DNA of 64,000 nt from Paraspadella gotoi. Its lineage: Eukaryota; Animalia; Chaetognatha. Every line of letters starts with the position of its first letter. Position 1 is the stretch's first letter. Of this stretch, positions 1 to 64,000 are shown piece by piece. Under the pieces are notes generated by a model. It was given only the letters and a program-made list of their open reading frames with translations. It was not told the origin of the DNA and did not search any database. A program made the position numbers and the translations under genes. The stretch spans positions 5,446,578 to 5,510,577 of the forward strand of contig CM119267.1 of the NCBI GenBank assembly GCA_051294375.1. The letters are read 5' to 3'.

Positions 1-1340
1 TCAGTAAAAAAATCTTAGACGGAAAATGACGACTGTCAGTGCAAATAACGTTCCATTATGTCACACGATTCGTAAAACAGATCCATCGAATTTACCAATC
101 GGTCATGCTCGAAATATTTTTCAATAAATCAGGTGCCCTGAGCATTAGTCCAATTCGACATGCAAGTTTGAAATCCGTAGAAAAAAAATCACAGGTTTGC
201 GAAGGGAGTACGTAATACTAAAAACTATCGAACCGAGATGGCAATTTTTTTAAATTAATGTTTGATTACTTCTAGGAATGATCCACATAAAATAATTTGG
301 GTCAAGATTGAATGAAAAATTAAACAAATGTTTAACTTGATTTCCAAACAGTTTTATCAAAGTTCAAAATTAAAAATCAGAATCAACAACTGATATCTTT
401 CACTATCATTTAAGTTCGGAAAAAAATTTGATCTACGATCATTAATTAATAAGTAATAAGTGATTATAAATAAAATGGCAGCAGCCGTGAAACAATGTCA
501 GAGCGACGTCTCGCCAGAACTTATTTTAAACTAGTAAATGTTAAAAAATATTAAACAAAAACATAAAATGCAACGAAATTTGTGCTTATCACGTAAATTC
601 AAAGTTTCGAAACTATAATTAAATGAAAAAAATTATAAAATCTTTTGGAAAATCACGTATTCTGTAAATTTTGCATAACTGGCTTATTTATTTTTTAAAT
701 AATAGAATAATCATAAATTGCTCAGGCCAGATAGAAAAAAATTGAAAAAAGAAATATAGAAATATCGTGAAAGACTAGTCTGATGTCGAATATATATAAT
801 CGCAATTAATAGGCATTGCAATCCGCCACTAAAAATGCGCGATGACATAAAATTCAATAATTCTTAATCCCCAAAACAATTAGATTAGGTGATGCTATTT
901 GAACTAAAAATTGCATTGTTTGTCCTAACTGCTTTAACTGTTGCACGCTTTTGCTGACCGTGGACTACATTTGATAGAGCCTTGTTTCTTTAAGGACAAT
1001 AAAGATTAAAAAAAAAAACCCGATTCAAATAGCACCACCCACCACGGAAGTCATTTAAGAAAACACGGGTCCAAATAAATAAATCTTTTCACGAACATAA
1101 ATAAGATATCTTTTCACTCTGGAACAAATATTACCTCTTAATAAACAAAGATTCATAAAATCTTGAAACGAGAATCGAAAGCTACAGCTACACTAAGGGC
1201 GAATTTGACATTATTCCATGACAAACAAAAGTATAGATAACTTTGATTTTAAAGTTGAAAAAGAGAAATGCGACCCGCCACGAAGCGTAAGCGACAAACA
1301 AATTTTGTAAAAAATAAAACCAATACCCATCTGAATTTCG

Positions 1341-3466
1341 TCACTTAAAGCAATTGGCTTCGGTCGGGGTATCGTGGAGGCAACGCCTTCGTCTCGGGAC
1401 GATATCCACATCTTCGTCGATCAACCAATCGTTGACCATTTTCTCGTTGTCGTTGTCGTCCCGAAAAGACGAGACGAAAGCGGCGATGTTCGCGCCCTCA
1501 ACCGGGCCATTACTTTGATGCTCATCCGCGGTTCTATCGTCGAGATTAAAACGCGGTCTCGACCGAGAATTGACGTCTTCGATGACGAAGTGCTTCGGAC
1601 TTTCCTCCGATCCGAAACCCAGCAATGGGGTGCTGGAGCGGATGCGTTGGCGCAGGTTTTCGCACTTTTCCTGCGCCATCTCGTAGAGTTTCTCTGGCTG
1701 CGGTAAGTGCATTAGAAGGTTGTTGTTGCAATGATGCAAGTGCATGAGCAACTTGTCCAAGGTATCCTGGTCGTAAAGGGACATGCGCCACGAGTCGATG
1801 ACGACGACGAGCACTGAGAACGCCATGACTATGGCGACGGCGCCGAGAGACCAATCGTAGCAACCCGCGTCCACAGATTCCGGATCTCGGGTTATCCTTT
1901 CACGGTAGTCGTCTAAAATGGCGTTCATCTGCACGTTCGTTGCCAGAATGCCAAAGATGTGAAATAGTTGGTGCGAGTGACCTTTGGAGAGGAGAAAGTT
2001 CTCTTTCAAAGTTATGTATCCGTAACATTGAATAGTGAAATTGACTCTCACCGAGGATGTCGAATCTTCCCGGGGCGAACCGTTCGGGAAAATGGGCGGC
2101 ATAGAGAAGAGCCGTGAGAATGACCAAAAGAAATTGGCGGGCGTGAGATGAGGTAGCGCTGGCGCAGAGAGACTCGGGGTCGAAGCAGGTCGTCGTAAAA
2201 AAACGAATCAACAGCGGAATCGAATCCCAAACGTAAGGAAGGGAGAAGGCTGAGAAAGGGTGGAGGATAAAGGAAAGAAAGAGTTAACAAAAACCTACCA
2301 CCAGGTCTTGCAACAGGATTACTTTTTAAATATAAATATTAAATAAAATTATCTACTACTGTAGTCTCACGGCAAGTATCTTTTTAAATGTTAATAAAAT
2401 TCTATGAAATCTCACCCGTTAGACGGAAAATTTTGCAAAGTTTATGATATTCGATGAATCGTGATTCGCAAGAGAGAATGACGCTCACGCACGCGTTAAA
2501 AATGGCGATCGGAATAAATATGTCAGAATAACGAGTGTTGCGTAAAATTGGTGGGAAGGAGTAGGCCTTGGAAATTAAATGGGAGGAATAATAATAATAA
2601 ATAATAATAATAAATAATAATAATAATAATATTTCTTTTGTTTCCCACTCAGTTTTTAGTTCTCACGTATGATAGGAATTTATTTTCCTAGCGAATAACA
2701 GCCAAGCCCCTTTCATCGAATCCCCTACCCGATAGCCAATGGCTGCGCCGAGAGAGTAAGTCGCGATGCCCGCGTAGTCGCAAAAGAAACAAATGTGTCG
2801 CCATCGTGATGACATGGAAGATAAGGCGTGGGCGATAGAGGAGGTAATCGGGTAGGCGCAGCACGTGATCATAAATGCAAGCAGAGGCCACGTTGTTGAA
2901 TCTCTGCGAAAGTCGAGTCGAGTCGACAGAGAAACGATACGCCAAAGAAAGAACCAAAAAGGAAGAAAATGCGTCCAAAAGTTCAGCATCTGCAAAAACG
3001 AAGAAATTTTAAAAGGCGAGTGACAGCGAGAAACTTGAAGACTCTTGTTTTCAAGTATCTCGTCCACGCTCACCTCGTTATTAAGTCCGAAACAATACAA
3101 TAGGCTCTGGACGAAAGAGGCTTTCGGCGAGCGGTAGCCAGAAATGATATAAAGCTCCTTAAAATGGGGAGGGACCCCGTGAACGTCGTAAGTCTCATCG
3201 CGTTGCGTCGACATTTCCGATAATTTGACGTCTAAGTCGTCGAGTTTTGCAGCCGCTTGCAATCTGACGTAGTCCAGGGGGTATTTGGAAAGTTGTTAGG
3301 TTCATACGTAATATATTATATTGATATATCAACTATATTACTTGGCTCGAGATACAGCTTTGGTGAGGGTGGCGTCGATGTCCTCCAGTTTTGCAGCCGC
3401 TCTGAGTCTCGCCTCCTCTACCGCCGCTTTGATCGTCTCCTTGGATTTTTTCGGTGAAAAACTCAT
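1341..3466 (-). CDS. PAQR-family (HlyIII) 7TM protein, membrane progestin receptor (PAQR5/6)-like; 6 exons approx. 3466-3342, 3263-3074, 2989-2729, 2566-2416, 2249-2052, 1981-1341
   Basis: PAQR motifs VPPHFKELYIISGYR, NEMLNFWTH, SSIAH, FFCDYAGI, FPERFAPGRFDILGHSHQLFH. Exons join in frame across GT-AG introns. Confidence 0.9.
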
Positions 3467-4564
3467 TTTTTCTTCGTGGATCCAAAGCGCGGCAAGGGGA
3501 CTTTTACTACGTCGACGTTCGACGGATTCGAAAGCGTCGAGTTTTTATGAATCGCATGAGTCTTACTCTTAGTTAAAAAGAGTATCTCTCTTTATTCTAA
3601 AGTATTTTGCCGTCTCAGAGGCATCACGACGAGTTTCCGCCGGTACGATCCGACGCTTAGATTCGACTCCGGTGAAGTACAGACCAAACTTTCGTTATAA
3701 GGAACAACTTCTAAATAAAACGCACAATATAAAAGAATAACACATTTGAACTTGAACATAATTAAAAAGGTTTCAAAAATTACGAAACAAACCGAAATTA
3801 CTCAAACGTAGTGAATACTAATCATAAATGTTACCTTAACTTTGGGGCGACAATCACGGACTAATATCTATATTGGTTAAAATATAAACTACTGAAGCGA
3901 ATTCAAATGAATGACGATTGACGAATATTATATCCCGTGAAGAATAAAATTAAAATAACGAATTCAATTAAATTCTTAAGCCAAGATTAACAAATAACTA
4001 CGCAGTGCAGTAAGGTTGTTAACCCTTCAAAGAACATCACTTTCAAGTTTTAGGCTCTGACATGACGTTTCGTTGTAAAAAAAATACGTAAGGCTAATGA
4101 GTAATTTCATTCCGTCCACTTTAGTACAATTTCAATTTAATCCAAATCCTACACCAATTCGACCACGTCGAAATACTTCTTTTAAATGATAAGACAAATA
4201 AAAAAAGACATGCATCATTGACATACCCCGCGAGCCAAATCATTGACACGAAGAGAAATCGAGAAAAACAATTTTTTTTATTAGATAGAAAAATGTTCTA
4301 AAGCCATTTTAACCAATATTTTGGACATTTCAATCATGGGTATATAATAAAATTTTCTTAATGATTGCGATGTCACGTATCATTAATTTTTATTTCGTGT
4401 CAATTGATTTGGCTCACGGGTAGAACAAGGAAACCAATAATAGTTTTTACATTATATCCGGCTCTGGGTAATTTTTTAATTATGAAAAGCTTACTGACAT
4501 TGCCAGTATTCCATAAACATTGGCGACCTCTTAGAAAACATGAACCGCTTTTATTCCCCAATTC

Positions 4565-5059
4565 CTATGGGTTGAATTGATTCGGCCCGGCGTTGGACAA
4601 GGCGATTCCGATAATGATTCCATAGAGGACGAGAGTGATAACGATGAGGCCGAGCCCGATGCCGAGACCAAGCAGAGAAAACTTCTTGGCCTGCTGACTG
4701 TTGGTGACCGCGTTTTCGCGGTCTCCACGCATGCGTGCCGCTCGACACTCGCTCGACTTGAGGATGGCCACGACTCCGAGGGGCAAACAGCAACAGACGG
4801 TGACCAGGATAGCCATTACAAGATGATCGGGGGCCTCGTGCTCCGGAATTACAGGCGCCTGCACGTAGACTACCTGAGGCTGACCTACGACCGGAGCCGA
4901 CTGGTTGCCTTGAATCATGTAGCCGGCCGGAGGCGCCGTATAAACAGGCGCGTTGGGCGCCAAGACGGGGGGCGCCATCGGGGGAGGCATCGGCTGATTG
5001 GCCACCTCGTTATACTGAGGTGGCTGATCCTCCTCCAGCTTGTTGTACTTGTCGGCCAT
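4565..5059 (-). CDS. CD225/dispanin family membrane protein (PRRT/IFITM-like), intronless
   Basis: Pro/Tyr-rich N-terminus, then APDHLVMAILVTVCCCLPLGVVAILKS...GD...A...S..AKK and a C-terminal hydrophobic helix, the typical CD225 layout. Confidence 0.9.
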   Translation of the reverse strand: MADKYNKLEEDQPPQYNEVANQPMPPPMAPPVLAPNAPVYTAPPAGYMIQGNQSAPVVGQPQVVYVQAPVIPEHEAPDHLVMAILVTVCCCLPLGVVAILKSSECRAARMRGDRENAVTNSQQAKKFSLLGLGIGLGLIVITLVLYGIIIGIALSNAGPNQFNP

Positions 5060-5632
5060 TCTTTGGTTGGTGACGGAAACGCAGCAGTAACGTACGAAAA
5101 TTAGATCTGAACAAGAAAACAGCGGTTGTACGTTATACTAAGCCACTTTCCGTGAGCCAAATAGCGGCTCGCTTGCATACGTCGAGTAAAATTCAGGCTG
5201 GTAAAGTTGGCCAATCAATGAAATTAACATTCTTTGTCAATGAATGAAAACATGCGTAAGACGCATTTAGGAGTCACCTGTAAAAACCGTTTATGACGAG
5301 TCAATTGTCAAAAGAATTGCTCAATAATTTCCAAACGATGAATATGTAGACTCTGTTTTGACGAGTAGCTTGACCCAGGATCGCAGACGAATGTTTTGAT
5401 CGCGTAAACAAAAGTAAATCTGAATCGAGGCCTCGAGTCGAGAGACTTTTCATCCGCGACGATGGAATTGGGAGAACAAATGAACAGCGAGATGAGATTG
5501 GCTCGANNNNNNNNNNNNNNNNNNNNNNNNNACACTTTCCTACCCACATACAAAATTTCAAGTCAGTGAATTATAGAGCCGAGATCTGCTGTAAGCTAAA
5601 AATAAGACTGAATAACAATCATGCCGACCAAC

Positions 5633-5959
5633 CTCCCGGCGAGACTACCATCCAAAGTTGTCAGCAGGCTGTCGACAACTTGATGCGCCTTTGGGGGCCA
5701 CATCATGTCGGCCGGTTCGATTTTCACAGTCAAAACGTCTAAGCCCTTTTCGTTGTAGTAGTCGCGGAACTTTCCTAAGGCGCTGGACTTCGCCAGAAGC
5801 CAAGAGTATATGACGACAACGGGGGGCACCTCGCCGAAACGATCGTTGGCTCGAACATTTAATTGCAAGTTTTGGTCAACTTTGTCACTGAGGAGAGTTC
5901 GCCGTTTTTGGCTATTTGGGAAAGCTCCCTTTTCCAGAAAGTCCTCGTCCATAGGTTCC
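5633..5959 (-). CDS. Internal exon of a TMEM53-like (DUF829) gene; the rest is lost in the adjacent gap or outside the window
   Basis: PVVVIYSWLLAKSSALGKFRDYYNEKGLDVLTVKIEPADMMWP resembles the DUF829/TMEM53 N-terminal motif. Flanked by a cag acceptor and a GTTGGT donor. Confidence 0.65.
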
Positions 5960-7367
5960 TGGCAAACATAACTATTGTAAAAATGGAAGAAAAATATATT
6001 ATGTTCGCATCTTCAGATTACATTGATCAGTAAAAAAATCTTAGACGGAAAATGACGACTGTCAGTGCAAATAACGTTCCATTATGTCACACGATTCGTA
6101 AAACAGATCCATCGAATTTACCAATCGGTCATGCTCGAAATATTTTTTCAATAAATCAGGTGCCCTGAGCATTAGTCCAATTCGACATGCAAGTTTGAAA
6201 TCCGTAGAAAAAAAATCACAGGTTTGCGAAGGGAGTACGTAATACTAAAAACTATCGAACCGAGATGGCAATTTTTTTAAATTAATGTTTGATTACTTCT
6301 AGGAATGATCCACATAAAATAATTTGGGTCAAGATTGAATGAAAAATTAAACAAATGTTTAACTTGATTTCCAAACAGTTTTATCAAAGTTCAAAATTAA
6401 AAATCAGAATCAACAACTGATATCTTTCACTATCATTTAAGTTCGGAAAAAAATTTGATCTACGATCATTAATTAATAAGTAATAAGTGATTATAAATAA
6501 AATGGCAGCAGCCGTGAAACAATTCAGAGCGACGTCTCGCCAGAACTTATTTTAAACTAGTAAATGTTAAAAAATATTAAACAAAAACATAAAATGCAAC
6601 GAAATTTGTGCTTATCACGTAAATTCAAAGTTTCGAAACTATAATTAAATGAAAAAAATTATAAAATCTTTTGGAAAATCACGTATTCTTGTAAATTTTG
6701 CATAACTGGCTTATTTATTTTTTAAATAATAGAATAATTCATAAATTGCTCAGGCCAGATAGAAAAAAATTGAAAAAAGAAATATAGAAATATCGTGAAA
6801 GACTAGTCTGATGTCGAATATATATAATCGCAATTAATAGGCATTGCAATCCGCCACTAAAAATGCGCGATGACATAAAATTCAATAATTCTTAATCCCA
6901 AAACAATTAGATTAGGTGATGCTATTTGAACTAAAAATTGCATTGTTTGTCCTAACTGCTTTAACTGTTGCACGCTTTTGCTGACCGTGGACTACATTTG
7001 ATAGAGCCTTGTTTCTTTAAGGACCATAAAGATTAAAAAAAAAAAAACCGATTCAAATAGCACCACCCACCACGGAAGTCATTTAAGAAAACACGGGTCC
7101 AAATAAATAAATCTTTTCACGAACATAAATAAGATATCTTTTCACTCTGGAACAAATATTACCTCTTAATAAACAAAGATTCATAAAATCTTGAAACGAG
7201 AATCGAAAGCTACAGCTACACTAAGGGCGAATTTGACATTATTCCATGACAAACAAAAGTATAGATAACTTTGATTTTAAAGTTGAAAAAGAGAAATGCG
7301 CCCGCCACGAAGCGTAAGCGACAAACAAATTTTGTAAAAAATAAAACCAATACCCATCTGAATTTCG

Positions 7368-8637
7368 TCACTTAAAGCAATTGGCTTCGGTCGGGGTATC
7401 GTGGAGGCAACGCCTTCGTCTCGGGACGATATCCACATCTTCGTCGATCAACCAATCGTTGACCATTTTCTCGTTGTCGTTGTCGTCCCGAAAAGACGAG
7501 ACGAAAGCGGCGATGTTCGCGCCCTCAACCGGGCCATTACTTTGATGCTCATCCGCGGTTCTATCGTCGAGATTAAAACGCGGTCTCGACCGAGAATTGA
7601 CGTCTTCGATGACGAAGTGCTTCGGACTTTCCTCCGATCCGAAACCCAGCAATGGGGTGCTGGAGCGGATGCGTTGGCGCAGGTTTTCGCACTTTTCCTG
7701 CGCCATCTCGTAGAGTTTCTCTGGCTGCGGTAAGTGCATGAGAAGGTTGTTGTTGCAATGATGCAAGTGCATGAGCAACTTGTCCAAGGTATCCTGGTCG
7801 TAAAGGGACATGCGCCACGAGTCGATGACGACGACGAGCACTGAGAACGCCATGACTATGGCGACGGCGCCGAGAGACCAATCGTAGCAACCCGCGTCCA
7901 CAGATTCCGGATCTCGGGTTATCCTTTCACGGTAGTCGTCTAAAATGGCGTTCATCTGCACGTTCGTTGCCAGAATGCCAAAGATGTGAAATAGTTGGTG
8001 CGAGTGACCTTTGGAGAGGAGAAAGTTCTCTTTCAAAGTTATGTATCCGTAACATTATATAGTGAAATTGACACTCACCGAGGATGTCGAATCTTCCCGG
8101 GGCGAACCGTTCGGGAAAATGGGCGGCATAGAGAAGAGCCGTGAGAATGACCAAAAGAAATTGGCGGGCGTGAGATGAGGTAGCGCTGGCGCAGAGAGAC
8201 TCGGGGTCGAAGCAGGTCGTCGTAAAAAAACGAATCAACAGCGGAATCGAATCCCAAACGTAAGGAAGGGAGAAGGCTGAGAAAGGGTGGAGGATAAAGG
8301 AAAGAAAGAGTTAACAAAACCTACCACCAGGTCTTGCAACAGGATTACTTTTTAAATATAAATATTAAATAAAATTATCTACTACTGTAGTCTCACGGCA
8401 GTATCTTTTTAAATGTTAATAAAATTCTATGAAATCTCACCCGTTAGACGGAAAATTTTGCAAAGTTTATGATATTCGATGAATCGTGATTCGCAAGAGA
8501 GAATGACGCTCACGCACGCGTTAAAAATGGCGATCGGAATAAATATGTCAGAATAACGAGTGTTGCGTAAAATTGGTGGGAAGGAGTAGGCCTTGGAAAT
8601 TAAATGGGAGGAATAATAATAATAATAAATAATAATA

Positions 8638-8677
<40 letters not shown>

Positions 8678-9509
8678 TAAAATATTATTTATTTACTATT
8701 TTAGTTCTCACGTATGATAGGAATTTATTTTCTAGCGAATAACAGCCAAGCCCTTTCATCGAATCCCCTACCCGATAGCCAATGGGCTGCGCCGAGAGAG
8801 TAAGTCGCGATGCCCGCGTAGTCGCAAAAGAAACAAATGTGTCGCCATCGTGATGACATGGAAGATAAGGCGTGGGCGATAGAGGAGGTAATCGGGTAGG
8901 CGCAGCACGTGATCATAAATGCAAGCAGAGGCCACGTTGTTGAATCTCTGCGAAAGTCGAGTCGAGTCGACAGAGAAACGATACGCCAAAGAAAGAACCA
9001 AAAAGGAAGAAAATGCGTCCAAAAGTTCAGCATCTGCAAAAACGAAGAAATTTTAAAAGGCGAGTGACAGCGAGAAACTTGAAGACTCTTGTTTTCAAGT
9101 ATCTCGTCCACGCTCACCTCGTTATTAAGTCCGAAACAATACAATAGGCTCTGGACGAAAGAGGCTTTCGGCGAGCGGTAGCCAGAAATGATATAAAGCT
9201 CCTTAAAATGGGGAGGGACCCCGTGAACGTCGTAAGTCTCATCGCGTTGCGTCGACATTTCCGATAATTTGACGTCTAAGTCGTCGAGTTTTGCAGCCGC
9301 TTGCAATCTGACGTGTCCAGGGGGTATTTGGAAAGTTGTTAGGTTCATACGTAATATATTATATTGATATATCAACTATATTACTTGGCTCGAGATACAG
9401 CTTTGGTGAGGGTGGCGTCGATGTCCTCCAGTTTTGCAGCCGCTCTGAGTCTCGCCTCCTCTACCGCCGCTTTGATCGTCTCCTTGGATTTTTTCGGTGA
9501 AAAACTCAT
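7368..9509 (-). CDS. PAQR-family gene, duplicate copy, with an apparent 1-bp frameshift near 8785
   Basis: Same exons as 1341-3466. An extra G (aatgggctgc versus aatggctgc) turns GAAIGYR into GAAHWLS. Confidence 0.8.
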
Positions 9510-10604
9510 TTTTTCTTCGTGGATCCAAAGCGCGGCAAGGGGACTTTACTACGTCGACGTTCGACGATTCGAAAGCGTCGAGTTTTTATGAATCGCATGA
9601 GTCTTACTCTTAGTTAAAAAGAGTATCTCTCTTTATTCTAAAGTATTTTTGCCGTCTCAGAGGCATCACGACGAGTTTCCGCCGGTACGATCCGACGCTT
9701 AGATTCGACTCCGGTGAAGTACAGACCAAACTTTCGTTATAAGGAACAACTTCTAAATAAAACGCACAATATAAAAGAATAACACATTTGAACTTGAACA
9801 TAATTAAAAAGGTTTCAAAAATTACGAAACAAACCGAAATTACTCAAACGTAGTGAATACTAATCATAAATGTTACCTTAACTTTGGGGCGACAATCACG
9901 GACTAATATCTATATTGGTTAAAATATAAACTACTGAAGCGAATTCAAATGAATGACGATTGACGAATATTATATCCCGTGAAGAATAAAATTAAATAAC
10001 GAATTCAATTAATTCTTAAGCCAAGATTAACAAATAACTACGCAGTGCAGTAAGGTTGTTAACCCTTCAAAGAACATCACTTTCAAGTTTTAGGCTCTGA
10101 CATGACTTCGTTGTAAAAAAAATACGTAAGGCTAATGAGTAATTTCATTCCGTCCACTTTAGTACAATTTCAATTTAATCCAAATCCTACACCAATTCGA
10201 CCACGTCGAAATACTTCATTATTAAATGATAAGACAAATAAAAAAAGACATGCATCATTGAATACCCCGCGAGCCAAATCATTGACACGAAAGAAATCGA
10301 GAAAAACAATTTTTTTTTATTAGATAGAAAAATGTTCTAAAGCCATTTTAACCAATATTTTGGACATTTCAATCATAGGGTATATAATAAAATTTTCTTA
10401 ATGATTGCGATGTCACGTATCATTAATTTTTATTTCGTGTCAATTGATTTGGCTCACGGGTAGAACAAGGAAACCAATAATAGTTTTTAACATATATCCG
10501 GCTCTGGGTAATTTTTTAATTATGAAAAGCCTACTGACATTGCCAGTATTCCATAAACATTGGCGACCTCTTAGAAAACATGAACCGCTTTTATTCCCCA
10601 ATTC

Positions 10605-11099
10605 CTATGGGTTGAATTGATTCGGCCCGGCGTTGGACAAGGCGATTCCGATAATGATTCCATAGAGGACGAGAGTGATAACGATGAGGCCGAGCCCGAT
10701 GCCGAGACCAAGCAGAGAAAACTTCTTGGCCTGCTGACTGTTGGTGACCGCGTTTTCGCGGTCTCCACGCATGCGTGCCGCTCGACACTCGCTCGACTTG
10801 AGGATGGCCACGACTCCGAGGGGCAAACAGCAACAGACGGTGACCAGGATAGCCATTACAAGATGATCGGGGGCCTCGTGCTCCGGAATTACAGGCGCCT
10901 GCACGTAGACTACCTGAGGCTGACCTACGACCGGAGCCGACTGGTTGCCTTGAATCATGTAGCCGGCCGGAGGCGCCGTATAAACAGGCGCGTTGGGCGC
11001 CAAGACGGGGGGCGCCATCGGGGGAGGCATCGGCTGATTGGCCACCTCGTTATACTGAGGTGGCTGATCCTCCTCCAGCTTGTTGTACTTGTCGGCCAT
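10605..11099 (-). CDS. CD225/dispanin family protein, duplicate copy
   Basis: Protein identical to 4565-5059. Confidence 0.88.
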   Translation of the reverse strand: MADKYNKLEEDQPPQYNEVANQPMPPPMAPPVLAPNAPVYTAPPAGYMIQGNQSAPVVGQPQVVYVQAPVIPEHEAPDHLVMAILVTVCCCLPLGVVAILKSSECRAARMRGDRENAVTNSQQAKKFSLLGLGIGLGLIVITLVLYGIIIGIALSNAGPNQFNP

Positions 11100-13079
11100 T
11101 CTTTGGTTGGTGACGGAAACGCAGCAGTAACGTACGAAAATTAGATCTGAACAAGAAAACAGCGGTTGTACGTTATACTAAGCCTACCTTTCCGTGAGCC
11201 AAATAGCGGCTCGCTTGCATACGTCGAGTAAAATTCAGGCTGGTAAAGTTGGCCAATCAATGAAATTAACATTCTTTGTCAATGAATGAAAACATACGTA
11301 AGACGCATTTAGGAGTCACCTGTAAAAACCGTTTATGACGAGTCAATTGTCAAAAGAATTGCTCAATAATTTTCAAAGGATGAATATGTAGACTCTGTTT
11401 TGACGAGTAGCTTGACCAGGATCGCAGACGAATGTTTTGATCGCGTAAACAAAAGTAAATCTGAATCGAGGCCTCGAGTCGAGAGACTTTTCATCCGCGA
11501 CGATGGAATTGGGAGAACAAATGAACAGCGAGATGAGATTGGCTCGAATGGCACGACACTCCCAGTCGCAATCAGACCATCGTTGGCGACATTGATTTGT
11601 AAGTTGGGGGAGACTAACTCAGTAAGGTGGTTAAGAATTGAATTAAGAACCTGCTCAAACGAAAATTTAGACATTTTTAAAAAATTTGAATAGACAAAAT
11701 TTTTTATATTACTCCTATTCCATATTTAATTTTTTAATATTTATTTATAAATAGGAAAGGCTAAAAAATTTTTTGGATTTTTTATTTTTAAGATCGATTC
11801 GGTAGCTTGCAAAAGTTGTCTATACAAGTATAATTCTTTTTCGTATTTTGATCAAAGTATGTGAAAAATATGAAAACTATTTATATCATCATCATCATCA
11901 TTTTTCGATAATTTTATTACTTTTTCTTAATTTTGACCAAGAAAACATAATATTTTTCGAAAGTTGTAGTTAAATTTTTTATTAACTTTTATGCTCTATC
12001 AGAATCCATCAAAAAAAGTTAAGATTGATTAAAAAAATTTTTTATCATTATATAGTAATATTGTAATTTTAATAGACAATAAAAGCATTAAAATTGAACT
12101 TTTTTTAAAAATTCTTTTTTTACCTAAAAGTAGACTTCAAGACTAAAGTTTTGAACCCCCGCCCCTATCGAATTTAATTTCATAGTAGATTTCTATTGTA
12201 AGGACATAAAAACGTTAATCTAGTAAATTTTAATCTAGGTGAGCCAGATAGTAGTACACGTTATTTAGTCAAAGTTTTACCTTATTACCTTAATTTATAA
12301 GTAACCGGTATGCAAGTAACAATTTTTTGGGAAGCCCTATTTTGTTTTCACCTACCCTCGTCTATTTCTAGTTCTAGTCTAGTTCTAGTCTAGTTCTACG
12401 AATATTCTTTCAATCTTTTGTTGACATAAAATTATAAATAATAATGTTTAATTATTAAAATACTAAATTATTATTATCATATTATTATTATCAATATATA
12501 CTAAATAATTTTGAGTAATATCAATATTATTGAATCATTTTTTTATTGAAAATAAAAACACGTTCGAAACTGAAAAATTTATTTAGGTCAGAGAGGCACA
12601 CTCACTAAGCATCTCGTAATCGTTGGAGCAAATTGCTTCATACAAACGTCAAATACGCAAGAATTAATAAAAATTTCAACCAATAATCATTTTTAACATA
12701 GCTCACATAACGTCACGGTCTCAAATTCAATTCCGTCCATACAACGTGATGAAACACTTATACAATTTTTTGTAATAAAAAAAAATGAGAAAAAAAGATT
12801 TATGGACGAGATCACAGACGCGATACTCCATGCAGTTATTTTACTCGGCCGAAAACAAGATAGGTTGAGAGGGGTTGAGAAGGGTGCAGTAGGAAAGAGA
12901 AATGGAGAAAGGTGAAAAAAAAAACATCCACATGGGTTCTTCTTCAAATCGAGTTAAGCGGGGATTTTTTCGAGGTCAGGTGCCACATGTTGTCCGGTCG
13001 GCCGCTTCGGTTCCGTTCCCGACACGATTGATACTTCGACCTAAATACGAGAGGGGGAACTGTTGTCGCAAGCTACTGA

Positions 13080-14742
13080 TCACAAAATTTTCCAAATAGC
13101 GTCGCACCTCAAGAACATCAGCAGCAGAAGCAGCAAAGTGACGCCGACGAAGACGGAGATGATGATGGACAACGTGATCAGTGTCGCGCTCTAAATCGTT
13201 GAGCAAAAATGAAAAAAAAAAAGTTATTAAATGACAAACAAAACCTATGAAAAAACTATAAACTTTACGAAATACATCAGACACCATGATAAGGGACACC
13301 TGCAATAGCGGCTGCTTTTCAGATTTGCCAAGAGCTGTCTGTCCGTTGCCGCCGAACTCGCCGCCCACGTGGAGAATAGAGATGTTGCGGACAACGTCCC
13401 CGACGCGGAGTCTGAGGATCGAGAGGTCAGATGACAGCACACGAGACAACCACCCGTCTTTGCGACTTGCGTTGAGAACGAGCGTCACCCGTACCCCGCC
13501 ACTGATTGGCTCTAAATCCTGGAAAAAATCATTCGAGAATAGCCCGATAAGCATGATCTAACAATGTTACAATTGTGACATGATATGCCCGAAGCTCACT
13601 TGTATGAAGGTATAATTCGAAGGTTGAGGCATTGAAAACCCATCGGTTGAACCTGAAAAAGAGAAATATTTCTTAGAATTTTCTATGATCTCTCTCTTTT
13701 GTTCTCTCTTTCCATTTTTTCTGTTTTTCTCTCTCTCTCTCTCTTTCTCTCTCCAAACTCACTAGAGATGAAATTCCACTCCAGTTCCTTGGGCATCGGC
13801 GGGGGATGTGCGTAGATATCACAGGAGACGGAAGACTTTCTCGACCGAATCGAGAGAGACTCTGGACACGAGACAAGGGGACCGAAGGCCATGTGGAGAG
13901 TAACAACCTGGGGGCGTCAAAATGGCGTTGGTTGTGAAACAGGGAAAGCGAATCTTAACACAGAGATAGTTTATAATACGAAGGAATTGGACTCCCAGAC
14001 TGAACGGCTTTTACTGGTACATGAAATCAATAAAAACTATAAATACAAAGTACGAACAAAACGAAAAATGTTTTTAGTAACTTTTTTCGTTATTTAACGT
14101 ACATATAGCCATTAGTCAATACAAGCAATTAAAAATAAGCTTCCTTTAAACTCAAAGTTCCCTCTTTTTCACTGTTTCTATCGCGGCTAGGAGTTCTTCA
14201 TAGAGGCCATTATTAAGGCCATTATTAAGAGACGCAATATTTTTTCTTTCCCTTCCTTTGCAGACTCCGCACCGGCGCAGGCCAGTAGTTACATCCGCGT
14301 GTAACCGGCAGGCGGTTTATGCCGTGAGGCAGATTATGGAACGAAAGTTTAGGCTTCAAGGCCGTCAAAATGAAATATTTTTTTGTCTTAAAAAGATAAA
14401 AAACAGCAATGTAAATTGTCCTATTATTGTCCAATGTCCATGGATCGTCCTCCTCACCTTGAGCACAGAGTGTTTGGGCCCGCGCACCAGAATGGTTACT
14501 TGCCGCGTAGGCTGCGACATGGTGAAGAGCCGCTTGTCCACGTCAACGGTGACCTTGAACCCGTGGCGTATTTTCTTGAAGGTCATGCTTTTCTTTCTCT
14601 CCTGGCTGGAGATGGTCACGCCTAAGGGTAGACAGACCGGGGCGTAAATGTTTGGGGTGGGTAGTTCAAGTGGAGAATGTGGGAGAAAGAAAAAAGACGA
14701 CGTCGGCGCAATGCATGGAGAGGAAAGTGAATTAAAGGAGAG

Positions 14743-14785
<43 letters not shown>

Positions 14786-15243
14786 GAATATATCGATTAT
14801 CTCGTTTTGCTGACCTTTTCATGCTGCTAAAAAGATAGAAATTGCGTGCCATCAGCCTTTTTTATTCACGGCAAACGGTTTTTTTTTCTCGTACGCAATA
14901 AATTTTAGTAAATGGGACATTTCTTTCATATTACCCCTAGACCACTCGGCGTTTTTGATTTAATTTAGTTTCGCGAATAAAAATCCATTTGGATTAGTCT
15001 AAATATATAAATTTTTTTTAATTAATTAAATCTCAAGGGAAAACGATTCGGCACTATTTTCCGGAAGCGCCACTATTTTGTTCCTTAATCCCAAAAATCA
15101 ATTTTAACCGTAATATCTAACCCTTGTAATTCTAGTAATATAATATTGTTTATACATATTAAATACTACATAGCAATATCAGGAAGATTTTTAAAGCATA
15201 AAGGTCTTAATAGCACTATGTCAATTAACCTTCCACTTCAGAG

Positions 15244-15301
<58 letters not shown>

Positions 15302-15412
15302 CTCCCCCTCCATTCCCTGGGCCGTGACCTAATCCTCCGTCCAAGGTTGAAATTTTGCCCAAGTTGTGAGGTCGACGGATTTGTCGCAACAGACTCACTC
15401 GGGGCTTATGAA

Positions 15413-15498
<86 letters not shown>

Positions 15499-15649
15499 CA
15501 TTCACCTGATATGGACCAGTTGATGTCCGTCAGGAGTATCGGAGGATTAGAGGGAGAGAAAGAGTGAGAGAGACAGACAGAGACAGAGTCATTCACCTGA
15601 TATGGACCAGTTGATGTCCGTCTTGAGTATCGGAGGATTAGAGGGAGAG

Positions 15650-15692
<43 letters not shown>

Positions 15693-17720
15693 CATTCACC
15701 TGATATGGACCAGTTGATGTCCGTCTGGAGTATCGGAGGATTAGAGAGCGCTTTGCACGTGAAGTTGAATCTAGACGATTTCATGTGAACGATCTGTAAG
15801 AGAATGACAATAGTTCGGTTATACCCATTACCCAGCGTCTCAGGTCTGAGAAACCTTCGAAACCAACGCCGTATAAATAAAAGTTAAAGTATGTTCGCTG
15901 AAACCAAGACAGCCTGATTCTCCATTATCTACCGGGGCTTCCATTTCCCGCCTCTTTTCTGTTACTCAACGGGTTTTTTCTTCTTTTTTTGTTTTTTTCC
16001 CCCCTCGTTTCCTATTACGCGTTTTTCAATTTTCCATTCGCTCCCGATTTTTTTTTTCGTATCCATTTTTCTTGGCTTCTTTCCTGGATAAAGTTTTTAT
16101 TATCCTGTCTTTTTTCCTTTTATCCTATTCCTTTTTTTTTCTTTCATTTCCTCCTTTCCTTTTTGTACCATTTTCCACTTCCTTTTCTTTTTTTTTTCCA
16201 TCCCGAACGAAACGATTGCTCACTCAACGCGAAGAAGATTAGTCTCCAAACTCGAAACTCCGTTGCGTCGGTCGTCTCGCTCGATTTACTTTTCAGCCTA
16301 TTTTCCGAAAGCGCGCCATTTTTGTTCCTAATCGCTAAATTTAATTAATATTTAAATGTTCAAATATTAATAATCTTTAACCCTAATAACTAACCCTAAT
16401 TTAATACTTAATATTAATCATAATTTTTAATCCTTAATCCTAATATTTAACCTTATTTTTCCCAGCTTTAAACTTTCTCCCTAATCTCTAACGAAAACTA
16501 TAACCAAATTCCTATTCTTAACCCTTAACTTAATATATAAACTTAAAAACAAACTTAATTCTAAATTTAAGCTGAAATGAGGCGCTTTCGGAAATAATGG
16601 CCACCCTTTCTCCCCCCCATTTTTTATTCTCTTTTTCCCCCTCATTTCCTTATTTTTTTCCTTCTATTTAAACCGACGCAACTCCCGCCGCCCCCCCCCT
16701 TAAAAAAAAAGGGAGGAAAGAAGGCGCGCGGAGGTTCCGCTCACCTGGACGGAGGGACAATCTATTTTGGGTCCGAAATGGACGTTAATCTTTGGCCAAC
16801 CGCAGGAAGGAGGATTGGCGGAGGAGTTCCAGTAGAAACCGTAATTGACCTAGAAAGAAAAAAGGTGAGGGAAAAGGTGAGGAAAATGAAAAAAGAAAAA
16901 GGGAGGAATCGACGGTGAAACGATAAAGAATGAAGGGAAAATGGAAGGTTTAAATGAGAAAATGAGAAAGGGATCGAGCTGAGTGTCGATTCGAAATGAA
17001 TGAATGAATGAATGAAAATGAATGAATGAATGAATGAAAATGAATGAATGAATGAATGAAAATGAATGAATGAATGAATGAATGAACGAATGAACGAATG
17101 AATAAACGAATGAATGAACGAACAGTTCAAAGAGCCAACTTTCTCCACTCATTGCCAAGGCATATCTTAACTGATCAATACAAAATTTGAACTCATAAAT
17201 GACTTTAATATTTTCTACTAAACTAATTTTTAAAATCAATGAAATAACCACTGGTTTGCAAATGACAGCTTGTAAAATTGTCACCATGTAAATACATAGT
17301 AGATGAATAAATAAACTAATAAACAACTAACTTTATGATTAATCACTTGTCCCGTAGTTTTTTGTTCTCTTTTTTTTTATTTAGTTTATGAACAAACAAA
17401 TTTCCGCCCCCTCTAGCGACATTCCGTCTCTCCCCATCCCATCCCTCACGTGGCAGTAGAGGCTTTTCCCGTGTTCCTCGATCGACGGCGTCACTTCGAA
17501 GGTCGAGACGACGACGCCGTCCTGCTCCGTCTGGCGCCCTTGGAACTGTTGACGACCCAGAGTCCAGAGGATCTTGGGTCGCGGTGACCCGCCCACGTCG
17601 ACGCGACCACGAGTGCTGCTGTCAACCTACCTCTCGGACGGAGGCGGATTTACTCGCGTTACGCCTGCGCGAATCCCTCCTTTCTCTGGTTTTCGCCGCG
17701 AGAAGCAGAGAGCTTGAACA
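13080..17720 (-). CDS. Ig-superfamily type I membrane protein (C2-set domains; nephrin/sidestep-like architecture); 5' end not resolved
   Basis: Spliceable exons: GGSPRPKILW...VSTFEVTPSIEEHGKSLYCH (~17600-17449); VNYGFYW...FGPKIDCPSVQ (~16848-16745); FTCKALSNPP...INW (~15794-15699); GVTISS...HSVLK (~14622-14458); VSCDIYAHPPP..ELEW (~13907-13762); DLEPISGG...QPLLQ (~13518-13300); TM exon SATLITLSIIISVFVGVTLLLLLLMFL (13190-13080). Confidence 0.75.
15499..15746 (-). repeat. Triplicated ~54-bp exon end plus splice donor, separated by GA microsatellite
   Basis: cattcacctgatatggaccagttgatgtccgtcNNgagtatcggaggattagag starts at 15499, 15590 and 15693. Confidence 0.9.
16296..16601. mobile_element. 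MITE-like element with ~25-bp TIRs and internal degenerate telomere-like (TAACCC/TAATCC) repeats
   Basis: Left gcctattttccgaaagcgcgccatt versus right aatgaggcgctttcggaaataatggc. A related left end lies at ~15050 (ggcactattttccggaagcgccactattttgttcc). Confidence 0.65.
16995..17121. repeat. (GAAT)n microsatellite
   Basis: Direct reading of the tandem tetramer. Confidence 0.95.
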
Positions 17721-18679
17721 GCTGTTAGGGGTGCTTTCGAGAATGGGAGGGGGAGGGGGAAAGGGGGGGGAACAGTGGGGGTGAGGAAGGAGGGTGCGGA
17801 GGAAAGTTAGTTGTTGTTGTCGTTGTTGGAATTGTTTTGCCGTAGTGCCTAGGGGAGGGAAGTCGGAATCGTTTTCTTGCCTAATCCTGCGCCGGCTTAT
17901 ATTTGGTTGCAAGGAGAGAGAGCAGAGCGACGACGGGGGGTGGCGAGGAGCACCGGGGAAGGAGAGAGCGATGGATCAAGGGGTGAGGACGGGAGAAGAG
18001 AGGGAAAAGGGTAGAGACGAGATGAGCAGATATGAGATGAACGTCTGGATGAGCATGTAATGCGGCCTCCTTTCCATTCGGCCCAATCTGGCTTTAATGG
18101 CGGTGATTGGACCTATTTATGGGTCGTGTCGATATGGCCGAGGAGAGAAGAGGAGTGAAGTTAGAGAGAGAGACAGAGAGAGAAGAGAGAGAGACCCTGC
18201 GAGGTGTGATGAACTGAAGTGGGAGGGAAAGAGAAGAGAGAAGTGAGATGAGAGGAGAGAAGAATTGCTATTGCTCTCCCAGCCACCAGAGCCGTACCAA
18301 TCGTCAAAAGGAAAATGAAAAAGCGCTACATCGTCATATCCACCTCACATGCTAGAAGTGTCGTAGAAAATCTTCTCGTTGTACTCGTTCTTCAGGCGAA
18401 AAAAAAATTGTATTGACAACCAGACTATTTTACGTTTGCTTTACGAGTATTGCGATATCTCTCTTCCGTTTTGAAAGCAGAAAATTCCGATGCTCTTTTT
18501 TTTTTTTGGTCCAGCCGACTATAAAATAGTTATATTCTTATCGAATTCTCTATTTTATTTTCTTTCCCGAGATAAGAGTCTTTATTTTCTCTCTATTCCC
18601 CCAAACACCCACCGCCCCCAATTTTTTTTCTTTATCATTCGAAGTTCGGACCGCAGATCCGGACATCGAATAAATACTC

Positions 18680-18693
18680 GTTCCCATGGCAAC
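18680..18693. promoter_or_regulatory. X-box (RFX binding) motif
   Basis: GTTCCCATGGCAAC matches the consensus GTHNYYATRRNAAC exactly. Confidence 0.5.
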
Positions 18694-18831
18694 CATATGA
18701 GAAGCGCGATGGCCGCGAACTGGCCATTTTTTCAGATGCTATCTTGAAAATTATTGCTCGGACGCAGTTGGTAGATGAAGCGGCAAAACGGGATAGAAAA
18801 CGATAGGGATGGAAAAAAAAAGACGAGGGAG

Positions 18832-18869
<38 letters not shown>

Positions 18870-19299
18870 AGGGAGAGAGAGAAGAAAGAGAGAAGAAATC
18901 GATTTCTTGGTTCTTCCATTTTCCCTATTTTTTTTCTTCTCTCTTTCGTCTTCTTCTCTAATGTTCTTCTTTCCATCTTTTGGTTTTTCGATCCACGGTC
19001 GCCATTTTCCTCTAATTTTCCTCCCCAGCCCGCGAGATTTGCCCCAATTATTAATTCCCCGCGACCTCGGGCGTAAATTTCAAAACATCGATCTCGAATA
19101 ATTTTCTGCATTATGATTATTTTCTTTTTGGAGGTGGCGGGAACGGTTTAATCGAATTTTTAAACCTAAAGATATTTTAAATTGGAAAACGGGATGCGAA
19201 TTGCCCTTGTTAAGGATTAAAAAATCCACCCATCTCTCCTCATTCTCACATTCTTTAAATATTTAGCTTCTTTTTTTCAGACGCGAAATAAAATTCGTT

Positions 19300-19359
<60 letters not shown>

Positions 19360-20368
19360 TCCGCTTCGTCTATTAGCCACCTTTTCTCTCTAACGCTTAT
19401 CTTTCTATTGTCTGCATGCTTCTATGATGCTTGTCGATAGACTTCTTCTCGCTAGTCTCTCACTTCGTCGTTCGTATCAACTCCTCTTTGTAATCACTAC
19501 TCCGCCATAAAAAGTATGCCCGGAATAATCGCGACTGCGTATTATAGAAATCCTGAAGTGTGAATCATTTCATGGGAAATAAAAGCAGGCGATGAGCACT
19601 ATTTCTCACCGCTGTAAATGATTCCCTCACGAGCGAGAGAGAGAGAGGAGATAAGGAGAGAGAGACGAGATTGAGATTAGGAAGAGGAGAGAGAGTCTGT
19701 CCTCGAGCGCACACAACTTTTCATATCTTTTGAAATCGGTTTGTAACATCCGGGTAATTAAAAAAAAGCTTCTCATTCATTGCTCCGTATCGCTCTTTTC
19801 ATCTTCGTTTCGCTTATTTTTCTACCTTTTATCTGACAATTTTTCTCTTTCGTAACGTTTTGTCCCCTTTTATCTTGTTGGCCTGTCAGCGGTTTATCAT
19901 GAAATCATGATATTGTACAGTTACAAAAATAGGCCCGCGATTACCGTCGCGTTTTACGTGTTATGCAGACTATAAGCAGATATGTATGTTAAGGAAACGG
20001 CTTGCTAGTTATTGTTTGAGAAATAGAGTCGCTGGTTATATATAAAAAGTTTTTAAAAGTGACTTAACTAAATAACTGTCATGGAATTAACCTCAACAAC
20101 TGCTCCGCGACGAAATAAACAAGGACGGCCTAACATGGCGGCGAAGTGCCGGCGATAAGTTTTTCGGGCCGAGAAAGACGACGTAACATTTGGGCCAACC
20201 TTCTCGTCCGTTTCGTAGACCGGCAGTAAATCATTCCAACTCGCGGGTGGTCTCTCTACATCTCTCTCTCTCTCTCTCTCTCTACTCTACTCTCTCTCCT
20301 TCTCTCATCTCTCGTCTCATCTTCTCTCTCTCTTTTTCCGTCTTTTTAACTTTTCCTCCTTCTCTACT

Positions 20369-22478
20369 CACGGTTCTTTTATAGAGGAAAAAGAAATGGA
20401 AATATACCATCTCTGGAATGATAAAAACCTGAAAGGTTGCGTCTGGACAAGAGCTTAGGCTAAGTCAAAAAATTTTTCCAAACTCAGTTTTTTTTTTAAA
20501 TTGCAGTTGAAGTTGGTAAGTTAATTTTTGAGAAAATTTGATAACTTTTGTATAATTTGCAAAATATAGACTCAATTCAAAACATCTATATGTCAAACGA
20601 TATCAGTAAACCGAGAGCTTTAATTTAAGACACTTCTCAACTTTCCTGCGACTTTTTGGCTAAAAGTTATTAATCAAAATATATTATTTTTTTCTTTAAA
20701 AAAGTAATGGAAATGGTGAGTATTATTGAGAATATAATAAGACTTTAATCTAAAAAATTGAGGATACCAACGAAGTTTTACAGACAGTCTTCTTTCAATT
20801 AATTCATACAATAAAATTTTTCTTCAAGTTAAATAAGGCACATCATCCCCAAAAAATTGAAAAAAATTAATTAAATTTTTTAAATAATTACCACTAATGA
20901 TATGATATAATTTCCTTAATTATATGGTAGGAAACTATAAGATGTGACTTTATTTGAGCCTATTTGCCAACATTTTAACGATAAATATTTATTGAGATAC
21001 TACAAAAAAAGCCCAAAAATCTTAAAAAATGTAATTTTTAATTAATTTAATCATATCTCAGTTCATATATGACTTATTTTAAGTCAAATGATTTTATTCA
21101 GTCAGATTAAAGTCTAAGAACATATTAAATTCCATTTAGTTGTATATTTTATCATAATTTAATCAGGACTATTTAATTTTCAGCCAATTTTACCAAAATT
21201 ACATATACTTTTGCTTTATTTTTACAGCAACAAAGTACTAAAAACAGGTAAATAGAAATATTGATGATTAAATCTGTTAGCCAAAAGACTTAGAATATAT
21301 TTATATAGGTTAAAAATTTTCTCATAAAGATTTCAATGATATGAATGAATCAATAAAATAAAAAATTATATATATAAATTAAAGATATTAAATCTTCTTC
21401 AACTTTAATTTATATATATAATTTTTTTTATTTTAGAACTGTCATTATCATCATAAATCTTTATAGAAAATATTTTTAAACCTATATAATACTTCTAAGG
21501 TCTTTTGGCTACAGATTTTTATCATCAATTATTCTATTTACCTGTTTTAGTTACTTGTTGCTGATTAAAAATCAAAGTATATGTAAATTTGGTAAAGAAA
21601 TTGGCTGAAAATTAATGTCCTGATTAAACATTATTGATTTAAAATAAATACAACTTAATGGGTATTATAATATGTGCCTTACACCTTTAATCTGGCTTGA
21701 AAATAAAATTCATTTGACTTAAATAAGTTTATATGACTGCATGATATGATAAATATAATTCAAAAATTTACATTTTTAAAGATTTTATGGGCTTTTATTT
21801 GCGTAGTATCTCATAAAATATTTATTCCGTTTAAAGAGTTGGCAATAGGCCAAAATGTAAGGTCACATCCTTAGGTTTCTAGTCATATAAATTAATGAAA
21901 ATTATTATAAATCATTTATGGTAATATTTTTAAAAATTAATCGTAGATTTTTTCAACTTTTTTGGCGGGATGATGTAGCCAGTAATCTAGTTTGAAAAGA
22001 AAATTTTATTTATAGAATTCAATTGAAAGAGACTGTTCTATAAAACTAGTTGTATCCTCTATTTTTTAGATAAAGTCTTATTATATTCATCATAATACTC
22101 ACCATTATTTACTTTTAGACGCAATCTAACATAGGAAAACAATAATATATTTTGAATTCGAATAACTTTTAGCCAAAAGTCGGAAGAAAGTTGGGAGTGA
22201 TCTTAAATTAAAGCTCTCGGTTTTATCTGATACATGTTTGCAATTAAGATGTTTGAATAAGTCTATATTTTGCAAAATTAATACAAAAGTTATCATTTCT
22301 CAAAAATTAAGCTTACCAACTTCAACTGCCAATTTAAAATAAAAACTGAAGTTTGGAAAATTTTGACTTAGCCTAAGACCTTTTCCAAGACAGCAACCTT
22401 TTCAGGTTTTTATCATTGCCAGAGGATGTCATATTTTCCATTGCTTTTTTCTTTTTCCCTCCTATAAAAAGAACCGTG
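20369..22478. mobile_element. ~2.1-kb foldback (fully palindromic) non-autonomous element with apparent 4-bp TSD TACT
   Basis: tact|cacggttcttttatagagga ... tcctataaaaagaaccgtg|tact. Arms are reverse complementary along ~1 kb, with the centre at ~21385-21402. AT-rich, no ORF. Confidence 0.8.
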
Positions 22479-22754
22479 TACTATAAAGAAGCTAAAAAAA
22501 AATTATGCAATGTCTTTTTCATCTACTTTCTTTTCTCAAAATGTTTAATTGTATATATTTACGAAAACAGATCTACAGCTCCGATTCTACCAAAAATTAA
22601 TCATCCGCCGAATAATTTCTCTTTTTTTCCCAAATCTTCTTTGTGTTCAGATTTTTTTTTTAGATCTTCTTTCTAATTTCCTTATTTTTTTCCTAAATTC
22701 GATTTCCGATAAAAAAAAAGTTGCTTTTTTTTTTCAAATCTCCACCGACTTGGT

Positions 22755-25700
22755 TTATTCGTGGTCGTCGTTTTCGCCTTCGTCTTCGTCTTCGTTGTTG
22801 TTGTTATCGTCGGCGTCGTCGTATTCCCCTTCGCTCTCGTCCTCTTCGTCCTCTTTCGAGGAGACGAAGTTGGGATCGTCGTCGTCGGCTCCGCCTTCTT
22901 TTTCGCCCTCTTCCTCCGACGAATGTCCTCGATCCGGTCCCGCTTTCGGATCCACTGCTGCTTCGGGTTCCTGGTCGTATTCGTCTTTTTGAAACTGAAA
23001 GACGAATAAATTTTATTAATCGATTGATCGATTGGTGCGTACATTAATTTGATCATATTTATTTGACAAAGTAATTGATTAAATTGATCGATTGCCTGTA
23101 ATTCCTCTTCTTCGTTAGTATTCTCGTCATCGACGACTCCGCTTTCTCTTCTTTCCATCATTTCGTTTTCGTCCTCATCAACTTCTCTGTTTTCGTTTAC
23201 CGCGGCGGCCATTTTGTTTTCGTTTTCGCCGCCACCTTCGTCTCCGCCGCCGCCGTCGTCATCGCCTCCGCCGCCGCCGTCGTCGCCGCCGCCGCCTCCG
23301 TCTATCTCGCCAGCGGCTGCTTGAAAAAAAAGATAATGTTTCGGATTGGAGAGAGAGAGTGGGCGTTGCAAAGGCTTTCGCGACTCATTGGCTAACTGCT
23401 CGTGTCTACTAGGTACCGGGTTCAATTCCAACCCGGTTCATACGTTCCTATCCAATAAGAAGAGGGAGGCGACGTAGCTGCTAGAGGGTGCTAGTCGTTA
23501 GCCATCTTCAGCCCTCAAACCGCCTTATCCAAACTCCCTAATGTCTCGTCTTCCCCTTTCCCCCCCCAACCCCTTACTCATCCACTTCCTCTTCAACGCC
23601 CCCATATCCTCTTTCAAAACGACCCCCTCCAACCCCCTCGATCCTCACAATCGGTTATCGTGACGGTGTCCGTCGCCTGAGCGGCGAGCTTCTTCCTCGC
23701 CAACCGCAACTTGATGTCCTTGAGGGCGATGCGGATCGCGTCCGCTGCCTCCTCCTCTTCCGCGTCCTCGGCGTGGCCCAGGCTTCGGTTGAACGTCTTG
23801 TAGGCCTCCTTCCATTCGCCCATCTTGGCCTCGGATTGGGCCTATTGGTCGTAGGCCCAAGGTCGTGGCGGGGGAAAAGGAGTTCGACGAAGGGGGAAAA
23901 AAACCAAAAGATTAAAAATAAGAAAAAATAATATAGATTAAATACTAAATCCTTCTTAAAATTATTAAAATATTAAAATAGAAAAATAAAAAATAGTGAA
24001 ACAAGTAATTTGCAAATTTTCATAAAAGAAAATGTGACGAAAGTCACGACAATCACGATGAGACGAAAATATTTTTTTTTTTTGGAGGGAAATTTCTTCG
24101 AAATTTGTTACGAGTTCATCGTAACGACGTAAAAAATGTCATTCAAATTGAATAAAAATTCGAATAGTTTATCATGAACAGTCTTGACTCTTGTACCTGG
24201 AAACGATTTTATATTTTTCGATTTTAGCATTAGCGATACATAGTACTTAATTGAAAAAAAAAAAAAATTGAAAAAGACTTATTTTCGAGCCAAATTTTTC
24301 TCTCTCTCTCCGTTTCCCGGTTCAACCTGCAGCACGGAGGCGTGCAGCAACCAGTTCCTGTCGTCGCATTGCACGGCGAAATCGTACGACTTGAGGGCGT
24401 ACTCCTTGCTCCTGGCGTAGTTGCCCATCTCCATGTATGTCCGTCCGATCTCGTGGGTGACCCAAACCGACTCCCACTCGGACTTGCAGAGCTCCTCCTT
24501 CTGCTGCCAACTGCTCAGAGCGCGGAGATAGTTGCCCATCTTGGCGTAGACTCGGCCCATGTTCTCCAGGGCGCGCGACCGGTTGTCGATGAGGACCGGG
24601 TCGCGACTCACCTCCTCCAGGTCCATGATGTGTTCGCGGAGACCGCGGTTGAAGTGGGTGAGTTCGGTGTAGGAAACGCCCATGTAGTTGCGGAGGGCGG
24701 AGATGATCACGCTGAGTTGAGACGAAAGGGAGGGACGAGCGGTTTTTGTTTGTTTATTTTCCTGTTTATTTTTTTTATATTTGTAGCCTCATTTTCATTT
24801 TACAAAAGTAACAAACGTATACGTGCAACCGTATACACTGATTAGGTTTTCAGAGAAAAAGGTCATCCAAAACCGTCTCTTCTCCCAGAAGAACTTCCAC
24901 AAAAAAACAACAACGACGCATTCAAACCCATCTCCACGCCCACTCTCTCCGCCAACCGTTTGTTCGTGATCTCCGCCACGTTCCATTTGGTGGAGGCCGC
25001 GAGAAGCAGACGAGCTTTGGTCAGGCAATCGTCCCATCGCTCCTCTTGCTGCGCCAGGTCAATGTCCTCCAGGGCGCGTTGGATCTGATGTAGGATTTTT
25101 TATGGCGAGAAAGTTCCGAGTTTATGTTATTGACGTTCATAAAAAAACACCCAATCATTAGTGACTTTAGCCATTATTCAACCATTCACTTATTTCAATG
25201 GTCCGAGAGTCACTGATTAATTATTTAATTTATTGATTGACCGAATGATTAATATTTTGACGCGCTGATCGATTCGATTCCACAAAATGAAACGCAGGCT
25301 GACCCAAAACAAGAAAAACGACGCCCCCCTGCCCCTCTCGCACGCACGTGCATGGCGAGCTCTTCCCCGACGAGCCGCTTCTTCTCCGCCTCCGGCTTAG
25401 CGCCCTTCCGCGCGTAGATAGGCTTGTACGCTTGCCAAAAGTCCGCCTTGTCGTCCATGAAGTTGACGGCGTCGACGATCTCTCGTTTGACGGCCTTACC
25501 CACGGGGTAAGTAGGGCCGATTAAGTCGCCCTCGTTCAGGAGGGAATGGAGGTAGGCGTGGTCTTTAAGGGTTGGGAGGTGGAGGATGAGTCAAGGAGTG
25601 GGTGGATGAGGTTATTGCCGTCTCTTTGTTGTTTAGTATTTACATTTGTTTATGTTAAATCAACAACGGACCTGTAATGGAGAATGTCTGAATGGTTAAT

Positions 25701-27694
25701 CTATTCACATCAAAAGGGATTCAAAAGAGAGCTTACAATAACAAAACGGTACAAGAACAATTCCAAGGGAAACATTCAATATTTTTTAAAAGACGCTGAC
25801 GAGGGGATGCACGCCGGAAAAGACGACGATTGTTAAATTCTTATCTCTCTCTCTCTCTCCCTTCGACGACGCCCTCCGAAACCCCCACTCCCCCCCAAAC
25901 ACCTCTATAAAGATCCCCCAACAACATCTTGACCGTCTTGGGCTGCCTCCACTGCCGCACCGTTCCCCGCGTGTCCGCCTTCTGATTCCTCGGCGGCCGC
26001 TTGCACATTCCGCAATTGTTGTTCTTGTTGTCCTGGTTGGCGTTGGCCGACTTGTTGGGATTCTCCTTCCGTCTCTTCATGTCCGCGTCCATGAAGCGGA
26101 CCTGCGGGTGGACGGTGTCGAGGAAGGAGAGGTCTCCTTCCAGGGTCAACTTGTAGTCCGCGTTGCCGACGCAGTTGAGGATCACCTCCTGCGGGCGACG
26201 GGAGTGGGCGGAGGAGGGGCGCGTGTGAGAAAGGGCGAGTTGGTGGAAGATTTTGTTTTTATTTATCATTAAATCAGTGATAAAGTATGTATAAAGTATG
26301 CACTATGTTTGACGTCTCTTTAAAAGCGAAAAGACATGAATGACGTCGAAAAGAATCTTTCTTTTTTTCGCTAAGTGATTTGAACGAAAATGGAGTTTTG
26401 GTTTCGATGTTTTGTTCTTCAGGCTTCTAGGGTAGTGACTAGTGAGTCTCCGAGAAGCAAACTCAGAAGGAGCAACCACAAAAGTTGTATGCCAAATTAT
26501 ATCGACGCGCCTCTCTCCTTTCTTCCGCTATCGCTCTCTTTACTTACTCTATTCCACCTCGACCTCACAAATTTAAACTCCGACCTCGCAAATCTTTACC
26601 CCAACCTCACATATCCTGCCAACCCCAACCTCGCAAATCTGCACTCCGACGCTGAACTCCTCCAACTCCGGGCGAAGTTTGTTCCCGCGATGATAATAGA
26701 CGAGGGCGAATTCAAAGTCGCCCATTTCGAAGAGAGTCTTGGCTTTGATCAAGAGGCCGTGGACATAGTTGGACCTGTTCGACAACGACGCCTGACGAGG
26801 AGAGAGAGGATTCGAGATTGTCCCTTGGACGGTCTCACTGTCAGTCTCTTTATGTCTGTCTGCTTCGCTTTCTTGACTCATTTATTCCGTCTCAAATTGA
26901 GTATTTCTCTTATCTCTTCCATCATTCTCGGTCTGTGTGTCTGTCTGTCTATTTGTGTCCCTATTCTTGTCTCATGTTTTCTAATTTCCACTCGAACCTC
27001 ATCGATCTTTCTGTCTCCTCCAAGAAGCTCTGTCTGTCAAACCGTCTGTCTTTCTATCCAAATCTCCTCCTCCCAGGACCTCCGCATCGACGAGGGCCTT
27101 GTCCATTCTCCCCATCTTCATGTAGCACCGGGATCGCCAGACGAGGCAGTGAGGGTCGGGATGTTTGGGGTCCGTTCCGATGGCCAGCGTGAAGCAGTCG
27201 GCGGCCTTTTGATAATACTGGAGAGCGCGATTGAGGGCAAAGGAGACAACAGTTTAAAGTGGGCGGGGAGACGAAAAGTTTGAAGGTAGAAAAGGTACGA
27301 AGATTATTATGCTTTAGGGTTAGGTTTAAGTATAAGGTTATTATTAGGGATTAAGGTGAAATTTCCACGCTCTTGATCGAGAGAGATCGAGACTCGCCAG
27401 GGGAGGGGGGGGGGAGGATCGATCGCATCTTCGTTTCGACGATCGAATATATTCCAAATTTCTACGACTACGACGAAAAAAAAATTTTCCTCGCCGCATT
27501 CTTCTTTCGAAAACTTACCCAAATTAAGGTTATCCATTCTTCTCTGCCTTACCTTCGCCAAGAAGAGCCTCTCCCCCTCCGATTTGTTCGTCTCTTTCGT
27601 CCCGATGATTCCGGTGTCTTCGTCGTCGTCTTCCGCGTTTTTGTTTCTGTGCGCCGCCTGTCGGACGACGATGTCGAAGAAGACGGAGGCCCAT
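22755..27694 (-). CDS. ODAD4: Outer dynein arm docking complex subunit 4 (TTC25), TPR protein, ~10 exons
   Basis: Diagnostic segments SEGERLFL, KAKTLFEMGDFEFALVYYHRGNKLRPE, LEGDLSFL, KTVKMLLGDLY, DFWQAYKPIYARK, SRALENMGRVYAKMG and WVTHEIGRTY. Exons are bounded by GT-AG and end in an acidic tail. The start ATG is 1 nt out of frame, probably a homopolymer error. Confidence 0.9.
26561..26650 (-). repeat. Four copies of a 21-24-nt unit spanning an ODAD4 exon/intron boundary
   Basis: Translates as VGVQICE|VGVGRICE|VGVKICE|VGV*ICE. Confidence 0.85.
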
Positions 27695-28204
27695 GAGGGC
27701 GAAAATGACAGGAGGAAAATAATGATGACAGAAAAAACGGGGTTTTAAAATCGAACGCGAAAGAGATACGAGCCCATGACGATATCTTTTTAGAGTTGTA
27801 TTTTAAAAAAAAAAAAGATGGCGTCCAGGATGGGCTTAATCCGAAAACAAAACGACAACGGCAGCGACGACTTTGAAGGATAAATTAAGTAAATGTGCAA
27901 TAGAAAATGATTATAATCATTTAAAGTCGACCGTTAACGACGACCGCCCTTTCAGCTTCATCCTGCGCCATTCTGTATCTCTTTTCCAAACTAGCACATA
28001 CAATATACGTTTCAGAAGAAAACGTAGTGAGTCAATTGTCTCTCTGTCTCTCTGTCCACCTGTCTCATCTAATATCATCAGTCGCAATATCAATTTCTAT
28101 CACGGGTCCACGATCGCTATTACCCAACATCCAATATATACATACATTTATTTTTAATAATGAAATATGCTAAATGGTTCCTCTCTGAACCCCACCATTT
28201 AATC

Positions 28205-28888
28205 CTAAGTTACGTTTCTATTAAAGACGTTGGCGGGCATGCTGTCCCTCTCGGCGTTGAGGAGTCGATTGAGGAAGATCGGGTCGACGGCGTCATCGTT
28301 GCGTCGCGCGGCTTCTTCCTCTCTGGAGCTCCGGAAATCATCCGGCGCCTCGATGAGCGGATCGAGACTCGAGGCGTTGAACCTCTGGGCGTTCCGATTG
28401 GGGCTGCTCAACGAGGGCCTACCTTTGGTCGACCAGGAGCCCGTGGCTTTACTGGCTTTGCTCGTGCGTTTGGAGCTCTGGATTAGGGCGTTCTGGTTTA
28501 GGTTGGGGGCGTCGTCGGCGTTGACGGCTTCGATGTTGGCGGCGTCGTCGGCTTCGATGTTGGCGGCGTCGATATCGACGGCGTCGTCGCGGTTGACTTC
28601 GGCGACGGTAGACACTTCGTCGGGCACTTCCATCTCAGAGAAGTCGCTGAGGCCTTTGAAGGACGGCTTCTTTGTCGCCCTCTGACGAAGCTTGAACGCT
28701 TTGGGCTTTTTAAACTTCTTAGACTTTTTGGCGAACCTGGCGGTCTTGGCGGTCTTGGCGGTCTTGGCGGGCGGCGCTCCTTCGGCGCCGTCGTCGCCGT
28801 CTTCGTCGTCGCCGCCGTCGGCGTCCATATCGAAGTCGGCGGCTTCTTCCATTTTTTTCTCCGGCGATTTTAAAATACTACGATTCAT
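28205..28888 (-). CDS. Uncharacterised low-complexity/disordered protein ORF (acidic patch, AKT repeats, Lys-rich patch, DAANIEA repeats); may be one exon of a larger gene
   Basis: 227-aa open frame in a GC-rich island with codon style like neighbouring exons. No recognisable domain. Confidence 0.5.
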   Translation of the reverse strand: MNRSILKSPEKKMEEAADFDMDADGGDDEDGDDGAEGAPPAKTAKTAKTARFAKKSKKFKKPKAFKLRQRATKKPSFKGLSDFSEMEVPDEVSTVAEVNRDDAVDIDAANIEADDAANIEAVNADDAPNLNQNALIQSSKRTSKASKATGSWSTKGRPSLSSPNRNAQRFNASSLDPLIEAPDDFRSSREEEAARRNDDAVDPIFLNRLLNAERDSMPANVFNRNVT

Positions 28889-29332
28889 CTTATCTTTCGA
28901 TTTGGCGAATCCAGTAATACTACGATAATAATAAATATATGACTAGACTATAGCTGATTTTTTATTCTATTTTGAATTTTTAAAAAAAAATTTATCTTTG
29001 ATTTTAAAAATATTCAGATTAGCGACGTTTTGTAAAGTGAAATAGTAGAAAGAAAATTTTTCACAGCTGCGGAAGAAACGCTGAAAACGCGGCTAAAGAT
29101 AATACGATTAGTTTAAGTACACAAAAAACAAAATAACAAACCATTATTAAGTGATATTGATAAAACATAACTCCTGAAATTTCTGATTTTTCTGTCAATC
29201 GTCATATCTGTTTGAACTGATTGAGGCAGAATGGCAATATGTAATTAGAATAACATGTTTTTGCATTTTTTTCTCTCCATGTTTTGTTTTAGTTTTTTTT
29301 CCGTTTCTATTTATTTTCTGCTAATGAGAAAA

Positions 29333-29760
29333 CGTCGTCGCCATCGTTGTCGTCGTCGTCATCCTCGTCGTCGCAATTGTCGTCGTCGTCGTCATCATCG
29401 TCGTCACCGCCGACATTTTAATCGTCGACGTCGCAATAGTCGTCGCCATCGTCATCGTCGTCGTCACCGCCGACACTTTAATCGTTGTCGTCGCAATAGT
29501 CGTCGCCATCTGTCGTCGTCGTCGTCGTCAACCCCGAGCCGACACTTTAATCGTCGTCGTCGCAATGCGTCGTCGCCCAATCGTCGTCGTCGTCGTCACC
29601 GCCGACACTTTAATCGTCGTCGTCGCAATCGCGGTTGTGGTCATCCTTTTCGTCGCTGATTGTCTTCATTGTCGTCGTCGTCTCCGTTTTCGTCGTTTTT
29701 GTTGTCGTCATCGTAATAGTCATCTTTGTCATCTTATTTATCGTCGTTATCGTCTTTGTC
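29333..29760. repeat. (GTC)-rich minisatellite, ~57-66-bp unit with core gccgacactttaatcgtcgtcgtcgcaat
   Basis: The core recurs four times between ~29409 and ~29630. Confidence 0.85.
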
Positions 29761-30507
29761 ATTGAGTATATGTCGTCGTCGCCTTTTTTTTGGTTTCTTC
29801 TGCTCGATTTTTTTTTGGTCGCAAAACTTGAAATACTTCAAAGTGTTAAACGGAAGGTCAAACAGTTTGGCGGCGTCTCGTTTCCAGAGTGGGCGTGAAG
29901 AGGCGAATAGCGTTGGAGTCTTTGAGGGATTCGCTCAATATTTACGTCACGCTAAAGTTCACTATCTTTGATGATGACGACGACGAATATGAATTATGAC
30001 GAAGACGTCGAAGAAGACGACGGTTTTAGATATACACTACTTCAGTTTCCCATCGCTTTTCCTATACATTATCGCCCAGTGTCTATTATTGTTATTATTT
30101 TTGGCAACAAAAACATTGTCATTCCCTCCGATAATACGTCATGCCAAGAATCCAATATCGAGGCTGAAGCGGCTTAAGGTCTCCGTCGTCGTCGTCGTTG
30201 TCGTCGTTATCGTTGTCTTCACCATCGTCGTCGTTGTCAGGGTTATTCTTAGAGTCAAAAGGATATATTTCATGGCGTGAGACTTCATTCATCCTTCGAG
30301 ATTCTTGCGAGCGATTCAAGCTTTTGAGACGATGGTGATATTGACCTTAGTCTTCGTGCGAAGATATAATATATATAATATATATAATGCTCTAACTAAG
30401 GATGATGAGGAGGGGGTGCTCGGGTGAGAGGCCCTATCGGCTCTTTTTTTAATGTAAATGTAAATTTAATCTCATTCTAACTTTTATACTTTTCTTTAAA
30501 AAAAAAC

Positions 30508-30578
30508 TGCATCGGCCGGGAATCGAACCCGGGCCGCCCGCGTGGCAGGCGAGCATTCTACCACTGAACCACCGATGC
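30508..30578 (-). tRNA. tRNA-Gly (GCC)
   Basis: Reverse complement GCATCGGTGGTTCAGTGGTAGAATGCTCGCCTGCCACGCGGGCGGCCCGGGTTCGATTCCCGGCCGATGCA forms a full cloverleaf, followed by a poly-T terminator. Confidence 0.98.
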
Positions 30579-30652
30579 TTGTTGTTTCTTTATAAGTCTA
30601 ATTATCATTTTGATTCGAATGGTCGAATTTTAATCAAAAAAAATTTCAGATC

Positions 30653-30725
30653 TGCCGAAACCCGGGATTGAACCAGGGACCTTTAGATCTTCAGTCTAAC
30701 GCTCTCCCAACTGAGCTATTTCGGC
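30653..30725 (-). tRNA. tRNA-Phe (GAA)
   Basis: Reverse complement GCCGAAATAGCTCAGTTGGGAGAGCGTTAGACTGAAGATCTAAAGGTCCCTGGTTCAATCCCGGGTTTCGGCA, with a downstream T-run. Confidence 0.98.
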
Positions 30726-31361
30726 CGATTGTTATTCAACAAGTTGACTACATTTAGTTATTTAATTATTTCTTGATTGACAGATAGTCTATTTCACAAA
30801 TATTTCCAGATCTATATCTCTTTCAATATATTTTTAATCAGTCTTAATTAAGCAATGAGACTCCATCGCTCACCTTCAAACCTTTCCCTCTCCCTCTCAC
30901 CAAATTTATTTCGTGGGGAGGGGGCGCCTTTGTTTTGATGGTCGAGATTCAGCCGAGAAATTTACTTCCTGAAAATAGAAACAGTACGACGACGATGGCG
31001 ACGTTAATAACGACGACGCCGACGAAGATTTAAAATCGTTGGCAAAAAAGGGAAAACGAAGACGACGACTATGACGACGAAAACTACAATGACGACGACG
31101 TAGATGACGACCGAGGACCAATGGCTGATGTTACTGCTCCGCGCTATTATTAAAACGGTTTTTACTCATTTGAAGCTAAAAATTAATCAGAAAATGTATT
31201 ATATGTGTTATTAACTTATCGGCGTTTTTTTTTTATGTACAGAAGTCGTAAATAGTAATCTATCTCTATATGAATATGAATTATTTGACTATGACATTCC
31301 TGTAAAAGAATCCATTAAAAAAATCTGCATCGCCAAAACGTGAATTTCTGTGAATGAGGCT

Positions 31362-31420
31362 TCGGGTCCCCGCACCCACGCCCTCGGGTCCCGCACCCAC
31401 GCCCTCGGGTCCCGCACCCA
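31362..31420. repeat. 21-bp tandem repeat (tcgggtcccgcacccacgccc), about 2.8 copies
   Basis: Direct reading. Confidence 0.9.
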
Positions 31421-31817
31421 GGAGGCAAAGCCTGTCCGACGGAATTTTTCGTAATGAAGCCAATCAAGAGAAGATTTCCACGGAGGCGAAATCGGGACCT
31501 ACCATAGACCTACTTAACCACCATCTCTTAACCACCCTCACGTCTCTCCCCCCCGTCACCTCTTCTTCCTCGCTCTCTCTCGAATCATTCGAGCCAAACG
31601 AAGACCTGATAAGTTTTAAAACGTTGCTGACTTCTTCTCCTTCTATTCCGCTACACAACAACTCTCTCTCTCTTGCTCTCTCTCTCTCCCTCTAAGCTCT
31701 CTCTCGCTCTCTCTCTCTAGCTCGTCTTAGGCTCTCTCTCTCGTCGTCTCTCTCTCGTCTCTCTATCCTCTCTCTCTCTCTCTCTCTCTCTTCTCTTCTC
31801 TACTCTCTCTCGTCTCT

Positions 31818-31849
<32 letters not shown>

Positions 31850-31990
31850 TCAAAAAAAAAAAAAAAAACCCAAAAACATCAAATAACAACATATATATAT
31901 AATATATATAATCCAGCCTCGATTCAGACGTCCCATCTTTTTTAAAGACACACCCGGAACCCCTTAAACACGTATCCGACGCTCACTCAC

Positions 31991-32437
31991 CTCCGGGCCC
32001 TGAGAGCCTTATAACTTCTCACCGACCCCAAGACCCTCCAGCGGATGGCCTCCCTCTCTACCAAAAATCTCACCCAGATTGACCGTCGGGTGCGATCTTT
32101 CCCAAACTTTTCCCTCCCAAGCCAAAACCCTTTTTTCAATCCCCATCAGCCCATTACCTCTCACCGACGGGGCCAAACCCACTGCGTTTCGGTATCTCTT
32201 TTACCTCCCACCCCCAATTCTCCCCTCCCACCCGCCGCCCCAACCCTCAAGAAACTTACCCACGACGAGCAGAGGTGATGTGAGCAGTTGCCCTCGCAAC
32301 CTTTGTATCCCCCCTTGCTGCGGGCGGTCGTCGAGCGTGACGCCGTTGATGGTCATCGTGTAGGGTGGAGCCTTTTGGCTTCGGGCCGAAGCACGAACGA
32401 TTGCGGGAAAATCGATCGTCGTTGTTTCGAAAGGGGT
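31991..32437 (-). CDS. Two phase-compatible exons of an unidentified gene (32437-32260 and 32057-31991)
   Basis: tag|...|GTAAGT and tag|...|GTGAGT boundaries. The joined frame is open: TPFETTTIDFPAIVRASARSQKAPPYTMTINGVTLDDRPQQGGIQRLRGQLLTSPLLVVEREAIRWRVLGSVRSYKALRAR. Confidence 0.45.
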
Positions 32438-32987
32438 CTACTACCGCCGAGGGAGGGACTGATTCCCTTTTTTTTAAGGGGGGGCGGGGTGGAAATGAGG
32501 GGGGGGCGGGGTGGAAATATACGTAGGCGTCCTTTTTTTCTAGTTTTAATAACCGTGGATTTGGGGAAAAAGAGTTATGGGGGCAACCTTGCTTTATTAG
32601 AGTTATTTGAAAATAATGCAATTTTATAGAATTAAAATTTAGAAGAGTTTGAAATTAATTTTCAACAACGGTTTATTTCAATAAAAAACGGACATGTTTC
32701 GGCTTAACTACGAGCCTTCATTCATTCATCATACCACAATGTCTAAGAATTAAAATTGAATTAAATTAAAACGCTTATCCCTCCAATAACGTAACTAGAC
32801 CACCAGTCTTCAGTCGGATCTTTTTTATCACTTTGCCAAAAATTCGAAAGAAAAGACAAGATGAGACGAATACCATATTATTATTCGTATTTTTAAGTTA
32901 ACCTATTCTGACAAATCAATGAAATCGACAAACGAAGATACACAAATAGTCACGTTATGAACGCGACGAATGAATGTAATAAACTGT

Positions 32988-33256
32988 AAAAAAAGTAGGC
33001 GACGCGTCGGAACCGAGGACGCTCTGATGACGGTCTGCAGGATACTACGGAGTTTACCCTGCAGACGCGACTCAGATGACGCTATGTGAAGCACACAGGT
33101 GGACTGAGTAATACTCAGTGAGTATGCAATGCACATAGCGCCCGCGGGTACCCTGAGTATGGCATAACAGTATTCCCCGTACGTCCTTGACCGGTTCCAT
33201 CAACGTAACCAGGCCCCCGAATATACAGGGGTTACAGGTCAACGTCAAACCCGCCT
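32988..33256 (-). ncRNA. Candidate structured ncRNA (~270 nt), family unassigned
   Basis: Multiple nested complementary stems, 5'/3' end pairing, G-U wobbles only on the minus strand, a terminal T7 run, and balanced base composition inside AT-rich flanks. Confidence 0.65.
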
Positions 33257-33983
33257 GAGGAAAATTCGCGTGAAGTGAATTAGTAATTTGAGCGGGAATA
33301 TTTCTTTAGTAGGAGATAAATGAGGCGATTGATTGATTGATTGACTGATGAGTGGATTCATTTTTTGAATTTTTTTGCATGATCATAGTATTTCCTTTAA
33401 TTTCCTTGTGTTTTGATAGTTATTTTAAATAATGTATTCTCGAATATGTTTGTTCCATGAAACTAGGTAGAAAAAAGGTGAGTGAGGCTGGAAAAAAAAA
33501 NNNNNNNNNNNNNNNNNNNNNNNNNNNNNNNNNNNNNNNNNNNNNNNNNNNNNNNNNNNNNNNNNNNNNNNNNNNNNNNNNNNNNNNNNNNNNNNNNNNN
33601 NNNNNNNNNNNNNNNNNNNNNNNNNNNNNNNNNNNNNNNNNNNNNNNNNNNNNNNNNNNNNNNNNNNNNNNNNNNNNNNNNNNNNNNNNNNNNNNNNNNN
33701 NNNNNNNNNNNNNNNNNNNNNNNNNNNNNNNNNNNNNNNNNNNNNNNNNNNNNNNNNNNNNNNNNNNNNNNNNNNNNNNNNNNNNNNNNNNNNNNNNNNN
33801 NNNNNNNNNNNNNNNNNNNNNNNNNNNNNNNNNNNNNNNNNNNNNNAGAGAGAGAGAGAGCCGGGTCCGATGAGAGATATTTGGGCAGCCCTTTATCGGT
33901 AGTTCGGGGTCACGGAAACGACGCCGCTAAGAGTCACGCCGCGTAAAAAGGACGCCGCGAGGGAACGGCGCCCCTGGGAGTCC

Positions 33984-34056
33984 GCATCATTGGCGTAACG
34001 GATAGATTCGGGTTTTCCGGACAGTCAAGGTCGCGGGTTCGCTTCCGCGGGAAATC
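33984..34056 (+). pseudogene. tRNA-derived sequence (tRNA pseudogene or SINE head)
   Basis: A-box TGGCGTAACGG at 33991 and B-box-like GGTTCGCTTCC at ~34036 with tRNA-like spacing and a T-arm, but no proper acceptor or anticodon stems. Confidence 0.55.
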
Positions 34057-34508
34057 GAAAATAAATTCGGGCGGCGGAGATAAATGGGAATTTGTTTGAC
34101 CGATTTCACTTGGAAGAAAGTGAGAGAAAACTCATTTGATGTCCTCAGCTCTTAAGTTATTTGTTAATTATTACTTTAATAATAAATAATTAATCTGTTA
34201 ACGCGCAAAATCTGAAACTAAAGTGAATGAGAGAAAAATAAACAAAAAAGTCACACGGTACAAGATCGAATTAAAACAGCGATACTGCTTGAGAAGAGAG
34301 AAGTAAGGCAACCCAAGCGATACCTCACTCGGTGAGGAGGTTCTCTCACCGATCATCGGACGCCTCGTACCTCCGAAGTCTCGACGGTGTTTGGTAAGTA
34401 TCTCCAGTTGGAAGGGAAAGTGGCACTGAAGAATGATTTATGGTGGCAGCTTCGAGATTTTTATGCAGCGATAAAGTTGAAGCGGCAAAAGAGATAAAGG
34501 CGGATGAT

Positions 34509-34560
<52 letters not shown>

Positions 34561-35814
34561 AGAACGACAGGCAAACAGAGGAAAATGCTTTTATTTGTTT
34601 TGTTAAATCCACAGCCATTTTTCACTCTCGGAATTCGACAAAACAAAGAGCGACTTTCTTTGTGACGCGCAAATTCTCGAAAACAAATTTAAAACCAAAT
34701 TTGAGTTAAAAAAGTAAAATGTAATAATTAATTTAAATAATAAAATAAAATGAAATAATTTGAGCGAAGAAGAACCGAAAGCCAAAAAATGAAAGATGTT
34801 AATGTGGACCCGAGGGATTTGGCTGACCCGAAAGAGCCCATGGGCCTTCGAGCGGATCTTTCTCNNNNNNNNNNNNNNNNNNNNNNNNNNNNNNNNNNNN
34901 NNNNNNNNNNNNNNNNNNNNNNNNNNNNNNNNNNNNNNNNNNNNNNNNNNNNNNNNNNNNNNNNNNNNNNNNNNNNNNNNNNNNNNNNNNNNNNNNNNNN
35001 NNNNNNNNNNNNNNNNNNNNNNNNNNNNNNNNNNNNNNNNNNNNNNNNNNNNNNNNNNNNNNNNNNNNNNNNNNNNNNNNNNNNNNNNNNNNNNNNNNNN
35101 NNNNNNNNNNNNNNNNNNNNNNNNNNNNNNNNNNNNNNNNNNNNNNNNACAGAGAGGCAGACAGACAAAATAACATAAAAAGAGAAAGGGAGAGAGACTG
35201 AGAAAGAGAAAAGCGTTCCAACAAACAGAAAGAGCTTAAAAAATTCACCAAAAAAAGAAAAGAAAAAGAAAAGAAAGAAAACCCGTTCTCCGTGTGAAAG
35301 TCCTGGAAAACGTTTTCGCTCCTCGTTTATGTTTACACAAACTGAAAGTAATTAAAACGAGAAGGGGGGAAAAAAAAAGTGTCTCGCTTTTTCTTTTTTT
35401 CAGAAGCGCATGCGCGAGACCGCCGACGCGGCGACGCCCGCGCAAAGATCCTCATCGTCCTTTTCCCTCCTTTTTTTTCCCCGCCGTCGCGCGACGTCAA
35501 AGTCGGCGTCACTTCCGATCTGACGTCTGATGTCAGTGTCGCCCTCTAGGATGTCCACGACAACGACGAATGCTAATATTACGGTCATGGCGCTGACGGG
35601 TGACGGTGAGGACGACCACGATGCCAACGACAACCGACCGTCTTTCGTCTTTCGAGGATGACAGTATTGACATCGTATTGACAGTGGTTGACAGTGACGG
35701 CGGCAATGATGACAAAGATAGCAATGGGTACAATCGTGTAATTAATAATACCATGTATGGCGGATATGACTTTGGCTACAAAAAATTCGACAGCTATATT
35801 GACGATGAACGACA

Positions 35815-35961
35815 GTGAATACAACAGCGACGCCGACAATGAACGTCAGTGATGACAACTGTGACGCCGACAACCAACGACTGTGATGACGACAGCGACG
35901 CCAACGATCAACGACAATGATGACAACTGTGACGCCAACAATCAACGACAATGATGACGAC
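35815..35961. repeat. ~33-bp GAC-rich minisatellite (caatcaacgacaatgatgacaacagcgacgccga-like)
   Basis: About four degenerate units. The same unit fills the centre of the 47959-49517 element. Confidence 0.8.
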
Positions 35962-37800
35962 AAAAAAAGAAGAGATTTAATTTGATACCACTCTCTGCTA
36001 GCCTTTTTCTTTCAGTTTTTATCTTTTTTCAACAGCGAGTACATCTTTGTTAATAAAATTTTGGCAAAGCGGGAGTATCTCACTTATTTCTATTGATACA
36101 AATTTAAATTTTTAAATAACTTAAAGAAAATTTTTTTGTCATTTAAAAAGTTGAAATTTTTTTAAAATTGTTGGAAAAACATTTTTTCCGACCTTACTGT
36201 CATTGAGAATAATGGTTTTTGCATGAAATTAAAATATAAAAAAATAAAAAAATAGCCTTAGAAAATTGAAAGGCTTGAGCCTGATTTTTTTAGACATTGT
36301 AAAATTTTTTTCCTCACTTCAAAATATTATTCTTCAGTTTCATATATTCTTTTTCAAAATATCACAATAATTTTTTTTATTAATTTAAAGATGTTTTATT
36401 CGAATGTGTTTTTGTTTGAAAGAATTGAAAAGTGAAAAATATAGTAATTATATAAGGTTTTTGGATACCTTTAAATATTAGATATTAGATACAAGGGGAG
36501 TGAAGCAGAGAACTTCCATTCATAAAAATTGAAAAATAAATTTGTCATATTGTTATTTAGATAATTGATAATTTAAAACATATGATTATATAAATTGAGA
36601 AATGATGGTAATAAATATTCATCTTGGTCTGTTACTATTAAATATGTAAAAGTTTTGTTTTTTAATAAATTAATATTTTTTTTGCATTTATAAAGCAATG
36701 GTCTAAATTTTGTAAGGCGTTTTCGAGCTATATTGCTTTATACTTTTTTCCTATTTTTGATCTATGTGTGTTAATGGTAGGGTTATGTCAGACAGTAATG
36801 TCTCAGTGTGTATATCGGCACATATTACAAAGTAATAATCAATTTAATTTGGTAGAAACAATTTTAAGATGCAATCAGACGTGACAGTCGCACGTTATTT
36901 TTCATTGTGTATAATATATTTTTTTTAAATTCCGAACGAATATTTTTTTTTTCACAGTCAACCAAGCGATCCTTGGTTCTCCTTGCCTCGTTCGGCCGAC
37001 AGGCGTCATCTGTTTACCGTACGTCCACACGATTGTTCTTTGTTTTTTTTCATTCTCTCTCTCTCTCCTCTGTTCTCGTTCATTCTCCTCTCTCGTCTCA
37101 TCTCTCTCTCTCTCTCCTCTCTCTCATCTCTCTTCTCTCTCTTTCTGTCTTCTCTCGTCTTTTTCCAGTTTTCTCACTTGTTTTTTTTCTCAATCGCGTT
37201 TGCGAGTCTTTTTATTCGCGTTCTTATGTGTGTGTTTGTTTTTGGTTTTTTTTTTTGCTCTGTTTTTTCCAAAACGTGAAAAGATAAAAAACAACAAACA
37301 ACAAAAACGCTAATCTTTTTTGACTGCGAATGATGGTGACGCTACTTATCGTTTTTTCCGCTTTACACCGCAAAACGATTTTCGGCGTCGTCGTCGTCGT
37401 CGGTCGCGTATAGTCTCGTCGTCGCCGCGTCCCGCGGCGTCGTTTCGGCGTTGTTTTCGTCGGCGGCGCGTTTGATTGCAAAGTAGGCGTGATAGATCAT
37501 CGACGAAATTGATTATGTTTCTGGCGACCGAGGTCGACCTTTTTTTAGTCACGTGACTCGTGTAAAGAAGATCAGTGATCCGGTCGTCACGAGGCACGCC
37601 CCCCCTTGTCAGGGGCCGGTCCAGGTTCCGTTGTCAGTTTTGCGAGCGTCGTTTGGCGGCGTCGCCCGTCCGCCATCTTTGTCCAAGGTTGTCACGCTCT
37701 TTGTTTCGTGACAGTCGTCGACGGGTCCGACGCCATGGTCGCGTCCGCGTCCGATCGAAACGGCGTCGACCTTACAGCTCTGACCGGCGACCCTCTGGCT

Positions 37801-37846
37801 TGAGAGAGAGAAAGAGGGGGGAGAGAGAGAGAGAGAGAGAGAGGAG

Positions 37847-37902
<56 letters not shown>

Positions 37903-38024
37903 AAAAGAGAAAGAAGAAGAGAGATAGAGGAGGAGAAGAGAGAGGAGGAGAGAGAGAGAGAGAGGAGAGGAGGAGAGAGAGAGAGCGAGAGAGAGGGAGG
38001 AGAGGAGAGAAAAAGAAGAAAGCA

Positions 38025-38092
<68 letters not shown>

Positions 38093-38270
38093 GGAGAGGA
38101 AGAGAAAAAGGAAAGAAAAGAGAAGATAGAGAGAGAAAGAAAGAGAGAGAAAACGAGAGATGAAAGAAAGAGAGAGAGATAGAAAGAAAGCAAAAGAGAA
38201 GAGAGAGAGAGAGCAGAGAGAGAGAGAGGAGAGAGGAGAGAGAGAGAGAGAGAGAGAGAGATGAGAGAGT
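37801..38270. repeat. Long GA-rich polypurine tract (duplicate at ~51356-51825)
   Basis: About 470 bp of near-pure purines on the + strand. Confidence 0.95.
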
Positions 38271-41130
38271 TGATCGTCGAAAAATAAGAAATAGAAACGC
38301 AAAGAATTGGATTGAAGATATTTCCTTTTCTATTTTTTTTTTTCTTTTTTATTCCTTTTTGTCTCTATTTACATTGTTTTATTGTTATTTTTCTTATTTC
38401 TTCCCATTTTGCGCGCAGGGTCTGACGCACGATGAGAGAAGACGAATCCGCGCCTCGTTTCGCTTCCTGCGAGGTGTTTCCCTGCTGGGTGCCGCGCGGG
38501 CGGCGTCGGATCGTCGCGCTACGGCGGGCGGCTGGCGTGGCGCGGTGCGCTTCCTGACGGCGAGAGTAGGTTTCCTCGGCGCGTCGCCTTTCGAAACCAC
38601 GTGGTGGCGGTGCCTGTCGGGGTCGTCGCCAATTCGCGCTGTCTTCGGAAAGCCTGCATTGATCAAGACCGAGGTAGGCGTTGTTTTTGAGGAGATGGGT
38701 GGAAATGAGGGAAACTTTTTTTGTGTTCGATTAATTGAATTTTGGAATTTTTCTCTTGTAAAATATAGAATTGAGAAGTGTTTTTCAAGAGAAAAGTTTA
38801 GAAATGGTCACATAGTTAACGCAATTGCGAGAAAAAGGCCTTTTTAAGGGTAGTAGCAAAAGACAAGTGACAAAAGGTAAAGGTCAAGTCCATGAGAAGC
38901 GAATGGGTAAGTCTGGAGCGATTTTGGCGATATAAGGGAAGGAAGAACCGAAGCGGAGAACTTCGATGTTTTCTCAGTCGGAGAATCTTTTTTTATACTT
39001 TTCTCTCACTCTCTCTCTTTCTCTCTCTCTCTTCTCTCTTTCTCTTCTCACTCTCTATCTCACTGCTCTCTCTCTTCTCTCTCTCTCTCTTCTCCGCGTT
39101 AAAAATAAAAGTTCGATTATATTTTGAGGATGAGAAGTCTTGAGTGTTGAAAGGTTAGTCGAAGGTGTTGAAGCCCGTTGAATTCCACTCGAGTCAATAA
39201 GAGGATTTCGCGGCGGGGGGGGGGGCGGGAAGGCGAGGGGGGCGAGTGAGCAAAAAAAAAATTATTTTTATTTTGTTAGTGAAGAAATTGAAGAAATAGA
39301 TGTACTAGATTTAGAATCGATCGATAAGGAAAAGTGGAAAAAATAAGCAGACACGCGCTAAGAAAAAAAAAAAAGAATGAAAAAATAAGGAAATCGCCAA
39401 AGAGAGAAAAAACAAAAACAAATTGGAATTTGCAATGGCAGAATGGCGCGATTGTGAAAACAGATTTTTTCTCGACGTGGTTGAAGATTACGAAATCGAA
39501 GGCTCATTAAAAACCTTGTTGTTGTTTTTTTGTTTTGCGTGTTTGTAGTGTTTCTCTTCTTTTTCGCCGCCTTTGGCTTTTCGTTTTGCGTTTTCATCGC
39601 TCCTTTTGACAAAAGTTCATTTGAGGGAAATTGGAGATAAGTATCCGAGTAATTTTCTTCGCGCTCTGTCGTGTCTTCCAGGTTAACATTGGAATAAAAT
39701 ATGAGGCGTTGAATAAAAGACGTCCGTCTTCGAAGGCTGGCGAAAAGAGAATGGTTTGAGAGTGGATTCTTTTTTTTGAGTGGCGAAGCTGTTACGTTAT
39801 CTGGAAGAGGAAAGATTTAAATTGTTCTTCGTGTCGATTTTATCAATCAAGGACAGAAGAGGACGTTTCGTCTCTTTGGAATACGCTCTCGACATCACCT
39901 TTCTTTCAAAGATACTCTTTGCTTCATTCTACGATGCAACGATCCGTCCGTTTGCAGTCAATTATGGTGCCTTAATGCCAGCACGGATACTCGACGTTGA
40001 AGGAAGAGTCTTCCTCGCCGAGGGGGTCGGAACTTTTTCATTCTTCCTCGCGAGAAATTACATAGGTTCATTTACTTGATTGAAATCGGAAAGAAAGGGA
40101 GGGAAAGGAAAGAGTGAGAGAGACGAGAGGAGAGAGAGAGAGAGAGAGAGAAGAGAGAGCAGGAGAGAAGAGAGAGAGGAGAGAGAAGAGAGAGAGAAAG
40201 AGAGACTTTTTCCTCGCAAATCTCTTTAGCATTGATATCGGCCAAAACGAGAGGCAGCTGAGGATTGCGCAAACAGAAGCGTAATCGAGTTTCGATGTGA
40301 AGCAAATTCGGGATTCAGCGCTAAAAACTTCTCTGTTTTATCTTTGCTTTTATTGTTTGTTTTTTATAAAATTCTATGTTTTTTAAATTTTCGAATTTTT
40401 GTCTTTGAAGGCGGATAAAGATTACGACGGAAGTTCTATTTGTAATGAATATTTTATAAACCTGTTCACAATGGTTTTTCCTTGTTTTTAACTCTTTTAT
40501 AATGTTTGAACTGAGTCTTGATGATTGATGCGTTATGAATATTTATAATTTAAATAATATAATTTATAGAGATGTATAGATAGAGGGGAAAGAAGTTCAG
40601 AATTATATAGATATATAAAAATCATATTTCATATATATATAGAGAGAGTACGACTGAAGATCGGTCATGCCTATAGCGGGGGTGAAGATGTTGCAATCCC
40701 AACTACAACACAAACTGTCCCAATGAGAAATATATGACATCGAAAAAACATATTATTAAAGTTTCGATTAGTCTCTATAAATGGGTTATTTTTGAAAATC
40801 CGCATTGATCGAAAAAAGTTCAAAAAATGGTCCAGAAACAGTAACTTTTCCGTACTAGTTAATATAAGAAGTTTATGTCACGAAGAGACGGAACGAATTT
40901 TTTTTGAAAGAATTTAAAATTCTTCGCGATGAAGATGTTGGAGAAAAAAAATTCGAAGTTTTGGGAAAAAGGTCATGTTTATGGTCTTGAAGAACACGAG
41001 AAATAAATTCCGAGAAAAAAAAAATTAAAAAAGGTTTATCTTTGAAGAAGAGTCGGAACTCGGAAGCCCGAAAATGCGTTGAAAGAAATTCGAGGCAAAA
41101 AAGTAGTTGGAAGGAAGAGGTCGAGGCTCA

Positions 41131-41445
41131 ATAGAGGCTCTACTAGAGGCTACTAGAGGCTCTACTAGAGGCCCCTACTAGAGGCTCTCACTAGAGGCCT
41201 ACTAGAGGCTCTACTAGAGCTCTACTGAGGCCCTATAGCAGGCTCTACTAGAGGCTCTACTCAGTAGGCTTTACTAGAGGTCTACTAGAGGCCCTTCTAG
41301 AGGCCTACTAGAGGCTCTACTAGAGGCCTCTACTAGAGGCTCTCTAGAGGCCCTTTCTAGAGTGCTCTACTAGAGACTCATCCTAGAGGCCTACTAGAGG
41401 CTCTACTAGAGGCCTCTAACTGAGGTCTAAACTACTACTCTAGTC
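41131..41445. repeat. 10-13-bp minisatellite (tagaggctctac); duplicate at ~54686-55000
   Basis: More than 20 degenerate ctactagagg(ct) units. Confidence 0.95.
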
Positions 41446-43150
41446 TAAATCAATGTTGTAAGAAGCCTCTCTCATCCAAAACATTTAAAAAAAAGAACGG
41501 TCGTAATTCGCAATGTGTTGCGCCGCAGTGACTTATTTTTACGTGTATTTCCCTTGACAAATGATATGACATGACGATTGCAAGTTATGAGGCATTTTTA
41601 ACGTAAGTGGGATGAACGAGGAACGACCGACCGACCGAAGACCGTCCGAACTAACGTGACTTATAGAGTAGCTGCGCGAGTATTGCTGCGCAAATAAAAA
41701 AAGGTGAAAACCGCAAAACAAAGAATCTAAATAGGAATAAAATAGAAATAAAAGAAGCTCCTATTATTTAGATTAAAATGAAAGATAATCTTGGAAAGCG
41801 TCACAAAGCGCGTTTGAAAGAAGCTCCACTGCTCTCTCTCTCTCTTGGCTGAACGCAGTCTCCTCTTAGCCGCGGGTCGGAGGGGTCGCCGCGTTCTCTC
41901 GCAGACCGACGAAGCCTCGACTTTTAATGCGCAGAGTTTGTTTTTTGGGGGCGGGGGATTTCCCTGGGGGGGGGAGGGAATGCGGTGGTGGGGAAGGGAA
42001 AAAAGTGTGATGCGATTGGTAAGTGAGAAGAAGGAGAGGAAGAGATGAGAACGTCGAAAGAAGGTGGGAGGGGAAGGTGGAGGGGGTGGAGGGGTAGAGT
42101 CTTCGCTTCGGGGTTAAGATTGAATGGGCGGAAAAAAAAAAGGTAGGGGGAAACTTCGGATGGGGGGGGAGAGACGAGTTTTTTTTCGAGGGGAAGGCTA
42201 AGACGATGGGAGAAAAAAGGCGCGGGCGGCTCGTTTTCCTTCTCGACCTAAGGGAGACCCGATACGAGGGCCTTTTCGATGCTTCACGAAAACTCGAGAG
42301 TGGAGAGAATGCGGCCCGTGGGGGGAAGGGGGGAAGGGCGGAAAGGGGGAAGGGCGGGAAGGGGGGGAAAGGGGGAAAGGGAAAGAGGGATTTGTTTTTT
42401 TTTTTTTTTAAGTTAAAATTTGGTAAAAAAATTTTTGGTTTCACGACGAACAGGAATTGAAGAGAAAAAAAAAACTTTACTCGGCCGAGAATTTTTTTGT
42501 TTTGTATTCGTGAAATAAATGAGGTATGGTTGTAACTTTAAACTAACTATAAGTTAAAACATGAAACAGAACATTTAAAATTCCATGGCTGGTCAGAATG
42601 GACTGAAGAAGGGACGCAAAGACGAAAAAGCCTTCAAAGGACGGCCATTAATCGGCGTGCAAATGAACGAGAGAGGAATCATCATATTCAATGTGTGTTT
42701 TTTTTAAAGAAAATTAATTATTGAATTCGTCATCGCTGAATTTATTCGACGATCGAAAATCTAAGGCAAATCGTTTTTTGGTCGTTTTAAAATCGTTTAC
42801 CCGTGGACGTGCTTCGGCGCAGAGGTGGAATGTGGTGCTGCAACTTATATATTAAGAAGAAAACGGGTCTGATGGAATCGAGATACCGCTTGACTTGGGC
42901 AATTTAGTAGGGGGAAACCACGGATTTAAACTTTCTAATCTTCGTGTTCGAAATTATTTTATCATTAATAATTAAATCATATAATTAATTAATTATTAAT
43001 TAATTATAATTAATTAATGAAAAAATCTTAATTGCTCAACGGACGGGCGATGACGTAATTTCAACTCTTGGCTTCTACTTTTGGTTCCGATGGTGATCAA
43101 TCGCCGTTTTAGATACTCGGCTGATACCAGTGTGTGGACAGAAGGAAGAA

Positions 43151-43181
<31 letters not shown>

Positions 43182-43188
43182 GAGAGAG

Positions 43189-43221
<33 letters not shown>

Positions 43222-44682
43222 AAGATTAAGCACCTACTTAATTCGGATTTCGCGACACCACTTTGGAACTCTGTCCGCAATTATTAGCGGCAACGAACAG
43301 CGTTCCCCGCGGCTCCGCTCCGCGAGGCGAGCAGTCCTAAGTCCGAACCCAAGGTGACCCCCCTTCCTACTTTCCTTCTTTCTTTAAAAACCTTGCCGCA
43401 AGACGGAAAAATCTCCCCTTTCCCGAAAAAAAAAAAAAAAAAACCTAAAAAACTCCGCACCGTGCGAGGCGGGAAATGCTCTTTTGGACGTGCGGTGCCA
43501 GTCTTCCCTCTCGACCGCAACTGGGACGCTCTTCACATCTCAAACGGAGATTTTCGCCGCCGGGAATTCGAACGGTGCCTTGCGACCTTCAGCCCTCCTT
43601 TTCTCCTGGGGGTCTGCTGCCCCCCCCCAAACCACATCGAACGGAACTCGAGGGCTCGGCGCACCTTTTGAAAGAGAGAGAGGGCGTTGGGAGAAGAAGC
43701 GCGCTGACGTCGACATCGGACGCGGCGTGACAAAATAGACCCGGACTGGAAAATCTGGGACGGACGCGAGGGCCAAAAATAGGGGGCGTGGTAAAAAAAA
43801 AAGGGGCCGCCGGAGCAAGGGGGGGAATGTGGGCTGGGCGAAGCCGGGACGCCTTCCATGCAAACCGAGGCGTCAAAGACCGGGCGTCAAAGACCAGTCA
43901 CGCGCGGACGTGAAGGATCCCAGATCGCGTCGGGCAATGACGCCGAATCTCGATTCTGGTGGAGACGCAGCGTTGGGCCGAAAGTCGTCCGTGGACGCCG
44001 AAAAGAAATGAGGGGCGAGAGAGACGGTTGTATACTTGGGAGCGAGGAAGTTTATTGGGCAAAAAAGTAGAAAAAAAAAAACAGATTTAAGATTAAGAGA
44101 TAAAAGAGTAAGGATTAAAGAAAACAAAAATTATCACACGATTATGACATCGATTTTTTTTGTCAAAACGAAGCAGTTTTTCTTTACTTATTAATCGATA
44201 CATAGTAAAGACATGAGAAGAATTGGTAGTATTTATTAATGCCTTGTTAAACCCAACAGATGATGAGCTTATCTCACGACTCAACAATTAGGAGAAGTAT
44301 TCAGACGTTATTCAGTGGAGGCTTTCGGAAGTGAGAGGGAAAACTAACTCTTTTTAACAGTTTAAATATTTTTTCCATCTTCGCGTGCATTAGTCACTGC
44401 CTCTCAGTCCTTCTGCCATCGCCCTTCAGTTGGGTTATTAAACGAAATACGGGGGAAAAAACGATAAAAAAATAAATAAAACAAAATAAATGGCGGAGAG
44501 ATTCGATGACGCGAGAAGCACGAAACGACGAGCGATGGAACGCGTGGATGTGAGGCGATTTAAAAAGAGAAGAAAAAGAAGTAAACAAAGAAGGTTAAGG
44601 TGAAGATGATTTCAAAAGAGAAGAAACATCCAGTTCGCGAACTGGTCCGCGGGTGGAGGAGGAAGAGAGAGAGAGAGTAGAG

Positions 44683-44715
<33 letters not shown>

Positions 44716-45884
44716 TGAGAGAGATGGGAGAGAGAGAGAGAGGGAAGAGAAGGTCGCTGATTTTTGACGAGACGTAAAAACTCTGCCACGCCCATACCCG
44801 ATTCCGCCGACTGAAAACGGAATCGTGGAACTGGAATTAGATTCGTCGAAGGAAAAAAATCGGCGAAGGAAACAACGGGGGGTCCGATTTCCTCCAGCGG
44901 GATCTGCACCGACAACCGCCCGCCCCGCGCCGCCGCCTCTTCTATTTCGTCTTACTCCTCAACCCCATTTCATCCAAACCAGACACTCCAAGTCGATGAC
45001 GATGACGATGATGATGATGTGAGATGATGATGAATGATGGATGATGATGATGGATGATGATAATGATGATGATGATGATGATGTTGATGATGATGATGAT
45101 AACTCTTGGCTGCCTCATTCGCAAGCGGATTCTACGAACCTGACTCAAACTTCTCCTCGAAACACTGCGCTTGGCCTTCTCCAACCGCCAGTGACTGTGA
45201 GAGTTCATTTGCCGCTGGTCCCACTCTGACCAGAGTGAACGCTTTCGACCGCGACGACGCCTCAGCGGTCACCACTCTGCCGTCCTCCAGACGGTCCGCC
45301 CTCTCTCGTTGCCGAAACCTTTGGTGCGAAATAAAAGAAGGATTTCGTCGGATTTTTTGCCCCCAACGAGTCTTATTCCGGACGCGGCGGACGGCCGCCA
45401 GCAGCCGCCGCTCTCGACGGGGCACGCCGCCGCGCCCGCAGTACGCCGCGGGCGCCGCAGTCGCCGACGATGCTCCCGCAGTCGCCGCGCCGTGTTTGGG
45501 GTCGTAAATGCAAATTTTACGACAGATCGAAGTATCTAACTACGGGGCCAAAATTGACGTGTCGCCGACGACGAGACGACGACGAGAGACAGACGACGAA
45601 CGACGAACGTTTTCGATTCGACGCCAAGCGGAGAGAGAGTTAATAGTACTTGCAACTAAGACAAACATACTTATAGAAGGACTGTTTTATTTACATTAAA
45701 TAAACTTAGAACTCATAAGATCTGCTAGACGAGTACAATAATTTTCTTTTAACAAATGGCAGCGCACAAAATTGCATTAAAGTAATAGTATAGTACTCGG
45801 TACTACTACTGTATGAAAGATAACCACAATATGTAATGAAAAATAGGATGATTTGTCTGAATGTTGAAAAAACTTTTTAGACGC

Positions 45885-45926
<42 letters not shown>

Positions 45927-46349
45927 AAGAGCAGAGAGAGAGAGAGAGAAGAAGAGAGAGCGAGAGACGAAAGAAAGAGAGGAGAGAGAGAACTAATGAC
46001 AGAGAGACAGAGACAGCTTACACGTTTTTCATTTTGTCTTGTTTTTATAAACTTAAATTTAGAAGCAATTGGAAAAAACAAATTATAAATGGATTAAGAT
46101 ATGGAAAAAAACAGATTCAAGGTGAAAATGCATGACTATTTACTCAAAATGCTGCGAATGCGTTCTCCACCGATGATAACGAATTAAAGAAAAAGACGAA
46201 AATGAACCGCACGATGGTCTTCCAGCGCCTTGCGCTGTGATTCCTTTATTCCTCCTTGCCCCTTTTTCTCTCTCCGATGTCGCCGATTACAGAGACAGGA
46301 ATAAATGGAACAAAGACGACGGGACGCTGACGTTGCAGATAGAGAGAGA

Positions 46350-46383
<34 letters not shown>

Positions 46384-46597
46384 AGAGAGCGAGAGATGAA
46401 TTCCTGGGTTCAAGGACATCAGCTCATTGGCTTCAGTTTATGCTTTCTCCGGCGGTGCTTGAACTCAGACTATTTCTTTAGATGGAAGAAGGAGAGAAAA
46501 AAAAAGAAAGTTGGAGGGAAAAGACCTCAATATCGAAAACAAAGTGGTATTTAAAGGAAAAATATTGTTATGATTCTTCTTTTCGTTGTGTTTGGTA

Positions 46598-47756
46598 TTA
46601 GGAAAAACAGTTTTAAGGTTCACAACGATTTATTATTGGATATAAGTCGGACAAAGTTTCAACCTCTTTATTAAGAGTCTCTTCAGCGATTTTTTAATAT
46701 CAACAATTCTCTCTTTAACATTAGCTTTGAGAGTGGAGAAGCTAATGTTAAAGAGAAAAATTGTATTGATCTATTAAAGGGGACCCAGTGATAAAAGTGA
46801 TTATCTATAAAGCTTAGGGTCTATCATCAAAGGAATTTGAAAGGTGATAGTTCAATTATTTTTTCTTTGCACGGGAAAGTGGCAAAAAATTCCATCCTCT
46901 TATTGTAGCGGAAACAAAAATTAATAATTATGAAAAAAACATTTAGTTGACCTACCTAAATATTATATAATCCATTCTTTTATTTTTGCATTAGAAAGTA
47001 ATTTTTTTACAAAATTCCAATTTTTTATTTTTTACTGTAAAAAGCTATAATTTTAAGGTTTAAGCCTCATTGAACAAAGGTTTACAAGACTATATTTTTA
47101 TATTTTATATTTATTTAAAAAGCACAAAAATCAAACTAAATTCCTATTCTTACAAGAAACAAAACTGTAATAATTATTAATTATATTCATATTCAATTCC
47201 CTTAATGATTATTAAACTATATTGATTCCTAATTATAATAATTAAAAATTTAGCAAAAATAAAGAATCTTCTCTTCTTTTATATTTATATTACTTAAAGA
47301 TTTTATTTTCATCAAATTAACAGAATCAATTTGGAAAAGGAAAGTTAAAATAAAATCAGTCGTACCTTAAATTTGGATTCATTCCTAGTTTTTTTTCTTA
47401 TAAATTTTTTGATAAAGCTGAAAATCTTTTTAAAATTAGATCTTACGCCTTTTTGAGAAAAAATTTTTAAAACTTGAAAAAAGAATTTTCTTCTTACACC
47501 GATTTTTTTAAAGAAAATTAAGTCGACTGATTTTATCGAATTTTTTAACTTACTTTTCCAAATGAATTAAAGAAGAAATAATATGGTCAAGACCAACTTA
47601 AGTTAAAGGGTCAAACATTATGTTTTCAAGCTTTTTTACCCCCTGTTTCACATTGGGTCCCCTTAAAATCGTGAACGAAGATCTATAAAGAGTTGAAAAC
47701 TTGTCCGAACTTATATCCAATAATAAATCCGTGTTGACCTTAAACTGTTTTTCTAA
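46598..47756. mobile_element. ~270-bp palindromic MITE interrupted by a nested insertion (duplicate at 60180-61338)
   Basis: Termini ttaggaaaaacag...ctgtttttctaa; central hairpin tctctttaacattagctt/aagctaatgttaaagaga at ~46710-46757; the right arm resumes at 47663. Confidence 0.75.
46778..47662. mobile_element. Non-autonomous TTAA-flanked element, Kolobok-like (duplicate at 60360-61244)
   Basis: TTAA|aggggacccagtg ... cattgggtcccc|TTAA: short TIRs starting with purines, TTAA on both sides. Confidence 0.7.
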
Positions 47757-47958
47757 GGAAAAATATTAAATTCAATAGATGGATTGGAAGAAAATCAAGT
47801 TTTATACTTATGCACCGACAAATATAGTTATTTTAACAAAAAATATTAAATACATATATATATGGAACTAAGAGTAATTTGATTCTTGTCCTTAAACCTA
47901 TATTATTGGACCCTGCTAAAAGATAATATCGAACAGAGGATCGTCATTGCTCGAATCG

Positions 47959-49517
47959 TAAAAAAATCGCACGGGCCGAAGCGATCCTCGTTCCGGAAAT
48001 TAAGATATTCGAATCGCTGCGCCCAGAGCTTTCGGTGGTCGTGAAAACTCGACGACTCGAACCGAACAGAGAAGGACATTTTCTATGAATTCCTTCCTTT
48101 TCTTTCCTTTTATTGTTTAAGCAAAATTAATAATAAAATGTTAATTAATATTTATTATAAATATATATTATATAAAGCTATCTGGCCCCGCTTTTGATAG
48201 GCTTATCATAGCCTATGCTAGTTAAGGCCTATCCATCTCTTTACAGTCCCTGCAAGCTTTCCATCAAGTTATCTCACAGTCTAGTTTATTCGCTCCCAGA
48301 GACTGGCTTTCCTTTTGATGAAGTAGTAATTATGTTTTTATTTAAACTTGGTTTCCAATCGTAAAAAATGGGTCCCGTATTCATATCGGGGATTATTGTA
48401 TTGTATTTCAGAAATTACGGCACTGACAACTTCCGAATTCGCAATTAAGAAAATTAATATTTTAACGAAGTTTAATTCAAACTCTAAAAAAGTCGTCTTG
48501 ACGGCGCGAGGGACGCCGATGTTGATATAATGGCGCCGACGCTAATGAGTCGTCGTCGCCGATCGTTGGTAGTCAACGCCGGCACTTGTCGCGTCGGCTG
48601 TTGTCATCAATTGTCGTTAATTGTCGGCGTCACAGTTGTCATACTACTAGACGTTATATGTCGCGGTCGCTGTGTCATCAAGTCGTTGATTGTGGCGTCG
48701 CTGTTGTCATCATTGTCGTTGTTGTTCGGCGTCCGACTGTTGGTCATCATTTGTCGTTGATTGTTCGCGTCCGTTGTCGTCATCCAACAGTGTTGATTGT
48801 CGGACGTCGCTGTTGTCATCATTGTCGTTGATTGTCGCGTGCTNNNNNNNNNNNNNNNNNNNNNNNNNGACAATTAACGACAATGATGACAACAGCGACG
48901 CCGACAATGCCGGCGTTGACTACCAAGCGACGGCGACGACGTGACTCATTAGCGTCGGCGCCATTAATCAACGATCGGCGTCCCTCGCGGCGTCAAGACG
49001 ACTTTTTTTAGAGTTTGAATAAACTTCGTTAAAATATTAATTTTCTTAATGCGAATCGGAAGTTGGAGTGCGCTATTATCTGAATACAATACTAATTAAT
49101 CCCCGATATAATACTGGACCCATTTTTTACGATTGAAACAGTTTAAATAAAAACATATTACTACTTCATCAAAAGGAAAGCCAGGTTCTCTGGGAGCGAA
49201 TAAACTAGACTGTGAGATAGATTTGATGGAAAGCTTGCAGGGACTTGTAAGAGAGATGGAGGCCTTAACTAGCCATAGCCTATCAAAAGTCGGGGGCCAG
49301 ATAGCTTTATATAATTAATAAATATTAATTACATTTTTATTATTACATTTTGCTTAACAATAAAAGGAAAGAAAAGGAAGGAATTCACTACCGAAAATGT
49401 TCCTTCTCTGTTTCGGGTTCGAGTCGTCGAGTTTTCACGACCACCGAAATCTCGGGCGCAGCGATCGAATATCGTTAATTTCCGGAACGAGGATCGCTTC
49501 GGCGTGCGATTTTTTTA
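47959..49517. mobile_element. ~1.55-kb foldback element with ~650-bp inverted arms and a minisatellite centre (contains a 25-N gap)
   Basis: taaaaaaatcgcacg...cgtgcgattttttta; 47959-~48620 is reverse complementary to ~48869-49517. Confidence 0.75.
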
Positions 49518-51401
49518 AAAAAAGAAGAGATTTAATTTGATACCACTCTCTGCTAGCCTTTTTCTTTCAGTTTTTATCTTTTTTCAACAGCGAGTACATC
49601 TTTGTTAATAAAATTTTGGCAAAGCGGGAGTATCTCACTTATTTCTATTGATACAAATTTAAATTTTTAAATAACTTAAAGAAAATTTTTTTGTCATTTA
49701 AAAAGTTGAAATTTTTTTAAAATTGTTGGAAAAACATTTTTTCCGACCTTACTGTCATTGAGAATAATGGTTTTTGCATGAAATTAAAATATAAAAAAAT
49801 AAAAAAATAGCCTTAGAAAATTGAAAGGCTTGAGCCTGATTTTTTTAGACATTGTAAAATTTTTTTCCTCACTTCAAAATATTATTCTTCAGTTTCATAT
49901 ATTCTTTTTCAAAATATCACAATAATTTTTTTTATTAATTTAAAGATGTTTTATTCGAATGTGTTTTTGTTTGAAAGAATTGAAAAGTGAAAAATATAGT
50001 AATTATATAAGGTTTTTGGATACCTTTAAATATTAGATATTAGATACAAGGGGAGTGAAGCAGAGAACTTCCATTCATAAAAATTGAAAAATAAATTTGT
50101 CATATTGTTATTTAGATAATTGATAATTTAAAACATATGATTATATAAATTGAGAAATGATGGTAATAAATATTCATCTTGGTCTGTTACTATTAAATAT
50201 GTAAAAGTTTTGTTTTTTAATAAATTAATATTTTTTTTGCATTTATAAAGCAATGGTCTAAATTTTGTAAGGCGTTTTCGAGCTATATTGCTTTATACTT
50301 TTTTCCTATTTTTGATCTATGTGTGTTAATGGTAGGGTTATGTCAGACAGTAATGTCTCAGTGTGTATATCGGCACATATTACAAAGTAATAATCAATTT
50401 AATTTGGTAGAAACAATTTTAAGATGCAATCAGACGTGACAGTCGCACGTTATTTTTCATTGTGTATAATATATTTTTTTTAAATTCCGAACGAATATTT
50501 TTTTTTTCACAGTCAACCAAGCGATCCTTGGTTCTCCTTGCCTCGTTCGGCCGACAGGCGTCATCTGTTTACCGTACGTCCACACGATTGTTCTTTGTTT
50601 TTTTTCATTCTCTCTCTCTCTCCTCTGTTCTCGTTCATTCTCCTCTCTCGTCTCATCTCTCTCTCTCTCTCCTCTCTCTCATCTCTCTTCTCTCTCTTTC
50701 TGTCTTCTCTCGTCTTTTTCCAGTTTTCTCACTTGTTTTTTTTCTCAATCGCGTTTGCGAGTCTTTTTATTCGCGTTCTTATGTGTGTGTTTGTTTTTGG
50801 TTTTTTTTTTTGCTCTGTTTTTTCCAAAACGTGAAAAGATAAAAAACAACAAACAACAAAAACGCTAATCTTTTTTGACTGCGAATGATGGTGACGCTAC
50901 TTATCGTTTTTTCCGCTTTACACCGCAAAACGATTTTCGGCGTCGTCGTCGTCGTCGGTCGCGTATAGTCTCGTCGTCGCCGCGTCCCGCGGCGTCGTTT
51001 CGGCGTTGTTTTCGTCGGCGGCGCGTTTGATTGCAAAGTAGGCGTGATAGATCATCGACGAAATTGATTATGTTTCTGGCGACCGAGGTCGACCTTTTTT
51101 TAGTCACGTGACTCGTGTAAAGAAGATCAGTGATCCGGTCGTCACGAGGCACGCCCCCCCTTGTCAGGGGCCGGTCCAGGTTCCGTTGTCAGTTTTGCGA
51201 GCGTCGTTTGGCGGCGTCGCCCGTCCGCCATCTTTGTCCAAGGTTGTCACGCTCTTTGTTTCGTGACAGTCGTCGACGGGTCCGACGCCATGGTCGCGTC
51301 CGCGTCCGATCGAAACGGCGTCGACCTTACAGCTCTGACCGGCGACCCTCTGGCTTGAGAGAGAGAAAGAGGGGGGAGAGAGAGAGAGAGAGAGAGAGGA
51401 G

Positions 51402-51457
<56 letters not shown>

Positions 51458-51579
51458 AAAAGAGAAAGAAGAAGAGAGATAGAGGAGGAGAAGAGAGAGG
51501 AGGAGAGAGAGAGAGAGAGGAGAGGAGGAGAGAGAGAGAGCGAGAGAGAGGGAGGAGAGGAGAGAAAAAGAAGAAAGCA

Positions 51580-51647
<68 letters not shown>

Positions 51648-54600
51648 GGAGAGGAAGAGAAAAAGGAAAGAAAAGAGAAGATAGAGAGAGAAAGAAAGAG
51701 AGAGAAAACGAGAGATGAAAGAAAGAGAGAGAGATAGAAAGAAAGCAAAAGAGAAGAGAGAGAGAGAGCAGAGAGAGAGAGAGGAGAGAGGAGAGAGAGA
51801 GAGAGAGAGAGAGAGATGAGAGAGTTGATCGTCGAAAAATAAGAAATAGAAACGCAAAGAATTGGATTGAAGATATTTCCTTTTCTATTTTTTTTTTTCT
51901 TTTTTATTCCTTTTTGTCTCTATTTACATTGTTTTATTGTTATTTTTCTTATTTCTTCCCATTTTGCGCGCAGGGTCTGACGCACGATGAGAGAAGACGA
52001 ATCCGCGCCTCGTTTCGCTTCCTGCGAGGTGTTTCCCTGCTGGGTGCCGCGCGGGCGGCGTCGGATCGTCGCGCTACGGCGGGCGGCTGGCGTGGCGCGG
52101 TGCGCTTCCTGACGGCGAGAGTAGGTTTCCTCGGCGCGTCGCCTTTCGAAACCACGTGGTGGCGGTGCCTGTCGGGGTCGTCGCCAATTCGCGCTGTCTT
52201 CGGAAAGCCTGCATTGATCAAGACCGAGGTAGGCGTTGTTTTTGAGGAGATGGGTGGAAATGAGGGAAACTTTTTTTGTGTTCGATTAATTGAATTTTGG
52301 AATTTTTCTCTTGTAAAATATAGAATTGAGAAGTGTTTTTCAAGAGAAAAGTTTAGAAATGGTCACATAGTTAACGCAATTGCGAGAAAAAGGCCTTTTT
52401 AAGGGTAGTAGCAAAAGACAAGTGACAAAAGGTAAAGGTCAAGTCCATGAGAAGCGAATGGGTAAGTCTGGAGCGATTTTGGCGATATAAGGGAAGGAAG
52501 AACCGAAGCGGAGAACTTCGATGTTTTCTCAGTCGGAGAATCTTTTTTTATACTTTTCTCTCACTCTCTCTCTTTCTCTCTCTCTCTTCTCTCTTTCTCT
52601 TCTCACTCTCTATCTCACTGCTCTCTCTCTTCTCTCTCTCTCTCTTCTCCGCGTTAAAAATAAAAGTTCGATTATATTTTGAGGATGAGAAGTCTTGAGT
52701 GTTGAAAGGTTAGTCGAAGGTGTTGAAGCCCGTTGAATTCCACTCGAGTCAATAAGAGGATTTCGCGGCGGGGGGGGGGGCGGGAAGGCGAGGGGGGCGA
52801 GTGAGCAAAAAAAAAATTATTTTTATTTTGTTAGTGAAGAAATTGAAGAAATAGATGTACTAGATTTAGAATCGATCGATAAGGAAAAGTGGAAAAAATA
52901 AGCAGACACGCGCTAAGAAAAAAAAAAAAGAATGAAAAAATAAGGAAATCGCCAAAGAGAGAAAAAACAAAAACAAATTGGAATTTGCAATGGCAGAATG
53001 GCGCGATTGTGAAAACAGATTTTTTCTCGACGTGGTTGAAGATTACGAAATCGAAGGCTCATTAAAAACCTTGTTGTTGTTTTTTTGTTTTGCGTGTTTG
53101 TAGTGTTTCTCTTCTTTTTCGCCGCCTTTGGCTTTTCGTTTTGCGTTTTCATCGCTCCTTTTGACAAAAGTTCATTTGAGGGAAATTGGAGATAAGTATC
53201 CGAGTAATTTTCTTCGCGCTCTGTCGTGTCTTCCAGGTTAACATTGGAATAAAATATGAGGCGTTGAATAAAAGACGTCCGTCTTCGAAGGCTGGCGAAA
53301 AGAGAATGGTTTGAGAGTGGATTCTTTTTTTTGAGTGGCGAAGCTGTTACGTTATCTGGAAGAGGAAAGATTTAAATTGTTCTTCGTGTCGATTTTATCA
53401 ATCAAGGACAGAAGAGGACGTTTCGTCTCTTTGGAATACGCTCTCGACATCACCTTTCTTTCAAAGATACTCTTTGCTTCATTCTACGATGCAACGATCC
53501 GTCCGTTTGCAGTCAATTATGGTGCCTTAATGCCAGCACGGATACTCGACGTTGAAGGAAGAGTCTTCCTCGCCGAGGGGGTCGGAACTTTTTCATTCTT
53601 CCTCGCGAGAAATTACATAGGTTCATTTACTTGATTGAAATCGGAAAGAAAGGGAGGGAAAGGAAAGAGTGAGAGAGACGAGAGGAGAGAGAGAGAGAGA
53701 GAGAGAAGAGAGAGCAGGAGAGAAGAGAGAGAGGAGAGAGAAGAGAGAGAGAAAGAGAGACTTTTTCCTCGCAAATCTCTTTAGCATTGATATCGGCCAA
53801 AACGAGAGGCAGCTGAGGATTGCGCAAACAGAAGCGTAATCGAGTTTCGATGTGAAGCAAATTCGGGATTCAGCGCTAAAAACTTCTCTGTTTTATCTTT
53901 GCTTTTATTGTTTGTTTTTTATAAAATTCTATGTTTTTTAAATTTTCGAATTTTTGTCTTTGAAGGCGGATAAAGATTACGACGGAAGTTCTATTTGTAA
54001 TGAATATTTTATAAACCTGTTCACAATGGTTTTTCCTTGTTTTTAACTCTTTTATAATGTTTGAACTGAGTCTTGATGATTGATGCGTTATGAATATTTA
54101 TAATTTAAATAATATAATTTATAGAGATGTATAGATAGAGGGGAAAGAAGTTCAGAATTATATAGATATATAAAAATCATATTTCATATATATATAGAGA
54201 GAGTACGACTGAAGATCGGTCATGCCTATAGCGGGGGTGAAGATGTTGCAATCCCAACTACAACACAAACTGTCCCAATGAGAAATATATGACATCGAAA
54301 AAACATATTATTAAAGTTTCGATTAGTCTCTATAAATGGGTTATTTTTGAAAATCCGCATTGATCGAAAAAAGTTCAAAAAATGGTCCAGAAACAGTAAC
54401 TTTTCCGTACTAGTTAATATAAGAAGTTTATGTCACGAAGAGACGGAACGAATTTTTTTTGAAAGAATTTAAAATTCTTCGCGATGAAGATGTTGGAGAA
54501 AAAAAATTCGAAGTTTTGGGAAAAAGGTCATGTTTATGGTCTTGAAGAACACGAGAAATAAATTCCGAGAAAAAAAAAATTAAAAAAGGTTTATCTTTGA

Positions 54601-56705
54601 AGAAGAGTCGGAACTCGGAAGCCCGAAAATGCGTTGAAAGAAATTCGAGGCAAAAAAGTAGTTGGAAGGAAGAGGTCGAGGCTCAATAGAGGCTCTACTA
54701 GAGGCTACTAGAGGCTCTACTAGAGGCCCCTACTAGAGGCTCTCACTAGAGGCCTACTAGAGGCTCTACTAGAGCTCTACTGAGGCCCTATAGCAGGCTC
54801 TACTAGAGGCTCTACTCAGTAGGCTTTACTAGAGGTCTACTAGAGGCCCTTCTAGAGGCCTACTAGAGGCTCTACTAGAGGCCTCTACTAGAGGCTCTCT
54901 AGAGGCCCTTTCTAGAGTGCTCTACTAGAGACTCATCCTAGAGGCCTACTAGAGGCTCTACTAGAGGCCTCTAACTGAGGTCTAAACTACTACTCTAGTC
55001 TAAATCAATGTTGTAAGAAGCCTCTCTCATCCAAAACATTTAAAAAAAAGAACGGTCGTAATTCGCAATGTGTTGCGCCGCAGTGACTTATTTTTACGTG
55101 TATTTCCCTTGACAAATGATATGACATGACGATTGCAAGTTATGAGGCATTTTTAACGTAAGTGGGATGAACGAGGAACGACCGACCGACCGAAGACCGT
55201 CCGAACTAACGTGACTTATAGAGTAGCTGCGCGAGTATTGCTGCGCAAATAAAAAAAGGTGAAAACCGCAAAACAAAGAATCTAAATAGGAATAAAATAG
55301 AAATAAAAGAAGCTCCTATTATTTAGATTAAAATGAAAGATAATCTTGGAAAGCGTCACAAAGCGCGTTTGAAAGAAGCTCCACTGCTCTCTCTCTCTCT
55401 TGGCTGAACGCAGTCTCCTCTTAGCCGCGGGTCGGAGGGGTCGCCGCGTTCTCTCGCAGACCGACGAAGCCTCGACTTTTAATGCGCAGAGTTTGTTTTT
55501 TGGGGGCGGGGGATTTCCCTGGGGGGGGGAGGGAATGCGGTGGTGGGGAAGGGAAAAAAGTGTGATGCGATTGGTAAGTGAGAAGAAGGAGAGGAAGAGA
55601 TGAGAACGTCGAAAGAAGGTGGGAGGGGAAGGTGGAGGGGGTGGAGGGGTAGAGTCTTCGCTTCGGGGTTAAGATTGAATGGGCGGAAAAAAAAAAGGTA
55701 GGGGGAAACTTCGGATGGGGGGGGAGAGACGAGTTTTTTTTCGAGGGGAAGGCTAAGACGATGGGAGAAAAAAGGCGCGGGCGGCTCGTTTTCCTTCTCG
55801 ACCTAAGGGAGACCCGATACGAGGGCCTTTTCGATGCTTCACGAAAACTCGAGAGTGGAGAGAATGCGGCCCGTGGGGGGAAGGGGGGAAGGGCGGAAAG
55901 GGGGAAGGGCGGGAAGGGGGGGAAAGGGGGAAAGGGAAAGAGGGATTTGTTTTTTTTTTTTTTTAAGTTAAAATTTGGTAAAAAAATTTTTGGTTTCACG
56001 ACGAACAGGAATTGAAGAGAAAAAAAAAACTTTACTCGGCCGAGAATTTTTTTGTTTTGTATTCGTGAAATAAATGAGGTATGGTTGTAACTTTAAACTA
56101 ACTATAAGTTAAAACATGAAACAGAACATTTAAAATTCCATGGCTGGTCAGAATGGACTGAAGAAGGGACGCAAAGACGAAAAAGCCTTCAAAGGACGGC
56201 CATTAATCGGCGTGCAAATGAACGAGAGAGGAATCATCATATTCAATGTGTGTTTTTTTTAAAGAAAATTAATTATTGAATTCGTCATCGCTGAATTTAT
56301 TCGACGATCGAAAATCTAAGGCAAATCGTTTTTTGGTCGTTTTAAAATCGTTTACCCGTGGACGTGCTTCGGCGCAGAGGTGGAATGTGGTGCTGCAACT
56401 TATATATTAAGAAGAAAACGGGTCTGATGGAATCGAGATACCGCTTGACTTGGGCAATTTAGTAGGGGGAAACCACGGATTTAAACTTTCTAATCTTCGT
56501 GTTCGAAATTATTTTATCATTAATAATTAAATCATATAATTAATTAATTATTAATTAATTATAATTAATTAATGAAAAAATCTTAATTGCTCAACGGACG
56601 GGCGATGACGTAATTTCAACTCTTGGCTTCTACTTTTGGTTCCGATGGTGATCAATCGCCGTTTTAGATACTCGGCTGATACCAGTGTGTGGACAGAAGG
56701 AAGAA

Positions 56706-56736
<31 letters not shown>

Positions 56737-56743
56737 GAGAGAG

Positions 56744-56776
<33 letters not shown>

Positions 56777-58237
56777 AAGATTAAGCACCTACTTAATTCG
56801 GATTTCGCGACACCACTTTGGAACTCTGTCCGCAATTATTAGCGGCAACGAACAGCGTTCCCCGCGGCTCCGCTCCGCGAGGCGAGCAGTCCTAAGTCCG
56901 AACCCAAGGTGACCCCCCTTCCTACTTTCCTTCTTTCTTTAAAAACCTTGCCGCAAGACGGAAAAATCTCCCCTTTCCCGAAAAAAAAAAAAAAAAAACC
57001 TAAAAAACTCCGCACCGTGCGAGGCGGGAAATGCTCTTTTGGACGTGCGGTGCCAGTCTTCCCTCTCGACCGCAACTGGGACGCTCTTCACATCTCAAAC
57101 GGAGATTTTCGCCGCCGGGAATTCGAACGGTGCCTTGCGACCTTCAGCCCTCCTTTTCTCCTGGGGGTCTGCTGCCCCCCCCCAAACCACATCGAACGGA
57201 ACTCGAGGGCTCGGCGCACCTTTTGAAAGAGAGAGAGGGCGTTGGGAGAAGAAGCGCGCTGACGTCGACATCGGACGCGGCGTGACAAAATAGACCCGGA
57301 CTGGAAAATCTGGGACGGACGCGAGGGCCAAAAATAGGGGGCGTGGTAAAAAAAAAAGGGGCCGCCGGAGCAAGGGGGGGAATGTGGGCTGGGCGAAGCC
57401 GGGACGCCTTCCATGCAAACCGAGGCGTCAAAGACCGGGCGTCAAAGACCAGTCACGCGCGGACGTGAAGGATCCCAGATCGCGTCGGGCAATGACGCCG
57501 AATCTCGATTCTGGTGGAGACGCAGCGTTGGGCCGAAAGTCGTCCGTGGACGCCGAAAAGAAATGAGGGGCGAGAGAGACGGTTGTATACTTGGGAGCGA
57601 GGAAGTTTATTGGGCAAAAAAGTAGAAAAAAAAAAACAGATTTAAGATTAAGAGATAAAAGAGTAAGGATTAAAGAAAACAAAAATTATCACACGATTAT
57701 GACATCGATTTTTTTTGTCAAAACGAAGCAGTTTTTCTTTACTTATTAATCGATACATAGTAAAGACATGAGAAGAATTGGTAGTATTTATTAATGCCTT
57801 GTTAAACCCAACAGATGATGAGCTTATCTCACGACTCAACAATTAGGAGAAGTATTCAGACGTTATTCAGTGGAGGCTTTCGGAAGTGAGAGGGAAAACT
57901 AACTCTTTTTAACAGTTTAAATATTTTTTCCATCTTCGCGTGCATTAGTCACTGCCTCTCAGTCCTTCTGCCATCGCCCTTCAGTTGGGTTATTAAACGA
58001 AATACGGGGGAAAAAACGATAAAAAAATAAATAAAACAAAATAAATGGCGGAGAGATTCGATGACGCGAGAAGCACGAAACGACGAGCGATGGAACGCGT
58101 GGATGTGAGGCGATTTAAAAAGAGAAGAAAAAGAAGTAAACAAAGAAGGTTAAGGTGAAGATGATTTCAAAAGAGAAGAAACATCCAGTTCGCGAACTGG
58201 TCCGCGGGTGGAGGAGGAAGAGAGAGAGAGAGTAGAG

Positions 58238-58270
<33 letters not shown>

Positions 58271-59439
58271 TGAGAGAGATGGGAGAGAGAGAGAGAGGGA
58301 AGAGAAGGTCGCTGATTTTTGACGAGACGTAAAAACTCTGCCACGCCCATACCCGATTCCGCCGACTGAAAACGGAATCGTGGAACTGGAATTAGATTCG
58401 TCGAAGGAAAAAAATCGGCGAAGGAAACAACGGGGGGTCCGATTTCCTCCAGCGGGATCTGCACCGACAACCGCCCGCCCCGCGCCGCCGCCTCTTCTAT
58501 TTCGTCTTACTCCTCAACCCCATTTCATCCAAACCAGACACTCCAAGTCGATGACGATGACGATGATGATGATGTGAGATGATGATGAATGATGGATGAT
58601 GATGATGGATGATGATAATGATGATGATGATGATGATGTTGATGATGATGATGATAACTCTTGGCTGCCTCATTCGCAAGCGGATTCTACGAACCTGACT
58701 CAAACTTCTCCTCGAAACACTGCGCTTGGCCTTCTCCAACCGCCAGTGACTGTGAGAGTTCATTTGCCGCTGGTCCCACTCTGACCAGAGTGAACGCTTT
58801 CGACCGCGACGACGCCTCAGCGGTCACCACTCTGCCGTCCTCCAGACGGTCCGCCCTCTCTCGTTGCCGAAACCTTTGGTGCGAAATAAAAGAAGGATTT
58901 CGTCGGATTTTTTGCCCCCAACGAGTCTTATTCCGGACGCGGCGGACGGCCGCCAGCAGCCGCCGCTCTCGACGGGGCACGCCGCCGCGCCCGCAGTACG
59001 CCGCGGGCGCCGCAGTCGCCGACGATGCTCCCGCAGTCGCCGCGCCGTGTTTGGGGTCGTAAATGCAAATTTTACGACAGATCGAAGTATCTAACTACGG
59101 GGCCAAAATTGACGTGTCGCCGACGACGAGACGACGACGAGAGACAGACGACGAACGACGAACGTTTTCGATTCGACGCCAAGCGGAGAGAGAGTTAATA
59201 GTACTTGCAACTAAGACAAACATACTTATAGAAGGACTGTTTTATTTACATTAAATAAACTTAGAACTCATAAGATCTGCTAGACGAGTACAATAATTTT
59301 CTTTTAACAAATGGCAGCGCACAAAATTGCATTAAAGTAATAGTATAGTACTCGGTACTACTACTGTATGAAAGATAACCACAATATGTAATGAAAAATA
59401 GGATGATTTGTCTGAATGTTGAAAAAACTTTTTAGACGC

Positions 59440-59481
<42 letters not shown>

Positions 59482-61541
59482 AAGAGCAGAGAGAGAGAGA
59501 GAGAGAGAGAGAGCAGAGAGAGAAAGAAGAGAGAGGAAGAGAGAACTAATGACAGAGAGACAGAGACAGCCTTACACTTTTTCATTTTTGTCTTGATTTT
59601 TATAAATTACAATTTAGAAGCAAATTGGAAAAAACCAAATTATTAAATGGCGATTAAGATATGGAAAAAACAGATTCAAGGTGAAAATGCATGAACTATT
59701 TCTCAAAATGCTCCGAAATGCGTTTCACCGATTGATAACGATATTAAAGAAAAAGACGACAAATGAACCCACGTGGTCTTCCAGCGCCCTTGCGTGTGAT
59801 CCTTTCATTCCTCCTTGCGCCCTTTTTCTCTCTCCGATGTCGCCGATACAGAGACAGGAATAAATGGAACAAAGACGACGGCGACGCTGACGTTGCAGAA
59901 TAGTAGAGAGATAGATGAGATGAAGAGAGAGGAGACGAGATGATGAGAGAGAAGAGAGAGCGAGAGATGAATTTCCTGGGTTCAAGGACATCAGCCTCAT
60001 TTGGCTTCAGTTTATGGCTTTCTCCTGCGGTTGCTTTGAACCTCAGACTATTTCTTTAGGATGGAAGAAGGAGAAAAAAAAAAGAAAGTTTGGGGCGGAA
60101 AAGACGCTCAATATCGAAAAAACAAAGTGGATTTAAAGGAAAAATATTGTTATGATTCTTCTTTTCGTTGTGTTTGGTATTAGGAAAAACAGTTTTAAGG
60201 TTCACAACGATTTATTATTGGATATAAGTCGGACAAAGTTTCAACCTCTTTATTAAGAGTCTCTTCAGCGATTTTTTAATATCAACAATTCTCTCTTTAA
60301 CATTAGCTTTGAGAGTGGAGAAGCTAATGTTAAAGAGAAAAATTGTATTGATCTATTAAAGGGGACCCAGTGATAAAAGTGATTATCTATAAAGCTTAGG
60401 GTCTATCATCAAAGGAATTTGAAAGGTGATAGTTCAATTATTTTTTCTTTGCACGGGAAAGTGGCAAAAAATTCCATCCTCTTATTGTAGCGGAAACAAA
60501 AATTAATAATTATGAAAAAAACATTTAGTTGACCTACCTAAATATTATATAATCCATTCTTTTATTTTTGCATTAGAAAGTAATTTTTTTACAAAATTCC
60601 AATTTTTTATTTTTTACTGTAAAAAGCTATAATTTTAAGGTTTAAGCCTCATTGAACAAAGGTTTACAAGACTATATTTTTATATTTTATATTTATTTAA
60701 AAAGCACAAAAATCAAACTAAATTCCTATTCTTACAAGAAACAAAACTGTAATAATTATTAATTATATTCATATTCAATTCCCTTAATGATTATTAAACT
60801 ATATTGATTCCTAATTATAATAATTAAAAATTTAGCAAAAATAAAGAATCTTCTCTTCTTTTATATTTATATTACTTAAAGATTTTATTTTCATCAAATT
60901 AACAGAATCAATTTGGAAAAGGAAAGTTAAAATAAAATCAGTCGTACCTTAAATTTGGATTCATTCCTAGTTTTTTTTCTTATAAATTTTTTGATAAAGC
61001 TGAAAATCTTTTTAAAATTAGATCTTACGCCTTTTTGAGAAAAAATTTTTAAAACTTGAAAAAAGAATTTTCTTCTTACACCGATTTTTTTAAAGAAAAT
61101 TAAGTCGACTGATTTTATCGAATTTTTTAACTTACTTTTCCAAATGAATTAAAGAAGAAATAATATGGTCAAGACCAACTTAAGTTAAAGGGTCAAACAT
61201 TATGTTTTCAAGCTTTTTTACCCCCTGTTTCACATTGGGTCCCCTTAAAATCGTGAACGAAGATCTATAAAGAGTTGAAAACTTGTCCGAACTTATATCC
61301 AATAATAAATCCGTGTTGACCTTAAACTGTTTTTCTAAGGAAAAATATTAAATTCAATAGATGGATTGGAAGAAAATCAAGTTTTATACTTATGCACCGA
61401 CAAATATAGTTATTTTAACAAAAAATATTAAATACATATATATATGGAACTAAGAGTAATTTGATTCTTGTCCTTAAACCTATATTATTGGACCCTGCTA
61501 AAAGATAATATCGAACAGAGGATCGTCATTGCTCGAATCGT
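49517..61541. repeat. Tandem segmental duplication, copy B
   Basis: Appears identical to 35962-47959 except an indel-rich patch at ~59470-60140; ends at a 25-N gap. Confidence 0.95.
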
Positions 61542-62238
61542 NNNNNNNNNNNNNNNNNNNNNNNNNACAAAAAATAATTATATAAAGTACACTATTATAT
61601 ATGCCGGGAATCTAAGAGTAATTTGATTCTTGTCTTATACCTATATGTCAGAATATTAAAGAGTTGTTGTTTTCGTTTCGGCCTCGGTTCTTTATTTACA
61701 AAGTATTGGCCTTTCGCTGAATTGTAAACAAAACGTCTTTTAGTTTCGTCGATCGCTTGTATTTTCGTTCAGTCGTTGATTTTGGCCGTCGTTAACAATT
61801 TGTAATTCGCTTCCCGCTTTATTTTCGTTGGGTTTCACGTTATTTAATATTAATCATAATGAATACTCAATCCTTCTTTTAATATTATTAGGCTAATACG
61901 CCAGTTCGTCAATTATTACAGGAGTTGTAATAAAGACGACTATGGTGGCCTATCGCGCTCGTTGTTCGCGTTCCCCACGTCTCTTGTTGACTACTGCTGA
62001 CCTTAAGTGGCGGATGTTGGTGCGAGTTTGTTCTATGCAGGGCTAATTATGCGCTTCATATTGATACGGTAATTAAGATTAAGATATAAGTTTATCTAAT
62101 GGGGGTTGTTTAATTTCCACTCTCCTTCACATCCGCGTGGGTGGCATGCTTTATAAGCTAGGCATATTTGACGGCGGTCCTTGTCACCTGCAAGCTGTCG
62201 GTGCGGGAGCCTGGCTTACTTGGGCTTGTTCGCGTAGG

Positions 62239-62344
62239 CCGTCTGCCGGAGTAGACGTGCCAAAGAACCCCGGCCTCAGCGCTTGAGCTCTATAACTCCG
62301 TCTGCACAGTAGACGCAAAAAACTCGGCTGCTCAGCGTTTGAGC
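62239..62344 (+). repeat. Two ~59-bp tandem units each containing two small hairpins
   Basis: ccgtctgc-N3/4-gtagacg...cggc(tg)ctcagcgYttgagc at 62239 and 62298. Confidence 0.6.
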
Positions 62345-62547
62345 CTTTTCATTAAACTGCCGTCCTTGGCGACGTAAAACGGCAAACAAAGTCCTCCGTT
62401 AAAGAATTACATGAATAATATGGAATTCGTCCACATGAGCGTTCGAACCTTTTTTTTTTGCGCCACTTTTACCGCATGTTGTCGCTTTAATACATAAATT
62501 CGTTTTCGCTTCCTTGCATTTGCCATGCCCAAATTTCTCTTGACGGA

Positions 62548-62656
62548 GCCCAATTAAGCTGCGGACCATTGCTCTCTGGCAATGTGACGGTGATGCCCAT
62601 TTAAGCTGGGACCATTTGCCTCTTGCAATGTCGGAAGGCCCATTAAGGCTTGGGAT
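62548..62656. repeat. ~45-bp degenerate tandem repeat, about 2.5 copies
   Basis: gcccaattaagctg/gcccatttaagctg/gcccattaaggctt at 62548, 62595 and 62638. Confidence 0.7.
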
Positions 62657-63371
62657 GAGCGTTTAAGATTGCCTCTTTTGAGTGATTTAGAAACTAATTA
62701 GATTGGCGAGTGTCAATACTATATAGAGTATTGCGGTGACCGCGTTTCTCTGTTTTCTTTTCTAGGGGTTTTCATACCAATTTAAGAATAGTTCCGTTTG
62801 TGTGAGTTTACGGGCGGGACTTATAAATTTGGGTATTTCTTATTAAATACCATATTTTATTTTACGAGTTATTTTTGCGTTCTCAATATCGCTATTTCAT
62901 CGGCCGCGGAAATTTGGATATGTATTCTTACTTGCCCGCGGCGAGCGACGACCTACATGATACTCGCAATTTCAACAAATAAAAATAATCGAATTTTACT
63001 ATTTACGCGCGTATTAAATGTCGTCTTTTACGTGGATTTTTTAAATTTTATATGTCATTTTTTTTTCATCATACTGAATTTCTTCGTCGTAATTTTGATA
63101 TGTTTCGAAGTTATTTCGATATTTTATTTTTCTTCGTATCAATAATCTGCGCCGTTGTCATTTGTCTTATTTTGTGTTTGGCTGTTTTAGCGCGCCCTAA
63201 ATTCTGTCTGCGACATCTCGCGCGACTGAGAACGGTGGAAATTATTATTTTCGGAAAAATCTAACATAGGACAAAAAGAGTCATGCGTTCGTTTCTTGTA
63301 TTTTTCTCTCTATTTTTAAATTAATTTTGGAATTGAAGAAAAAAAAAATTTTTCAATTCTTCTACACTTTA

Positions 63372-64000
63372 TCATTTGCTTCTTGTCATGTTTGCTTCGA
63401 CACGTTCATCTGAACATACAACTATCTTTCGGATTATGCTCGGCCATGGGCCAAATTTTTTGCCTGGAAAAGGACCATTTTTGTGCGTTTCTGCGGAGTA
63501 CGCAACTTTTACGACCGGCCGCTGCGGGTCAGATCGGGTGCCGCGGTTCCGGATCCCCAAACAATTTGCTGGGCGACGTTGACGCCGTTGCGGCCGCGCG
63601 CGAACATGTGATAATTGCAGGAAAGCATTTACTATGGCTTCGTGCAAAGGATGGCGGTCTCTTCCTGGCCGATTCCTGGAACTAAAAAAATAGTCATTTT
63701 TCGAGATGGCCCAAAACCGCTCATGGGCATTGGTGGTGGAGCGACGTATGCGGCGGTACGCGTGGAGATGGCCGTGCTAGCTCACCGCGGAGCGCCCATC
63801 ATGGGATGAACTCCGCCATCACTGGAAATTCGTGGAGGTTTTTTCCACTGTATCCCATGGTGCGTGCCCAGTGCACGCGAACGGCCACGGCGATACCTGG
63901 ATTTGAAAGCGCCGGCGGTCGTATTGATCCACACCCGGATACTGACCATTTGCAACGGCATCCATGTCTGAAAGAGACCCTGGAGCGTCTCATCCATTCC
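63372..64000 (-). pseudogene. Frameshifted piggyBac-like (PGBD, DDE_Tnp_1_7) transposase, C-terminal half; continues beyond the window
   Basis: Across frames and in the expected order: INTTAGAFKSRYRRG (cf. GTVRxNR), IQWKK, N-A-(H)/MSGF..(cf. YNxxMGGVD), HPLHEAIVNAFLQL (cf. HLLDxAxVNAxxLY), NVAQQIV, and FPGK...RKIVVCS (cf. HFP...RRCxVC). Confidence 0.5.

Follow-up and report, generated by a model that had tools for sequence, protein, structure and literature searches.

In SRP RNA, the symmetric loop of helix 8, with its invariant A-C pair and adjacent G, binds SRP54, the conserved apical loop of helix 6 binds SRP19, and SRP72 is bound by the 5e motif of helix 5. The Alu domain of this RNA follows published rules. 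Helices 3 and 4 are built around a UGUNR motif (PMC4605306), positions 1-46, 2-45 and 3-44 are paired, G4-U23-G24 form a triad, and the loops pair as GGC-GCU (PMC12265939); in the human Alu domain there are three such loop-loop pairs (PMC8137916). Primate BC200 and free Alu RNAs, which come from Alu retroposons and stay near 7SL in sequence, supply the model of translation control through SRP9/14 (PMC12265939, PMC4357698), human Alu RNPs delivering SRP9/14 to 40S subunits and thereby damping initiation (PMC4357698). The SINE1 elements, for their part, occur in thousands of copies and carry LINE-related or A-rich tails (PMC7245038). Within the literature found, by which subscription journals are largely uncovered, Alu RNAs devoid of an S domain were reported from mammals and hagfish only, tracing to retroposons, and no report on a chaetognath 7SL was found.

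Here we analyse a locus in a window of 64,000 nucleotides from the chaetognath Paraspadella gotoi (GenBank assembly GCA_051294375.1, contig CM119267.1, positions 5,446,578 to 5,510,577; coordinates below are those of the window). Our best reading is that it belongs to a family of 7SL-derived Alu-domain RNAs paralleling BC200. The RNAs are small, structured and likely of Pol III type; their first 44 bases would be an Alu domain of 7SL origin, engaging SRP9/14 and exerting its effect on ribosomes, a proposal to which we give slightly better than even odds (about 0.52). The family itself is real and conserved, and likely represents a new invertebrate variant of Alu-domain RNAs.

Fold and parts of the candidate RNA

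When the region 33256-32988 was folded as the minus strand, an energy of -117.1 kcal/mol was obtained (z -5.97), and none of 200 shuffled sequences folded as well, whereas the same region read on the plus strand reached -97.3 kcal/mol (z -3.97). The plus strand was rejected as the RNA strand because of this weaker fold, because five G.U pairs become A.C on it, and because one extra pair is broken in a sister copy, copy K, described below. With energies corrected for composition, the RNA ranked 10th among 912 segments of 269 bases, and the nine segments above it consist of eight satellite or inverted repeats and one zero-energy regression artefact. The strongest folding signal of the window comes from a satellite at 41119-41448, with a duplicate near 54680-55000, composed of short, partly palindromic tandem units. 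A MITE-like inverted repeat, long and imperfect but with 18 perfectly paired bases at its ends, occupies 21173-21615.

An earlier description of the interval, made from the letters alone (hereafter the sequence-only reading), had listed a set of nested stems, favoured the minus strand, expected a fold better than that of shuffled controls and noted a U7 end on that strand. The two energies and the shuffles bear out its choice of strand and its expectation, the U7 end is present, and all of its stem sequences are found at the positions it gave. Six stems have mean pair probabilities of 0.82-1.0 on the minus strand, but the pairings 33070/33153 and 33205/33230 have a probability of 0.0. The six stems, all on the minus strand, are:

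32997/33252, minus strand: terminal stem, mean pair probability 0.82
33009/33192, minus strand: stem, mean pair probability 1.0
33016/33182, minus strand: stem, mean pair probability 0.95
33033/33058, minus strand: stem, mean pair probability 1.0
33080/33132, minus strand: stem, mean pair probability 1.0
33103/33113, minus strand: inner hairpin, mean pair probability 0.96

Two further pairings, proposed in the same reading as signs of a switch or pseudoknot, are not supported: the alternative 33187/33237 has a probability of 0.0, and both are broken by changes in other copies. The change at 33241, present in six contigs of sequencing run X2, breaks the 33187/33237 pairing, and the copy K change at 33226 breaks the other one, with no compensating change among the variants listed in either case.

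The gene can be divided into the following parts:

32988..33255, minus strand: body of the RNA gene, about 268 nt, from the fold z, the edge of the sister-copy match and position 1 of the Rfam SRP model, which falls on 33255
33212..33255, minus strand: Alu-type 5' domain, from a descriptor match and from helices 3 and 4, which the first 46-50 nt form when folded by themselves
33255-53/33214-12, minus strand: helix 2
33252-48/33240-36, minus strand: helix 3, five pairs
33231-28/33218-14, minus strand: helix 4, a C run with a G run, four pairs
33232..33236, minus strand: UGUAA U-turn motif (UGUNR), from the sequence, with the triad G33252, U33236 and G33235
33181..33211, minus strand: 5' strand of a long proximal stem, helix-5-like, pairing with 33022-32996 (inner stems 1.0 and 0.95)
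33143..33180, minus strand: distal helix X, with a weak stem, an internal loop and a 12-nt apical loop (33167-33156) that differs among copies
33078..33142, minus strand: distal helix A, with an 11-bp base stem and a variable apex
33023..33076, minus strand: distal helix B, with a 12-bp stem and a 10-nt variable loop, without the symmetric loop of helix 8
32988..32994, minus strand: U7 run, likely a Pol III terminator, from the sequence; copy K keeps at least five
33268..33282 (-13 to -27), minus strand: conserved upstream element, likely a promoter, matched in sister copy B at identical spacing

The RNA probably starts at G33255, A33256 being different in some copies.

Sister copies, conserved stems and probable transcription

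Copies of the gene were read from contigs of four of the nine sequencing runs listed (X1, X2, X3 and X9), from three studies, and the best-matching DNA run may be the source of the window itself. Diverged contigs in several runs replace the single gene of the sequence-only reading by a small family, to which, judging from these contigs, the gene belongs, with at least four sequence types at three or more loci, some types perhaps being alleles. Copy K, seen in X1 and X2, is about 82% identical over 32904-33256, where it has 41 different letters and 25 gap letters. Copy B, on a 610-nt contig of X3, matches 33126-33256 and is divergent on both sides; since its homology ends at 33256, the 5' edge of the family is fixed there. 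The match of a third sequence type reaches 33288 before diverging, and more types are visible in the variant table. The depth summed over 33221-33224 was 1155 in X2, as compared with 190-221 for the copy in the window, and 71 as compared with 14-27 in X3, which corresponds to about 3-6 copies, depth not being a true copy number.

The surroundings were described in the same way. About 260 bases downstream of the RNA gene, at 32626-32729, lies a short high-copy repeat with a depth of 41,000-116,000, against about 100-300 nearby (X1 and X2). Genes in the window are compact and encode CD225, HlyIII/PAQR and TPR domains, a TTC25 gene being present, and at 1341-6012 on the minus strand a HlyIII/PAQR gene, a CD225 gene and a neighbour are closely packed on the same strand in an operon-like layout. 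The TTC25 product matches JGI proteins at 75-77%, in whose clusters one marine-catalogue sequence also appears, and named proteins at 32-39%, among which tunicates rank highest, too little to discriminate a lineage. Near-identical tandem duplications (98.7% over 5.5 kb and 99.5% over 12 kb) occupy 1-11547 and 35962-61541, with 25-N gaps at or near their junctions, and are likely uncollapsed haplotypes. The exon 32260-32441 (minus strand) of the gene next to the RNA has an apparent frame break in the window and no Pfam match. Nineteen gap letters separate it from the contigs of X1, X2 and X9, and over 31953-32649 the long pieces listed match at only about 81-90%. This could be an assembly error or a diverged duplicate.

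For copy K, 30 of its 41 substitutions were placed from the variants listed, shared variants being assigned by distance to the contig end. The 13 changes within 32996-33142 that lie outside the indel-rich apex 33097-33131 were scored, and those in the flank (7), the tail (2), the apex (1) and the 5' part (7) were set aside; the scoring assumed unchanged 5' partners at 33181-33199, and variants near contig ends may be under-reported. Stems contain eight of the scored changes, and the loop of helix B the other five. They comprise two compensatory pairs, 33139/33081 in helix A and 33063/33036 in helix B, and three wobble-consistent changes, at 33141 and 33091 in helix A and at 33008 in the proximal stem (U.G to U-A), with a single broken pair, at 33020 in the proximal stem. 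When changes were placed at random 200,000 times, at least two compensatory pairs arose in 2528 placements, at most one break in 28, and both together in 8. Judged by this comparison of copies, selection acts on the distal stems.

Loops are the variable part of the distal region. The 15 bases that copy K has lost all come from 33098-33131, in the apical part of helix A; its 10 inserted bases are confined to the 3' flank or the border of the U-run. At the same apex copy B carries unrelated letters that, compared by eye over 30 loose letters, form an 8-bp hairpin with one G.U pair that exists only on the minus strand. The changes listed for helix X (33157, 33158, 33159, 33163, 33164 and 33167) are all in its 12-nt apical loop, and among the variants listed all three distal apical loops differ between copies.

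Upstream of the RNA, an ungapped comparison by eye of copy B with the window gave 2 of 11 matching letters beside the start, followed by 14 of 15 at 33268-33282, an element whose sole exact match within the window is at this gene. The RNA family is likely transcribed by Pol III; transcription would proceed from the element at -13 to -27, start at G33255 and end in the U-run. Processing from an intron, which had been offered as an alternative, is unnecessary, because the copies differ in their flanks yet share the upstream element. Run X9 contains a 186-nt contig with copy-B letters at a depth of 23.9 that, by its length, falls inside the RNA body. This run was counted as RNA-like because the 1570-nt contig that it has for the neighbouring gene ends at a splice donor, 32258, where DNA contigs continue to 32238, the RNA label being otherwise a guess. 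Expression is represented by one contig of one run, from a sister copy and not from the window's own gene, with ends and strand unseen. The strongly diverged, likely Pol III ncRNA of the sequence-only reading is in this way sustained on the minus strand by covariation among copies, the upstream element, the U-run and the RNA-like sister contig. The two tRNA genes have at -25/-26, at 30750-30741 and 30604-30594 on the minus strand, a motif resembling the upstream element of the RNA gene. The joint pattern, defined from these genes, occurs six times in the window, three of them at the RNA gene and the two tRNA genes, which is only a hint that they may share a Pol III upstream signal.

The 5' end and the competing readings

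The search of Rfam returned no family at gathering score for the RNA, and only two tRNAs in the window. Metazoa_SRP (RF00017) nevertheless aligns with the RNA, its model position 1 falling on 33255; the score is 12.4 bits as compared with a gathering score of 70, the alignment covering the 5' domain and skipping the S domain (E-values 0.91 and 0.32; 10.8 bits and E 0.19 in truncated mode). It had the lowest E of five Rfam matches, 0.32 over 4227 families, or about 8e-5 for that model taken singly, a model chosen post hoc, and it was the only Rfam family listed for the 59-base 5' end. Model position 1 coincides with the base at which sister copies stop matching, and the register to 7SL is unreliable beyond position 56.

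The rules of the Alu domain were then compared with the 5' end. Numbered from G33255, the RNA can form G1-C44, G2-C43 and C3-G42, with G4.U20 and G21 followed by UGUAA, so that both the UGUNR motif (33236-33232) and the G4-U-G triad of the SRP Alu domain (G33252, U33236 and G33235) are present; at position 2 of helix 2 both partners are swapped, from C-G to G-C, with respect to the printed Rfam consensus. A descriptor written from these rules, whose ranges were set with the sequence in view, matched once on both strands of the window, and in 20,000 shuffles it matched 4 times anywhere and never at the start. Two of the three loop-loop pairs can form (C-G and A-U) and the third is a mismatch, by eye, BC200 having GGC-GCU; in copy K the G of loop 4 at 33226 is altered and its partner has no listed change, but that position is 12 bases from the contig end, where a change may go unlisted. 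The seven changes listed in 33200-33255 all fall outside helices 2-4 and UGUAA, and fit a rival long hairpin almost equally. The echo of the SRP Alu domain that the sequence-only reading had passed over as incidental is, given the Rfam alignment and the descriptor, the best clue to the origin of the RNA, and homology of the 5' end with the Alu domain is, in our judgement, quite probable.

Folding of the complete RNA gives another picture. In the full-length ensemble helix 3 has a probability of 0.07 and helix 2 of 0.003, and the Alu-constrained fold reaches -112.3 as compared with -117.1 kcal/mol without constraint, so that the naked RNA at full length favours its non-Alu fold, with the terminal stem and the long hairpin (33248-33237/33210-33200), by some 5 kcal/mol. 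Folded by themselves, the first 46-50 nt form helices 3 and 4, whereas the long hairpin appears with the first 60. Under the proposal of a 7SL-derived Alu-domain RNA, the 5' end would fold first into helices 3 and 4 and would then be held by SRP9/14, the competing long-hairpin fold serving as a possible off state. Since the SRP54-binding motif is absent and signal peptides would be unreadable, the particle may dock in the factor-binding site of the ribosome or deliver SRP9/14 to 40S subunits; such delivery, modelled on human Alu RNPs, would damp initiation. The distal part, three helices whose stems are conserved and whose apical loops are free, would act as a scaffold for other proteins.

Known classes of RNA were examined for their motifs. 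Strict and relaxed scans for the SRP helix 8 motif were empty; the stem of helix B consists of ordinary Watson-Crick pairs, one of which is compensatory. The helix 6 tetraloop is absent, the predicted distal loops being of 12, 3 and 10 nt and all varying among copies, and the distal 211 bases had no match to an SRP family in Rfam. Because helices 6 and 8 are absent, the RNA was not classed as an SRP RNA. Vault RNAs have an internal B box near the 3' end; no B box was found here, and positions 33139 and 33143 of the 13-mer once thought vault-like differ in 4-5 contigs, so that this echo was dropped. 7SK RNA has GAUC motifs in its 5' hairpin, RNase P and MRP RNAs share the P4 consensus, and telomerase RNA has a template longer than one TTAGGG repeat. 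The negatives reported earlier for these classes held: there is no GAUC on the minus strand and no Rfam match to 7SK, no P4 match and no Rfam match to RNase P or MRP, and neither of two TTAGGG-template patterns matched.

Several other candidates were considered and rejected. A repeat of 9-nt period at 33238-33224, considered as a telomerase template, is broken by the changes at 33224 and 33226. The plus strand has a heptamer resembling a hammerhead core, but by eye the other core motif is lacking. H/ACA, U3 and SL RNAs were considered through their motifs, and no Sm site was found. The Rfam matches to Ocean-V, sR3, snoU49, iscRS, DUF805b, mir-5882 and mir-8908 are short and far below threshold (E about 0.2-7). 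No homologue in another species was found in this analysis; a metagenome pattern match (L001) covers 20 bases in an apparent coding region of a marine contig, shows no wider similarity and was set aside as chance.

Against this background, the RNAs might instead form a conserved, structured Pol III family unrelated to 7SL, resembling an Alu domain by chance. The true fold would then be the terminal stem plus the long 5' hairpin, and the RNA a protein scaffold, possibly a 7SK, vault or MRP RNA past recognition. It is this fold that prevails in the ensemble, one G.U pair of the long hairpin becomes G-C through the change at 33202, the Rfam SRP score is far under threshold, and 7SK, vault and MRP RNAs frequently escape detection in invertebrates (PMC5006418, PMC2770079). 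However, chance would have to bring together model position 1, the 5' edge of the family, the UGUNR motif, the triad and the swap in helix 2, and an unrecognised 7SK, vault or MRP RNA would have to do without any GAUC, B box, P4-like or telomerase-template motif; we regard this reading as unlikely. Descent from 7SL could also be preserved in a low-copy or young 7SL-headed mobile element of SINE1 type, or in decaying 7SL duplicates, the structure being then a matter of mobility or a relic. SINEs of this kind have no S domain but retain the Alu fold (PMC7245038), and divergence of the copies to 82% identity agrees with it. The depth, which is not copy number, nevertheless corresponds to about 3-6 copies, where the repeat at 32626-32729 would have hundreds. 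Conservation extends to an element upstream of the transcript, an A-rich tail is missing and the changes spare stems. Together these features make a mobile or decaying origin distinctly unlikely.

Genuine SRP RNA genes, whose S domain had been remodelled past recognition while SRP54 and SRP19 changed to match, would be in keeping with the size, the several copies, the Alu end, the U-run and the long stem that runs to a multi-helix junction in the distal part. Twelve SRP genes are listed for Schistosoma mansoni (PMC2770079), basidiomycetes have non-canonical SRP RNAs (PMC4605306), and helix 5 is shorter in Plasmodium (PMC8137916). Yet all these basidiomycete variants keep the helix-8 A-C pair (PMC4605306), whereas helix B here is Watson-Crick, the three apical loops vary among copies, and the distal part matches no SRP family; true SRP genes are accordingly very doubtful. 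A further variant, in which the lineage has replaced or split its SRP RNA and the family is either its only 7SL, without helix 8, or a free Alu particle, is just as doubtful; as a free particle, its two folds would switch ribosome pausing and signal recognition would run without it.

Comparison with described RNAs

With metazoan 7SL (RF00017) the candidate shares a 5' domain able to form helices 2-4, UGUNR, the G4-U-G triad, a long stem joining the ends, the U-run, the presence of multiple copies and the size. It differs in a helix 3 that is three bases shorter, in the absence of the helix 6 and 8 motifs, in a score of 12.4 bits, in three unrelated distal helices with variable loops, and in a 5' strand that reaches the junction after only about 30 nt. 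Basidiomycete SRP RNAs resemble it in being SRP-related and missed by standard searches; in them the helix-8 A-C pair is retained and Alu helices 3-4 are lost (PMC4605306), the opposite of what the candidate shows. If the genome were without another 7SL, the rule of a universal helix 8 would be broken.

The SINE1 elements (Alu, B1 and hagfish SINE1-1_EBu) likewise have a 7SL-type head and have lost the S domain (PMC7245038); in contrast with them, the candidate is present in few copies, ends in a U-run without a tail and has a conserved element upstream. If our reading is true, an invertebrate family of few copies, equipped with an upstream element of its own and with selected stems, would be an independent origin of a BC200-like RNA, and would offer a clean test of Alu-domain function maintained apart from protein export and retrotransposition. 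Primate BC200 and free Alu RNAs are like the candidate in Pol III transcription, which is likely here, in the Alu domain, which is proposed here, and in having no S domain (PMC12265939, PMC4357698). In comparison with BC200, the candidate is far diverged, comes from an invertebrate and carries a structured insert of 170 nt that is kept by covariation.
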